Positions 1 to 32,704 of a DNA stretch of 32,704 nucleotides are shown one piece after another. The translations under genes and the position numbers were made by a program. The DNA lies in contig CAWDVP010000007.1 in the NCBI GenBank assembly GCA_963805945.1, forward strand, positions 1 to 32,704, given 5' to 3'. The notes under the pieces are model-generated. The model had not been told where the DNA came from. It did not search any database and saw nothing but the letters and a program-made list of their open reading frames with translations. Positions within the stretch are counted from its first letter, which is position 1, and each line of letters starts with the position of its first letter. Source of the stretch: Vulcanimicrobiota bacterium (GTDB lineage: Bacteria; Vulcanimicrobiota; Vulcanimicrobiia; Eremiobacterales; Eremiobacteraceae).

Positions 1-468
1 TTCGAGTCCTCGCTTGCCTAGGTAGTCCTCATATGTGCCCTTCTTATAAGGAAGCCGGCCGAGCTCCATCGGCTCGATGATGCCGTCGATGATCAACGTG
101 GATCCGAGACCGGTGCCAAGACCCAAGAACAGCATCTTGCCGCCCTTATAGCTTCCGAGCGCCTGCATGGCCGCGTCGTTGAGGAGCTTCACGGGGCGCC
201 CGAAGGCCTTCTCGAAGTCGAAGCCGACCCAGCCGGAGCCGAGATTGTTCGGTTCGGTCATGATCTTGCCGCCCGCCACCACGCCGGGATAGCCGATCGA
301 CAGGACGTCGTAGTCCCAGTCCTTGGCCAGCTTTTTCACTTCGGAGACCATGCGTCGCGGCGTCAAGGTGGGACCGGAGAGGAAACGGCGGCGCGTCGCT
401 TGGCCCGTGGCAAGGATCTTGACGCTGGTCCCGCCGATGTCGACGGCGAGCACGCGCTTCAGCGCCAC
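1..468 (-). CDS. ROK-family sugar kinase, polyphosphate glucokinase-like (3' end runs off the window)
   Basis: Manual translation from GTG 468: MALKRVLAVDIGGTSVK...SIGYPG...LLNDAAMQALG...LFLGLGTGLGS...MELG. These are ROK/PPGK motifs. Absent from the ORF track because it is open at the window edge. Confidence 0.85.
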   Translation of the reverse strand, partial: MALKRVLAVDIGGTSVKILATGQATRRRFLSGPTLTPRRMVSEVKKLAKDWDYDVLSIGYPGVVAGGKIMTEPNNLGSGWVGFDFEKAFGRPVKLLNDAAMQALGSYKGGKMLFLGLGTGLGSTLIIDGIIEPMELGRLPYKKGTYEDYLGKRGLE

Positions 469-679
469 CTCATACCTGCTTTCTGCGATGTCGCGACGCG
501 AGCACGTCGCCTTAGGGCGCGCGCCCTTCAGCCGCTCCGCGCGGGTCTCCTCCGCGGCCGGGCACGCGCGCCTGTTTCTCACCGTGCATGCTCCCGTTTC
601 CCAACCATTTCCCAACGCCGGATGGGAGAATGAGGTCAAAGCGCGCTTCGCGCTCGCACGTCTGAAAGGCGATCTTCTC

Positions 680-1123
680 ATGCAAGGTTACGTAACAGCT
701 CCCGGTCCGGATGCAGCAGGCCCGCCTCCATTCATGATGCACGGCCCCGGTTTTCCGGGCCACGGCTTCCACTCGATGATGATGGCCCACATGGGCCACA
801 TGTTCCATATGAGTCGCGCGGAAGGCATCGCCCATGTGGTGATCGGCATCGTCTTGCTTGCGGCCGCATGGTTCATCTTCATCAAGATGCGTCAGTTCAT
901 CGCCTCGAGCACCGCCGACCAGCAGCGCTATGTCGCGCCGATCTACCTCACGGTGGTGCTCGTGCTGTTCCTCGGCGGATTGCTCAACGCGGGCAGCGCG
1001 AGGAGCTGGGCCGCCATCTTCTCCCCGAACCCGCCCATGATGATCCAAGAGGAGCGTCGCGTGACGCCGGGCGACGGCGGGATGTGGCGTCCTCCGATGG
1101 TGCAGCCCTCCGCCAAGCCCTGA
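680..1123 (+). CDS. Hypothetical two-TM membrane protein with His/Met/Pro-rich N-terminus
   Basis: ATG 680 within ORF 323..1123, two hydrophobic segments, followed by a strong hairpin. Confidence 0.65.
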   Translation: MQGYVTAPGPDAAGPPPFMMHGPGFPGHGFHSMMMAHMGHMFHMSRAEGIAHVVIGIVLLAAAWFIFIKMRQFIASSTADQQRYVAPIYLTVVLVLFLGGLLNAGSARSWAAIFSPNPPMMIQEERRVTPGDGGMWRPPMVQPSAKP

Positions 1124-1139
1124 CCGCCGACGGTGGATT

Positions 1140-1172
1140 GAAGAGGGAGGCGCAGAGCGCGCCTCCCTCTTC
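1140..1172. terminator. Perfect 14-bp hairpin between convergent genes, probable bidirectional terminator
   Basis: GAAGAGGGAGGCGC-AGAGC-GCGCCTCCCTCTTC. Confidence 0.7.
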
Positions 1173-1191
1173 GCTTCCCTCGAACGTGCTG

Positions 1192-1350
1192 TCACACGGC
1201 TTGCGAACGCCCGGTGAGCAGGTTCACGATGAAGAGCACGAGCGCGATGACCAGCAAGAGATGGATCAGCGCGCCGCCGAAGTGCAGCAAGAAGCCCAGC
1301 AACCAGAACACGAATAGTATTGTGATGATGGTCCACAGCAGATTCGCCAC
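1192..1350 (-). CDS. Small membrane protein, lmo0937/DUF5670-like (52 aa)
   Basis: GTG start after AAGGAGG SD; MANLLWTIITILFVFWLLGFLLHFGGALIHLLLVIALVLFIVNLLTGRSQAV. Below the ORF-track cutoff. Confidence 0.85.
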   Translation of the reverse strand: MANLLWTIITILFVFWLLGFLLHFGGALIHLLLVIALVLFIVNLLTGRSQAV

Positions 1351-1398
1351 GAATTACCTCCTTCTCAAGGTCGTCCTCGACCTTGCCGAACGCGATTA

Positions 1399-1425
1399 TA
1401 CCCCCGCCGTCTCCGACTTCAAACC
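1399..1425 (-). promoter_or_regulatory. Putative SigB/SigF-type promoter for the lmo0937-like gene
   Basis: Minus strand GGTTT-N17-GGGTA. Confidence 0.55.
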
Positions 1426-1435
1426 CCGGCCATCC

Positions 1436-1461
1436 GGTTTAGCACCGCGCCGGAATGGGAA
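1436..1461 (+). promoter_or_regulatory. Putative SigB/SigF-type promoter for the DUF6496-like gene and Nramp
   Basis: GGTTT-N16-GGGAA, back to back with the divergent copy. Confidence 0.5.
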
Positions 1462-1492
1462 GAACGATGCGGGTCCATGGAAAGGAGCACGT

Positions 1493-1699
1493 ATGGCCAG
1501 CAAGAAGAGCGGCCGTCGCTACGGCGCGGCTGCGAGCAAAAGCGTAGAGCGAGCGATGCGCAAGAAGAACAAGGGTACGCTCATGTCGGGTCGGTCCGGT
1601 ACGAAGGTGACGAGCCGCAAGCAGGCGATCGCGATCGGACTTTCGGAGGCCCGGAAGAAGGGCGCGAAGGTCCCGTCAAAGCGCGGCCGTTCGAGGTAG
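1493..1699 (+). CDS. Small basic protein, DUF6496-like (68 aa)
   Basis: AAAGGAG SD; GTLMSGRSGTKVTSRKQAIAIGLSEARKKG signature. Confidence 0.85.
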   Translation: MASKKSGRRYGAAASKSVERAMRKKNKGTLMSGRSGTKVTSRKQAIAIGLSEARKKGAKVPSKRGRSR

Positions 1700-1723
1700 C
1701 CCGCGTGAGTCGAAGGTGAGAGG

Positions 1724-3067
1724 CTGAAGAAGAAGGCGCGCGCAAAGCCGGCCGCCGCGACGCCGGCGAGCGAAGAAGGGTCGCGCGAGGCGCGTCTGAA
1801 GCGAGAGCCGTTCAAACCGCTTCGCTGGCTCCGCCTGCTCGGCCCAGGCATCATCACCGGAGCATCCGATGATGATCCATCCGGCATCGCCACGTATGCC
1901 GTCGCCGGTGCATCGCTCGGCTATACGACGCTGTGGACAGCGTTGGTCACCTTTCCCATGATGGCCGTCAGCCAGCATCTGTGCGCGAAGATCGGATTGG
2001 TGACGGGCCGTGGTCTCGCGGGCGTGCTGCGCGCGCACTACACCCGTTTCATCGTGGTGCCCCTGGTCTTGGGATTGGTCGTCGCCAATAGCATCAATGC
2101 GGGCGCGGATATCGGCGCGATCGCCGCCTCCATCAACCTGCTGCTGCCGATCAAGATCGTGCTGTTGATCGTGCCGATCGCCGCCGTGATCCTCGCGTTG
2201 CAGATATGGGGATCGTACAAGGTGATCTCCTCGGTCTTCAAATGGCTCGCGCTCGCGCTCCTCGCGTACGTCGGCGCGGCGTTCTTCGCCAAGCCCGATT
2301 GGTGGCAGGTCATGCGCGGCACTTTCGTGCCGCACGTCTCGCTGACTGCCGCCTATATGACCACGCTCGTCGCGATCCTCGGCACCACGATCTCGCCGTA
2401 TATGTTCTTCTGGCAAGCGACCCAAGAAGTCGAAGAGGACATCGAAGAGGGCCGAAAATTCCTCTATCAGCGCACGGGCACCACCGATAAGGAGGTGCAG
2501 TACGCGGCATTCGACATCGACGTGGGCATGCTGTTCTCAAACCTCGTGATGTATTTCATCATCCTGGCGACGGCGGCGACCTTGCACGCATCGGGCCAGA
2601 CCCATATCCAAACGGCGGCGGACGCAGCAAGAGCGCTTGTGCCCATCGCGGGCAGAGGGGCAGAGCTGTTGTTGGCGACCGGTATGATCGGCGCCGGCTT
2701 CCTCGCCGTCCCTATTCTGACGAGTTCGTCGGCGTATGCGCTGTCCGAGGCGTTCGGCTGGAAAGCAAGTTTGAGCGCTGCGCCCGGCAAGGCCCCGCAG
2801 TTCTATGGCATCATCGCGCTCTCCACGGTCTTCGGCATCATCATCAATTTCGTCGGGATCAGTCCGGTGCAAGCCTTGTACTGGACCGCGGTCATCAACG
2901 GATTCCTCGCGCCGATCCTGCTGACGTTCGTCGTGCTCGTCGGAAACGACAAGCGGATCATGGGCGAGCGGACGAGTGGGCTCGGCGTCAACATCGTCGC
3001 CTGGCTCACGGTGGCCGCGTTGAGCATCGCGGCAGCGCTGCTGGTCGTGTTCTGGGGCCGCTCCTAG
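1724..3067 (+). CDS. Nramp/MntH-family divalent metal transporter
   Basis: The frame extends upstream of the tracked TTG 1943 and includes LGPGIITGASDDDPSGIATY. It also has LGTTISPY and many TM helices. Start inferred at CTG 1724 (or CTG 1796). Confidence 0.85.
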   Translation: MKKKARAKPAAATPASEEGSREARLKREPFKPLRWLRLLGPGIITGASDDDPSGIATYAVAGASLGYTTLWTALVTFPMMAVSQHLCAKIGLVTGRGLAGVLRAHYTRFIVVPLVLGLVVANSINAGADIGAIAASINLLLPIKIVLLIVPIAAVILALQIWGSYKVISSVFKWLALALLAYVGAAFFAKPDWWQVMRGTFVPHVSLTAAYMTTLVAILGTTISPYMFFWQATQEVEEDIEEGRKFLYQRTGTTDKEVQYAAFDIDVGMLFSNLVMYFIILATAATLHASGQTHIQTAADAARALVPIAGRGAELLLATGMIGAGFLAVPILTSSSAYALSEAFGWKASLSAAPGKAPQFYGIIALSTVFGIIINFVGISPVQALYWTAVINGFLAPILLTFVVLVGNDKRIMGERTSGLGVNIVAWLTVAALSIAAALLVVFWGRS

Positions 3068-3069
3068 AC

Positions 3070-3096
3070 GGATTCGGTCTGTCCGTCCGGGGGTAT
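3070..3096 (+). promoter_or_regulatory. Putative SigB/SigF-type promoter for the lipid kinase
   Basis: GGATT-N16-GGGTAT just upstream of ATG 3106. Confidence 0.45.
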
Positions 3097-3105
3097 AAGA
3101 ACAGC

Positions 3106-4041
3106 ATGAGCACGACCGTCAGCGGAAACGCGCCGCTCGTCGGAGCACCGCGTGCCGGCAAGCGCGCCTTGTTGCTCCTCAACCAAGACGCGCGTCAGGT
3201 CGACGAGCACGGTCTCGATGTGACGGCGCGCTTGCGCGACTCCGGGTTCACGGTCGTGCAGCCGGCGCTCAGCGACAGGGCATCGGTCGCGACGGCGATC
3301 CGCGAAAATGCTTCTACGACCGATCTCGTCATCGCCGGCGGCGGCGACGGCACGCTCAACGCAGTGCTTCAGGCACTCGTCGGGACCGGATTGCCGCTCG
3401 GCATCATCCCCTTGGGCACCGCGAACGATCTGGCGAAGACCCTAGGGCTGCCCTCGGATCCAAAGGCCGCGTGCGACGTGATCGCGCATGGGGAGTTGCG
3501 CCGCATCGATGCCGGCTGCGTGAACGGCACGTACTTCTTCAACGAGACCAGCATCGGCATGAGCCCGACGGTCTCCCGCGCGCTGTCCAAGGACGCGAAG
3601 GCCGCGCTGGGCGTGTTCGCCATCCTCGAAAAAGCCATTCGCATCATGGCACGCATGCGGCGCTTCACCGCACTGGTGCGATGTGACGGCGAAGAACACG
3701 TCCTGCGCACGGCGCAGCTCACCGTCGGCAATAGCAAGAACTTCGGCGGCTTCGTCGGCAGCGACGACGCCGAGATCGACGATCGCCGGCTGGACCTGTA
3801 CAGCGTCGCGTTCAGGCATTGGTGGTCGTACTTCGAGGTGCTCGTATCGCTCATCCGCCGCCGCTACGATGACGCCGGCTCGGTGTTCACCTTGCACGGA
3901 CGCATGTTCGAGGTCAGCACGCACAAGCCCAAGGCGATCGAGGCCGACGGCGAGATCGTCTCGATGACTCCCGCGCGCATCTGGATCGTGCCGCGCGCCG
4001 TTTCGGTCTTCGTGCCTCCCACAGAACGCCGGACCGCATGA
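3106..4041 (+). CDS. YegS/DgkB/BmrU-family lipid (diacylglycerol) kinase
   Basis: GGGDGTLN, IPLGTANDLA and ADGE motifs. Confidence 0.92.
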   Translation: MSTTVSGNAPLVGAPRAGKRALLLLNQDARQVDEHGLDVTARLRDSGFTVVQPALSDRASVATAIRENASTTDLVIAGGGDGTLNAVLQALVGTGLPLGIIPLGTANDLAKTLGLPSDPKAACDVIAHGELRRIDAGCVNGTYFFNETSIGMSPTVSRALSKDAKAALGVFAILEKAIRIMARMRRFTALVRCDGEEHVLRTAQLTVGNSKNFGGFVGSDDAEIDDRRLDLYSVAFRHWWSYFEVLVSLIRRRYDDAGSVFTLHGRMFEVSTHKPKAIEADGEIVSMTPARIWIVPRAVSVFVPPTERRTA

Positions 4042-4568
4042 GGTTCGGCAATCCTCGCCGAGCTCTGCGACCGCTGCAGTGGGTCGATCGCGTGACCTCT
4101 ATTTCGCTCGACGAGTTGAAATCGGACGGAATTCGTGCGATCATCATCGACTTGGACAACACATTGGTGGGCTATGACCGCGTCGAGCCCGAGCCGGGGG
4201 TCGCCGAATGGGTGCGTCGCGCTCAGACGAGCGGTTTCGCGATCGCGATCGTGTCGAATAACGTGCGCGCCTGGGTCAGCAGCATCGCGACGCAGCTCGG
4301 AATCGTCACCTACGTGCATACCGCTCTCAAGCCGCTGCCGTTCGGCTTGTTCAAGGCCGTACGGCAGCTGCGCGTCGCCCGATCGGCGACGGTCGTGGTC
4401 GGCGACCAGCTCTTCGCCGACGTGCTGGCCGCCAAACTGCTCGGGATCCGCGCGATCCTGACAGACCCGATCGAGGCGCACGAGCACCGCGCCATGTGGC
4501 TGGTCCGGCTGCTCGAGCGCTTCATGCTGCTCGGCACACCCCGCCGCACCCCCACGCCCATCGACTAG
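4038..4568 (+). CDS. yqeG: YqeG-family HAD-IIIA phosphatase
   Basis: DLDNTL, VSNN, KP and VVGDQLFADV motifs; ATGA overlap with the kinase. Confidence 0.9.
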   Translation: MRFGNPRRALRPLQWVDRVTSISLDELKSDGIRAIIIDLDNTLVGYDRVEPEPGVAEWVRRAQTSGFAIAIVSNNVRAWVSSIATQLGIVTYVHTALKPLPFGLFKAVRQLRVARSATVVVGDQLFADVLAAKLLGIRAILTDPIEAHEHRAMWLVRLLERFMLLGTPRRTPTPID

Positions 4569-4613
4569 CGACCACAGGTCGGGTGGCGGGGGTCGGCCAA
4601 CGTCGTCCGGGCG

Positions 4614-5471
4614 ATGAAGCCGAAACCGCTTATGGTCTGGCCCAATGCCAAACAGCGCATGCGCGACTTCGACCCCGGCGACACGTGGGGTTGCAAAGAC
4701 AAGCGCGAGGCGCAGGACAAATTGGCGCAGGACGTCGAGGCGCTGCGCGAGCTGCAAAACGTGTTGAGCGCGCAGGCGGAACATGCCGTGCTCATCATCT
4801 TCCAGGGCATGGACACGGCGGGCAAGGACAGCGCCATCAAGCACGTCATCTCGGGGGTCAATCCCCAGGGCGTCCACGTCTACAGCTTCAAAGCGCCTTC
4901 AGAAGAAGAGAAGCGCCACGACTATCTGTGGCGCGCGCAAAAAGTGATGCCGGAACGCGGCCGGATCGGCATCTTCAATCGTTCGTATTACGAGGACGTC
5001 CTCATCACGCGCGTGCACCCGGACCTGCTCGGCCCGCGCCTCGCACGGCATGCGGACAAGGAGTTCTGGAAACGCCGCTTCCGCGACATCAACGACTACG
5101 AACGCTACCTTGCCGACAACGGCACGTCGATCATCAAATTCTTCCTCAATATCTCGAAGAAAGAGCAGCGCAAGCGGCTGCTCGAGCGGCTCGACAAGCC
5201 GGACAAGCAGTGGAAGTTCTCGATCGGCGATCTGCAGCAGCGGGGCTTCTGGGACGAGTATATGAAAGCGTACGAGGCCATGGTGCATGAGACCAGCACC
5301 GCGCACGCGCCCTGGTATGTCATCCCGGCAGACCATAAGTGGTTCGCACACCTGGCCGTCGCCGACATCCTCGTGAAGCGGCTGCGCGCGCTGAAGATGT
5401 CCTACCCGAAACTGCCGCCGAGCCTGCGCGACGCGCTGCGCGAGCAGAAGCGCAAGCTTCTCAAAGGATAA
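4614..5471 (+). CDS. ppk2: Polyphosphate kinase 2 family (class III-like)
   Basis: QGMDTAGKD Walker A, IFNRSYYEDVL, APWYVIPADHKW. Confidence 0.92.
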   Translation: MKPKPLMVWPNAKQRMRDFDPGDTWGCKDKREAQDKLAQDVEALRELQNVLSAQAEHAVLIIFQGMDTAGKDSAIKHVISGVNPQGVHVYSFKAPSEEEKRHDYLWRAQKVMPERGRIGIFNRSYYEDVLITRVHPDLLGPRLARHADKEFWKRRFRDINDYERYLADNGTSIIKFFLNISKKEQRKRLLERLDKPDKQWKFSIGDLQQRGFWDEYMKAYEAMVHETSTAHAPWYVIPADHKWFAHLAVADILVKRLRALKMSYPKLPPSLRDALREQKRKLLKG

Positions 5472-5479
5472 CAAACTCG

Positions 5480-7234
5480 ATGCGCCCCGTGCCAACGCGC
5501 GATACGGCGCGGACGATCATCGCCGCCGGCGCAACCGCTGCGGTGGTCATACTGCTGGCGATCCAAGGCTGGTCGCTGCCGCACGAGGGCAGTCCGAACG
5601 CCGCCGCGTCGAGCGACGGCGCGTGCGCCGTCCGCATCACGGAGTCGTCGGGCGCGTTGGCCGCGGCCGGGCTGCGTGTCGGGGACGACGTCGATCTGCG
5701 CGCGGCAGAGCCGCTGACGCGATTGTTCTTCATCGACGCTTCGCCGATCGCGGACGAGCCGCTCTCACTGCCCGTGGTGCGGCCTGCAGGTTTGGCGACG
5801 GTCCGTGCCGTCGGCGCGGACGCTGTGCCGGTGCGCGGCTGGGTCACCGGCTTCATCGTGAAGATCGTCATCTTCTTGCTGGGGCTGCTCGTGCTGTGGC
5901 GCGGCCGCGATCGCGCGTCGCTGTTCTTCGGCATCTCGAGCCTCGCGATCTGCGCCGCGATGTATCCCGCGCCCGCCTTCCTGCCGTCGCTCGGCGGCCG
6001 CGTCGCGCTCGTGGTCGCGGTCGCGCTGCTCGCCGAGGTCGCCGCGTTTTTCTTCTATCTCATGCTCGAGCAGTTCGCGCGCGGCAACGTCTCGGAACGG
6101 CTGCTCGCGGTGACCCGCATCGTGGTCGTCGCCGCCGTGGCGGTTTTGATCGCAGACGATTTCATCTTCCCCATCGGGCGCGTCGCGACCGGCTGCATCA
6201 GCGTTCCGCTGCACGCGGTCCATCTGCCCGCCTACATGGCCGTGCTTGTCGCGTCGCTCGTCGTGCTGGCGACAGCGTTCATCGGCTCGCGGGGCGAGCA
6301 GCGCCAACGTCTGCGCTGGATCTTCTGGTCCACCGCGGTCGGGTTCTCCGGCGTGTTCATCTATATCGCCGGCCAGTTCGCCGGCTGGCACATCCCGGTC
6401 TATCCGCTCACGAACATCACCGCGGTCGCCATCCCCATCGGCTACTCGTACGCGATCCTGCGCCACCGCGTCATCGACGTCAATTTCGTGCTCAATCGAG
6501 CGCTCGTGTTCGCGGCCTCGACGACCGTCGTGTTCGGCGTCTTCGCGCTGCTCGGCAGCTATATCGAAAAGGCGGCGGTGGGCGAGCGCACGAGCCTCAT
6601 CTTGCAGGTGGCGGTCGCGCTCGGCGTGGCGTTCTCGTTCAAATGGCTCCAGGACCGCTTCGACACGATCGTCGACCGGCTGTTCTTCCGTCAACGCTAT
6701 GCGGCTGAGGCCGCGATCCGCCAGACGATCGAAGAAGTGTCCTTCGTGCGCGACGGCGCGACGCTGCTCGCGCGCGTCGCCGCCGCGCCGGTCGAGCAGC
6801 TGCACGCGCGCGGCGCCGCCATCTATCTCGACGGCGACGGCTCGTACCGCCTCGCCGCCGCCGCGGGTGAGTGGTCGAGCGTCAAGACGGTCGACGCGGA
6901 CGACCCGGCGTTCGTGCGCCTGCGCGCCACGCTGCATGAGGTGGAGCTCGACGACGTGCCGTCGGCGCTCGGGCGGGGCGTGGCGCTGCCGATGGGGCTG
7001 CAGGGCCAACTCTCAGGCGCCCTGGTATGCGCGCCGCGCGCGTCGGACGAGCGCTACGACCCGGACGAAGTGGAGATCTTGCGGTCGCTCGCGCATCAGC
7101 TCGCGCTCTCGCTGACCGCGCTCGACGCGCGCGAGTCGCTGCTGCTCATGCGGGCGCTGGCGGATGGCACGGTGACGCCGCCGGAGGCGCTCGAAAGAGC
7201 GCGTTCGTTAAGCACCAGGGAATGGAGGACGTGA
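5480..7234 (+). CDS. Polytopic membrane protein with PDZ-like loop and C-terminal GAF-like domain, no output domain
   Basis: AAAGLRVGD (PDZ-like); about 8-9 TM helices; YAILRHRVIDV and VDRLFFR linkers; ALPMGLQGQLSGALVC...YDPDEVEILRSLAHQLA (GAF-like). Confidence 0.7.
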   Translation: MRPVPTRDTARTIIAAGATAAVVILLAIQGWSLPHEGSPNAAASSDGACAVRITESSGALAAAGLRVGDDVDLRAAEPLTRLFFIDASPIADEPLSLPVVRPAGLATVRAVGADAVPVRGWVTGFIVKIVIFLLGLLVLWRGRDRASLFFGISSLAICAAMYPAPAFLPSLGGRVALVVAVALLAEVAAFFFYLMLEQFARGNVSERLLAVTRIVVVAAVAVLIADDFIFPIGRVATGCISVPLHAVHLPAYMAVLVASLVVLATAFIGSRGEQRQRLRWIFWSTAVGFSGVFIYIAGQFAGWHIPVYPLTNITAVAIPIGYSYAILRHRVIDVNFVLNRALVFAASTTVVFGVFALLGSYIEKAAVGERTSLILQVAVALGVAFSFKWLQDRFDTIVDRLFFRQRYAAEAAIRQTIEEVSFVRDGATLLARVAAAPVEQLHARGAAIYLDGDGSYRLAAAAGEWSSVKTVDADDPAFVRLRATLHEVELDDVPSALGRGVALPMGLQGQLSGALVCAPRASDERYDPDEVEILRSLAHQLALSLTALDARESLLLMRALADGTVTPPEALERARSLSTREWRT

Positions 7235-7239
7235 CCGCT

Positions 7240-8763
7240 ATGGCCCTCGCGGTGAACGACTACACGGTGCTGAAGAGCGTGCGCGCGGTCTGCCCGCGTT
7301 GCTTTGCGGAGACACCCGACTTCGATCCGGAGTGGCCGGACGATATCGCGGACGGCCATCTGGTCCGTCGCGGCGATAGCGTGTATGTGCGCCGGATGTG
7401 CCGCCGCGGACACGGCGAGGTGTGGTCGCTCTACGAAGAGGACTACGCGCTGTGGGACTACCTGCAGCAGTGGCGCGTGCCGACGAAGGTCATCAATCCG
7501 GACACGCGCGAACTGTTCCCCGCGCCCACGGGCTACGAGCACGGCCTCGGGCCGGGCCATCTGCAGCACACCTGCATCTTCTTGCTCGACATCACGTCGC
7601 AGTGCAACTTGTCGTGCCCCGCCTGCTATGCCGGCTCGAGTCCCCAGCAGACGCAGTACGTGCCGCTCGACGGCATCAAGCATGCGGTGGAGACGGCGAT
7701 CGCGCGCGAGGGCGGCCACCTCGACGTCGTCATGATCAGCGGCGGCGAGCCGACGGTGCATCCGCAGATCGTGGAGATCCTGCGCGCCATCGCGGCGCTG
7801 CCGGTGACGCGCGTGCTGCTCAACACGAACGGCATCCGCCTCGCCTCCGACGACGGGCTGCTCGCCTTCTTGGCGGAGCACCGCGACCGCATCGAGGTGT
7901 ATCTGCAGTACGACGGCCAGCGCGAAGACACGCAGCGCTATCTGCGCGGCCAGGACCTGCGGCCGATCAAAGAACGCGTGCTCGAACGCCTCTCGGCGCA
8001 CGAGGTGTTCGCGACGCTCGTCATGGTGGTGAGCGAGCAGAACGCCGATCTCATCGGCGCGGTTCTCCACACCGCGTTCGCCACGCCGTACGTGGGCGGC
8101 GTGATGTTCCAGCCGGTGTTCGCCTCGGGCCGCGCGCCCGGCATCGACGGCATGCGGCGGGTGACGACGACGGGCGTGCTGCGCCGCATCGAGACGCAGA
8201 CCGCCGGCCGGGTGAAGGCCCGGGACCTCATCGCGCTGCCTTGCAGCCATCCCGATTGCTGCTCGATCGGCTATTTCCTCAAGGACAAGCACGGCGCTTT
8301 CCACGGGCTCGCGCGCGTGCTCGGCCACGACGTGCTGCGGGCCAATCTCGGCGTCATCGGCAACAGCATCACGTTCTCCGATACGCTGGCGAGCGTGCGC
8401 GACGCGCTCGCCGGCCTCATGTCCGAATCCATGACCTTGTCGCGGCCCGAACTGGTGGGGCATCTGGCGACGCTGTGCAGCAGCTGCGACTTCGGCGGTC
8501 TCACGCAGTTGATCGCCGCGGCGTTCCGCAAAGGCGCATCCCATGAGTTCGTCGGCGCCCGGGTGAAACGCGTGACCATCAAGCATTTCATGGATGCGGA
8601 CACGCTCATCGCCGAGCGGCTCGAGCAGTGCTGCGTCCATGTGGGCAGCGCGGGCAACGACCCGGTGCGCATGCCGTTCTGCGCGGCGCGGCTCTTTCCA
8701 AAAGTGCGGGCGAAGGCGCTCGAAGGCTCGACGACTCGCGCGGCCGTAGCGCCGCACACCTGA
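7240..8763 (+). CDS. Radical SAM enzyme of the Tes/GDGT-MAS (MJ0619, COG1964)-like family
   Basis: CNLSCPAC (CX3CX2C), SGGEPTVHP, LNTNG. N-terminal CPRC...CRRGHG metal site. C-terminal KHFMD...ERLEQCCVH...PFCA. Alternative start GTG 7231. Confidence 0.85.
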   Translation: MALAVNDYTVLKSVRAVCPRCFAETPDFDPEWPDDIADGHLVRRGDSVYVRRMCRRGHGEVWSLYEEDYALWDYLQQWRVPTKVINPDTRELFPAPTGYEHGLGPGHLQHTCIFLLDITSQCNLSCPACYAGSSPQQTQYVPLDGIKHAVETAIAREGGHLDVVMISGGEPTVHPQIVEILRAIAALPVTRVLLNTNGIRLASDDGLLAFLAEHRDRIEVYLQYDGQREDTQRYLRGQDLRPIKERVLERLSAHEVFATLVMVVSEQNADLIGAVLHTAFATPYVGGVMFQPVFASGRAPGIDGMRRVTTTGVLRRIETQTAGRVKARDLIALPCSHPDCCSIGYFLKDKHGAFHGLARVLGHDVLRANLGVIGNSITFSDTLASVRDALAGLMSESMTLSRPELVGHLATLCSSCDFGGLTQLIAAAFRKGASHEFVGARVKRVTIKHFMDADTLIAERLEQCCVHVGSAGNDPVRMPFCAARLFPKVRAKALEGSTTRAAVAPHT

Positions 8764-8764
8764 T

Positions 8765-8790
8765 GTAGGGGCCGATCTTTAGATCGGCCC
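8765..8790 (+). repeat. GTAG-type REP, family A
   Basis: GTAG-GGGCCGATCT-TT-AGATCGGCCC hairpin; related copies at 23142-23205 and 27425-27490. Confidence 0.8.
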
Positions 8791-8792
8791 GT

Positions 8793-8816
8793 GGAGCGGT
8801 CGAATTCATTCGACCG
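8793..8816 (+). repeat. REP, family B
   Basis: GGAG-CGGTCGAAT-TC-ATTCGACCG; related copies at 9388, 29370 and 31114. Confidence 0.75.
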
Positions 8817-8826
8817 GAACGAGACG

Positions 8827-9102
8827 ATGACCGACACCGAAAGCGTTCTCCCCACCCCGCGCCAACAACGCGGCGAAGAGATCGAAGGCCTGGCGTTCAC
8901 GTTCTGCAAGGCCGCCGCCCTCGCGCTCATCTTCCAGAAGTACACGCTGCTCGCCACGGCGGGCATCGCGACAGTGCTTTACCTCTATGCGGCGTCGTTG
9001 GGCGTGCGCGAATGGCGCTGCTTCGTGAAGCCGCCCTGGGTCGTCATCATCATGGCGGGTCTCACCGCGTTCCAAGTCTACTGGCTCTTCCTGCGGACCT
9101 AA
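8827..9102 (+). CDS. Small membrane protein with two Cys (91 aa)
   Basis: ATG 8827 after the REP pair; hydrophobic helices; FTFCK and WRCF. Confidence 0.75.
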   Translation: MTDTESVLPTPRQQRGEEIEGLAFTFCKAAALALIFQKYTLLATAGIATVLYLYAASLGVREWRCFVKPPWVVIIMAGLTAFQVYWLFLRT

Positions 9103-9105
9103 GCC

Positions 9106-9354
9106 ATGGAAGCGGAGCCGACGAAGCCCTGCCGCACGTGCGGCACCCCGGTCGAGCCCAACGCCGCGTTCTGCCCGCAGTGCGGTGAGCACATGCCGGG
9201 GTATCCGGCGAGCGAAGTGCAGGCGCGCCACAAGCGCGATATGCGCAGCCTCTCTATCGCGCTTGCGGCGTTCCTCGGCTGCGGACTCATCGTGCTCACC
9301 GCGGTCGTGCTAGGCGCGCTCGCGGTGTGCAACGGCTTGACGCACAACCTGTAG
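9106..9354 (+). CDS. Zinc-ribbon membrane protein with C-terminal LGALAVC motif (82 aa)
   Basis: CRTCG-x9-FCPQCG ribbon, one long TM helix, starts 3 nt after the upstream stop. Confidence 0.8.
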   Translation: MEAEPTKPCRTCGTPVEPNAAFCPQCGEHMPGYPASEVQARHKRDMRSLSIALAAFLGCGLIVLTAVVLGALAVCNGLTHNL

Positions 9355-9387
9355 GGCAGTGCGCGGTGGCGGCCGAACGAATCATAT

Positions 9388-9411
9388 ATAGCGGTCGAGC
9401 TTGCTCGACCG
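9388..9411 (+). repeat. REP, family B variant
   Basis: ATAG-CGGTCGAGC-TT-GCTCGACCG; compensatory stem changes relative to other copies. Confidence 0.7.
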
Positions 9412-9448
9412 TGCCCGAGCGCAGCTCGGAGAAGCGTCGGAGCGCAGC

Positions 9449-10141
9449 ATGATCGTGTCAGCGGTGTTCTACGGTCTTGGCTACCTCGCAGGTTTGGCGG
9501 CGTTCGCGCTCATGGCGCGCAAACGCGGGATCGCGACCTCCGGTATTTGGACGCTCATGAGCGCAGGCCTCATCGGCGGTCTCGCCGGCGCGAACATCAC
9601 GCAGCTCCTCGTCACCGGTTCGCCGGGCAAGACCCTGCTCGGCGGCATCATCTTCGGCTACCTCGCGGTCATCATCGCGAAGCGCACGCTTGGCATCACC
9701 CGGCCCACCGGCGACCTGTTCGCGATGGCGCTCGCCGCCGGCGAAGCCGTCGGCCGCTGGGGCTGCTTCTTCGGTTTGTGCTGCTACGGCAAGCTCGCGG
9801 CGAACCTGCCATGGGCGGTCTACGAGCACGGCGCGTATCGCCACCCGACACAAGCCTATCTCGCACTGGCCGCGACAGGCGTCTTCTGCATCCTGTGGCA
9901 GCTGCAGAAGAAACCGCTGCCGGAAAACGCGCTGTTCTACGCCCAAGGGATGCTGTTCTGCGCCGCGCGCTTCGGCATCGAGTTCTTCCGCGAGGCGCCG
10001 GCGATTCTCGGCGGATTCACGCTGGCGCAGCTGGCGTGCACGGCCGGCTTCGTGTTCTTCGCATATAAGATGTACGGACTGCTCGCCGAGAAGGAGCGCG
10101 TGCCATCGCTGACACTTGCGCCAACTGCGGCCACGAGCTAG
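9449..10141 (+). CDS. Divergent prolipoprotein diacylglyceryl transferase (Lgt)-family protein
   Basis: FYGLGY, GKTLLGG, GRWGCFFGLCCYG, LPWAV, RHPTQAY, RFGIEFFRE; GGAG SD before ATG 9449. Confidence 0.85.
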   Translation: MIVSAVFYGLGYLAGLAAFALMARKRGIATSGIWTLMSAGLIGGLAGANITQLLVTGSPGKTLLGGIIFGYLAVIIAKRTLGITRPTGDLFAMALAAGEAVGRWGCFFGLCCYGKLAANLPWAVYEHGAYRHPTQAYLALAATGVFCILWQLQKKPLPENALFYAQGMLFCAARFGIEFFREAPAILGGFTLAQLACTAGFVFFAYKMYGLLAEKERVPSLTLAPTAATS

Positions 10142-10497
10142 CCGCCGGGGCGCTCGTCTGCCCGAACTGCGGCGCCGCCATCCCGACCAAGCCTGGGGAA
10201 GAAGGCGCGGGGACGGTGGTCGCCGGCGCGGTGGGCGGTCTCGCGGTGGGCTGCTTCGTCGGCTTTCTCGTCGGGTTCTCTTTGGTGGCCATCGCCTACT
10301 CGCTCACCTCGCATCTCCTCATGGCGCACAGCAGGCAGCTCGTATCGATAGGCACCGATATCGTCGTGGTGCTGCTCGCCGTTTGGGCTCTCATGGCCGT
10401 CAGAACCAAGCCGCATCGGTATTTCTTGGCGGCCGCGATTATCACGACGACCGTGGTGGCGCTCGGCGCCTTTTCGGTCTGCGGGCCTCAGAACTAA
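10105..10497 (+). CDS. Zinc-ribbon three-TM membrane protein with C-terminal LGAFSVC motif (130 aa), probable ATC start
   Basis: The frame of ORF 10216..10497 extends upstream to encode CANCGHELAAGALVCPNCG. AAGGAG lies 8 nt before in-frame ATC 10105. In-frame stop at 10066-10068. Confidence 0.7.
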   Translation: MADTCANCGHELAAGALVCPNCGAAIPTKPGEEGAGTVVAGAVGGLAVGCFVGFLVGFSLVAIAYSLTSHLLMAHSRQLVSIGTDIVVVLLAVWALMAVRTKPHRYFLAAAIITTTVVALGAFSVCGPQN

Positions 10498-10510
10498 GAA
10501 TCGATCGCCG

Positions 10511-11554
10511 ATGATCCTGCATGGCGACCTCGACGCGTTCTACGCGGCCGTCGCGCAACGCGATGACCCCGCCCTCCGCGGCAAGCCGCTCGTCGTCGCT
10601 GGGCGGAGCCGGCGCGCGGTCGTGCTCACCGCGTCATATGAAGCGCGGCCGTTCGGCATCCGCAGCGCGATGCCGCTGTACCGCGCGCTCCAGAGCTGCC
10701 CCGATCTCATCGTGGTGCCGCCCTCGTTCGACAGCTACCGCGAGGCGAGCCGAGCCGTCTTCGCGATCTTGCGGAGCAGCGCGGCCACGGTCGAAGGGCT
10801 TTCGATGGACGAAGCGTTCTGCGATCTCGGAGAGGTCGCGCTGCCCGCTGCGCTCGCGCTCGGGCGGAAGATCAAAGATGACGTGCGCGCCGCAACAGGC
10901 TTGACGATGTCGATCGGCATCGCGAGCGGCAAGATCGTGGCGAAGATCGCGAGCGACGACGGGAAACCCGATGGGCTGGTCGGGGTACCCCCTGGCACCG
11001 AGGCCGCGTACCTCGCGTCGAAACCGATCGGCCGGCTGTGGGGGATCGGCCCGAAGACCGAAGCGCGGCTGAACGCGCGGGGCATCGAGCGCATCGAGCA
11101 GATCGCCGCGCTCGATGACGGCGCCGTGCACGCGCTGTTCGGGCGCTGGGGCAAGGACGTGCGCGAGATGGCGCGCGGCGTCGATCACCGCAGGGTGAGC
11201 GAGGGCGATGGCGTGCGATCGATCTCGAGCGAAGAGACGTTCGAACACGACGTCGCCAGCATCGACGAGCTGCTTCGCATCGTCCGGGTCCAAGCCGACG
11301 AGATCGCCGAGCGTCTCAAGAGGAAACAGCTGTGCGCGTATACGGTCGGCGTCAAGGTGAAGCTCTCGGATTTCTCGCTCGTCGGGCGCCAGACGTCGCT
11401 CGCACAGCCCACCGACGACGCGCGGATCATCAACGCCGCCGCTGCCTTTTGCCTGCGCCGCGCGGATCCGCCCAAACCGGTGCGGCTAATCGGGGTGCGG
11501 GTCGCGTCGCTCGTGCAACGGGAAGCGCGCCAAATCGGGTTGTTCGGATCTTAG
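10511..11554 (+). CDS. dinB: DNA polymerase IV (Y family)
   Basis: HGDLDAFYAAV, ASYEARPFGIRSAMP, SMDEAF, KIASDDGKPDG, LWGIG. Confidence 0.93.
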   Translation: MILHGDLDAFYAAVAQRDDPALRGKPLVVAGRSRRAVVLTASYEARPFGIRSAMPLYRALQSCPDLIVVPPSFDSYREASRAVFAILRSSAATVEGLSMDEAFCDLGEVALPAALALGRKIKDDVRAATGLTMSIGIASGKIVAKIASDDGKPDGLVGVPPGTEAAYLASKPIGRLWGIGPKTEARLNARGIERIEQIAALDDGAVHALFGRWGKDVREMARGVDHRRVSEGDGVRSISSEETFEHDVASIDELLRIVRVQADEIAERLKRKQLCAYTVGVKVKLSDFSLVGRQTSLAQPTDDARIINAAAAFCLRRADPPKPVRLIGVRVASLVQREARQIGLFGS

Positions 11555-12537
11555 TCGGGCGCCTCGGCGCGCCAGCGGCGCACGAGATCAGCTGCCGCCT
11601 CGCGCCACTGCGGGAATTTGAACACGAACCCCGGCTCAAGCAGCCGGGTGGGTACGACTCGACGGCTCTTCAGGACGAGCTCTGACTCCGTGCTCAAGAA
11701 GAACGTGGCTATCTCGAGCATCCATTCGGTGGCCGGCAGCCCGATGCGAGCGCCCCACGCCTCGCGCAGCACGCGCATGAACTCCCGATTCGGCAAGGGG
11801 TTCGGAGAAGAGATGTTCACGACGCCATCGATGTCTTCTCTGCCGATGAGGAACGCGACAGCGCGCGCGAGGTCCACATCGTGCACCCAAGACATGAATT
11901 GCTTGCCCGACCCAACGCTACCGCCCAGCCCTCGTCGCACCAAGCCCAGCAGGATGTCGAACGTACCTGCGTGCTGTGGACCCATCACGATCGCGCAGCG
12001 GAGAGCGATCTTGCGCGTGTGCGGGGCGGCCGACGTGAAGAAAGCGTCTTCCCAGCTCTTGACGACGTCGATGCTGAAGCGCCAGGTCTTAGGGGCGTTC
12101 GCCTCATCCCCACCGATATCGCCGGTGGCCTCGTCCATCGCACGATCCAACGCATGACGGTAGATCGTTGCGGTGCTGGCGTTCATCCATACAGCCGGCG
12201 GTCTAGCGGCGGCGGAGATCGCCTGCCCGACGAGCCGAGTGGTGATCGTGCGCGACTCCATGATGATGCGCTTGTTCTCTGCAGTATAGCGGCAGTTCAC
12301 GCTACGTCCCGCGAGGTTTATCACGACGTCGGCGCCGTCAACAGTTTCGGCCCACGGCCCAAGCGTACGGCCATCCCAGGCGATGCAGCGCCACGGCGTT
12401 TGCGATGGAGGTTTGCGCGAGACGACGGTGACATTGTTGCCGGCGGCATGAAAATGATTTGCTAGGATTTCACCGATCTGACCGCTGCCTCCGGGAATAA
12501 CGACTCGGAGGGGTTTTGATGGGCGGTGAAATTGCAT
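11551..12537 (-). CDS. TIGR01777/YfcH-family NAD(P)-dependent epimerase-like protein (DUF1731 C-terminus)
   Basis: GGSGQIG, VINLAGRSV, GSGKQFMSWVH, KSRRVVPTRLL. Confidence 0.88.
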   Translation of the reverse strand: MQFHRPSKPLRVVIPGGSGQIGEILANHFHAAGNNVTVVSRKPPSQTPWRCIAWDGRTLGPWAETVDGADVVINLAGRSVNCRYTAENKRIIMESRTITTRLVGQAISAAARPPAVWMNASTATIYRHALDRAMDEATGDIGGDEANAPKTWRFSIDVVKSWEDAFFTSAAPHTRKIALRCAIVMGPQHAGTFDILLGLVRRGLGGSVGSGKQFMSWVHDVDLARAVAFLIGREDIDGVVNISSPNPLPNREFMRVLREAWGARIGLPATEWMLEIATFFLSTESELVLKSRRVVPTRLLEPGFVFKFPQWREAAADLVRRWRAEAPD

Positions 12538-12539
12538 CG

Positions 12540-13382
12540 CTAGCTCGGATGACCGGCATGAGCCAAAGGACGGAGATACAAGAGTGTGAACAGCACGAAA
12601 TTGACGACGCCATGGGTCGCGATCGGTGCCCAGATGTTACGAGCACGATAGTAGACCCATGCTTGGAATAGGCCAAACGTTGTCAGGGTCGGCAGAGCAT
12701 ACGGTTCGAAGTGCCAGAGCCCGAAGAGGATTGAGCTTGCCAGTGCGGCCGGCAGTGGCGCCATTCGCTGCGCGAGCCCCGCGAAGAGCAGGCCCCTGAA
12801 TAGGGTCTCCTCCGCTATAGGCGACACTAACGAAGCTTGAAGTATGTCGAGCGCGTACGCGAGCGGACCATGATGTCCGGCGATGATGCGGGGCCACGGG
12901 CCTACGTGCGAGCCTACGAAATGGGTCCAGATCCATTGGACGATTCCAGCGGCGAACAATGCAAGGATGCCGACACCCGCTCCGAAGCCGATCTGCGACG
13001 CGGTGGGTTTGATAAAGCCTAACGAGCGCATGGAGCTCGCTGGCAAGAGCCCACGCAGGCAGTACACAGTCGCGACTGCTGCAAGCGAGCGAATTGATAC
13101 CGCGACAGAAACCTTGACGGGACTCTCGACGGCCGCCAGAAGCATGGGATCGTGGCGCATCTTACTCAGGAGCGCGATAAGGCCTGGGAGACTGCGCGCC
13201 TCCGGATACATCCATGCGGCGATCGCCCAGTCGGCCAGCGCGTTCGACAAAAACAGGGCGACGATGCCGGCAATAAACACGATCGCAAGGCCCCAGCCGC
13301 GCCACGCGCCGGCTTGGAATGCCGCTTGCTCGAGGACTCGGTTGCCTGCCATGGGCGAAACCGCTGCGTCAGACACGTCCAC
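12540..13382 (-). CDS. CPBP (CAAX/Abi) family intramembrane glutamic endopeptidase
   Basis: EETLFRG, FGLWH, HGVVN motifs. Start uncertain (alternative ATG 13352). Confidence 0.88.
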   Translation of the reverse strand: MDVSDAAVSPMAGNRVLEQAAFQAGAWRGWGLAIVFIAGIVALFLSNALADWAIAAWMYPEARSLPGLIALLSKMRHDPMLLAAVESPVKVSVAVSIRSLAAVATVYCLRGLLPASSMRSLGFIKPTASQIGFGAGVGILALFAAGIVQWIWTHFVGSHVGPWPRIIAGHHGPLAYALDILQASLVSPIAEETLFRGLLFAGLAQRMAPLPAALASSILFGLWHFEPYALPTLTTFGLFQAWVYYRARNIWAPIATHGVVNFVLFTLLYLRPLAHAGHPS

Positions 13383-13581
13383 CTACGAGTCGAGGGTCAA
13401 CCAGTCGAGTCCTGCATTCCAAGGTCAGTATGCGCGGCACGCGAGCAAAGGCTGATCAAATGGTTCACGTTGGCTCCGCCACCGATCCGGGGTAATCGTG
13501 TCGACCGGCCATGTGGTCCAAATAGTAACGCAGCGCACGTCCGCGCGAGCGCTCCACACAGGTGGGTGTGAGCCCGCGTGC

Positions 13582-13611
13582 TTGTCCGCCCGCGCAGGCT
13601 GCCGATATACT
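13582..13611 (+). promoter_or_regulatory. Putative sigma70 promoter
   Basis: TTGTCC-N18-TATACT upstream of the 51-aa gene. Confidence 0.4.
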
Positions 13612-13669
13612 AGGCAATGTGGGTTGCGCCTTAGGTTGGGGGACCGTGGGCGTGACCAGGGGGACGGAG

Positions 13670-13825
13670 ATGCCAGTGTGTGATGCGTGCCAAGCCGATC
13701 TGGGAGATGTCTTCGTGATAGAAGACGGCAGCAAGCTGTGCGCTCGCTGCCTCGAGATGGGCCTCGATGACAAGAAGCCCGGCGAAGAACGCTCGCGCCT
13801 GACTCTCGTGCTCGACGAAGAGTAG
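13670..13825 (+). CDS. Small acidic CxxC...CxxC zinc-finger protein (51 aa)
   Basis: MPVCDACQADLGDVFVIEDGSKLCARCLEMG...; purine-rich SD; followed by a terminator. Confidence 0.65.
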   Translation: MPVCDACQADLGDVFVIEDGSKLCARCLEMGLDDKKPGEERSRLTLVLDEE

Positions 13826-13849
13826 CCTCTCGCCGACGCCGCCGAAATC

Positions 13850-13877
13850 AAAGGCCGACCGCAAGGTCGGCCTTTTT
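13850..13877 (+). terminator. Rho-independent terminator
   Basis: AAAGGCCGACC-GCAA-GGTCGGCC-TTTTT. Confidence 0.85.
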
Positions 13878-13896
13878 CGCTGTCTAAGGGGCCTGT

Positions 13897-14874
13897 ATGC
13901 CGGCCGACAGGCTCCCGGTCATCAAGCAGCCGATGCTGCCCACGCTCACCGACACGCCGTTCGACGACGACGAATGGCTGTTCGAGCTCAAGTGGGATGG
14001 CATCCGCGCGATCTGCACCATCCGCGGCAAGGGCGAATGCGAGCTCGTCTCGCGCAACGGTCTCTCGCTCAACAAGAAATTCCCCGAGCTCGACGGCGTC
14101 GAAAAAGAATTCGCGCGAGCGCCGCTCATCGTCGACGGCGAGATCGTGAGCCTCGACACACGAGGGCGCTCGTCGTTCCAACGGCTGCAGCGACGCTTCA
14201 AACCGAAGCCCGGCGCCAAGCCGATTGAGACAGGCACGATCGTCTTCGCCGTCTTCGATCTGCTCTACGACGGCCGATCAGATCTGCGGCGCCGCCCGCT
14301 CGAAGAGCGGAAGGCCGCGCTCGAAAAAGCCATACGATCGGGCGTGAAGCGCGTCATCGTGTCCAAGCACGTGGTCGGCACGGGGAAGAAGCTCTTCGCC
14401 TTGGCGCGGGCGCAATCGCTCGAGGGCATCGTCGCCAAGCGGCGCGACTCCACGTATCAAGAGCGGCGCTCGCGCGATTGGCTCAAGATCAAGACGCACC
14501 TCGAGCAAGAATTCGTGGTCGGCGGCTGGACCGACCCGCAGGGCAGCCGCAAGGGGTTCGGCGCGCTGCTGGTCGGGGTATACGAACGCGGTAAGCTCGT
14601 GTTCTGCGGCGGCGTCGGCAGCGGCTTCGACGGCGAACTGCTGAAATCGATCTCCGCGAAGCTCAAACCCCTGGCGACGCGGACCTGCCCGTTCGATGCG
14701 CCGCCGCCCACCGCGATCGAGAAGACAAGCCATTGGGTGAAGCCGAAGCTGGTCGCCGAAGTGAAATTCGGCGAGTGGACCGCCGAGGGGCTGCTGCGCC
14801 AGCCGGTCTTCCTCGGTCTGCGCACCGACAAAGATCCCAAAGATATCGTCCATGAGAGGCCGGTCGAGCGATGA
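13897..14874 (+). CDS. ligD: LigD-type ATP-dependent DNA ligase (stand-alone ligase domain)
   Basis: ELKWDGIR, DGEIV, FDLL, EGIVAKR, WLKIK, LRQPVFLGLRTDK. Confidence 0.9.
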   Translation: MPADRLPVIKQPMLPTLTDTPFDDDEWLFELKWDGIRAICTIRGKGECELVSRNGLSLNKKFPELDGVEKEFARAPLIVDGEIVSLDTRGRSSFQRLQRRFKPKPGAKPIETGTIVFAVFDLLYDGRSDLRRRPLEERKAALEKAIRSGVKRVIVSKHVVGTGKKLFALARAQSLEGIVAKRRDSTYQERRSRDWLKIKTHLEQEFVVGGWTDPQGSRKGFGALLVGVYERGKLVFCGGVGSGFDGELLKSISAKLKPLATRTCPFDAPPPTAIEKTSHWVKPKLVAEVKFGEWTAEGLLRQPVFLGLRTDKDPKDIVHERPVER

Positions 14875-16439
14875 AGGGCTCATTGCGCGAGTACAAGCGC
14901 AAGCGCGATTTCAAACAGACGAGCGAACCCGCGGGCACGGTGAAGCGCAGCGGCACGCAGCGCTTCGTCGTGCAGAAGCATCGCGCGTCGCACCTCCACT
15001 ACGATTTTCGGCTCGAGGCGGGCGGCGTGCTCAAGTCGTGGGCGGTGCCGAAAGGGCCGTCGCTCGACCCGGCGGACAAGCGGCTCGCGATGCAGGTCGA
15101 AGACCATCCGCTTGATTACTTCAGCTTCGAAGGGGTGATCCCGCACGGCAATTACGGCGCGGGCGACGTGATCGTATGGGACTACGGCACGTACACGCTC
15201 TTCGAGGGGACGAACCCGGCGGCCGAGATAGGCGCGGGCAAGATCAAGTTCATCCTCCACGGCAAGAAGCTCAAGGGCGAGTTCACGCTGGTGAAGATGC
15301 GCGGGCGAAATTCGAGCGACAACGCGTGGCTGCTCGTCAAAGACAAGGATCGTTATGTCGCCCCGACGTGGGATGCCGAAGATCACGCGCGCTCGGCGAA
15401 GACCGGCCGCACCCTCGATGAAGTGTCGGCCGATCCGCGCTCGAAGAAATGGATCAGTAATCGCAGCGCCGCCGCAAAGAAGCCGTCCGCGGCGCGCTCG
15501 AAGCCGGCCGCCGCCCCAGGCCTGCCGACGCTGACCAACCTCGATAAAGTGCTGTGGCCCAACGACGGCTACACCAAAGGCGAGCTGATCAAGTACTATC
15601 TGACGGTCGCGCCGTGGCTGCTGCCGTATCTGAAGGATCGCCCGCTGTCGTTGCAGCGTTTTCCCAACGGGATCACCGGCGAATCGTTCTTCGAAAAGCA
15701 GCTCCCCAAGGGCGCGCCTGACTGGGTGCGGACTCATGCGATCCCGACGGACACCGGCAAGCGCGCGAAGATCGACTATGTCGTGTGCGACGACGAGCGC
15801 ACGCTGGCGTGGCTCGCGAACCTCGCGGCGATCACCATCCACGCGTGGCTGTCGCGGGTGGGCTCGCTCGGCTCGCCGGATTATAGCCTCTTCGACCTCG
15901 ATCCGCAAGCTGGCTGCACCTTGGCCACGCTCGCCAAAGTCGCGCTGCTGTTGCGCGACGAGCTGGAGTCGCTCGGCATGACGCCGGCGGTGAAGACGTC
16001 CGGCGGCAAGGGCCTGCACGTCATGATGCGGCTCGCGCCAGGTTATGACTATTCAGAGGTGCGCCGTTTTTCAGAACTGATCGCGCGCCGCCTCGAGGCC
16101 GAGCACGGCGAGGACATCACGCTCGAGCGCATGGTGAAGAAGCGGCCGCGCGGCACCGTCTATCTCGATTGGGTGCAGGTCGGCGAAGGCAAGACCATCG
16201 TCATGCCGTTCATCGTGCGGCCGCGGCCGAAGGCGCCGGTGTCGTGGCCGTTGGCATGGTCCGACGTCGAGCGCATGGCCCGTTCGCGCGCACCGGATCT
16301 GTTGGGCGAAGCCGCGCGTTTCAACATCACCACCGCGCCGGCGCTGCTGAAGAAGAAGGGCGACGCCTGGAGCGCGCCCATGAAGAAGCAGCAACGGCTC
16401 GAGCCGGCGCTCAAGAAAGCGCAGAAGCTCTGGACGTGA
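14871..16439 (+). CDS. ligD: LigD 3'-phosphoesterase plus primase-like polymerase fusion, lacking the ligase domain
   Basis: PE: FVVQKHRASHLHYDFRLE, SWAVPKGPS. POL: LTNLDKVLWP, FDLDP, KTSGGKGLHV. ATGA overlap with the ligase gene. Confidence 0.9.
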   Translation: MKGSLREYKRKRDFKQTSEPAGTVKRSGTQRFVVQKHRASHLHYDFRLEAGGVLKSWAVPKGPSLDPADKRLAMQVEDHPLDYFSFEGVIPHGNYGAGDVIVWDYGTYTLFEGTNPAAEIGAGKIKFILHGKKLKGEFTLVKMRGRNSSDNAWLLVKDKDRYVAPTWDAEDHARSAKTGRTLDEVSADPRSKKWISNRSAAAKKPSAARSKPAAAPGLPTLTNLDKVLWPNDGYTKGELIKYYLTVAPWLLPYLKDRPLSLQRFPNGITGESFFEKQLPKGAPDWVRTHAIPTDTGKRAKIDYVVCDDERTLAWLANLAAITIHAWLSRVGSLGSPDYSLFDLDPQAGCTLATLAKVALLLRDELESLGMTPAVKTSGGKGLHVMMRLAPGYDYSEVRRFSELIARRLEAEHGEDITLERMVKKRPRGTVYLDWVQVGEGKTIVMPFIVRPRPKAPVSWPLAWSDVERMARSRAPDLLGEAARFNITTAPALLKKKGDAWSAPMKKQQRLEPALKKAQKLWT

Positions 16440-16474
16440 GCAAGGCCTGGCGCGGAATTCCGCCAGCTCGCGGG

Positions 16475-16708
16475 CTAGGCGACCATCTCGCGGATCGTAT
16501 AGCCGGACCAGCGCGTCGTGCGACGCGACGCTTGGCAGCGGCCCGCCTGCCCCGGATCTCCCGGTGCGCGTCGGGCGAAGCTCGCCCGGTCGGCGCGAGA
16601 GGAGGCTCGGACCTCGCCCGCGTGTATCTCATCGGGCTGGCGTGTGTCGACTGCGCCGAATAGCGCCGCGCCGAGACCGGTTATCCAGAGAAATGCGGAT
16701 CGTTTCAT
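16475..16708 (-). CDS. Small protein with signal-peptide-like N-terminus, downstream of tldE (77 aa)
   Basis: AGGAG SD overlaps the tldE stop, 6 nt before ATG; MKRSAFLWITGLGAALFGA. Confidence 0.55.
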   Translation of the reverse strand: MKRSAFLWITGLGAALFGAVDTRQPDEIHAGEVRASSRADRASFARRAPGDPGQAGRCQASRRTTRWSGYTIREMVA

Positions 16709-16717
16709 GCGTGTCTC

Positions 16718-18043
16718 CTACGCGAATGACGTCTGCGCGGAGAAGGCGAACTTCGCGATCTTAGCCACCGGCACCGCGAGCGTGTTCGGCGTGTCTGCGC
16801 TTTCCGCGAGATACAGTTTGTCGCCGAACTCGCAGTCGGCGAGCGCGGTGAGCATCGAGGTATAGAAACGGAAGTTCTTCAGCGTCTTCGTCAGCTTGCC
16901 GTTCTCGATGAGATAGACGCCATCGCGCGTCAGCCCGGTGATCACGACCTCGCGCGGGTCGACCAGGCGCGTGTACCAGGTGCGCGAGACGAGAATGCCG
17001 CGTTCGACCGAACCGATCAGCTGTTCGCGCGTCTGGGTGCCGGGCAGGACGATCGCATTCGTAGGATAGCCGTCGTGACCGGTGTTCGGAATCTTGAATT
17101 TATTGGCGAGATAGGTCGAGCTCACATATCCCTTGGGAACTCCGCGCTCCACGAGCGTGAGCTTTTTCGTCGGCGCGCCGTCGGCGGCGAAGGGCTGCGC
17201 CGCGACCAATTGGTTGCTCCAATCGTCGAGGATGGTGACGTTCGGCGAGAAGACCCGCTTGCCGATGCGTCCCACCATCCATGAATCCTGGCCTTCGAGC
17301 ACCGATCCTGCCTCCATGGCGGCGTAGAGGTTGTTCATGCAATCGACGAACGCCGGCGGCTCGAGGATCACGGTGTACGTGCCCGGTTTGAGGTCGGCCG
17401 GCGTCAGCGATACCGTGGCTTTGGCCGCCGCCAGGTCCGCGCGTTCGGCGGAATCGACCATCGCGTAGTCGCGGCTGAAGAACTCGGCGAAACCGCTGGT
17501 CGCGGGCGCCATGGCCTTGATCTCGACGCCGCTAAAGGTCGAGTCGAACGACGCCCGCACGCCGAGCGAGTTCGCGACCGCCGTGACGCCGTATTGCGTG
17601 GTGGTGAAGCCCGAGCAGTTCAGCTGGGACCGGCCCATGCGCGCGAAGATCGGCATTAGCTTCGAAACTCGGTCATCGGGCGTCGCGTCCAACGTCGAGT
17701 CGTAGACGCTCTCCACAGGCGCCGGCAGCGGCGCCTTGACGGGCAGCGAAACGAACTCTTTGTTGGCCGGCACGCGACTCGCGATATCGGCCGCTGCCAG
17801 CACCAGCGCGCGCAGAGATGCCGCGGACAGATCGTTGGTATCCGCTGTGCCGAGATGCTGGTTTTTCACGAACGTCAGCTCGACATCGGTCTGTCTGCCG
17901 TTGAGGTTCTGCACGACGTAGTTGCGCGCGAAACGCGCGTAGCTGCTGTCGTCTATCGTGACGACCACCTGCGCCTGGTCGGCCCCGCCCGCCAGCGCGA
18001 GCACCTGTTCGGCGAGGACGAGGGCATCCGCTTGACTACGCAT
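16718..18043 (-). CDS. tldE: TldE/PmbA-family protein
   Basis: PGTYTVILEP, GILVSRTWY, TGLTRDG, NFRF; no HExxxH motif. Confidence 0.88.
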   Translation of the reverse strand: MRSQADALVLAEQVLALAGGADQAQVVVTIDDSSYARFARNYVVQNLNGRQTDVELTFVKNQHLGTADTNDLSAASLRALVLAAADIASRVPANKEFVSLPVKAPLPAPVESVYDSTLDATPDDRVSKLMPIFARMGRSQLNCSGFTTTQYGVTAVANSLGVRASFDSTFSGVEIKAMAPATSGFAEFFSRDYAMVDSAERADLAAAKATVSLTPADLKPGTYTVILEPPAFVDCMNNLYAAMEAGSVLEGQDSWMVGRIGKRVFSPNVTILDDWSNQLVAAQPFAADGAPTKKLTLVERGVPKGYVSSTYLANKFKIPNTGHDGYPTNAIVLPGTQTREQLIGSVERGILVSRTWYTRLVDPREVVITGLTRDGVYLIENGKLTKTLKNFRFYTSMLTALADCEFGDKLYLAESADTPNTLAVPVAKIAKFAFSAQTSFA

Positions 18044-19496
18044 TGTTGCGCACCCCCACGCTCACGCCACGGAATCGCGCGTGCGAGCAGGCATGCGTCG
18101 TCCTGCCACTCTGCTCGGGTTCGCCTTTGCCGCAGTTGGGCGTGCCCCATACCACGACTTCCTCGGCTCCCGCGACGCGGTCGAGCGAGCCCCAGAAGGT
18201 GGGCGTGATGCCGGTGTATGTCGGTTTCTTGTATAGCGTGCCACGCTTGCCGTTCTTCACTTGCCACGCGATCTGCGGGCCGAACTGGAAGTTGAGCCGA
18301 TGATCGTCGATTGACCACGAGTTGACGCCTTCAACGACGATGCCGTCGTTGGTGTCGGCGATGATGGAGTCCAGCGTGCCCTCGCCTGGGGCGAGCGCGA
18401 TGTTGGTCATGCGTACGATGGGGACGCTCGCCCAATCCTGCGCCCGCATCGACGCGGTCTGCGGCAACCCGGTCTGCGCGGCGGTATCGCGCGAGGAGAT
18501 GAAAGCGCGCAGTATGCCGTTCTCGATGAGCGTGACCCGCTGAGGCTGCACTCCCTCGTCGTCATAACCGACCGTAGCCATCCCCTGAGGCAGCGTGTTG
18601 TCGGCATAGACGGTGAGTTTGTCGCTGCCATACCGCAGCGTGCCCACCTTGTCGGGCGTCGCCCAAGAAATGCCGGAGAAATTCGCTTCCCAGCCGAGAC
18701 TGCGATCCAGTTCGAGCGGGTGGCCTATCGACTCGTGCATCTGCAGGTTGAGCAGGTTGCCGTGCACGATAAGGTCGGTCGTCATGGTGGGGAGGATGGG
18801 CGCGTCGACGAGCGCGACCGCCTCTTGTCCGTAGCGAGTGGCGTTGTTCAGCAAGTCGGCCCGCTCGACCACTTCGTAGCCGCCGCCCTGGTAGAGCCCG
18901 AAATCGCCAGGGCCGCCGCGCCGCTGCGGGTCCTGATCCTTGCCGATCGCGGTCGCCCCGGCTCCGGCGCCCGTCTGATAGATCCGCTGCTTGATGGCAC
19001 TGCCGGTGGTGGAGTAGAACTCCTTATCGGTGATCCATATGATGAGGAAGGCGAAACCGGCGATGACGCTCTTCGATACGTGCAGATTCTTCTCAGCTGC
19101 GAGGAGATGGTCGGCGCGGCGGGAGAGCGAGACGGAATCGGGGTCGATCGTGATGGGCGTCGTCCACTCGTCGACGAATTTCTGGGTCGGCGTGACGGCC
19201 CGTATTCTGCCGGCAACGCGCGTGCTCGACTTCGCTATTGCCACTGACCGCCGCGCAGCTTCGTCGAAGCCGGCTTTGTCGAAACGATCGCTGCCGGCGA
19301 AGCCCCAACTGCCGTCGACGAGAGAGCGGACCGAATACCCGAGACTGGAGGTGCTGGAAACGCCGCGCACCACGCCGTTGCGCACGAACATGCGCTGGGC
19401 GCGGATGCTCCAAAACTGGACGTCGGCATATGCCGCGCCAGCCGCCGTCGCGGTATCAAGCGCTTCGGCCGCATCGGCCGCGTGAAGGTTGGCCAT
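18036..19496 (-). CDS. tldD: TldD-family metalloprotease (catalytic subunit)
   Basis: HESIGHPLELDR, YDDEG, RMTN, CGKGEP. Confidence 0.92.
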   Translation of the reverse strand: MANLHAADAAEALDTATAAGAAYADVQFWSIRAQRMFVRNGVVRGVSSTSSLGYSVRSLVDGSWGFAGSDRFDKAGFDEAARRSVAIAKSSTRVAGRIRAVTPTQKFVDEWTTPITIDPDSVSLSRRADHLLAAEKNLHVSKSVIAGFAFLIIWITDKEFYSTTGSAIKQRIYQTGAGAGATAIGKDQDPQRRGGPGDFGLYQGGGYEVVERADLLNNATRYGQEAVALVDAPILPTMTTDLIVHGNLLNLQMHESIGHPLELDRSLGWEANFSGISWATPDKVGTLRYGSDKLTVYADNTLPQGMATVGYDDEGVQPQRVTLIENGILRAFISSRDTAAQTGLPQTASMRAQDWASVPIVRMTNIALAPGEGTLDSIIADTNDGIVVEGVNSWSIDDHRLNFQFGPQIAWQVKNGKRGTLYKKPTYTGITPTFWGSLDRVAGAEEVVVWGTPNCGKGEPEQSGRTTHACSHARFRGVSVGVRNNA

Positions 19497-19594
19497 TGCT
19501 GTGTCTCGCAAACTACGCCGTGGAAGGCCTGAACGATGCGGTTCTTTCGCGAAGCGACCGCGCCAAGGCCTTTTCCTCTGACGAGGGCGCGACC

Positions 19595-20806
19595 GTGGCG
19601 GACGACCGGTTGATCATCGTCGGCGCGGGGCCGGGCGGCTTGACGCTCGGTCTCATGCTGTCGCGCGCCGGCATCCCCGTGACGGTGCTCGAGCAAGCGG
19701 CGAGTTTCGCGCGCGAGTTCCGCGGCGACGGGCTGCTGCCCAGCGGCATGCGCATCCTGAGAGCGCTGGGCCTGGGCGAGCGCTTGAAAGCGCTGGAGTA
19801 CGCGACGCCGGGCCTTGCGCGCATCCGCATCGGCGCGGATGTCCTGGTCCAAGAGTCGCCGCCCCTGCGGCTTGCCGACGGCTCGCCGGCGGTCACGTGG
19901 ATCCCGCAACGGCAATTGCTCGAGATGCTCGCGGCCGAGGCGTCGGCGTCGCCTCATTTCCAACTGCGCTTCGGCGCGGCGGCGCGCGAGCTCGTCATGG
20001 AGGGCGATCGGTGCGTGGGGGTGCGCGTTGCGCAGACGGAATGGCGCGCCCCTCTAGTGGTCGGCTTCGACGGCCGCTTCTCGGCCGTGCGGCGCAGCGC
20101 CGGCATCGAGCTCGCATCGGCGAAAGTCGATTTCGACATCGCCTGGTGCTCGGTGGCACGACCGGCGACGTCCGACGGGGCGTACGAAGTGACGGTGCGC
20201 GGCGACGAGGTCTGCTTCTGGTATCCGGTCGGCGCGATGATGCGCATCGGAGTGCTCCTGCGCAAAGGCCAATCCGGCGAGCTGCGCGAGGCCGGTTTCG
20301 AGACGTTCAAGCGGCGTGTGGTCGATGCGGTCGCCGAAGAGCTGCGCACGCCGCTCGACGCGGCGTTGATCGGCTGGGATGACGTGGTGCTTTTGCCGGC
20401 GGTGAGCGAGATGGCGCGGCACTGGTGGCGGCCGGGCGTGCTGCTGCTCGGCGACGCCGCGCACCCGATGTCGCCGGTCGGCGCGCAAGGCGTCAACGTC
20501 GCGCTCCAGGACGCGGTCGTGGCGGCGCGGCATCTCGTGCCCGCGCTGCGCGCGACGACGGCGGACATGGACAGGGCTTTGCGCGCGATCGAGGCGGAGC
20601 GGCGCCCTGCGGTGGAGCGGGTCGTACGCCAGCAGAACGCACTGCCGCGCATCATGCGCGCGCTTGGATCGGAGCGCGCGCTGCGGCTCGCCGCGGTCAT
20701 CGTTCCGCCGTTGACGCGCAGCGGCTATCGGCCAGCGTTCGTCCGCAGGATGATCGACCGCTTCTTATGGGGCGACCCGCCGGTCGAAGTCGAAAGCGGT
20801 CAATAG
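19595..20806 (+). CDS. FAD-dependent oxidoreductase/monooxygenase (UbiH-like fold)
   Basis: IVGAGPGG, DGRFSAVR, LLGDAAHPMSPVGAQGVNVALQDA; GTG 19595. Confidence 0.88.
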   Translation: MADDRLIIVGAGPGGLTLGLMLSRAGIPVTVLEQAASFAREFRGDGLLPSGMRILRALGLGERLKALEYATPGLARIRIGADVLVQESPPLRLADGSPAVTWIPQRQLLEMLAAEASASPHFQLRFGAAARELVMEGDRCVGVRVAQTEWRAPLVVGFDGRFSAVRRSAGIELASAKVDFDIAWCSVARPATSDGAYEVTVRGDEVCFWYPVGAMMRIGVLLRKGQSGELREAGFETFKRRVVDAVAEELRTPLDAALIGWDDVVLLPAVSEMARHWWRPGVLLLGDAAHPMSPVGAQGVNVALQDAVVAARHLVPALRATTADMDRALRAIEAERRPAVERVVRQQNALPRIMRALGSERALRLAAVIVPPLTRSGYRPAFVRRMIDRFLWGDPPVEVESGQ

Positions 20807-20915
20807 CGATACGCAGCGAATGATTTTCCGCACCGCGCGCGAAACCTCACGAATCATCTTTATATACGAGCGCAAGGAACGCACAGCGGTCCGGCGAATG
20901 CGACCGTCCCGCAAC

Positions 20916-20989
<74 letters not shown>

Positions 20990-21031
20990 GATCCGCAAAC
21001 GCGAACGTCAAGCGAAGCGGCGCCGTCCTTC

Positions 21032-23140
21032 TTGGCGGCGCCTATCGGCGTGCTCGGCACGCTGAAGAAGAGCACGCGCGACCAGCTCGAGCGGCTCGAG
21101 CTGCGCACGGTGCACGATCTGCTGCGCCACTACCCCTATCGCTACGACGACCTGCGTGCGCCCGCCAGCGTCGCGGATCTGCAGGCGCAGCGCAGCGCCG
21201 GCCATCTGCCCGAGGGCGAAGCCAACCTGCTCGGCGTCATCACGCAGGTGAAGCATATCCGGCTGCGCGGCCGTATCCGCGCCAAGACGACCGCACTAGT
21301 CGATGACGGCACCGGCACGATCACGGCGATCTGGTTCGGCCGGCCGTACCTCGGCACGCAGTTGCGCGCCGGCCAGCGTCTCTTCATGCGCGGCCGCGTC
21401 GATTTCACCCTCACCGGCGTCCAACTGCTCGTGTCGCGGCATCGCGTCATCGCCGAAGGCGAGGAGTACAGCGGCGAGCTCGTGCCGGTCTATCCATTGA
21501 CGTCGGGCCTCGCGAACTATACTTTGCAGCGGCTCATCGGCAAGGCGCTGCCCAAGGCGCTCGCCGACGAAGCGCTCGCGCCGTCGCTTGATCCGCTGCC
21601 GGGTCGCGTGAGCGCGAAGCGCAAGCTCGTCGACGCGCGTTGGGCGCTGCGTGCCATCCACGCGCCGCGCTCGATGGAGGACGCCCAGAAAGCGCGCGCT
21701 CGGCTCATCTTCGAAGAGTTCTTCCTGCTCGCCACGGCGGCCGCGCTCCGGCGCGCCGCGCGACAGGGTGAGGCGGCGCCGGATCTTTCCGCGGCGACGC
21801 AGGCACCGGCCTTGCGCGAATTCCACGCCGCCATCGCCGGGCTGCTGCCGTTCACGCTCACCGGCGCGCAAGAGCGCGTGATCCGCGAGATCGTCAGCGA
21901 CCTCGGCAAGCCGACGCCGATGAACCGGCTGCTGCAGGGCGACGTCGGTTCGGGCAAGACGGCGGTGGCGGCGGCGGCGGTGCTGCTGACCGTGCGCGCC
22001 GGGTACCAGGCGGCGTTCATGGCGCCGACCGAGATCCTCGCGGCCCAGCAGTTCAATGGGTTGACGAAACTGCTCGCGCCGGCCGGCGTGCGCATCGCGA
22101 TGCTCGTCGGCGCGCTGCGGCGCGCGACGCGCGATGACATCCTCGATCAGATGCGCCGGGGGGAGCTCGACGTCGTCGTCGGCACGCATGCGCTGCTCAC
22201 CGAGGACGTGGAGTTCTCCGCGTTAGGGCTGGTCGTCATCGACGAACAGCATCGCTTCGGCGTGATGCAGCGCGCCGCGCTGCGCGCTAAGGCGAAGCAG
22301 GCCGTCCCCCACACCCTCGTCATGACGGCGACGCCGATCCCGCGCACCCTCGCGCAGACGGTCTACGCAGACCTGGACATCTCTGTGATCGACGAACTGC
22401 CGCCCGGGCGCACGCCGCCGAAGACCTACGTGCGCACCGCGGACGGCAAGGGGAAGATCTTCGCGTTCATCCGCGAGCAGATCGCGGCGGGCAGGCAGGC
22501 CTACGTCGTATGCCCGGCGATCGACGATTCCGAACGCGCCATCCACTCCGCAGTGGAGGAGGCCGAGAAACTGCGCGCCACCGAATTGAAAGGGCTGCGC
22601 GTCGCGCTGCTGCACGGCAAGATGAGCGGGCCAGAAAAAGAGAAGATCATGCGCCTGTTCGCGGACGGCTTTCTGCAAGTGCTCATCACGACGACGGTGG
22701 TCGAGGTCGGCGTCGACGTGCCCAACGCGACGGTGATGCTGGTGCTCGACGCGCAGTCGTTCGGCTTGGCGCAGCTGCACCAGTTGCGCGGCCGCGTCGG
22801 CCGCGGTGCCGAGGCGTCGTACTGCATCCTCGTGGCGACGGGCGATGCGGAGGAATCGGCACGCCTGAAGATCCTCGAGAAGGTGAGCGACGGTTTCGTC
22901 ATCTCGGAGGAAGACGCCAAGATACGCGGATCGGGGGACATCCTCGGCACGCGCCAGCACGGCATCGCCGATTTCCGGCTCGCGCACCTCATCCGCGACT
23001 ACCCCATCTTCTTGGATGCCAAGAAGGACGCCGATGCGCTCATCGCCCGCGACCCTGGTCTGCAAGCGCCGGAGCATGCCGCTCTGGCGGCGTTCGTGGC
23101 CGCGCAGAGCGCGGAGGCGGTGCTGCGAGCCTCCTCTTGA
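21032..23140 (+). CDS. recG: ATP-dependent DNA helicase RecG
   Basis: LLQGDVGSGKT, DEQHRFG, MTATPIPRTL, QLHQLRGRVGRG. Start uncertain; TTG 21032 is the first canonical start after the tRNA. Confidence 0.95.
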   Translation: MAAPIGVLGTLKKSTRDQLERLELRTVHDLLRHYPYRYDDLRAPASVADLQAQRSAGHLPEGEANLLGVITQVKHIRLRGRIRAKTTALVDDGTGTITAIWFGRPYLGTQLRAGQRLFMRGRVDFTLTGVQLLVSRHRVIAEGEEYSGELVPVYPLTSGLANYTLQRLIGKALPKALADEALAPSLDPLPGRVSAKRKLVDARWALRAIHAPRSMEDAQKARARLIFEEFFLLATAAALRRAARQGEAAPDLSAATQAPALREFHAAIAGLLPFTLTGAQERVIREIVSDLGKPTPMNRLLQGDVGSGKTAVAAAAVLLTVRAGYQAAFMAPTEILAAQQFNGLTKLLAPAGVRIAMLVGALRRATRDDILDQMRRGELDVVVGTHALLTEDVEFSALGLVVIDEQHRFGVMQRAALRAKAKQAVPHTLVMTATPIPRTLAQTVYADLDISVIDELPPGRTPPKTYVRTADGKGKIFAFIREQIAAGRQAYVVCPAIDDSERAIHSAVEEAEKLRATELKGLRVALLHGKMSGPEKEKIMRLFADGFLQVLITTTVVEVGVDVPNATVMLVLDAQSFGLAQLHQLRGRVGRGAEASYCILVATGDAEESARLKILEKVSDGFVISEEDAKIRGSGDILGTRQHGIADFRLAHLIRDYPIFLDAKKDADALIARDPGLQAPEHAALAAFVAAQSAEAVLRASS

Positions 23141-23141
23141 T

Positions 23142-23205
23142 GTAGGGTTCGACCTTTAGGTCGAACCTCGCGTCGTGGTGGGTCGATCTAAAGATCGACC
23201 CCTAC
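23142..23205. repeat. Inverted REP doublet (REPIN-like), family A
   Basis: GTAGGGTTCGACCTTTAGGTCGAACC, then reverse-strand GTAGGGGTCGATCTTTAGATCGACCC. Confidence 0.85.
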
Positions 23206-23265
23206 ATGGGCCGCGCGGGGGCCGCGACAGCGGAGTGTCCCGGGTCCCCGTCCAATTCGAGGCGC

Positions 23266-23895
23266 ATGCGACTCGCCGGCGGTAACCGTGCCCGGGCCAC
23301 CATCGTGGCGCCCAAGGGCCGCAAGACGCGCCCGACCGGCGCCAAGGTCAGGGAAGCGATGTTCGGTATCCTCGCAAAACGCGTGGAGGGCGCGCGCGTG
23401 CTCGACCTGTTCGCGGGTTCGGGCGCGCTCGGCCTCGAGGCGATGTCGCGCGGCGCGGCATCGGTGGTGTTCGTCGACGACGATGCGAACGCGGTGATGA
23501 CCATACGGCGCAACGCGGTGCGCGTCGTGCCCGACGGCGAGCGTTGGCGCATCATGCCGATGCACGCGACGCGCGCGCTGCGCACGCTGCGCGGCACGTT
23601 CGACATCGTGCTGATCGATCCGCCGTACGAGCGAGGCGCCGCCGACGAGCTGCGCCTGATGATGCAGAAGGCGCTGCTGCATCCCGAGGGGATCGCGGTC
23701 ATCGAACATTCGTCGTCGGCCGCGCCGGATCTGCCGGCGTCGATGGAAGTCGTCAAGCGGGCGAAGTACGGCGACACGGCGCTCACGTTCGCGGTCGCGC
23801 GGAACAGCAAAGGCGCGGCCGATGGCGAAACGCGCGCCGCGGCGGTGCGAGCACCTCGTGCGCGACGGCAGGCGTCGCGGGGATCGAGTCGATGA
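23266..23895 (+). CDS. rsmD: 16S rRNA m2G966 methyltransferase
   Basis: TRPT, LDLFAGSGALGLEAMSRGA, DPPY; synteny with coaD. Confidence 0.92.
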   Translation: MRLAGGNRARATIVAPKGRKTRPTGAKVREAMFGILAKRVEGARVLDLFAGSGALGLEAMSRGAASVVFVDDDANAVMTIRRNAVRVVPDGERWRIMPMHATRALRTLRGTFDIVLIDPPYERGAADELRLMMQKALLHPEGIAVIEHSSSAAPDLPASMEVVKRAKYGDTALTFAVARNSKGAADGETRAAAVRAPRARRQASRGSSR

Positions 23896-24452
23896 CACGC
23901 CGCAAACCGGCACCACGCAAGAAGAAGAAGACGACGAGCGCGCCGGCGGCCGCGCCGCGCGACGGCTTCGTCATCGTCTATCCCGGCAGTTTCGATCCGG
24001 TGACCAACGGCCATCTCGACATCGTGCGCCGCGCCGCGGCGCAATTCCCCAGGCTCATCGTCGCGGTGGTGGCGAATCCCGCCAAGACGCCGATGTTCAG
24101 CCTCGACGAGCGCGTCGCCATGCTGCGCGAGGCGTGCCGCGATCTGCGCAACGTCGAGATCGATTCGTTCGAGGGTCTGCTCGTCGACTACACGCGTGCG
24201 GCGGGCAACGCGCTCATCATCAAAGGGCTGCGCATCGTCTCTGACTTCGAGCACGAGTTCTCGATGGCGCTGCTCAACCGCAAGCTCAAAGCCGGCGCCG
24301 ACACGATCTTCATGCCCGCCAGCCTCGAGTTCGCCTACGTGTCCTCGTCGTCGGTGAAAGAGGTCTTCTCGCTCGGCGGCGACATCTCCGAATTCGTGCC
24401 GCCGACGGTGCTTCGTCGCATGCGCCGGCGCGCGACAACCTCCAAGGGGTGA
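23892..24452 (+). CDS. coaD: Phosphopantetheine adenylyltransferase
   Basis: YPGSFDPVTNGHLDI, KGLR..SDFEHE, VSSSSVKE. Confidence 0.95.
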   Translation: MTRRKPAPRKKKKTTSAPAAAPRDGFVIVYPGSFDPVTNGHLDIVRRAAAQFPRLIVAVVANPAKTPMFSLDERVAMLREACRDLRNVEIDSFEGLLVDYTRAAGNALIIKGLRIVSDFEHEFSMALLNRKLKAGADTIFMPASLEFAYVSSSSVKEVFSLGGDISEFVPPTVLRRMRRRATTSKG

Positions 24453-24457
24453 TCCAC

Positions 24458-24941
24458 ATGAGCGTCTACACGGTGATCGACAAACTCGAAGCCACCATCA
24501 AGGAAGGCGTGTGGCTGCCGTTCGGCGCGCGCATGGTGAGCCAGGATCGGCTGCTCGACCTCGTCGAGAAGCTGCGCTCCACGCTGCCGGATGAGGTGAC
24601 GCGCGCGAAAGCGGTCACCAAACAGAAAGACCAGCTCATCGACGACGCCAAGTCGCAGGCCGCGAGCATGCTCGATCAGGCGACGACGTCCAAGACGCAG
24701 ATGCTGTCGGAAGCCGAGATCACCCGCCAGGCGCAGGAACAGGCGGCGCGGGTGCTCGCCGACGCGGAGAAAGCAGGCGCGCGAGGTCCGTCGCGGCGCC
24801 GACGAGTACGCCGACGGCGTGCTCGCGTCGCTCGACACCGCGCTCGGCAACGCGCTGGCCGCCGTCCACAAAGGGCGCGAGCAGCTGGCCTCCGGCCTCT
24901 CCTCGAACGGCAGCCCGGGAGCGCGCGAACGCCGGCCATGA
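24458..24941 (+). CDS. Conserved coiled-coil protein usually found after coaD (one apparent frameshift)
   Basis: Removing one base at 24770-24773 gives ...DAEKQAREVRRGADEYADGVLASLD...RRP*, with ATGA overlap to the next gene. Confidence 0.75.
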
Positions 24942-25932
24942 AGCGACGACGCCAGCTCATCGACTATGTGATCGGCGGTCTCGGCCTGTACGTGCTGATC
25001 GGCCTCGATCATCGGCGTCATGCTGTTCGCGATCCCGCTGCCCGTGCTCGTGTTCGGGCCGGGCGCGGCGGTGGACCTCAACAACTTGGTGATCGTCCCC
25101 GATCACACGCCGCCGTCAGGCAGGCTCTACCTCACCGACGTGACCGTCATGCCCGGCCGGCCGGCGACCTATATCGCGGGCAAGCTGCTGCCGGGCTTCG
25201 AGGTCGTGCCGCGCCAGCAGTACGCGGGCAATTCCGACGATTCGCAGTTCGACCGCCAGCTCGAAGACGCGATGAAGGACAGCCAGACGGTCGCGCAGAT
25301 CGTGGCCGAGCGCGCCGCCGGCTTGCGTGTCATGACGAAGCAGGTCACGACCGTCGCGGGCATCAACCGCTCGCTGCCCGCGGCGCATTGCTTCAAGCTC
25401 GGGGACGTGGTGGATTCGATCGAGGGCCACGTGCCGACGACGGCGACCACCGTGCCGGACATCACCGCGAGCAAACCGGTCGGCACGCTCTTCCATCTCT
25501 CGGTCGAGCGCGCCGGCAAGCACATCGACGTCGCGTGCCGGACCGCTGCATACAAAGGCAAGCCTCGTTTCGGGATCATAATCTCGTCGATCGACAAGCC
25601 GGTGAACCTGCCGGTGCACGTGACCTATCACGTCGCAGCATATCAACGGCTCGTCAGCGGGCCTGATGTTCGCGCTGCAGATCTACCGCACGCTCATGGG
25701 CGAGGCGCTGGCGGGCGGCAAGAACATCGCGGGAACGGGCGTGCTGAGCCCGGACGGCACCGTGCTGCCCGTGGGCGGAGCGATCGAGAAACTGCAAGCG
25801 GCGATCCGCAAACATGCCGACGTGTTCCTGGTGCCGAAGACGGACTTCCCATCGATCGAGGGCACGCCCGGTATCACGATCGTGGCGGTGTCATCGTTCG
25901 CGGACGCGATCAAGAAACTGGCGGACCTATAG
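24938..25932 (+). CDS. YlbL-like membrane-anchored PDZ plus Lon-C (S16) protease (two apparent frameshifts)
   Basis: Joining frames at about 25007 and 25635 gives TM anchor, PDZ, INGSSAGLMFAL, IAGTG and VGGAIEK (Ser-Lys dyad). Confidence 0.82.
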
Positions 25933-25942
25933 GAGGACGATC

Positions 25943-27414
25943 ATGCACATGAGGCGGGTGCTGCTCCTGGCCGCGATCTTCGCGGCGTGCGCGCTCGGCG
26001 GCGCGTCGAATGCGCGCGCGGACATGCCGAGCGGTGCGACCGCGCAAGCGCAACGGCCGAACATCATCTTCATCCTCACCGACGACCTGAGCTGGAACCT
26101 CGTGCAATACATGCCGAACGTCCAGGCGATGCAAAAAGACGGCATGACCTTCACGCGCTATTTCGTCACCGATTCGCTGTGCTGCCCGTCGCGTTCGTCG
26201 ATCTTCACCGGCAGGGTGCCACACAACACCGGCGTCTTCACGAACACGCCGCCCGACGGCGGCTACGAGGCGTTCAACGCGCACGGCAACGAGGCGCTCG
26301 CGTTCTCGGTGGCGCTCAAGGGCGGCGGCTACAAGACGCTCATGCTCGGCAAGTACCTAAATGGCTACGAGCCCCAGGTCAACGGCATCCCCCGGGGTGG
26401 AACGGCTGGGGCGTCGCCGGCAACGGGTATCCCGAATTCAACTACGTGCTCAACCAGAACGGCCGTATCGCGAAGTACGGCAGCACCCCGCAGGATTATC
26501 TGACCGATGTGGTCTCGGGTCTGGCGGATACGTTCATCCGCAGTTCCGCGCCGGGGCCGTACTTCGTCGAGATCGCGACGTTCGCGCCGCACGCGCCGTA
26601 TATCCCGGCGCCCCGCAACGCCAACGACTTCCCAGGACTCGGCTATCCTCGAGACGCCGCCTTCGGCTTGCGACCCGGGCCGACCGCGCCGTTGTGGCTC
26701 AAGGACATCCCGCCGCTGCGGCCTATGGAGATCAAGAAGATAGAAGAGCACTACCGCATGCGAGCGCAGTCGGTGCAGGCGGTCGACCAGATGATCGGCC
26801 GGATCCGCGCGACGGTAGCGGCGCTCGGCGGCAACAATACGTACATCGTCTTCAGCTCCGACAACGGCTATCACATGGGCGAGTACTCGCTGCGGCCAGG
26901 CAAGATGACGCCGTTCGACACCGACATCCGCGTGCCGCTCATCGTCGTCGGGCCAGGGGTGCCTGCCGGCCAGAGCGTGGACGCGATCGTCGAGAACGTC
27001 GATCTCAACCCGACGTTCACCGAGCTCGGCCAGTCACCGGGAGCGACCGCGCCCGACGGACACAGTCTCGTCGCCCTGCTCCACGGCGGCGCCGCCACGG
27101 AGTGGCGACACGTCGCGCTCGTCGAACATCACCGTCCTGGTCCGCTGCCCAATATCAACGATCCCGACGCGCCGATCCCCCACTCGGCCAACCCGACGAC
27201 GTATAACGCGCTGCGGCTCGCCGGTGCGATGTACGTCGAATACGCGGATGGCGAAGTCGGATACTACGACTTGGTGAAGGATCCGCTCGAGCTGACGAAT
27301 GTCGCACCGAGCGTGCCGGCCGCGCAGCTGCAGCGATTGCACGCCATACTGCTCGCGAACACGCAGTGCAAAGGCGCGACACAGTGCTGGGCGGCGCAAA
27401 GCATGACCCGGTAA
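25943..27414 (+). CDS. Secreted sulfatase, GlcNAc-6-sulfatase-like (one apparent frameshift near 26390)
   Basis: AGGAGG SD, signal peptide, PNIIFILTDD, CCPSR (CxPxR), GKYLN, APHAP, SSDNGYH. Confidence 0.88.
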
Positions 27415-27424
27415 GGTGACTTAT

Positions 27425-27490
27425 GTAGCGACCTACCTTTAGGTCGTTCGTGCAAGACGGAGAGGGCCGACCTAAAAGGTCGTCCCCTAC
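27425..27490. repeat. Inverted REP doublet (REPIN-like), family A, partly degenerate
   Basis: GTAGCGACCTACCTTTAGGTCG, then reverse-strand GTAGGGGACGACCTTTTAGGTCGGCCC. Confidence 0.75.
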
Positions 27491-27525
27491 AGCGCTCAAC
27501 GACCGCGTCCCGCAGAGGGGCACGT

Positions 27526-27554
27526 TTGACAGAGCGGACCAGCTTTTCTATAAT
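27526..27554 (+). promoter_or_regulatory. Consensus sigma70 promoter of the yceD-rpmF-fab operon
   Basis: TTGACA-N17-TATAAT exact match. Confidence 0.9.
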
Positions 27555-27615
27555 GTATCAAGTCGTTTGACGGCCCGTCCAATACCGGCGGGCTTTCGTG
27601 TGCGCAGGCATCCCC

Positions 27616-28122
27616 ATGAAGATATCAGTAGAACGTCTCTTTGGCCACGACGTCGAGGTCATCGAGGTCGACCAGCCATTGCGGCTGCGAGACGAGCTCG
27701 CGGCCCGCTATCCCGACGGCGTCCGGCTCACCGCCTCCGTGCGCCACATCCAGCACGGCGTGTACATGGAAGGCCATGCGCAGGGGCGGGAAGTGGAGAC
27801 GTGCACGCGCTGCCTCGAGCCGTTCGTGCGCGAGGTACGGGTCGCGATCGAAGAGGTCTTCAGCGAAGACGTGCCGGCGCAGGACGCGCAGTTCTCCGAT
27901 CTGGCGCCGCTCGTGGACCGCACGATCGACGCGAACGAACTGGTCGAGCAGCTGCTCGAAGTGGACGAACCGATGGCGGCGGTGTGCAGCGACGACTGCC
28001 GAGGCATCTGCCCCACCTGCGGCGCGAACCGGAATCGGGAGCGCTGCGATTGCCGTGACGACAGCATCGACGAGCGGCTGGCCGGCCTGGCGAAATTCTT
28101 GCAAGAGCCTGGAGTGAACTAA
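27616..28122 (+). CDS. yceD: DUF177/YceD-family protein
   Basis: CTRCLE, CSDDCRGICPTCG, DERLAGL; directly upstream of rpmF. Confidence 0.9.
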   Translation: MKISVERLFGHDVEVIEVDQPLRLRDELAARYPDGVRLTASVRHIQHGVYMEGHAQGREVETCTRCLEPFVREVRVAIEEVFSEDVPAQDAQFSDLAPLVDRTIDANELVEQLLEVDEPMAAVCSDDCRGICPTCGANRNRERCDCRDDSIDERLAGLAKFLQEPGVN

Positions 28123-28127
28123 AAGAC

Positions 28128-28323
28128 ATGGCGAATCCGAAACAAAAACGCAGTAAGTCGAACACGCGGACCCGGCGCGCGACCTGGAAAACGACGCCGC
28201 CGACCGTGTCGAACTGTCCGCAATGCCACCAGCCGCGCCGGCCGCATTACGCGTGCCCGAACTGCGGCTACTATAAAGAATCGGGTGGCGATCGCGCAGA
28301 AGGACGAAGCCGCGAAGGCCTAG
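28128..28323 (+). CDS. rpmF: 50S ribosomal protein L32, Zn-binding form (one apparent frameshift)
   Basis: MANPKQKRSK...CPQC...HYACPNCGYY. Removing one base at 28275-28278 gives KNRVAIAQKDEAAKA*, ending right before fabH. Confidence 0.92.
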
Positions 28324-29403
28324 ATGAACTACGGCGTCACGATCACCGGCGTCGGCGCGTACGCGCCCTCCGGCATCCTCACCAACGAGGATCTGGAAAA
28401 GCTCGTCGATACCAGCGACGAGTGGATCGTGCAACGCACCGGCATGAAGCGCCGGCACATCGCCGGGCCGAACGAAGCGACCTCCGATCTCGCGCTGCCC
28501 GCCGCGGTCGCGGCGCTCGAGGCCGCGAAGAAGACGCCCAATGACGTCGAGTGCCTCATCGTGGCGACGGCCACGCCCGACTATCTCTTCCCCGCGACCT
28601 CGTGCATCGTCGCCGCGCGCTTGGGCATACCCGGCACCGCCGCGTTCGATCTGTCCATCGGCTGCTCGGGCTTCGTCTATTCGCTGACGACCGCGTCCGC
28701 GCTCATCCGCTCCGGCGTCTACAAGACCATCCTGGTGATCGGCGCGGAGACGCTCTCGAAGATCGTCGATTACACCGATCGCTCCACCTGCGTGCTGTTC
28801 GGCGACGGCGCCGGCGCGGCGGTGCTGGAACGATCGGAAGAAGATTGCTTCCTCGGCAGCGAGCTGGGCGCGGAAGGCTCCGACCCCAGCGTGCTCTATC
28901 TGCCCGCCGGCGGCAGCCGCATGCCGCTCTCGCGCAACGGCGAGATCACCGAGCAGCGCCTGGGCTTCATCAAGATGCAGGGTCAAGCGGTGTTCAAGTT
29001 CGCGGTGCAGCAGATGGCGAGCTCGACCCTCGCGGCGCTCGCCAAAGCCGGCTTGACGGCCGCGGACGTGGACTTCGTCGTGCCGCATCAGGCGAACAAG
29101 CGCATCGTGGACGCGACGATGAAGATGCTGCAGCTGCCGCTCGAGAAATGCATCACCAACGTCGACGAGTACGGCAACACCTCGGCCGCCTCGATCCCAT
29201 TGGCGCTGGCGGAATCGATCCGCAGCGGCAAGCTCAAGAAGGGCAACGTCGTCGTGTTCGTCGCCTTCGGCGCCGGCCTGTCCTGGGGTGCGGTGGTGTG
29301 GCGCTGGATGGGCGCACCGGTGGGCGCGGTGCCGGCCAGCGCCGTGCGGCCGGAGTCGGCCGCTATCGTCGGTCGAATGAGTTCGACCGCTCCAGCCCTC
29401 TAA
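28324..29403 (+). CDS. fabH: Beta-ketoacyl-ACP synthase III
   Basis: DTSDEWI, GCSGF, LFGDGAGA, PHQAN, YGNTSAAS, FGAGLSWG. Confidence 0.95.
   Translation: MNYGVTITGVGAYAPSGILTNEDLEKLVDTSDEWIVQRTGMKRRHIAGPNEATSDLALPAAVAALEAAKKTPNDVECLIVATATPDYLFPATSCIVAARLGIPGTAAFDLSIGCSGFVYSLTTASALIRSGVYKTILVIGAETLSKIVDYTDRSTCVLFGDGAGAAVLERSEEDCFLGSELGAEGSDPSVLYLPAGGSRMPLSRNGEITEQRLGFIKMQGQAVFKFAVQQMASSTLAALAKAGLTAADVDFVVPHQANKRIVDATMKMLQLPLEKCITNVDEYGNTSAASIPLALAESIRSGKLKKGNVVVFVAFGAGLSWGAVVWRWMGAPVGAVPASAVRPESAAIVGRMSSTAPAL
29370..29393 (-). repeat. REP family B copy inside the fabH 3' coding region
   Basis: Reverse strand GGAGCGGTCGAACTCATTCGACCG, one mismatch from the 8793 copy. Confidence 0.75.
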
Positions 29404-29411
29404 CGGCGCGC

Positions 29412-30371
29412 GTGGCGACGCTCGGGATCATCTTTCCCGGTCAAGGCTCGCAAAGCGTCGGCATGGGCGTCGACGTGGCCGCCAAGTTCCCGCGCGCGCA
29501 CGAATGCTTCGAGCGCGCCTCGAAGATCCTCGGTTACGATCTGCTCGAGCTGTGCCGCAGCGGCTCCGATGAGGCGCTGCGCGAGACGCGCGTCAGTCAG
29601 CCTGCCATCTTCACCACCAACGTCGCCATCTATCGCGCGGTCGAGTCGCTCGACGTCGCGCCGATCGTGTCGGCCGGGCATTCGTTCGGCGAATACTGCT
29701 CGCTCACGATCGCGGGCTCGCTCATCCTTCGAGGACGCGCTGCGGCTGGTCAACGAGCGCGGCCTCGCGATGGGCGCGGCCGCGGACGAGGCGCCGGGCA
29801 GCATGGCGGCGATCATCGGCTTCGACCAGGCGCGCATCGAAGCGCTATGCGCTGAGGCGAGACAGGAGAGCGGCGCACGCGTGGACCTCGCGAACCTCAA
29901 TGCTCCCTTGCAGATCGTCGTCTCCGGCGACGCCGCGGGCGTGAATGCGCTGAGCGAGCTCGCCAAAGATGCGGGTGCCAAGCGCGTGGTCACGCTCAAC
30001 GTGTCGGGCGCGTGGCACTCCGAGCTGATGCGCTCGGCCGTGCCGCGCTTCGCGAAGTTCATCGAGCAGGCGGCCATCGAGCTGCCCGGTTTCGAGGTCA
30101 TCTCCAACGTCGAGGTGCAGCCCTACAGCTCGGTCGAGCAGATCCGGCGCTGCCTCATCGCCAGTCTGCGTCTCGCGCGTGCGCTGGCACGAGACCGCGG
30201 AGTCCGTGGCGGCTCGCAAACCCGATTTCATCGTCGAGTGCGGCGCGAACGCGGTGCTGGCGCCGATGATGCGCAGGCTGCCTGAGCGTCGTGGCAGAGC
30301 GCTGTCTCCACATCGCGGATGCCGAAGGCGTCGCTAAACTCGGCCGCGCGGCCGTCGCGGAGGTCTCGTGA
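29412..30371 (+). CDS. fabD: Malonyl-CoA:ACP transacylase (three apparent frameshifts)
   Basis: FPGQGSQ, SQPAIF, GHSFGEY, VSGAWHS, VRWHE after removing single bases at about 29724, 30169 and 30284. Confidence 0.9.
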
Positions 30372-31117
30372 TGTCCGGACCGCTTGCAGGCAGGACCGCC
30401 CTCATCACAGGCGCGGGGACCGGCATCGGGCGCGCCATCGCGCACGCGTTCGGTGCTGCGGGCGCCTCGCTCATGCTGGCGGGCCGGCGGGCCGAACCGC
30501 TGGAGGCGGTACGGCAGGAGGTCGCGCAGGCCGGCGGAACCGCGCACGTACGCACGGCGGACGTCTCGGTGCAGACCGAGGCCGCGGACCTGGTGAAAGC
30601 GACCGCCGAATCGCTCGGCCGGCTCGATATCCTGGTCAACAACGCCGGGCGCACCTACGATCAGCTCATCCTGCGGATGAAGTGGGATGAGCTCGACGCC
30701 ACCCTGGCCACGAACCTGCAATCGATGTTCTACACCTGCGCCGCCGCGGGGAAGCTCATGATAGGCCAGAAGGGCGGATGCATCATTAATATCACTTCTG
30801 TCGTAGCCCTGACGGGAAATGCCGGACAGAGCGCGTATGTCGCTTCCAAGGCCGGCGTCATCGGTTTGACCAAATCGCTGGCCCAGGAGTTCGGGTCGCG
30901 CAACGTCCGCGTCAATGCGGTCGCGCCTGGGTTTATCGAGACGGAGATGACGGCGTCGCTGCCGGATGCGACGAAGCAGGCGTATCTCGGCCGCGTGCCG
31001 CTACGGCGGTTCGGCGACGCGGACGAGGTCGCTCGAGTCGCGTTGTTCTTGGCGAGCGACGCAGCGGCGTACATGACGGGCCAGACGCTGGCCGTCGACG
31101 GCGGTCTGCACATGTAG
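30371..31117 (+). CDS. fabG: 3-oxoacyl-ACP reductase
   Basis: TGAGTGIG, LVNNAG, YVASK, NAVAPGFI, VDGG; synteny. Confidence 0.92.
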   Translation: MSGPLAGRTALITGAGTGIGRAIAHAFGAAGASLMLAGRRAEPLEAVRQEVAQAGGTAHVRTADVSVQTEAADLVKATAESLGRLDILVNNAGRTYDQLILRMKWDELDATLATNLQSMFYTCAAAGKLMIGQKGGCIINITSVVALTGNAGQSAYVASKAGVIGLTKSLAQEFGSRNVRVNAVAPGFIETEMTASLPDATKQAYLGRVPLRRFGDADEVARVALFLASDAAAYMTGQTLAVDGGLHM

Positions 31118-31138
31118 CGGTCGAATTCTATTCGACCG
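31114..31138 (+). repeat. REP family B overlapping the fabG stop codon
   Basis: GTAG-CGGTCGAAT-TCT-ATTCGACCG. Confidence 0.75.
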
Positions 31139-31169
31139 AAGACTCAAGACGAGAGGATACGAGATCTAG

Positions 31170-31409
31170 ATGGCAGTCTTTGAAAAAGTGAAGAAAACGA
31201 TCGTCGAGCAGCTCGGCGTGGAGGAGAGCGAAGTGACGATGGACGCGTCGATCACCGACGACCTCGGCGCGGATTCGCTCGATCAGGTCGAGCTGGTCAT
31301 GGCTCTCGAGACGGAGTTCAATCTCGATATACCGGACGAAGAAGCCGAGAAGATCAAGACCGTCGGCGACGCCGTCAAGTATATCGAATCGGTGACCGAA
31401 AAAGCGTGA
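31170..31409 (+). CDS. acpP: Acyl carrier protein
   Basis: [17 protein letters not shown]. Confidence 0.97.
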
Positions 31410-31457
31410 TCGTCGCGCGCGGCCCCGCCTGCTCTCCGCACCCGCGCTAGCAGTCCG

Positions 31458-32704
31458 ATGTTCGATTCCCTCTCCGATCGCCTGTCGGCGATCTTTCGTC
31501 GATTACGCTCGCGCGGCAAGCTGACCGAACCCGATGTCGCCGAAGTGCTGCGCGAGATCCGCATCGCGCTGCTCGAGGCCGACGTCAATCTGCAGGTCGC
31601 CAAGGATTTCATCGCGTCGATCCGCGAGCGGGCGATCGGCGCCGAGGTGCTCGCGTCCCTCACGCCCGCGCAGGCCGTCATCGGGATCGTGCGCGACGGT
31701 CTGGTGGAGCTGCTCGGCGGCCAAGCCGTCGCCGTACGATTCGCGCCGACGGGCGTGACGCCGGTCGTGCTGGCCGGCCTGCAGGGCAGCGGCAAGACGA
31801 CGCAGGCCGCGAAACTCGCGTTGCGCTGGAAAGACGAGGGGCGACGCCCCTTGCTGGTGGCGTGCGACGTGCATCGCCCAGCGGCGGTGGACCAGCTCGT
31901 CGCGCTCGGCGCGCAGATCGGGGTGCCGGTCTACAGCGAGCCGGGCTCGACCGATGCGCCGGGCATCGCGCGACGCGCGCTGGCCCAAGCGCAGCAGACC
32001 GGCAACGCGGTCGCGATCTTCGACACAGCGGGCCGCCTGCAGATCGACGAGCCGATGATGGAAGAGCTCGCGGCGGTGTCGGCCGCCGTCGAACCGCTCG
32101 AGACGCTGCTCGTCGTCGACGCCATGACCGGGCAGGAAGCGGTGAAAGTCGCAACCGCGTTCGATCAGCGGATCCGGCTCACGGGCACGATTCTCGACCA
32201 AGATGGACGGCGACGGCCGTGGCGGCGCGGCCCTTTCGATACGCGCGGTGACCGGAAGACCGGTGAAGTTCATCGGCGTGGGCGAGAAATCGAGCGCGCT
32301 CGAGCCGTTCCACCCGGACCGGCTCGTCTCGCGCATCCTCGGCATGGGCGATGTTCTCACTCTCATCGAGAAGAGTCAGCGCCTCTATGACGAAAAGCAG
32401 ACGAAAGAACTCGCGACGAAGATCCGCACGTCGAGCTTCACCCTGCAAGACTTCCTGGAGCAATGCCGGCAGGTGAAGCGGATGGGCTCCGTCCAGGACC
32501 TGCTCAAGATGATCCCCGGCATGGGCAAAGCCGTCGCCGGCCGGGAAATCGACGAGTCGCAGTTGGCGCGCATCGAAGCCATCATCTGCTCGATGACGCC
32601 GCGTGAGCGCATTGATCCGCGCGTGCTCAACGCCAGCCGCCGCCGCCGGATCGCCGCCGGCAGCGGCACGCAAGTGCAAGACGTGAACCAGCTCATCAAG
32701 CAGT
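31458..32704 (+). CDS. ffh: Signal recognition particle protein Ffh (3' partial, one apparent frameshift near 32196)
   Basis: ALLEADVN, GLQGSGKTT, DTAGR, then in shifted frame TKMDGDGRGG, SRILGMGD, SRRRRIAAGSG. Confidence 0.95.

What the first reader, a model, noticed from the sequence alone, without database searches (positions are those of the whole stretch)
7240..10497. Candidate lipid/lipopeptide-modifying system: Tes-like radical SAM + divergent Lgt + three Cys-bearing small membrane proteins
Seen: five co-oriented, closely spaced genes, namely a radical SAM enzyme, a 2-Cys membrane protein, zinc-ribbon protein 1, an Lgt-like protein and zinc-ribbon protein 2. Established: archaeal Tes/GDGT-MAS joins lipid tails by C-C bonds via a sulfur-linked intermediate, and Lgt moves diacylglyceryl from phosphatidylglycerol to a Cys thiol at the end of a TM helix. 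Inference: the Lgt paralog lipidates Cys in the neighbouring small proteins and the radical SAM enzyme cross-links or modifies the acyl chains. This could give macrocyclic or membrane-spanning lipid-protein conjugates, a lipidated RiPP-like product, or a carrier-protein route to bacterial membrane-spanning lipids. I know of no characterised pathway combining these parts.
Basis: partly seen in the sequence, partly recalled or inferred. Interest (0 to 1): 0.92.

Follow-up and report, generated by a model that had tools for sequence, protein, structure and literature searches.

The report
Lgt-paralog, Tes-fold enzyme, cysteine mini-protein cassette
A soil-type bacterium carries a five-gene cassette, found in many bacteria but not described in the papers searched, that pairs a relative of the archaeal enzyme that welds lipid tails with a spare, altered lipid-anchoring enzyme and small cysteine-bearing membrane proteins, and it probably makes a new kind of lipid-modified membrane protein.

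Summary
The five genes are real and form a conserved unit. An Lgt-like gene lies in 20 of 21 Eremiobacterota loci and 34 of 38 metagenome loci with full flanks, and two Lgt–radical SAM fusions exist. The enzyme has the Tes/GDGT-MAS fold (TM 0.77) but fails the Tes model (176 bits, cut-off 450). It has lost the N-terminal auxiliary cluster motif and keeps the C-terminal cluster cysteines. The Lgt is a second copy with His103 lost and Asn146 changed to Cys.

The three small proteins are of two kinds. The two zinc-ribbon proteins belong to a hypervariable class with one Cys at a helix end (75 of 107 neighbours, against 2 of 29 distant ORFs). The 2-Cys protein is a conserved partner seen only with this enzyme clade. 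The last gene probably starts at ATC 10105.

Best reading: the enzyme modifies a phospholipid tail end, then the Lgt paralog transfers the lipid to the cysteine (about 45%). No chemistry is shown. I found no description in the papers searched. This scan noted the module before on other DNA (85 findings, at least 71 genomes).

The parts
7240..8763 (+). Tes/GDGT-MAS-fold radical SAM enzyme, 507 aa. Keeps the rubredoxin site (C18, C21, C54, H58), the radical SAM motif (C122, C126, C129) and the C-terminal cluster-region cysteines (C335, C340, C341, C464, C465, C481). Lacks the N-terminal [4Fe-4S] motif. Has an extra CxxC (C413, C416).
   Evidence: PF04055 63 bits; TrsS 213.6 of 490 and Tes 176.1 of 450; 7tol_A E 7.7e-34; model pLDDT 86, TM 0.77 to 7tom; motif counts
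8764..8790 (.). GTAG-headed palindromic repeat (REP-like; label recalled) between the enzyme and the next gene. It is a genome-wide repeat, not a part of the cassette.
   Evidence: 75 matches within 3 mismatches across the 2.3 Mb genome
8827..9102 (+). ORF2: conserved membrane protein of 91 aa, probably three helices, with two invariant Cys (C27, C65). Partner of this enzyme clade, not an acceptor-type protein.
   Evidence: No Pfam or NCBIfam hit; C27 and C65 invariant in 25 of 25 aligned sequences; found beside 41 enzymes, 37 scored as lacking the N-cluster motif and 4 truncated, and beside 0 of 73 that have it
9106..9354 (+). ZR1: zinc ribbon, basic patch, one transmembrane helix, then Cys75 seven residues from the C-terminus. 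Putative lipid acceptor.
   Evidence: PF13240 29.9 bits; hydropathy; motif class
9449..10141 (+). Lgt paralog, 230 aa. Keeps the equivalents of Y26, R143, G154, R239 and E243. H103 is Leu and N146 is Cys.
   Evidence: PF01790 79 bits; TIGR00544 48 of 118.9; model pLDDT 94, sole significant fold match 5azb, TM 0.73; residue counts over 82 paralogs
10091..10107 (+). Ribosome-binding site AAGGAG and a probable non-canonical ATC start of ZR2, inside the 3' end of lgt
   Evidence: Same spacing and ATC in the window, L001, L002 and L017. Use as a start codon is inferred.
10105..10497 (+). ZR2: zinc ribbon, three transmembrane helices, then Cys126 four residues from the C-terminus. Putative lipid acceptor.
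   Evidence: PF13240 30.7 bits; hydropathy; motif class

Best explanation
The cassette is a dedicated protein-lipidation pathway that uses a radically modified lipid. Step 1 (inferred): at the cytoplasmic face the Tes-fold enzyme takes phospholipid tails into its tunnel, abstracts H at or near a tail end, holds the radical on a sulfur of its retained C-terminal [4Fe-4S] cluster and resolves it, most likely by joining two tails (macrocyclic or membrane-spanning). ORF2 acts as its membrane anchor or metal/redox partner. Step 2 (inferred): the Lgt paralog moves this modified diacylglyceryl from phosphatidylglycerol onto the outer-face Cys of ZR1 and ZR2, whose non-canonical lipobox the housekeeping Lgt and LspA would mostly not recognise, so the product stays an uncleaved membrane protein. 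Lipid first is preferred because the Fe-S enzyme and the acceptor Cys lie on opposite faces. Shown: linkage, fusion, folds, residue patterns. My odds by step: functional unit about 95%; the paralog lipidates the Cys about 70%; the enzyme acts on a lipid tail about 60%; a C-C tail weld specifically about 30-35%.
For: Linkage: 26 of 32 and 56 of 80 loci, or 20 of 21 and 34 of 38 with at least 1.5 kb on both flanks; co-presence in 151 genomes; also Mycobacterium, Nonomuraea, Chondrinema and Persicobacter. Fusions P0171 (733 aa) and P0203 (671 aa), the latter lacking the N-cluster motif like the window's enzyme. Folds: 7tom TM 0.77 and 5azb TM 0.73. The three Cys conserved in true Tes at the C-cluster region are kept in 43, 42 and 42 of 43 clade members. 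In GDGT-MAS that cluster carries the S-C intermediate, and Met439 and Tyr459 variants stay active (PMC9433317). The Lgt paralog keeps R143, G154 and R239 in 82 of 82. Helix-end Cys in 75 of 107 adjacent small membrane ORFs against 2 of 29 distant ones and 23 of 304 genome-wide. Basic residues lie upstream of the helix in 68 of 75, and only 3 of 75 match the canonical lipobox. Housekeeping lgt and lspA lie together elsewhere in the genome.
Against: No biochemical datum exists. His103 is absent in 82 of 82 paralogs and is replaced by Leu, Val, Glu or Met, beyond the Y/W/F variants reported in PMC13251419, so transferase activity is not assured. Close relatives of the enzyme (67-69% identical; L028, L032, G142) occur without Lgt or ORF2, beside methyltransferase, thioredoxin and MerA-like genes. 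The largest Lgt-linked clade has mostly lost the C-cluster cysteines, so a Tes-type weld cannot be the chemistry of the whole module. ORF2 was not found in several members of the clade (L064, L077, L085, G079, G144). Its match with loss of the N-cluster is one clade's history, not independent events. The motif rule was written after seeing examples, and related loci are not independent. Which cysteines ligate the C-cluster is inferred from conservation, not read from a structure.
Confidence: 0.45

Rival explanations
1. Carbon-heteroatom chemistry. The enzyme functionalises a lipid tail end with sulfur (a thiol, or a thioether to a protein Cys such as the ORF2 pair) or with a metalloid such as methylated arsenic instead of welding two tails, and the Lgt paralog then hands that lipid to the small proteins.
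For: GDGT-MAS forms an S-C lipid intermediate (PMC9433317). Non-Lgt branches sit by an arsenite methyltransferase (L050, 312 bits against a cut-off of 263) or DVU_1556-like methyltransferases (L051 passes the cut-off; L066, L069, L108, L131, L138 and L145 fall below it). ArsP-family permeases lie in three Lgt-bearing loci (L104, L106, L143). The main Lgt clade lacks the C-cluster cysteines.
Against: The window's cassette has no methyltransferase or arsenic gene among the neighbours examined. An earlier scan note on the methyltransferase pair found nothing tying it to arsenic (e1-5424454, unchecked). A search for arsenolipid plus radical SAM found no paper.
Confidence: 0.2
2. The product is a free lipid. 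The enzyme makes macrocyclic or membrane-spanning bacterial lipids, and the Lgt paralog only binds, presents or moves them, with the small proteins as carriers or regulators.
For: His103 lost in 82 of 82. Bacterial Tes homologs have been proposed as brGDGT synthases (PMC8941075). Fusion fits substrate channelling.
Against: It does not explain the single helix-end Cys kept in otherwise unrelated proteins. The distribution is patchy (21 of 151 genomes), unlike a core membrane enzyme. Tes homologs were not detected in diabolic-acid producers, and in only 3 of 14 iso-diabolic-acid-producing acidobacteria (PMC13159169).
Confidence: 0.15
3. A lipidated RiPP. After lipidation the short C-terminal tails are cut off as small lipopeptides that the radical SAM enzyme cross-links.
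For: 52 of 75 motif proteins have no further helix after the Cys. LspA is present in the genome. ICMT-family genes accompany two loci (L106, L115).
Against: The tails share no sequence. 23 of 75 continue into a second helix. Only 16 of 75 have the small residue at -1 of the canonical lipobox. I saw no protease or exporter recurring beside the cassette (read by eye). The enzyme has a lipid-tunnel fold, not a SPASM fold.
Confidence: 0.08
4. Reverse order or peptide target. The small protein is lipidated with ordinary diacylglyceryl first, and the enzyme then links the anchor's tail to another lipid or to the protein.
Against: In GDGT-MAS the tails enter the enzyme with head groups outside (PMC9433317). 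An outer-leaflet anchor would have to cross the inner leaflet (inference).
Confidence: 0.1

Closest known systems
Tetraether synthase Tes / GDGT-MAS (M. jannaschii MJ0619; PDB 7TOL, 7TOM; NCBIfam NF045702)
   Same: Whole-length fold (TM 0.77), rubredoxin site, radical SAM motif, C-terminal cluster-region cysteines.
   Different: 176 bits against a cut-off of 450. N-cluster ligands C73/C77/C80 lost, Met439 is Lys, Tyr459 is Val, extra CxxC, and Lgt and membrane-protein partners.
Radical SAM (seleno)protein TrsS (NF045646) and DVU_1556-family methyltransferase context
   Same: Best-scoring NCBIfam model, over nearly the whole length.
   Different: 213.6 bits against a cut-off of 490; the ORF has no internal stop that could encode Sec; partners are Lgt and Cys mini-proteins, not a methyltransferase.
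Lgt, phosphatidylglycerol:prolipoprotein diacylglyceryl transferase (E. coli, PDB 5AZB; PF01790, TIGR00544)
   Same: Fold (TM 0.73); Y26, R143, G154, R239, E243 equivalents.
   Different: Below the TIGR00544 cut-off. H103 is Leu with a Lys/Arg three residues earlier in 76 of 82; N146 is Cys; 230 aa; a second copy beside housekeeping lgt; candidate substrates have internal or C-terminal non-canonical lipoboxes.
Second mycobacterial Lgt MSMEG_5408
   Same: [quoted passage not shown] The M. branderi cassette Lgt shows the same two changes by eye.
   Different: I could not check whether MSMEG_5408 lies in such a cassette. This is a lead only.
Bacterial membrane-spanning lipid synthase Mss
   Same: A radical SAM enzyme that joins fatty-acyl tails (PMC13159169).
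   Different: Described there as only remotely related to Tes. No sequence comparison was made here.

Membership tests
Tes / GDGT-MAS | NF045702 score at or above 450 bits | tested here: not met
   176.1 bits; a true member from the same phylum scores 560.5 (L055)
Tes / GDGT-MAS | Four-domain fold with lipid tunnel | tested here: met
   Foldseek 7tom E 7e-34, TM 0.77, next hit 0.35. Tunnel geometry itself was not inspected.
Tes / GDGT-MAS | Rubredoxin C9/C12/C33/H36 and CX3CX2C motif | tested here: met
   C18, C21, C54, H58 and C122, C126, C129
Tes / GDGT-MAS | [4Fe-4S]N ligands C73, C77, C80 plus His | tested here: not met
   Motif absent in P0001 and in 120 of 120 closest homologs
Tes / GDGT-MAS | [4Fe-4S]C cysteine ligands | tested here: inconclusive
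   C340, C464 and C481 match the Cys conserved in two true Tes proteins. Ligand identity is inferred from conservation.
Tes / GDGT-MAS | Met439 and Tyr459 (invariant in 1000 archaeal homologs) | tested here: not met
   Lys in 43 of 43 and Val in 40 of 43. Variants at both positions remain active in GDGT-MAS.
Tes / GDGT-MAS | Forms C-C bonds between lipid tails | not testable with these tools
   Needs an enzyme assay
TrsS (NF045646) | Score at or above 490 bits | tested here: not met
   213.6 bits
Lgt | PF01790 domain and Lgt fold | tested here: met
   79.1 bits against 24.9; 5azb TM 0.73
Lgt | TIGR00544 equivalog cut-off 118.9 | tested here: not met
   48 bits; the housekeeping copy scores 152.4
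Lgt | Six residues essential in E. coli (Y26, H103, R143, N146, G154, R239) | tested here: not met
   4 of 6 kept; H103 is Leu, N146 is Cys. N146C also occurs in the partly functional Leptospira Lgt.
Lgt | Diacylglyceryl transfer from PG to Cys | not testable with these tools
   Needs mass spectrometry
Bacterial lipoprotein precursor | N-terminal signal peptide with [LVI][ASTVI][GAS]C | tested here: not met
   The ZR1 and ZR2 Cys are C-terminal with Val at -1; 3 of 75 family motifs are canonical (consensus from PMC4728403)
Bacterial lipoprotein precursor | Basic region, hydrophobic helix, Cys on the outer face | tested here: inconclusive
   Charge and hydropathy pattern fit; topology is not measured
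Lipidated RiPP cluster | Conserved leader/core, dedicated protease or exporter, peptide-type radical SAM | tested here: not met
   No shared tail sequence or recurring protease seen; the enzyme's fold is Tes-like

The most novel reading that the evidence does not exclude
Bacteria have a second lipidation pathway that anchors small integral membrane proteins through a macrocyclic or membrane-spanning (tail-welded) diacylglyceryl thioether. It comes in at least two chemical subtypes. The window's subtype keeps the Tes C-terminal cluster and uses a two-cysteine membrane partner in place of the lost N-terminal cluster. Many bacterial 'Tes homologs' would then make lipid-protein conjugates, not free brGDGTs.
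Probability: 0.3. Interest if true: 0.9.

Novelty: categorically new. Interest (0 to 1): 0.74.

Why it matters
Bacterial Tes homologs are cited as candidate brGDGT synthases, but the papers read say their activity is unconfirmed. In the metagenome sample here most such homologs sit beside an Lgt paralog (34 of 38 loci with full flanks), which points to another function and cautions against using them as genetic markers for a paleoclimate lipid. The cassette offers an enzyme, a transferase and candidate substrates in 3.3 kb, so the question is directly testable. It would also explain a class of second lgt copies and define a non-canonical internal lipobox. If the weld is real, it would be a lipid-protein conjugate of a type that I did not find described.

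Tried and rejected
Complex prediction of the enzyme with ORF2 was not available, so no verdict exists on binding. No RNA holder was listed for the cassette; this is no evidence on expression. A search for forms of the enzyme longer than 946 aa found none (weak evidence). A search for longer ORF2 forms gave 8 proteins: P0282 reads as an in-frame enzyme-ORF2 fusion but is a single N-truncated record, P0278 looks frameshifted, and P0276 is an Lgt remnant joined to ORF2, so I do not count them as fusions. The Lgt-to-enzyme read-through in L030 runs through repeat DNA in an assembly with a frameshift, and was not counted. P0265 and P0272 look like mis-called fragments. The sources of the fusion proteins could not be looked up. 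Atlas searches for ORF2 and ZR2 gave only unnamed clusters. The phylum search centred on G151 returned the same phylum again. An all-frame clustering of neighbours was swamped by shadow ORFs. The promoter scan gave 1 site against 0.9 expected. GC content of the cassette matches its flanks. The CAAX-protease-like gene at 12540-13382 had no hit in 32 related loci and was rejected as a part. Lgt and enzyme trees agree only in part (Spearman 0.59; 15 shared supported splits out of 25 and 36), and shared ancestry alone could give this. The careful tree did not finish; one search is the quick tree. The intended control of small membrane ORFs beside non-Lgt enzymes had 0 ORFs. The original MSMEG_5408 paper was not held. 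Supplements were not read for any paper; the sequence-similarity network in the supplement of PMC9433317 and the tables of PMC8941075 may bear on novelty.
Full report
1. Observation. The five genes are present on the + strand as described: a 507-aa radical SAM enzyme (7240-8763), a 91-aa membrane protein ORF2 (8827-9102), ZR1 (9106-9354), an Lgt-like protein (9449-10141) and ZR2 (ending 10497). ZR2 has no standard start ahead of its zinc ribbon. AAGGAG at 10091-10096 is followed 8 nt later by an in-frame ATC, and the three closest relatives with this gene order (L001, L002, L017) show the same arrangement. I infer an ATC start at 10105. The closest relatives are Eremiobacterota (Vulcanimicrobiota) genomes. 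The palindrome at 8764-8790 is a genome-wide repeat (75 matches).

2. The genes are a unit. An Lgt-like gene lies in 26 of 32 genome loci and 56 of 80 metagenome loci. Counting only loci with at least 1.5 kb on both sides gives 20 of 21 and 34 of 38. The 80 were the best of 566 confirmed matches, ranked by likeness to this enzyme. In 151 genomes of the class the enzyme was found in 21, the Lgt paralog in 20 of those and ORF2 in 18 of those, plus one weak ORF2 hit in another genome. The pairing recurs in Mycobacterium branderi, Nonomuraea, Chondrinema and Persicobacter. Two full-length Lgt-enzyme fusions were found among 16 proteins scanned out of 150 listed representatives (P0171, P0203). None of the seven flanking window genes tested hit any of 32 related loci.

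3. The enzyme. Its model (pLDDT 86) matches GDGT-MAS at TM 0.77, with the next hit at 0.35. It scores 176 against the Tes cut-off of 450 and 214 against the TrsS cut-off of 490. GDGT-MAS has a rubredoxin site, an N-terminal cluster (C73, C77, C80, His), the SAM cluster and a C-terminal cluster whose sulfur traps the lipid radical (PMC9433317; passages and sections 8-9 read). The window's enzyme keeps the rubredoxin and SAM motifs and lacks the N-cluster motif, as do 120 of its 120 closest homologs. It keeps C340, C464 and C481, the positions that are Cys in two true Tes proteins of the same phylum, in 43, 42 and 42 of 43 clade members. Met439 is Lys and Tyr459 is mostly Val. That these three are the cluster ligands is inferred. 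The larger Lgt-linked clade (57 sequences) shows the reverse pattern: N-cluster kept, those three cysteines mostly lost. The module therefore has at least two subtypes, and the window's is the one that could still use the Tes mechanism. The N-cluster-less enzymes group together (FastTree support 0.85 for the group with L113/L150 and 1.0 for its core, 91 sequences after dropping 32 near-duplicates and short rows; quick IQ-TREE 94 for the wider group).

4. ORF2 is not an acceptor-type protein. It is conserved in sequence, with C27 and C65 invariant in 25 of 25 aligned copies and no family hit. It was found beside 41 enzymes: 37 lack the N-cluster motif, 4 are truncated there, and 0 of 73 enzymes with the motif have it. 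This is a single clade's history, and ORF2 was not found at L064, L077, L085, L028, L032, G079, G142 or G144. Charge and hydropathy suggest both Cys face the cytoplasm (only two of the three presumed helices passed the threshold). A shared metal site with the clade's C413/C416 pair (CxxCD in 101 of 120) is a hypothesis that I could not test.

5. The Lgt paralog. It has the Lgt fold (5azb, TM 0.73, only significant hit). The genome's housekeeping lgt lies next to lspA on another contig. Over 82 cassette paralogs R143, G154 and R239 are invariant, E243 is Glu or Asp, H103 is never His, N146 is Cys in 81, and a Lys or Arg stands three residues before the H103 position in 76. PMC13251419 (passages) lists Y26, H103, R143, N146, G154 and R239 as essential in E. 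coli, but reports Y, W or F at 103 in other bacteria and N146C in Leptospira Lgt and in MSMEG_5408. Activity is therefore plausible with changed specificity, not assured. A preprint (10.1101/2025.01.07.631728, passages) speculates that MSMEG_5408 has a different lipid preference.

6. The acceptors. Small membrane ORFs next to the pair differ widely in sequence but share one Cys at the far end of a helix. A fixed rule found it in 75 of 107 such ORFs (57 of 86 loci), against 2 of 29 ORFs more than 1.5 kb away and 23 of 304 in the window's genome. The rule was written after seeing examples, gene calls were my own heuristic, and kin are not independent; several misses carry the Cys by eye. In 52 the Cys has no further helix after it and in 23 a second helix follows. 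Basic residues precede the helix in 68 of 75, which fits an outer-face Cys as in a lipoprotein signal peptide, yet only 3 of 75 match the canonical lipobox and 16 have a small residue at -1 (consensus from PMC4728403, passages). Zinc ribbons occur in 16 of 27 Lgt-bearing Eremiobacterota loci, so they are an optional cytoplasmic addition. ZR1 and ZR2 are the only proteins of this design found in the genome.

7. Mechanism. Lgt's active site faces the periplasm and an Fe-S enzyme works in the cytoplasm (established knowledge). The simplest order is that the enzyme modifies a phospholipid tail and the paralog transfers the modified diacylglyceryl to the acceptor Cys, giving an uncleaved, specially anchored membrane protein. 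I put this at 45%, with a C-C weld as the likeliest single modification. Against it, close orphan copies of the enzyme occur without Lgt, non-Lgt branches pair with ArsM-like methyltransferases and the main Lgt clade lacks the C-cluster cysteines. Carbon-heteroatom chemistry (20%), a free-lipid product (15%), the reverse order (10%) and a released lipopeptide (8%) remain. Nothing here shows the physiological role; the patchy distribution suggests an accessory envelope function.

8. Comparison and novelty. It works like Tes plus Lgt but is a member of neither defined family, and the small proteins are not canonical lipoproteins. Searches for 'tetraether synthase' with 'prolipoprotein diacylglyceryl transferase', 'tes homolog' with 'lgt', 'GDGT-MAS' with 'lgt' and 'radical SAM' with 'diacylglyceryl transferase', 'lipobox' and 'paralog' each found no paper. 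The library lacks most subscription papers, and I read no supplements. Passages of PMC8941075, PMC10087280, PMC13159169, PMC13274423 and 10.1101/2024.06.25.600576 treat bacterial Tes homologs as possible lipid synthases; 'lipoprotein' or 'diacylglyceryl' did not occur where searched. PMC13188914 lists TrsS in a table only; 10.1101/2025.10.20.683597 was seen as an abstract. This scan has noted the module before: 85 findings in at least 71 genomes, including an Eremiobacterota case and a note on lost C-terminal ligands. These are unchecked notes and not independent support. I reached my reading before seeing them. Look-ups by ORF2 sequence and by place found nothing.

9. Verdict. The cassette is real, widespread and, as far as I could search, undescribed. 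Its chemistry is unproven but directly testable. Interest 0.74.

Noticed in passing
window 8764-8790: A GTAG-headed palindrome with 75 near-copies in the genome, in both orientations and sometimes in pairs. It looks like a REP family; no transposase was sought.
   Followed up: partly
window 10091-10107; L001, L002, L017: A conserved Shine-Dalgarno plus in-frame ATC suggests a non-canonical start that would lower ZR2 output.
   Followed up: partly
L055:1447-3021 (G009; similar matches in G016, G022, G027, G031): A true Tes by NCBIfam (560.5 bits, cut-off 450) in family f12 of the same bacterial phylum, with Met439 and Tyr459 equivalents; only L055 was scored. Candidate bacterial tetraether producers.
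   Followed up: partly
L050, L051, L066, L069, L108, L131, L138, L145: Tes-fold enzymes without Lgt sit beside ArsM or DVU_1556-like methyltransferases. Terminal arsenylation of lipids is a possible function; this is speculation.
   Followed up: partly
L028, L032, L043 (G142): Orphan copies 67-69% identical to the window's enzyme lie in thiol-redox or MerA-like neighbourhoods without Lgt or ORF2.
   Followed up: partly
L003, L004, L012, L019, L020, L030 (gene after ORF2): In this subgroup the acceptor has a Pro-x-Pro-Cys motif and a second Cys 9-13 residues later, near the C-terminus, which could form a disulfide or take a second lipid.
   Followed up: no
L104, L106, L115, L143; L098, L134: Some cassettes lie with ArsP-family permeases, ICMT-family and DUF4395 genes; others have a 2OG-Fe(II) oxygenase directly upstream.
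   Followed up: no
L064:7707-9352: An IS200/IS605 element lies directly after the enzyme in M. branderi, where ORF2 would be expected.
   Followed up: no
L003, L005, L006, L008-L012, L014 and others: In many Vulcanimicrobiaceae-type loci the cassette sits just upstream of groES-groEL.
   Followed up: no
window 5339-7234: A multi-pass membrane protein with a C-terminal GAF domain and no output domain ends 5 nt before the enzyme; it is not conserved beside the cassette.
   Followed up: no
L017, L020: Record titles say Binatus and Limnocylindria, but both genomes came back in the Eremiobacterota phylum sample, so the titles may be wrong.
   Followed up: no

Follow-up and report, generated by a model that had tools for sequence, protein, structure and literature searches.

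Several described systems resemble parts of the locus reported here. Concerning its radical SAM enzyme, a first point of comparison is the archaeal GDGT-MAS, or tetraether synthase Tes (MJ0619; structures 7TOL and 7TOM; NCBIfam model NF045702). As described in PMC9433317, this enzyme has a rubredoxin-like CX2C...CX2H iron site, binds phosphatidylglycerol-type lipids, bacterial phospholipids and archaetidylglycerol, and couples tail ends by way of a C-S bond with the C-terminal cluster. A further cluster, [4Fe-4S]N, is held by three cysteines (C73, C77 and C80) and a histidine. Bacterial Tes homologs have been proposed to make membrane-spanning lipid (PMC8941075), a function which that source and PMC13159169 present as not demonstrated, and the latter reports that diabolic-acid producers yielded no Tes homologs. 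For Mss, the bacterial membrane-spanning lipid synthase of the anaerobes Thermotoga and Thermoanaerobacter and likewise a radical SAM enzyme, coupling of bacterial phospholipid acyl tails has been proposed (PMC13159169, PMC13459092); it reportedly belongs to a different radical SAM family. TrsS (NF045646) is named as a radical SAM (seleno)protein in a table of selenoproteins (PMC13188914), and the literature searched yielded nothing on its function or gene neighbours beyond the name.

The other system is the lipoprotein enzyme Lgt, phosphatidylglycerol-prolipoprotein diacylglyceryl transferase (structure 5AZB, from E. coli), for which a motif of 13 residues has been described (Y26, H103, G104, G142, R143, G145, N146, E151, G154, Y235, R239, E243 and R246) and whose conserved residues sit on the periplasmic side (10.1101/2025.03.27.645668). 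According to the same source a second lgt gene is common, about 1300 of 12956 genomes having two, and the second homolog of Mycobacterium smegmatis, MSMEG_5408, carries Y26H and N146C and has a "presumed low Lgt activity". A radical SAM neighbour of MSMEG_5408 is not mentioned in the literature found on this homolog, and no published link among the parts treated below was found in the searchable literature.

Here we report a gene module, not previously described, in which a Tes-like enzyme, an Lgt paralog and small cysteine-bearing membrane proteins are kept together in three bacterial phyla. From 593 related stretches found in one-genome-per-species data, the best 80 loci were compared; they belong to Eremiobacterota, Chloroflexota and Actinomycetota. 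Since these loci are such a selection and represent only three phylum-level clades, counts over them are not counts of independent events.

Layout of the locus and its radical SAM enzyme

The locus occupies positions 7240-10497 of the window, that is, of the whole stretch of 32,704 nt analysed. It had been described preliminarily as five co-oriented, closely spaced genes, and all five are present on the + strand, tightly packed in the order C, D, B1, A, B2 with gaps of 63, 3, 46 and -37 nt. C (7240..8763, +) encodes the radical SAM enzyme (Pfam Radical_SAM, 63 bits), with an ATG at 7222 as alternative start (stored protein P0002, 513 aa). D (8827..9102, +) encodes a three-TM protein of about 91 aa with two cysteines; its reading frame opens with GTG at 8791 and its likely start is the ATG at 8827. 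B1 (9106..9354, +) combines a zinc ribbon (Pfam Zn_Ribbon_1, 29.9 bits) with one TM helix. A (9401..10141, +), the Lgt paralog (Pfam LGT, PF01790; 79 bits, cut-off 24.9), starts with TTG at 9401, an ATG being also present at 9449. B2 (10105..10497, +) joins a zinc ribbon (Zn_Ribbon_1, 30.7 bits) to three TM helices, and its 5' end overlaps the 3' end of A by 37 nt. No in-frame ATG, GTG or TTG lies upstream of this zinc ribbon, and the ATC at 10105, 8 nt downstream of AAGGAG, is the probable translation start.

C belongs to the Tes/GDGT-MAS/TrsS superfamily, where it clusters as a separate, Lgt-linked clade. The likeness to Tes proposed earlier holds at the level of architecture, which is completely that of GDGT-MAS: a rubredoxin-like site (C18-x2-C21...C54-x3-H58, i.e. 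CX2C-X32-CX3H) with all four residues invariant, an invariant radical SAM motif (C122-x3-C126-x2-C129, CX3CX2C), the C-terminal CC...C region and the four-domain fold. The match to 7TOL is strong (phmmer E=8e-34), and the predicted model (pLDDT 85) aligns over its full length to 7TOM (Foldseek TM 0.78, E=1e-32, 524 columns). Seven cysteines lie in the C-terminal part (C335, C340, C413, C416, C464, C465 and C481); C335, C340, C464, C465 and C481 are common to the superfamily, while Cys413 is specific to the clade. The CC...C region aligns to residues 454-493 of 7TOL, and the cysteines matching the C-terminal cluster region of GDGT-MAS are retained as putative ligands.

In two respects C departs from Tes. 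C does not belong to the Tes equivalog group, since it scores 176.1 bits on NF045702 against a cut-off of 450 (two actinobacterial relatives score 150.7 and 135.8 bits); the best curated model is TrsS, matched near full length with 213.6 bits, again far below the cut-off of 490. Nor does C have the N-terminal cysteine triad of GDGT-MAS: the window protein shows Ala, His and Gly at the three positions, and no cysteine occurs at the columns equivalent to C77 and C80 in any of the 80 module loci (best 80 of 593), whereas 63 of 75 superfamily representatives outside the clade have at least three cysteines in the [4Fe-4S]N region. C also differs from GDGT-MAS in being bacterial, in its extra Cys413 and in its pairing with an Lgt paralog and cysteine-bearing membrane proteins. 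A SPASM-type peptide (RiPP) maturase was considered as well and rejected, as only the radical SAM core is shared (AlbA, 39 bits against 850; SkfB, 29 against 300; Foldseek TM 0.35 to the SkfB structure).

The Lgt paralog and the cysteine-bearing membrane proteins

A had been called a divergent Lgt. The LGT domain and the fold stand, E. coli Lgt 5AZB being the sole PDB match at E<=1e-3 of the predicted model (TM 0.69; pLDDT 90.2), but much of the Lgt signature is lost. On the lgt equivalog model TIGR00544 the protein scores 47.6 bits and its relatives 73.4 and 90.5, all below the cut-off of 118.9. At the 13 Lgt positions the window protein reads S, L, G, G, R, G, C, C, G, F, R, E, R; it thus keeps 8 of the 13 (G104, G142, R143, G145, G154, R239, E243 and R246) and has replaced Tyr26 by Ser, His103 by Leu, Asn146 by Cys, Glu151 by Cys and Tyr235 by Phe. 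The head domain is shortened, residues 165-177 of E. coli Lgt being missing. Among 75 A paralogs, Cys stands at the essential position Asn146 in 74 and His at position 26 in 65, while position 103 is never H, Y or W; R143 and G154 are each found in 74, and R239, E243 and R246 in 73. The actinobacterial members bear as their signature the Y26H/N146C combination published for MSMEG_5408, a likeness drawn from the published description of that protein.

The cysteines noticed earlier in the small proteins are conserved. In D both are invariant (66/66 and, in a second count, 57/57), together with one Tyr and one Gly. D matches no Pfam or NCBIfam family, and the at least 3259 protein clusters to which it corresponds are all labelled hypothetical. 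Its cysteines are predicted at the cytoplasmic face, which is the wrong one for an Lgt-type active site.

In the B proteins the last TM helix has a cysteine close to its outer end, 7 residues before the C-terminus in B1 (...LGALAVC-NGLTHNL) and 4 in B2 (...LGAFSVC-GPQN), and these two are exactly the ORFs with this pattern among the 400 of at least 45 aa in the window. According to the predicted topology, roughly one helical turn separates the cysteine from the outer end of the helix. It is preceded by a K/R patch and some 20 hydrophobic residues, much as in the n- and h-regions of lipoprotein signal peptides. A canonical lipobox is missing: [LVI][ASTVI][GAS]C occurs in 0 of 87 neighbouring B proteins, which have instead a G-hydrophobic-C motif within the helix, with Gly at -2 in 70/87, a bulky residue at -1 and four further hydrophobic residues after the cysteine. 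The tail that follows (median 11 aa over the 87 proteins) is unconserved and partly hydrophobic; in a Limnocylindria subgroup the chain continues after the cysteine with a poly-Pro linker and an approximately 150-aa domain. B1 and B2 represent this protein set of the module in the window; their zinc ribbon is not a general mark of the set, being confined to Eremiobacterota.

Linkage of the genes across three phyla

The preliminary description had named in advance what would speak against it, namely radical SAM homologs that do not co-occur with Lgt-like genes. The outcome is in its favour, with very strong co-occurrence: in 77 of the best 80 of 593 loci, spread over the three phyla, A and C are same-strand neighbours (family HMM and clustering agree), and in the other three the distance from C to a contig end is at most 2.3 kb. 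The small cysteine proteins co-occur as well. D is directly 3' of C in 68/80 loci; it is missing from nine whose contigs run on past C (seven from Mycobacterium, plus L056 and L079), so that it is not obligatory everywhere. B-type proteins were found by HMM (E<1e-3) in 45/80 loci; all 73 of the 73 near matches were on the module strand, and the four far matches had E>=0.69. Among 2606 near ORFs on the module strand, 67, from 57 loci, show the last-helix cysteine pattern, which occurs in none of three control sets (0/2638, 0/4334 and 0/4407 ORFs). HMM and motif combined place B proteins in 64/80 loci, and in 77/80 once 14 ORFs from inspection or phmmer are included; elsewhere in the flanks of these 80 loci (best 80 of 593) B-type proteins are absent. 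There is one B gene in 49 loci, two in 10 and three in 5.

The complete set A+B+C+D is present in 59 of the best 80 of 593 loci, in 16 distinct gene orders, and this variety favours selection on linkage over frozen synteny. The other neighbours in the window are not linked to the module (GAF protein and DinB, 1/80 each; PPK2, epimerase and CPBP, 0/80; best 80 of 593), and no protease or exporter is conserved with it among the same 80 loci. We consider the parts, their families, their conserved linkage, the invariant cysteines and the predicted topology as established, and the grouping of the five genes is not due to chance.

What the module may make

That the parts act jointly, which cysteine is the acceptor, and every chemical step are what we infer from here on. 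Our tentative reading, quite possible though somewhat short of an even chance, is that the five genes are one four-part membrane module, found in Eremiobacterota, Chloroflexota and Actinomycetota, in which the cysteine of B is lipidated by A and the lipid is tailored by C. A would bind a phosphoglycerolipid through the retained Arg143/Arg239/Glu243/Arg246 site, in an active site rebuilt with Cys at 146 and, in most lineages, His at 26. Its target would be the conserved last-helix cysteine of the B proteins (B1 and B2 in the window), to which it would most likely link a diacylglyceryl-type lipid as a thioether. C, held or assisted at the cytoplasmic face by D, would then perform Tes-type radical chemistry on the lipid tails by means of the retained C-terminal auxiliary cluster, forming either a C-C coupling or a C-S link. 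The outcome would be a covalently lipid-modified membrane protein, probably of a new kind, or a short lipopeptide after cleavage. In favour of this reading speak the linkage of the parts, the conserved cysteines, the placement of the B cysteine and the periplasmic side of the conserved Lgt residues, and the folds of A and C.

Some observations weigh against the lipidation step. The candidate acceptors have no canonical lipobox (0/87), a bulky residue at -1, hydrophobic residues after the cysteine and a short, unconserved tail, and A lacks Asn146, His103 and Tyr26, three of the 13 residues given as conserved or catalytic in Lgt; the M. smegmatis homolog that shares the Y26H/N146C exchanges is the one credited with a "presumed low Lgt activity" (10.1101/2025.03.27.645668). 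Moreover, since C is cytoplasmic and the B cysteine is at the outer leaflet, lipidation and tail tailoring fall on opposite faces of the membrane. The nine loci that lack D although the contig continues show that it cannot be required everywhere. An unlikely extension would be a novel form of protein lipidation: the buried cysteine of the TM helix receives a glycerolipid from the Cys-active-site Lgt paralog, and C couples the tails across the bilayer to an inner-leaflet lipid or to a cysteine of D. If true, common soil Actinomycetota, Chloroflexota and Eremiobacterota would hold protein-anchored macrocyclic or membrane-spanning lipids.

A doubtful but serious alternative to lipidation of B is that no protein is modified at all: the module would be a membrane lipid synthase complex, in which A extracts or presents a phosphatidylglycerol-type lipid, C couples or otherwise alters its acyl tails, and B and D are unmodified scaffolds, anchors or regulators, the products being macrocyclic or membrane-spanning bacterial lipids. 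The full GDGT-MAS architecture of C suits this role, as does A, which keeps the Arg and Glu residues that bind the head group and is without those proposed to activate the acceptor thiol. It leaves unexplained, however, why one to three variable B genes with a single conserved cysteine travel with the module and why Cys146 of A is near-invariant (74/75). The carrier genera Nocardia, Mycobacterium and Microbacterium are, moreover, not known for membrane-spanning lipids. From the literature, the binding of bacterial phospholipids and archaetidylglycerol by GDGT-MAS (PMC9433317) and the proposal that bacterial Tes homologs make membrane-spanning lipids (PMC8941075) speak for such a complex, and the reported lack of Tes homologs in diabolic-acid producers (PMC13159169) against it.

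It is rather improbable that C is served by the conserved cysteines of A, B and D as metal ligands or as a redox or sulfur relay, the Lgt fold being a non-catalytic membrane scaffold. The clade of C has indeed lost the three [4Fe-4S]N cysteines (0/80 loci, best 80 of 593, against 63/75 outside), and D, which places two invariant cysteines at the cytoplasmic face, almost always adjoins C and in one record (P0278) is joined to it in frame. The B cysteine and Cys146 of A, however, are on the outer-leaflet side, at a great distance from any cytoplasmic cluster; the lipid-phosphate site that A has kept would be superfluous in a mere scaffold; and the Mycobacterium loci do without D. More improbable still is a RiPP-like lipopeptide, for which B would be a precursor with a long N-terminal leader (TM helices together with a zinc ribbon or a Pro-rich region) and the C-terminal piece from the cysteine onwards would be lipidated, modified by C and cut off. 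One to three tandem, fast-evolving B genes per locus and a conserved cysteine with a short tail (median 11 aa) would fit a precursor; the unconserved, partly hydrophobic tails, the folded domain of about 150 aa instead of a short core in one subgroup, the lack of a conserved protease or exporter and the poor match of C to SPASM-type maturases (AlbA, 39 bits against 850) do not. Finally, even with second lgt genes as common as cited above (10.1101/2025.03.27.645668), it is hardly credible that A is a redundant housekeeping Lgt lying by chance near an unrelated radical SAM gene, a reading we rejected as contradicted by Cys146 in 74/75 paralogs, by scores of 47.6, 73.4 and 90.5 bits under the lgt cut-off and by same-strand adjacency in 77/80 loci (best 80 of 593) of three phyla in 16 gene orders.

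With 593 related stretches in one-genome-per-species data, culturable and non-exotic genera included, the module is widespread; Nocardia salmonicida, Knoellia locipacati and a Microbacterium are examples of culturable carriers. It would allow two questions to be tested together: the role of the bacterial Tes homologs and that of the Y26H/N146C "second Lgt" in mycobacteria and their relatives. Two unnamed protein families with invariant cysteines are now defined, and these cysteines offer clear handles for mutagenesis. Should the product prove to be a lipid-modified membrane protein or a cross-leaflet lipid, it would add a branch to bacterial protein lipidation and would bear on the interpretation of lipid biomarkers.

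Gene content of the window and conservation of the module

Positions 7240-10497 of the window hold five genes on the plus strand, separated by short gaps or overlapping. The first, C (7240-8763), encodes a 507-aa radical SAM protein that matches Pfam Radical_SAM and, weakly, Zn_ribbon_HMPTM. It is followed by D (8827-9102, in an ORF opening at 8791), a protein with three transmembrane (TM) helices and two Cys, without a family match; by B1 (9106-9354), a zinc ribbon with one TM helix; by A (9401-10141), a member of the Lgt family scoring 79 bits to Pfam LGT; and by B2, a zinc ribbon with three TM helices, ending at 10497. Between the upstream stop and the zinc ribbon of B2 no ATG, GTG or TTG stands in frame (window 10069-10215), and an ATC at 10105 lies 8 nt past AAGGAG, overlapping the final 37 nt of A; a rare start codon at this position is therefore likely. 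A perfect 8-bp palindrome, GGCCGATC ttta GATCGGCC (8770-8789), inside the 63-nt gap between C and D, could be an RNA hairpin. G+C along the window is 61-70%. No promoter-like sites were found in the window, its terminator-like matches all fall within genes, and an Rfam search of it returned a single match, a tRNA (20916-20986, 67.5 bits), and no regulatory RNA. This tRNA overlaps the first listed start of RecG (20930-23140; GTG 20930), so the true RecG start must be further downstream.

Related loci come from a search covering a single genome per species, which gave 593 related stretches; the best 80 (42-71% identity) were retained, and they form three clades, so that counts over them are not independent. 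By phmmer, 74 of these best 80 of 593 loci have A adjoining C in the same orientation, and clustering and a family HMM each put the count at 77; in the three loci without A (L012, L020 and L054) C lies less than 2.3 kb from a contig end. The preliminary description had predicted that homologs of the radical SAM enzyme co-occur with Lgt-like genes, and these 77 same-strand neighbours bear it out. All four parts (A, C, D and the Cys-bearing set B, which includes B1 and B2) are present in 59 of the best 80 loci, in 16 gene orders, and the window order C-D-B-A-B is unique to it among the loci compared. In three loci A does not form a single full-length ORF, being a short fragment in L071 (9660-9887) and split into two ORFs in L027 (3595-4446) and L043 (8465-9351), which could be decay or assembly error.

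Other neighbours in the window were rejected as parts of the module. The large multi-TM protein that carries a GAF domain at its C-terminus (5480-7234) and ends 6 nt ahead of C has one counterpart in the best 80 loci, at a distance and in the opposite orientation; DinB is found in one of the 80, and PPK2, the epimerase and the CPBP protease in none. The last of these is a CPBP/Rce1-like 'CAAX' intramembrane protease (12540-13382, minus strand). In eukaryotes this family trims residues past a lipidated Cys and, given the short tails past the Cys of B, its proximity is suggestive. Upstream, on the module strand, two genes for lipid-head-group enzymes overlap by 4 nt: 3106-4041 encodes a lipid kinase of the DAGK_cat/YegS type, and 4038-4568 a HAD hydrolase whose match is PGP-phosphatase-like. 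PPK2 and the GAF protein lie between this pair and the module. A DNA repair cluster (10511-11554 and 13897-16439) comprises DinB (Pol IV), an ATP-dependent ligase and a LigD phosphoesterase/primase-polymerase pair, with RecG beyond it.

The radical SAM enzyme and its three-TM neighbour

Close homologs of C, at 67-81% identity, carry the labels Eremiobacterota, Baltobacteraceae or Elarobacter. Its top curated models are TrsS, a radical SAM (seleno)protein model (213.6 bits, cut-off 490), and Tes, the archaeal lipid-tail-coupling synthase also called GDGT-MAS (176.1 bits, cut-off 450). GDGT-MAS is also the nearest solved relative (7TOL, E=7.7e-34), and an AlphaFold model of C built with 40 sequences (pLDDT 84.7) matches it along its entire length (TM 0.78), with SkfB following at a TM of 0.35. 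The invariant residues of C include C18, C21, C54 and H58 (rubredoxin-like), C122, C126 and C129 (radical SAM), and further C335, C340, C413, C416, C464, C465 and C481.

The ligands of the N-terminal [4Fe-4S] cluster of GDGT-MAS include C73, C77 and C80 (available part of PMC9433317), whereas the window protein has Ala, His and Gly at the aligned sites. In a superfamily alignment of 155 sequences, Cys occurs at the C77/C80-equivalent columns in none of the best 80 of 593 loci, while the same segment holds three or more Cys in 63 of 75 other full-length representatives and no Cys in 11. In a midpoint-rooted tree (FastTree, LG+gamma) the window sequence groups with all 80 loci and with 6 representatives, at a clade support of 0.98. 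This clade splits along phylum lines into Actinomycetota (51 tips), Chloroflexota (25) and Eremiobacterota (10), with support 1.0 for each of the three. The scores of 24 more distant representatives likewise all fall below the Tes and TrsS cut-offs. By these results C is a member of the Tes/GDGT-MAS/TrsS superfamily and yet not a Tes. The function of bacterial Tes homologs is left open in the available parts of PMC8941075 and PMC13159169, and a literature search for 'TrsS' found it solely as a table entry in the source text available.

D lies directly 3' of C in 68 of the best 80 loci. Three of the other 12 are contig ends and nine are true absences, namely seven Mycobacterium loci, L056 and L079. 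The Mycobacterium loci (L040, L050, L063, L072, L073, L075 and L080) keep A, a Pro-rich B and C and lack the downstream D; in L080 the gene after C is on the opposite strand. In the window protein, numbered from 8827, the two Cys of D are residues 27 and 65. Both Cys, one Tyr and one Gly of D are invariant in 66/66 sequences and in 57/57 of a second set, and since the second Cys falls in a K/R-rich loop, both Cys are predicted at the cytoplasmic face. No curated family for D exists in Pfam or NCBIfam; its Atlas look-alikes are unnamed 'hypothetical' clusters (0.92-0.93), and at least 3259 D clusters all carry the label 'hypothetical' and no Pfam domain. A search for natural joins of D to longer proteins was followed up by inspecting seven sequences. 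Four apparent fusions with C (P0275, P0276, P0279 and P0292) were rejected, since the 3' end of the radical SAM gene is read there in another frame, as if by a frameshift artefact; P0278 alone joins the C-terminus of C to D in frame, a single case of anecdotal weight.

The Lgt paralog and the Cys-bearing membrane proteins

A scores 47.6 bits against the Lgt (prolipoprotein diacylglyceryl transferase) equivalog model (cut-off 118.9), and the sole match of its structural model (pLDDT 90.2) at E<=1e-3 is E. coli Lgt 5AZB (TM 0.69). We aligned 75 paralogs (the window and 74 loci from the best 80 of 593) to E. coli Lgt, whose numbering is used here. Arg143 and Gly154 are retained in 74 of the 75, and Arg239, Glu243 and Arg246 in 73; Asn146 is Cys in 74, Tyr26 is His in 65 (Ala or Ser in Eremiobacterota), and His103 is Leu, Ile, Glu or Val throughout. 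Distant Lgts with N146 and E151 as 'CD or CC' are noted in the available part of a preprint (10.1101/2025.03.27.645668), which there makes no mention of radical SAM neighbours. A literature search on the neighbours of MSMEG_5408, the second Lgt homolog of Mycobacterium smegmatis, found nothing useful. Tschumi et al. reportedly worked on M. smegmatis Lgt in 2012.

Judged from sequence, the zinc-ribbon proteins represent in Eremiobacterota a broader set, B, of membrane proteins with a Cys in the last TM helix about one turn inside its outer end. Their N-termini vary, with a zinc ribbon in Eremiobacterota and a Pro-rich stretch in Actinomycetota; in a Limnocylindria subgroup the Cys precedes a poly-Pro linker and a domain of some 150 aa, which fits an outward-facing C-terminus. 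An iterated HMM found B in 45 of the best 80 loci (E<1e-3), with 73 matches within 3.5 kb of the module, all on its strand, and four weak ones (E>=0.69) farther away. A strict G-x-C motif missed the Eremiobacterota proteins, including those of the window, and was replaced by a looser pattern: a K/R patch, a stretch of 18 uncharged hydrophobic residues whose last six include a Gly, then Cys, and 3-22 residues to the end. Recognition of B rests in part on this pattern, which was designed once examples had been seen; it matches 67 of 2606 near same-strand ORFs, in 57 of the best 80 loci, and its flank controls are clean (0/2638 near opposite-strand, 0/4334 far same-strand and 0/4407 far opposite-strand ORFs). 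Among 400 ORFs of the window it selects only B1 and B2, in agreement with the earlier proposal that small Cys-bearing zinc-ribbon proteins are module genes. HMM and pattern together place B in 64 of the best 80 loci, and in 77 once 14 ORFs are added that were picked out by eye or through a phmmer search using the protein from L013.

Counted from the Cys, position -2 is Gly in 70 of 87 proteins, and positions -1 and +1 to +4 are hydrophobic; a canonical lipobox is found in none of the 87. Pfam and NCBIfam hold no curated family for the set, and the Atlas look-alikes of B2 are generic zinc-ribbon clusters only, below 0.9. Cys-Cys at 151/152 of A occurs only in Eremiobacterota (L002, L004-L006, L008, L021 and the window), and only these same loci have a B without Gly at -2 (G..x.C, not G.C); this may be enzyme-acceptor co-variation, seen in a single lineage.

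Possible function of the module

The conserved linkage and the invariant Cys show a functional module, with a predicted role in membrane-based chemistry of thiols and lipids. The reading that we rank first, and hold tentatively, is that A lipidates the Cys of B, C tailors the lipid tails and D partners C. A, which retains the lipid-phosphate site but has a rebuilt active site, would lipidate the outer-leaflet Cys of B; C would perform Tes-type radical chemistry on lipid tails from the cytoplasmic side; and D would be its membrane partner. This is close to the lipidation and radical tailoring suggested in the preliminary description. The missing lipobox and the altered catalytic residues of Lgt count against our first-ranked reading, as do the predicted action of A and C at opposite membrane faces and the lack of D in Mycobacterium.

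A lipid-only synthase complex is a rather unlikely alternative. A thiol or Fe-S relay standing in for the lost N-terminal cluster of C seems improbable, and we consider a RiPP-like lipopeptide route slightly more doubtful still. Chance adjacency of A and C, set against their linkage in nearly all loci, is hardly credible.

No paper linking an Lgt-type gene to a radical SAM gene of the Tes type came up in a literature search, and in the available text of a 2026 review on radical SAM enzymes that modify lipids (PMC13459092) 'Lgt' and 'diacylglyceryl' have 0 occurrences. The module would join Lgt-type lipidation to Tes-type lipid tailoring, a chemistry that we infer from the sequences.

Follow-up and report, generated by a model that had tools for sequence, protein, structure and literature searches.

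A conserved membrane cassette with a divergent Lgt-type enzyme and C-terminally Cys-tagged zinc-ribbon proteins suggests an undescribed protein-lipidation system

The prevailing view of Lgt is that of a lone housekeeping enzyme that recognises one loosely defined motif in its substrates. In the window, the 32,704-nucleotide stretch of Vulcanimicrobiota DNA analysed here, an Lgt-like gene lies between the genes of two small zinc-ribbon membrane proteins, ZnA and ZnB, that end alike around a Cys, which raises the question of whether an Lgt-type enzyme can have substrates of its own. The genes belong to a conserved four-part membrane cassette of two phyla of soil bacteria, the Eremiobacterota and Armatimonadota, which consists of a divergent Lgt-fold enzyme, a radical SAM enzyme (rSAM) related to Tes/TrsS, a two-Cys 103-aa membrane protein (small103) and at least one client. 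ZnA and ZnB are the window's putative 'clients', small and fast-evolving membrane proteins, and together with the divergent Lgt-type enzyme they suggest an undescribed protein-lipidation system. We compared the window with 80 related loci (L001 onwards), giving 81 sources in two clades, clade I with 69 loci and clade II with 12. The features of the window that bear on the question are:

7240..8763, + strand: radical SAM enzyme, Tes/TrsS-related (PF04055, 5.3e-17)
8791..9102, + strand: small103, 103-aa membrane protein, near-invariant Cys in AFTFCK and REWRC
9106..9354, + strand: ZnA, 82-aa zinc-ribbon protein with one TM helix, C-terminus LGALAVC-NGLTHNL
9310..9330, + strand: ZnA tag, L69-G-A-L-A-V-C75
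9392..9411, no strand assigned: perfect palindrome CGGTCGAGC-TT-GCTCGACCG, inside the 94-nt gap from ZnA to the Lgt-like gene
9449..10141, + strand: membrane enzyme with a modelled Lgt fold, 230 aa from ATG 9449, signature GRWGCFFGLCCYGK
10105..10497, + strand: ZnB, 130-aa zinc-ribbon protein with three helices, C-terminus LGAFSVC-GPQN
10462..10482, + strand: ZnB tag, L120-G-A-F-S-V-C126
12540-13382, − strand: CPBP protease gene (PF02517), ~2 kb from the cassette

Both client frames end as originally described. ZnA starts with ATG and ends ...TAVVLGALAVC-NGLTHNL, with the Cys75 codon at 9328-9330, and the ZnB frame ends ...TTVVALGAFSVC-GPQN, with Cys126 encoded at 10480-10482 and the stop codon at 10495-10497. 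A basic patch precedes the last helix in both proteins (RHKRDMR and RTKPHR), and both match Pfam Zn_Ribbon_1, with 29.9 and 30.7 bits (cut-off 25). The ribbon spacing given earlier, ten residues after the Gly, needs correction, as the actual CxxC-x10-CxxC corresponds to CxxCG-x9-CPxCG. The description of the second protein as 130 aa long had the frame and the end right, but its start at 10105 is ATC, a non-canonical codon. In this frame, open from 10069, no ATG, GTG or TTG lies upstream of the ribbon; the earliest canonical start, GTG 10216, is downstream of it. The ATC at 10105 is 8 nt downstream of AAGGAG, and an ATC is found 3-4 codons ahead of the first ribbon Cys in all five loci of the window's subclade, as GCC-ATC in the window, L002, L003 and L004 and as ACC-ATC in L001. 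In all five it lies within the 3' end of the Lgt-like gene; counted from this putative start, ZnB and the Lgt-like gene overlap by 37 nt. We consider the conserved ATC, with its Shine-Dalgarno site, to be the likely start of ZnB. In the AF2 model of ZnB, helices span residues 35-71, 77-99 and 105-125, and Cys126 is placed immediately past the last helix. Searches of the ESM Atlas with ZnB and small103 returned unnamed or generic zinc-ribbon clusters only.

The common C-terminal motif is real. ZnA and ZnB both end in LGA[LF][AS]VC followed by a short tail, their C-terminal segments share 10 of 21 residues in BLASTP (E = 8e-4), and the conservation of the motif is far above chance. We scanned the window and the 80 related loci for ORFs with a Cys at most 25 aa from the C-terminus behind a hydrophobic run. 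Such a Cys was present in 90 of the 164 ribbon ORFs on the strand of the Lgt-like gene, 74 of them with [LFM]G at -6/-5, and in 125 of 4,896 ribbon-less ORFs on the same strand, 10 of them with [LFM]G. On the opposite strand it was found in 93 of 5,441 ribbon-less ORFs, none with [LFM]G, and in none of the 14 ribbon ORFs. Among 69 unique tag sequences, L occupies -6 in 60, G occupies -5 in 64, [LF] occupies -3 in 55, A/S occupies -2 in 42 and L/I/V occupies -1 in 47. The consensus [LF]-G-x-[LF]-[AS]-[LIV]-C is the only constant client feature outside the ribbon, and the only invariant columns are the four ribbon Cys, Gly(-5) and the terminal Cys.

This tag resembles a lipobox in part. Positions -3 [LF] and -2 [AS] are compatible with the lipobox positions as given in the available text of PMC4728403. 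However, the full pattern [LVI](-3) [ASTVI](-2) [GAS](-1) C is absent, the window having LAVC and FSVC, and the tag differs in its bulky -1 residue and in the addition of an invariant G(-5) and an L(-6). The layout is also different: the tag is C-terminal, behind a ribbon and 1-3 helices, so that 74 and 125 residues precede the Cys of ZnA and ZnB and 7 and 4 follow it, with 2-15 residues usual after the Cys.

The terminal Cys is conserved among orthologs, with no variation across two alignments (A2 and A4) of 71 and 22 proteins, although the ORFs in both were chosen beforehand for a C-terminal Cys and the invariance of that column is therefore by construction. In the 22 Eremiobacterota ZnB orthologs, G121 and C126 never vary and the conservation of L120 reaches at least 90%, and all 15 database relatives of ZnA retain [LF]G-x4-C. 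A library-wide profile search gave 52,712 matches at E <= 1e-3, mostly generic ribbons; the best 150, taken without genomic context, comprised 91 long multi-ribbon proteins and 59 usable short proteins, and 58 of these 59 have the terminal Cys. A 17-column HMM of the tag, which had been put forward as a check, was specific: of 10,515 ORFs it matched 53, each of them on the Lgt strand and 50 with a ribbon. It was insensitive, however, and the explicit criteria were used instead. Beside the Lgt-like gene in the 69 clade I loci, 77 of 90 zinc-ribbon membrane ORFs end in [LF]-G-x4-C. The 13 ORFs that lack this ending count against the client reading, as do some clade II proteins with G-x4-C near a basic, presumably cytoplasmic, tail; across the 12 loci of clade II the Cys positions vary and did not reduce to one rule. 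The ribbon is not a required module for the tag either, in that seven loci encode ribbon-less 3-TM proteins with the same ending.

The residues after the Cys are conserved only inside subfamilies. Those of the ZnA type are semi-conserved, often reading C-[SNG]-x-[LI], and a C-terminal His stands 7-11 residues past the Cys in 11 of the 15 ZnA-type relatives and also in the ribbon-less proteins; it is missing in the ZnB-type tails, which are as short as 2-4 aa, and in the ZnA of the window, whose last residues are HNL. The ZnB orthologs of L002 and L003 carry past the Cys an alpha/beta-hydrolase domain of ~300 aa and a Ser/Gly/Ala/Pro-rich stretch, which is lipoprotein-like. A search for longer fused forms of ZnB gave 6 matches, to the ribbon only, and missed the known L002/L003 fusion itself.

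The tag also travels with this Lgt clade. Of the 69 clade I loci, 56 contain one or more ribbon-plus-tag ORFs, always on the Lgt strand and usually directly downstream, and in 46 of these 56 the ribbon starts between -100 and +250 nt from the end of the Lgt-like gene. The linkage is kept despite rearrangement, the gene order varying among the window and L001-L003, the convergent form of L004/L005, most Armatimonadota and clade II, and every one of the 81 sources has exactly one Lgt-family ORF in its 10-kb locus. In L008, L022, L046 and L074 the Lgt-like and tag proteins occur without a nearby rSAM gene. Another four loci with full 5-kb flanks (L010, L021, L045 and L053) have the Lgt-like, rSAM and small103 genes and no tag ORF, and thus clients are not always adjacent, or not always needed. 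Between the window and L001-L003, identities are 74-76% for the Lgt-like enzyme, 76-78% for rSAM and 79-81% for small103, compared to 34-39% for ZnA and 32-34% for ZnB, and the number of client copies ranges from 0 to 9 per locus. This fast divergence and variable copy number are the pattern of substrates and not of fixed subunits. The original prediction made the two proteins dedicated substrates of the Lgt-like enzyme; synteny, from comparative genomics, supports this putative role.

Several neighbouring genes were considered as further members and rejected. Relatives of the CPBP protease recur in none of the 80 loci (tblastn, phmmer), the GAF protein and DinB are likewise absent from all 80, and the genes found in gaps between cassette genes, as between rSAM and small103, are unrelated (SDH-type protease, APH, GNAT, M28, AAA).

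The Lgt-like protein matches PF01790 over residues 23-220 with 79.0 bits (gathering score 24.9). In contrast, it reaches only 47.6 bits with the Lgt equivalog model TIGR00544, under the cut-off of 118.9, and 18-34 bits with the remaining Lgt equivalog models of NCBIfam, whose cut-offs are 334-636. Its ORF opens at TTG 9401, upstream of the ATG. The AF2 model (pLDDT 87.8, pTM 0.82) has seven long helices, and Foldseek found E. coli Lgt (5AZB) as its sole PDB match at E <= 0.001 (E 2.5e-7, TMq 0.75); the protein as modelled has the Lgt fold. Compared to the E. coli structures (5AZB/5AZC), the periplasmic head domain is nearly gone. E. coli R143, R239, Y26, E243 and G154 are kept as the invariant R103, R174, Y8, E178 and G114, and the two Arg are described as essential for transfer in the part of PMC4728403 at hand. 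The E. coli signature G142RLGNFINGELWG154 (GRLGNFINGELWG), however, is changed to GRWGCFFG(G/L)CCYG, GRWGCFFGLCCYG in the window, with N146 replaced by C, N149 by G and E151 by C; the Cys at the N146 and E151 positions is found in all 81 sources. The HGGL motif has become LGGI, H103 aligning with a Leu in GKTLLGGI. As reported in the same portion of PMC4728403, E151 (E151A/Q) and H103 mutants of E. coli Lgt are inactive and H103 of the HGGL motif is the proposed site for the lipobox peptide. The loss of H103 weighs little, because the Lgt of Firmicutes and Actinobacteria also lacks it, according to the available text of PMC13251419.

Five Cys are invariant in the Lgt-like protein (C106, C111, C112, C171 and C197), and three of them replace signature residues. 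Because E151, H103 and N146 are lost and the equivalog score falls short of its cut-off, the enzyme may catalyse a reaction other than diacylglyceryl transfer. Furthermore, the Cys content of both the enzyme and small103 is unusually high, and this is just as compatible with thiol or metal chemistry.

Among the 56 loci with at least 3 kb on each side of the Lgt-like gene, rSAM is present in 50 and small103 in 48, and small103 is always found together with the rSAM gene. No Pfam or NCBIfam family matched small103; in an alignment of 49 sequences, C39 is present in 49 and C77 in 48. The rSAM frame is open from 7027, with a likely start at ATG 7240, which follows GGAGGA, or at ATG 7222. With the NCBIfam models, the window's rSAM scored 212.8 bits for TrsS (cut-off 490) and 175.3 bits for Tes (cut-off 450), under both equivalog cut-offs, and across five cassettes the scores were 210-243 and 171-212 bits, respectively. 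It also matches weakly an N-terminal zinc ribbon of the HMPTM type (18 bits, cut-off 27). A selenocysteine in the rSAM of L006 was discounted, the in-frame stop being upstream of the real start.

The cassette rSAM is thus a relative of the tail-coupling Tes/Mss radical SAM enzymes described in the available parts of PMC8941075 and PMC13459092, where bacterial Tes homologs are proposed to make membrane-spanning lipids. It stands apart from Tes in that small103 always accompanies it and an Lgt-fold enzyme usually does; partners of either kind are not mentioned for Tes in the accessible portion of PMC8941075, and the words 'lipoprotein' and 'Lgt' do not occur in that of the 2026 review, PMC13459092. 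The cassette also gives a protein context for bacterial Tes homologs and for their putative part in making the membrane-spanning lipids of soil bacteria.

We then considered on which side of the membrane the tag would lie. The 15 aa ahead of the last helix have a K+R density of 0.18 per residue and the tail has one of 0.06, and in 66 of 73 proteins the density ahead of the helix is the higher of the two. By the positive-inside rule and the predicted model, the tag Cys would be at the outer end of an N-in/C-out helix behind basic residues, as the lipobox Cys is in the lipoprotein pathway. For the Armatimonadota forms, the predicted topology would require a short re-entrant hairpin.

We hypothesize that the Lgt-like enzyme lipidates the tag Cys, that the client stays uncleaved and that rSAM acts next, a reading we hold tentatively, as possible rather than probable. 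The enzyme would bind phospholipid through its retained Arg pair and pass the lipid moiety on to the tag Cys thiol, in the way that Lgt modifies the lipobox Cys, and the rebuilt acceptor site, with N146, E151 and H103 replaced, could tolerate a bulky -1 residue. A bulky residue at -1 disfavours signal peptidase II, and because of it cleavage of the clients by this peptidase is disfavoured; the client would probably escape it and remain a lipid-modified membrane protein. The rSAM and its small partner might then act on the lipid tails or on the same conjugate. A more specific form of this idea, which we regard as distinctly improbable, is a new lipid-protein conjugate, in which a glycerolipid on the C-terminal Cys of the client has its tails coupled by rSAM to lipids of the inner leaflet. 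If true, the product would be a lipid that spans the membrane and is attached covalently to a protein with a cytoplasmic ribbon.

Other readings of the same cassette differ in what they make of the Cys. The tag Cys might remain free of lipid and instead join small103 and the periplasm-facing, Cys-rich cavity of the Lgt-like protein in a metal site, a thiol relay or a disulfide, which would make the small proteins subunits or redox/metal clients of a membrane complex. The five invariant Cys of the enzyme, three of them at catalytic signature positions, and the two near-invariant Cys of small103 are in agreement with this, and the His past the Cys in most ZnA-type relatives and in the ribbon-less proteins could complete a Cys/His ligand pair. 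We nevertheless consider it unlikely, though deserving of weight, given that this His is missing in the ZnB-type tails and in the window's ZnA, that 0-9 copies and fast divergence are unlike fixed subunits, and that the enzyme keeps the Arg pair that binds phospholipid in E. coli Lgt and can still be expected to take a lipid substrate. Quite unlikely, in our estimate, is a pathway for lipids only, in which the Lgt-like and Tes-like enzymes remodel membrane lipids, for example into membrane-spanning lipids, while the zinc-ribbon proteins serve as regulators or scaffolds transcribed along with them and the tag acts in helix packing. The place of rSAM in the Tes/TrsS group and the four loci that have the enzymes and no tag ORF speak for it, and a G-x4 spacing is often seen where helices pack. 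Packing, however, leaves the invariant distance from Gly to Cys, the position of the Cys at the helix end and the free tail unexplained; the tag also occurs on ribbon-less proteins and ahead of a 300-aa domain, and pairs of Lgt-like and tag proteins are kept where rSAM is not nearby.

The original prediction went further than lipidation and had the chain cut before the Cys, which would free the very short lipopeptides C-NGLTHNL and C-GPQN, with the ribbon as a leader. The semi-conserved ZnA-type tails, 11 of 15 with a terminal His, and the several tandem client genes per locus, which recall precursor arrays, could be read this way, but we regard such a release as very improbable: the -1 residue is bulky, the ZnB-type tails differ across subfamilies and shrink to a few residues, L002 and L003 have a large domain past the Cys, and the cassette has no conserved peptidase, the window's CPBP protease being found at none of the other loci. 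We give hardly any credence to a housekeeping Lgt with incidental neighbours, whose common ending would reflect the composition of TM helices. The gene is annotated plainly as Lgt in the sources, and L, G, A and V are frequent in TM helices; against this, the tag is present in 74 of 164 ribbon ORFs compared to 10 of 10,337 other ORFs, G(-5) and C are invariant over two phyla, the catalytic signature is altered, and the linkage to the rSAM and small103 genes is conserved.

Lipidation of the tag Cys by the Lgt-like enzyme, the reading we prefer, would depart from the single-Lgt view, with a separate Lgt-fold clade that has a rebuilt active site and its own tagged clients nearby. A further difference from the bacterial lipoprotein pathway is the linkage of the enzyme gene to its putative clients and to a radical SAM gene. 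If true, the cassette would be the first case of an Lgt-type enzyme with dedicated substrates, marked by a defined and testable C-terminal Cys tag, [LF]-G-x4-C. The system is small, with four or five genes and clients of 80-130 aa, and is thus directly testable.

A close parallel is the MYXO-CTERM/myxosortase (MrtX) system, as described in the available text of PMC11980579. There too a C-terminal tag has an invariant Cys beside a TM helix and there are dedicated targets, and an 'Lgt-like' lipidation step is postulated for C-terminal Cys tags, proposed and not demonstrated, with the enzyme not identified. The cassette described here, if it acts as we propose, would be a concrete parallel to that enzyme step. 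The two systems differ in that a CPBP protease defines MYXO-CTERM, whereas a CPBP relative is found at 0 of 80 loci here. MYXO-CTERM tags are carried by large secreted proteins with N-terminal signal peptides, and their Cys comes before an out-to-in helix with an Arg-rich cytoplasmic tail (PMC11980579); in the clients of this cassette, which have no signal peptide, the helix comes before the Cys and an uncharged tail follows.

The genes of interest form a single tightly packed row on the forward strand (7027-10497) of a contig with 66% G+C, in which two small zinc-ribbon membrane proteins, ZnA and ZnB, flank a gene for an Lgt-like protein.

Features of the gene row and the gene that follows it
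7027-8763, forward strand: Tes/TrsS-related radical SAM enzyme (the frame opens at 7027; its probable start is 7240 and its stop 8763)
8791-9102, forward strand: small103, a 103-aa membrane protein
9106-9354, forward strand: ZnA
9392-9411: perfect 20-nt palindrome, CGGTCGAGC-TT-GCTCGACCG, in the 94 nt that separate ZnA from the Lgt-like gene
9449-10141, forward strand: Lgt-family gene (ATG 9449, stop 10141)
overlapping the end of the Lgt-family gene, stop 10497, forward strand: ZnB
10511-11554: DinB, starting at 10511

The palindrome may form a hairpin or bind a protein. The original prediction correctly described both protein endings, ...LGALAVC-NGLTHNL in ZnA (Cys75, codon 9328-9330) and ...LGAFSVC-GPQN in ZnB (Cys126, codon 10480-10482). 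We refer to this [LF]-G-x4-C ending as the tag, and to the residues before its Cys as -1, -2 and so on. The N-termini of ZnA and ZnB matched Pfam Zn_Ribbon_1 above cut-off. The ribbon pattern is CxxC-x10-CxxC, and the proposed spacing was one off after the Gly.

The ZnB frame is open from 10069, and its first ATG, GTG or TTG is a GTG at 10216, downstream of the ribbon, which leaves the gene with no canonical start. The start originally chosen, 10105, is an ATC with AAGGAG 8 nt before it. The four closest loci (L001-L004) resemble the window in having an ATC 3-4 codons ahead of the first ribbon Cys, and in these orthologs it falls in the final 25-37 nt of the Lgt-like gene. The offset of the first ribbon Cys from the end of the Lgt stop, -25 nt, is shared by the five members of this subclade (window 10090-10141 and L001-L004). 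Because this overlap is conserved, the ribbon's N-C-G and the T-A-A-x-S at the C-terminus of the Lgt-like protein are read from one stretch of DNA in two frames. More distant loci have ATG or GTG at the equivalent position. From this comparison, we regard ZnB as a real gene whose start is probably the ATC.

The Lgt-like protein matched PF01790 (79 bits) and fell below the cut-off of the Lgt equivalog model (47.6 vs 118.9 bits); its nearest relatives are annotated as Candidatus Eremiobacteraeota. The only PDB match of its AF2 model (pLDDT 87.8) was E. coli Lgt (5AZB; E 2.5e-7, TM 0.75). Profile alignment to 5AZB, whose numbering we use, showed that Y26, R143, G154, the RHPxQxY stretch, R239 and E243 are retained, while the signature G142RLGNFINGELWG154 has become GRWGCFFGLCCYG (Cys in place of N146 and E151, Gly in place of N149), Leu replaces H103 of HGGL, and the head domain is nearly absent. 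Mao et al. 2016 (PMC4728403) report that R143, Y26, E151 and H103 mutants of E. coli Lgt are inactive and propose HGGL as the binding site of the lipobox peptide; according to a 2026 paper (PMC13251419), the Lgt of Firmicutes and Actinobacteria lacks H103. The phospholipid-binding Arg pair is therefore kept, and the acceptor side has been rebuilt with Cys, as has some of the polar network.

The C-terminal segments of ZnA and ZnB align by pairwise BLASTP with E = 8e-4, and the comparative evidence for a shared ending is stronger. An alignment of 29 Lgt-like homologs (A1) was used to retrieve 80 loci from GTDB species genomes of Eremiobacterota/Vulcanimicrobiota and Armatimonadota (e.g. Capsulimonadaceae, Chthonomonadaceae, Fimbriimonas, Abditibacteriaceae), which were split by Lgt-like protein identity into clade I (48% or more; 69 sources, namely 68 loci and the window) and clade II (at most 45%; 12). 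Among 90 clade I ribbon-plus-TM ORFs near the Lgt-like gene, 77 end in a hydrophobic run and then a Cys 2-15 residues (median 9) from the C-terminus; ten others show a different pattern and three have no Cys. The tag proved to be linked to this Lgt clade, as the original prediction implied, with at least one ribbon-plus-tag ORF in 56 of 69 clade I loci, and in 46 of these 56 the ribbon starts -100 to +250 nt from the end of the Lgt-like gene. Across all 81 sources, a Cys at most 25 aa from the C-terminus behind a hydrophobic run was found in 90 of the 164 ORFs on the Lgt strand that bear a ribbon ([LFM]G at -6/-5 in 74) and in 0 of 14 such ORFs on the opposite strand; for ribbon-less ORFs the counts were 125 of 4,896 on the Lgt strand (10 with [LFM]G) and 93 of 5,441 on the opposite strand (none with [LFM]G).

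The 69 unique tags are dominated by L at -6 (60), G at -5 (64), [LF] at -3 (55), A/S at -2 (42) and L/I/V at -1 (47). In alignments A2 (71 of these proteins) and A4 (22), no column is invariant except those of the four ribbon Cys and the terminal Cys, to which A4 adds Gly(-5); the terminal Cys is invariant because the proteins were chosen for it, and Gly(-5) and Leu(-6) were not criteria of that choice. A search of 1.84 billion representatives with the A2 profile gave 1,489 proteins at E <= 1e-10. In the best 150 of these, 91 are long multi-ribbon proteins similar in the ribbon alone, and 59 are proteins of at most 230 aa, of which 58 show the Cys ending and 50 carry G at -5. The terminal Cys, on whose conservation the original prediction depended, is thus widely kept, and 15/15 database relatives of ZnA keep [LF]G-x4-C.

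Judged from sequence, the tag is independent both of the ribbon and of a terminal position. Seven Cybelea-type loci (L017, L018, L024, L028, L034, L041, L047) encode inside the cassette (the radical SAM enzyme, small103, the Lgt-like gene and the tag proteins) a ribbon-less 3-TM protein of ~100 aa (for example L017:2814-3134, L018:4869-5192, L024:6101-6457 and L034:6098-6454), which ends ...LG(V/L/S)TALC-Nx(L/I)xGGLG(S/N)MH in six loci and ...LGGATIC-GALIGIGS in L047. The terminal His of most of these proteins is common to many ZnA-type tails. In two ZnB orthologs from separate MAGs (L002:5663-6973, L003:3386-4669), ...GLGGLTLC-SG... is followed by ~300 residues forming an alpha/beta-hydrolase domain (PF12697, 1.6e-14 and 4.7e-12). 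Its elbow reads GHGFGG instead of the usual G-x-S-x-G, and therefore the nucleophile Ser is seemingly absent.

With respect to topology, K+R per residue is 0.18 in the 15 residues ahead of the last helix vs 0.06 in the tail, and is higher before the helix in 66 of 73 proteins, equal in 3 and lower in 4. The AF2 model of ZnB (pLDDT 79) has helices at 35-71, 77-99 and 105-125, with Cys126 directly after the third. Given a cytoplasmic ribbon, the single helix of ZnA and the three of ZnB would both bring the tag Cys to the outer face; in Armatimonadota forms this needs a short re-entrant hairpin. In clade II (L065-L067, L069, L071, L072, L075-L080) the Lgt-like signature is GRIGCFFNGCCYG, with Gly at the clade I Cys171 position, and the Cys of the neighbouring ribbon proteins often falls in P-x-[GA]-x-x-G-[AST]-C at the first helix, with a second helix and a basic tail behind it. 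In some of them G-x4-C also occurs near the basic tail, at odds with an outer-face Cys. This co-variation of enzyme and ribbon protein is weak evidence because it is a single event. One clade II cassette of bacterial type (L079, CAWHLK010000061.1) is labelled 'uncultured archaeon', which may be a binning error.

Where the Lgt-like gene has 3 kb or more of flank on each side, the radical SAM enzyme is present in 50/56 loci and small103 in 48/56. The former scores between the Tes and TrsS models, below both cut-offs, in the window and four other cassettes; the latter belongs to no known family and has two near-invariant Cys, in AFTFCK (49/49) and REWRC (48/49). Gene order varies by clade and linkage persists. 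Tag proteins are paired with the Lgt-like gene in L008, L022, L046 and L074 despite the lack of a nearby radical SAM gene, and in L010, L021, L045 and L053, which have complete flanks, the enzymes are present and a tag ORF was not found. Tag-protein copies range from 0 to 9 per locus, and in L046:5687-9472, L066:3992-7097 and L069:5669-8663 the Lgt-like gene is followed downstream by tandem arrays of as many as nine or ten genes for zinc-ribbon membrane proteins; all nine in L046, where no radical SAM gene is nearby, bear the C-terminal tag. The window shares 74-81% identity with L001-L003 in the three enzymes and partners and only 32-39% in ZnA and ZnB. In L074:4977-5674 the Lgt-like gene is broken into two overlapping ORFs by a frameshift or assembly error.

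The enzymes are conserved, their multi-copy neighbours evolve fast and have only the tag in common, and the tag Cys would lie at the membrane depth of the Lgt active site. This combination is typical of an enzyme encoded beside dedicated substrates. For this reason we favour, tentatively, a reading in which the Lgt-fold enzyme would transfer a lipid and the tag Cys would be its acceptor. Thiol or metal chemistry at the tag Cys remains as an alternative, to which the number of conserved Cys and the terminal His on ZnA-type tails point, as does a lipid-only pathway in which the small proteins are accessories. The further suggestion that the tag is cleaved before its Cys is not favoured, since the residue at -1 is bulky, no peptidase is conserved, the tails vary and the fusions have a post-Cys domain.

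Our search of the open-access literature and bioRxiv found no published description of the cassette, of an Lgt-fold enzyme linked to a Tes-like radical SAM enzyme, or of such a C-terminal tag; there, TrsS was mentioned only in one table, in a review of selenoproteins (PMC13188914). Conceptually closest is the MYXO-CTERM pathway, for which PMC11980579 postulates 'Lgt-like' lipidation of a C-terminal Cys; as described there, the order and orientation of that tag are opposite to those of the cassette tag.

Several other features were seen in these genomes. A CPBP/Rce1-like intramembrane protease (PF02517), of the family to which myxosortase belongs, lies 2 kb from the cassette (12540-13382, reverse strand) and has a relative in 0/80 related loci. 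Upstream (3106-4568 and 5339-7234) are a diacylglycerol-kinase-like lipid kinase, a HAD phosphatase with a PGP-phosphatase match and a multi-TM GAF-domain protein, the last with a counterpart in 0/80 loci. Ordinary lipoprotein-type signals (…AIGLISGC-A(S/G)N…) occur in the Eremiobacterota loci L028:302-3 and L034:287-3, both on the reverse strand, and therefore canonical lipoboxes with a small -1 residue exist in these organisms. At 13897-16439 of the window, an adjacent LigD-type pair, an ATP-dependent ligase then a phosphoesterase plus primase-polymerase, makes up with the nearby DinB a small DNA-repair neighbourhood that is unrelated to the cassette.
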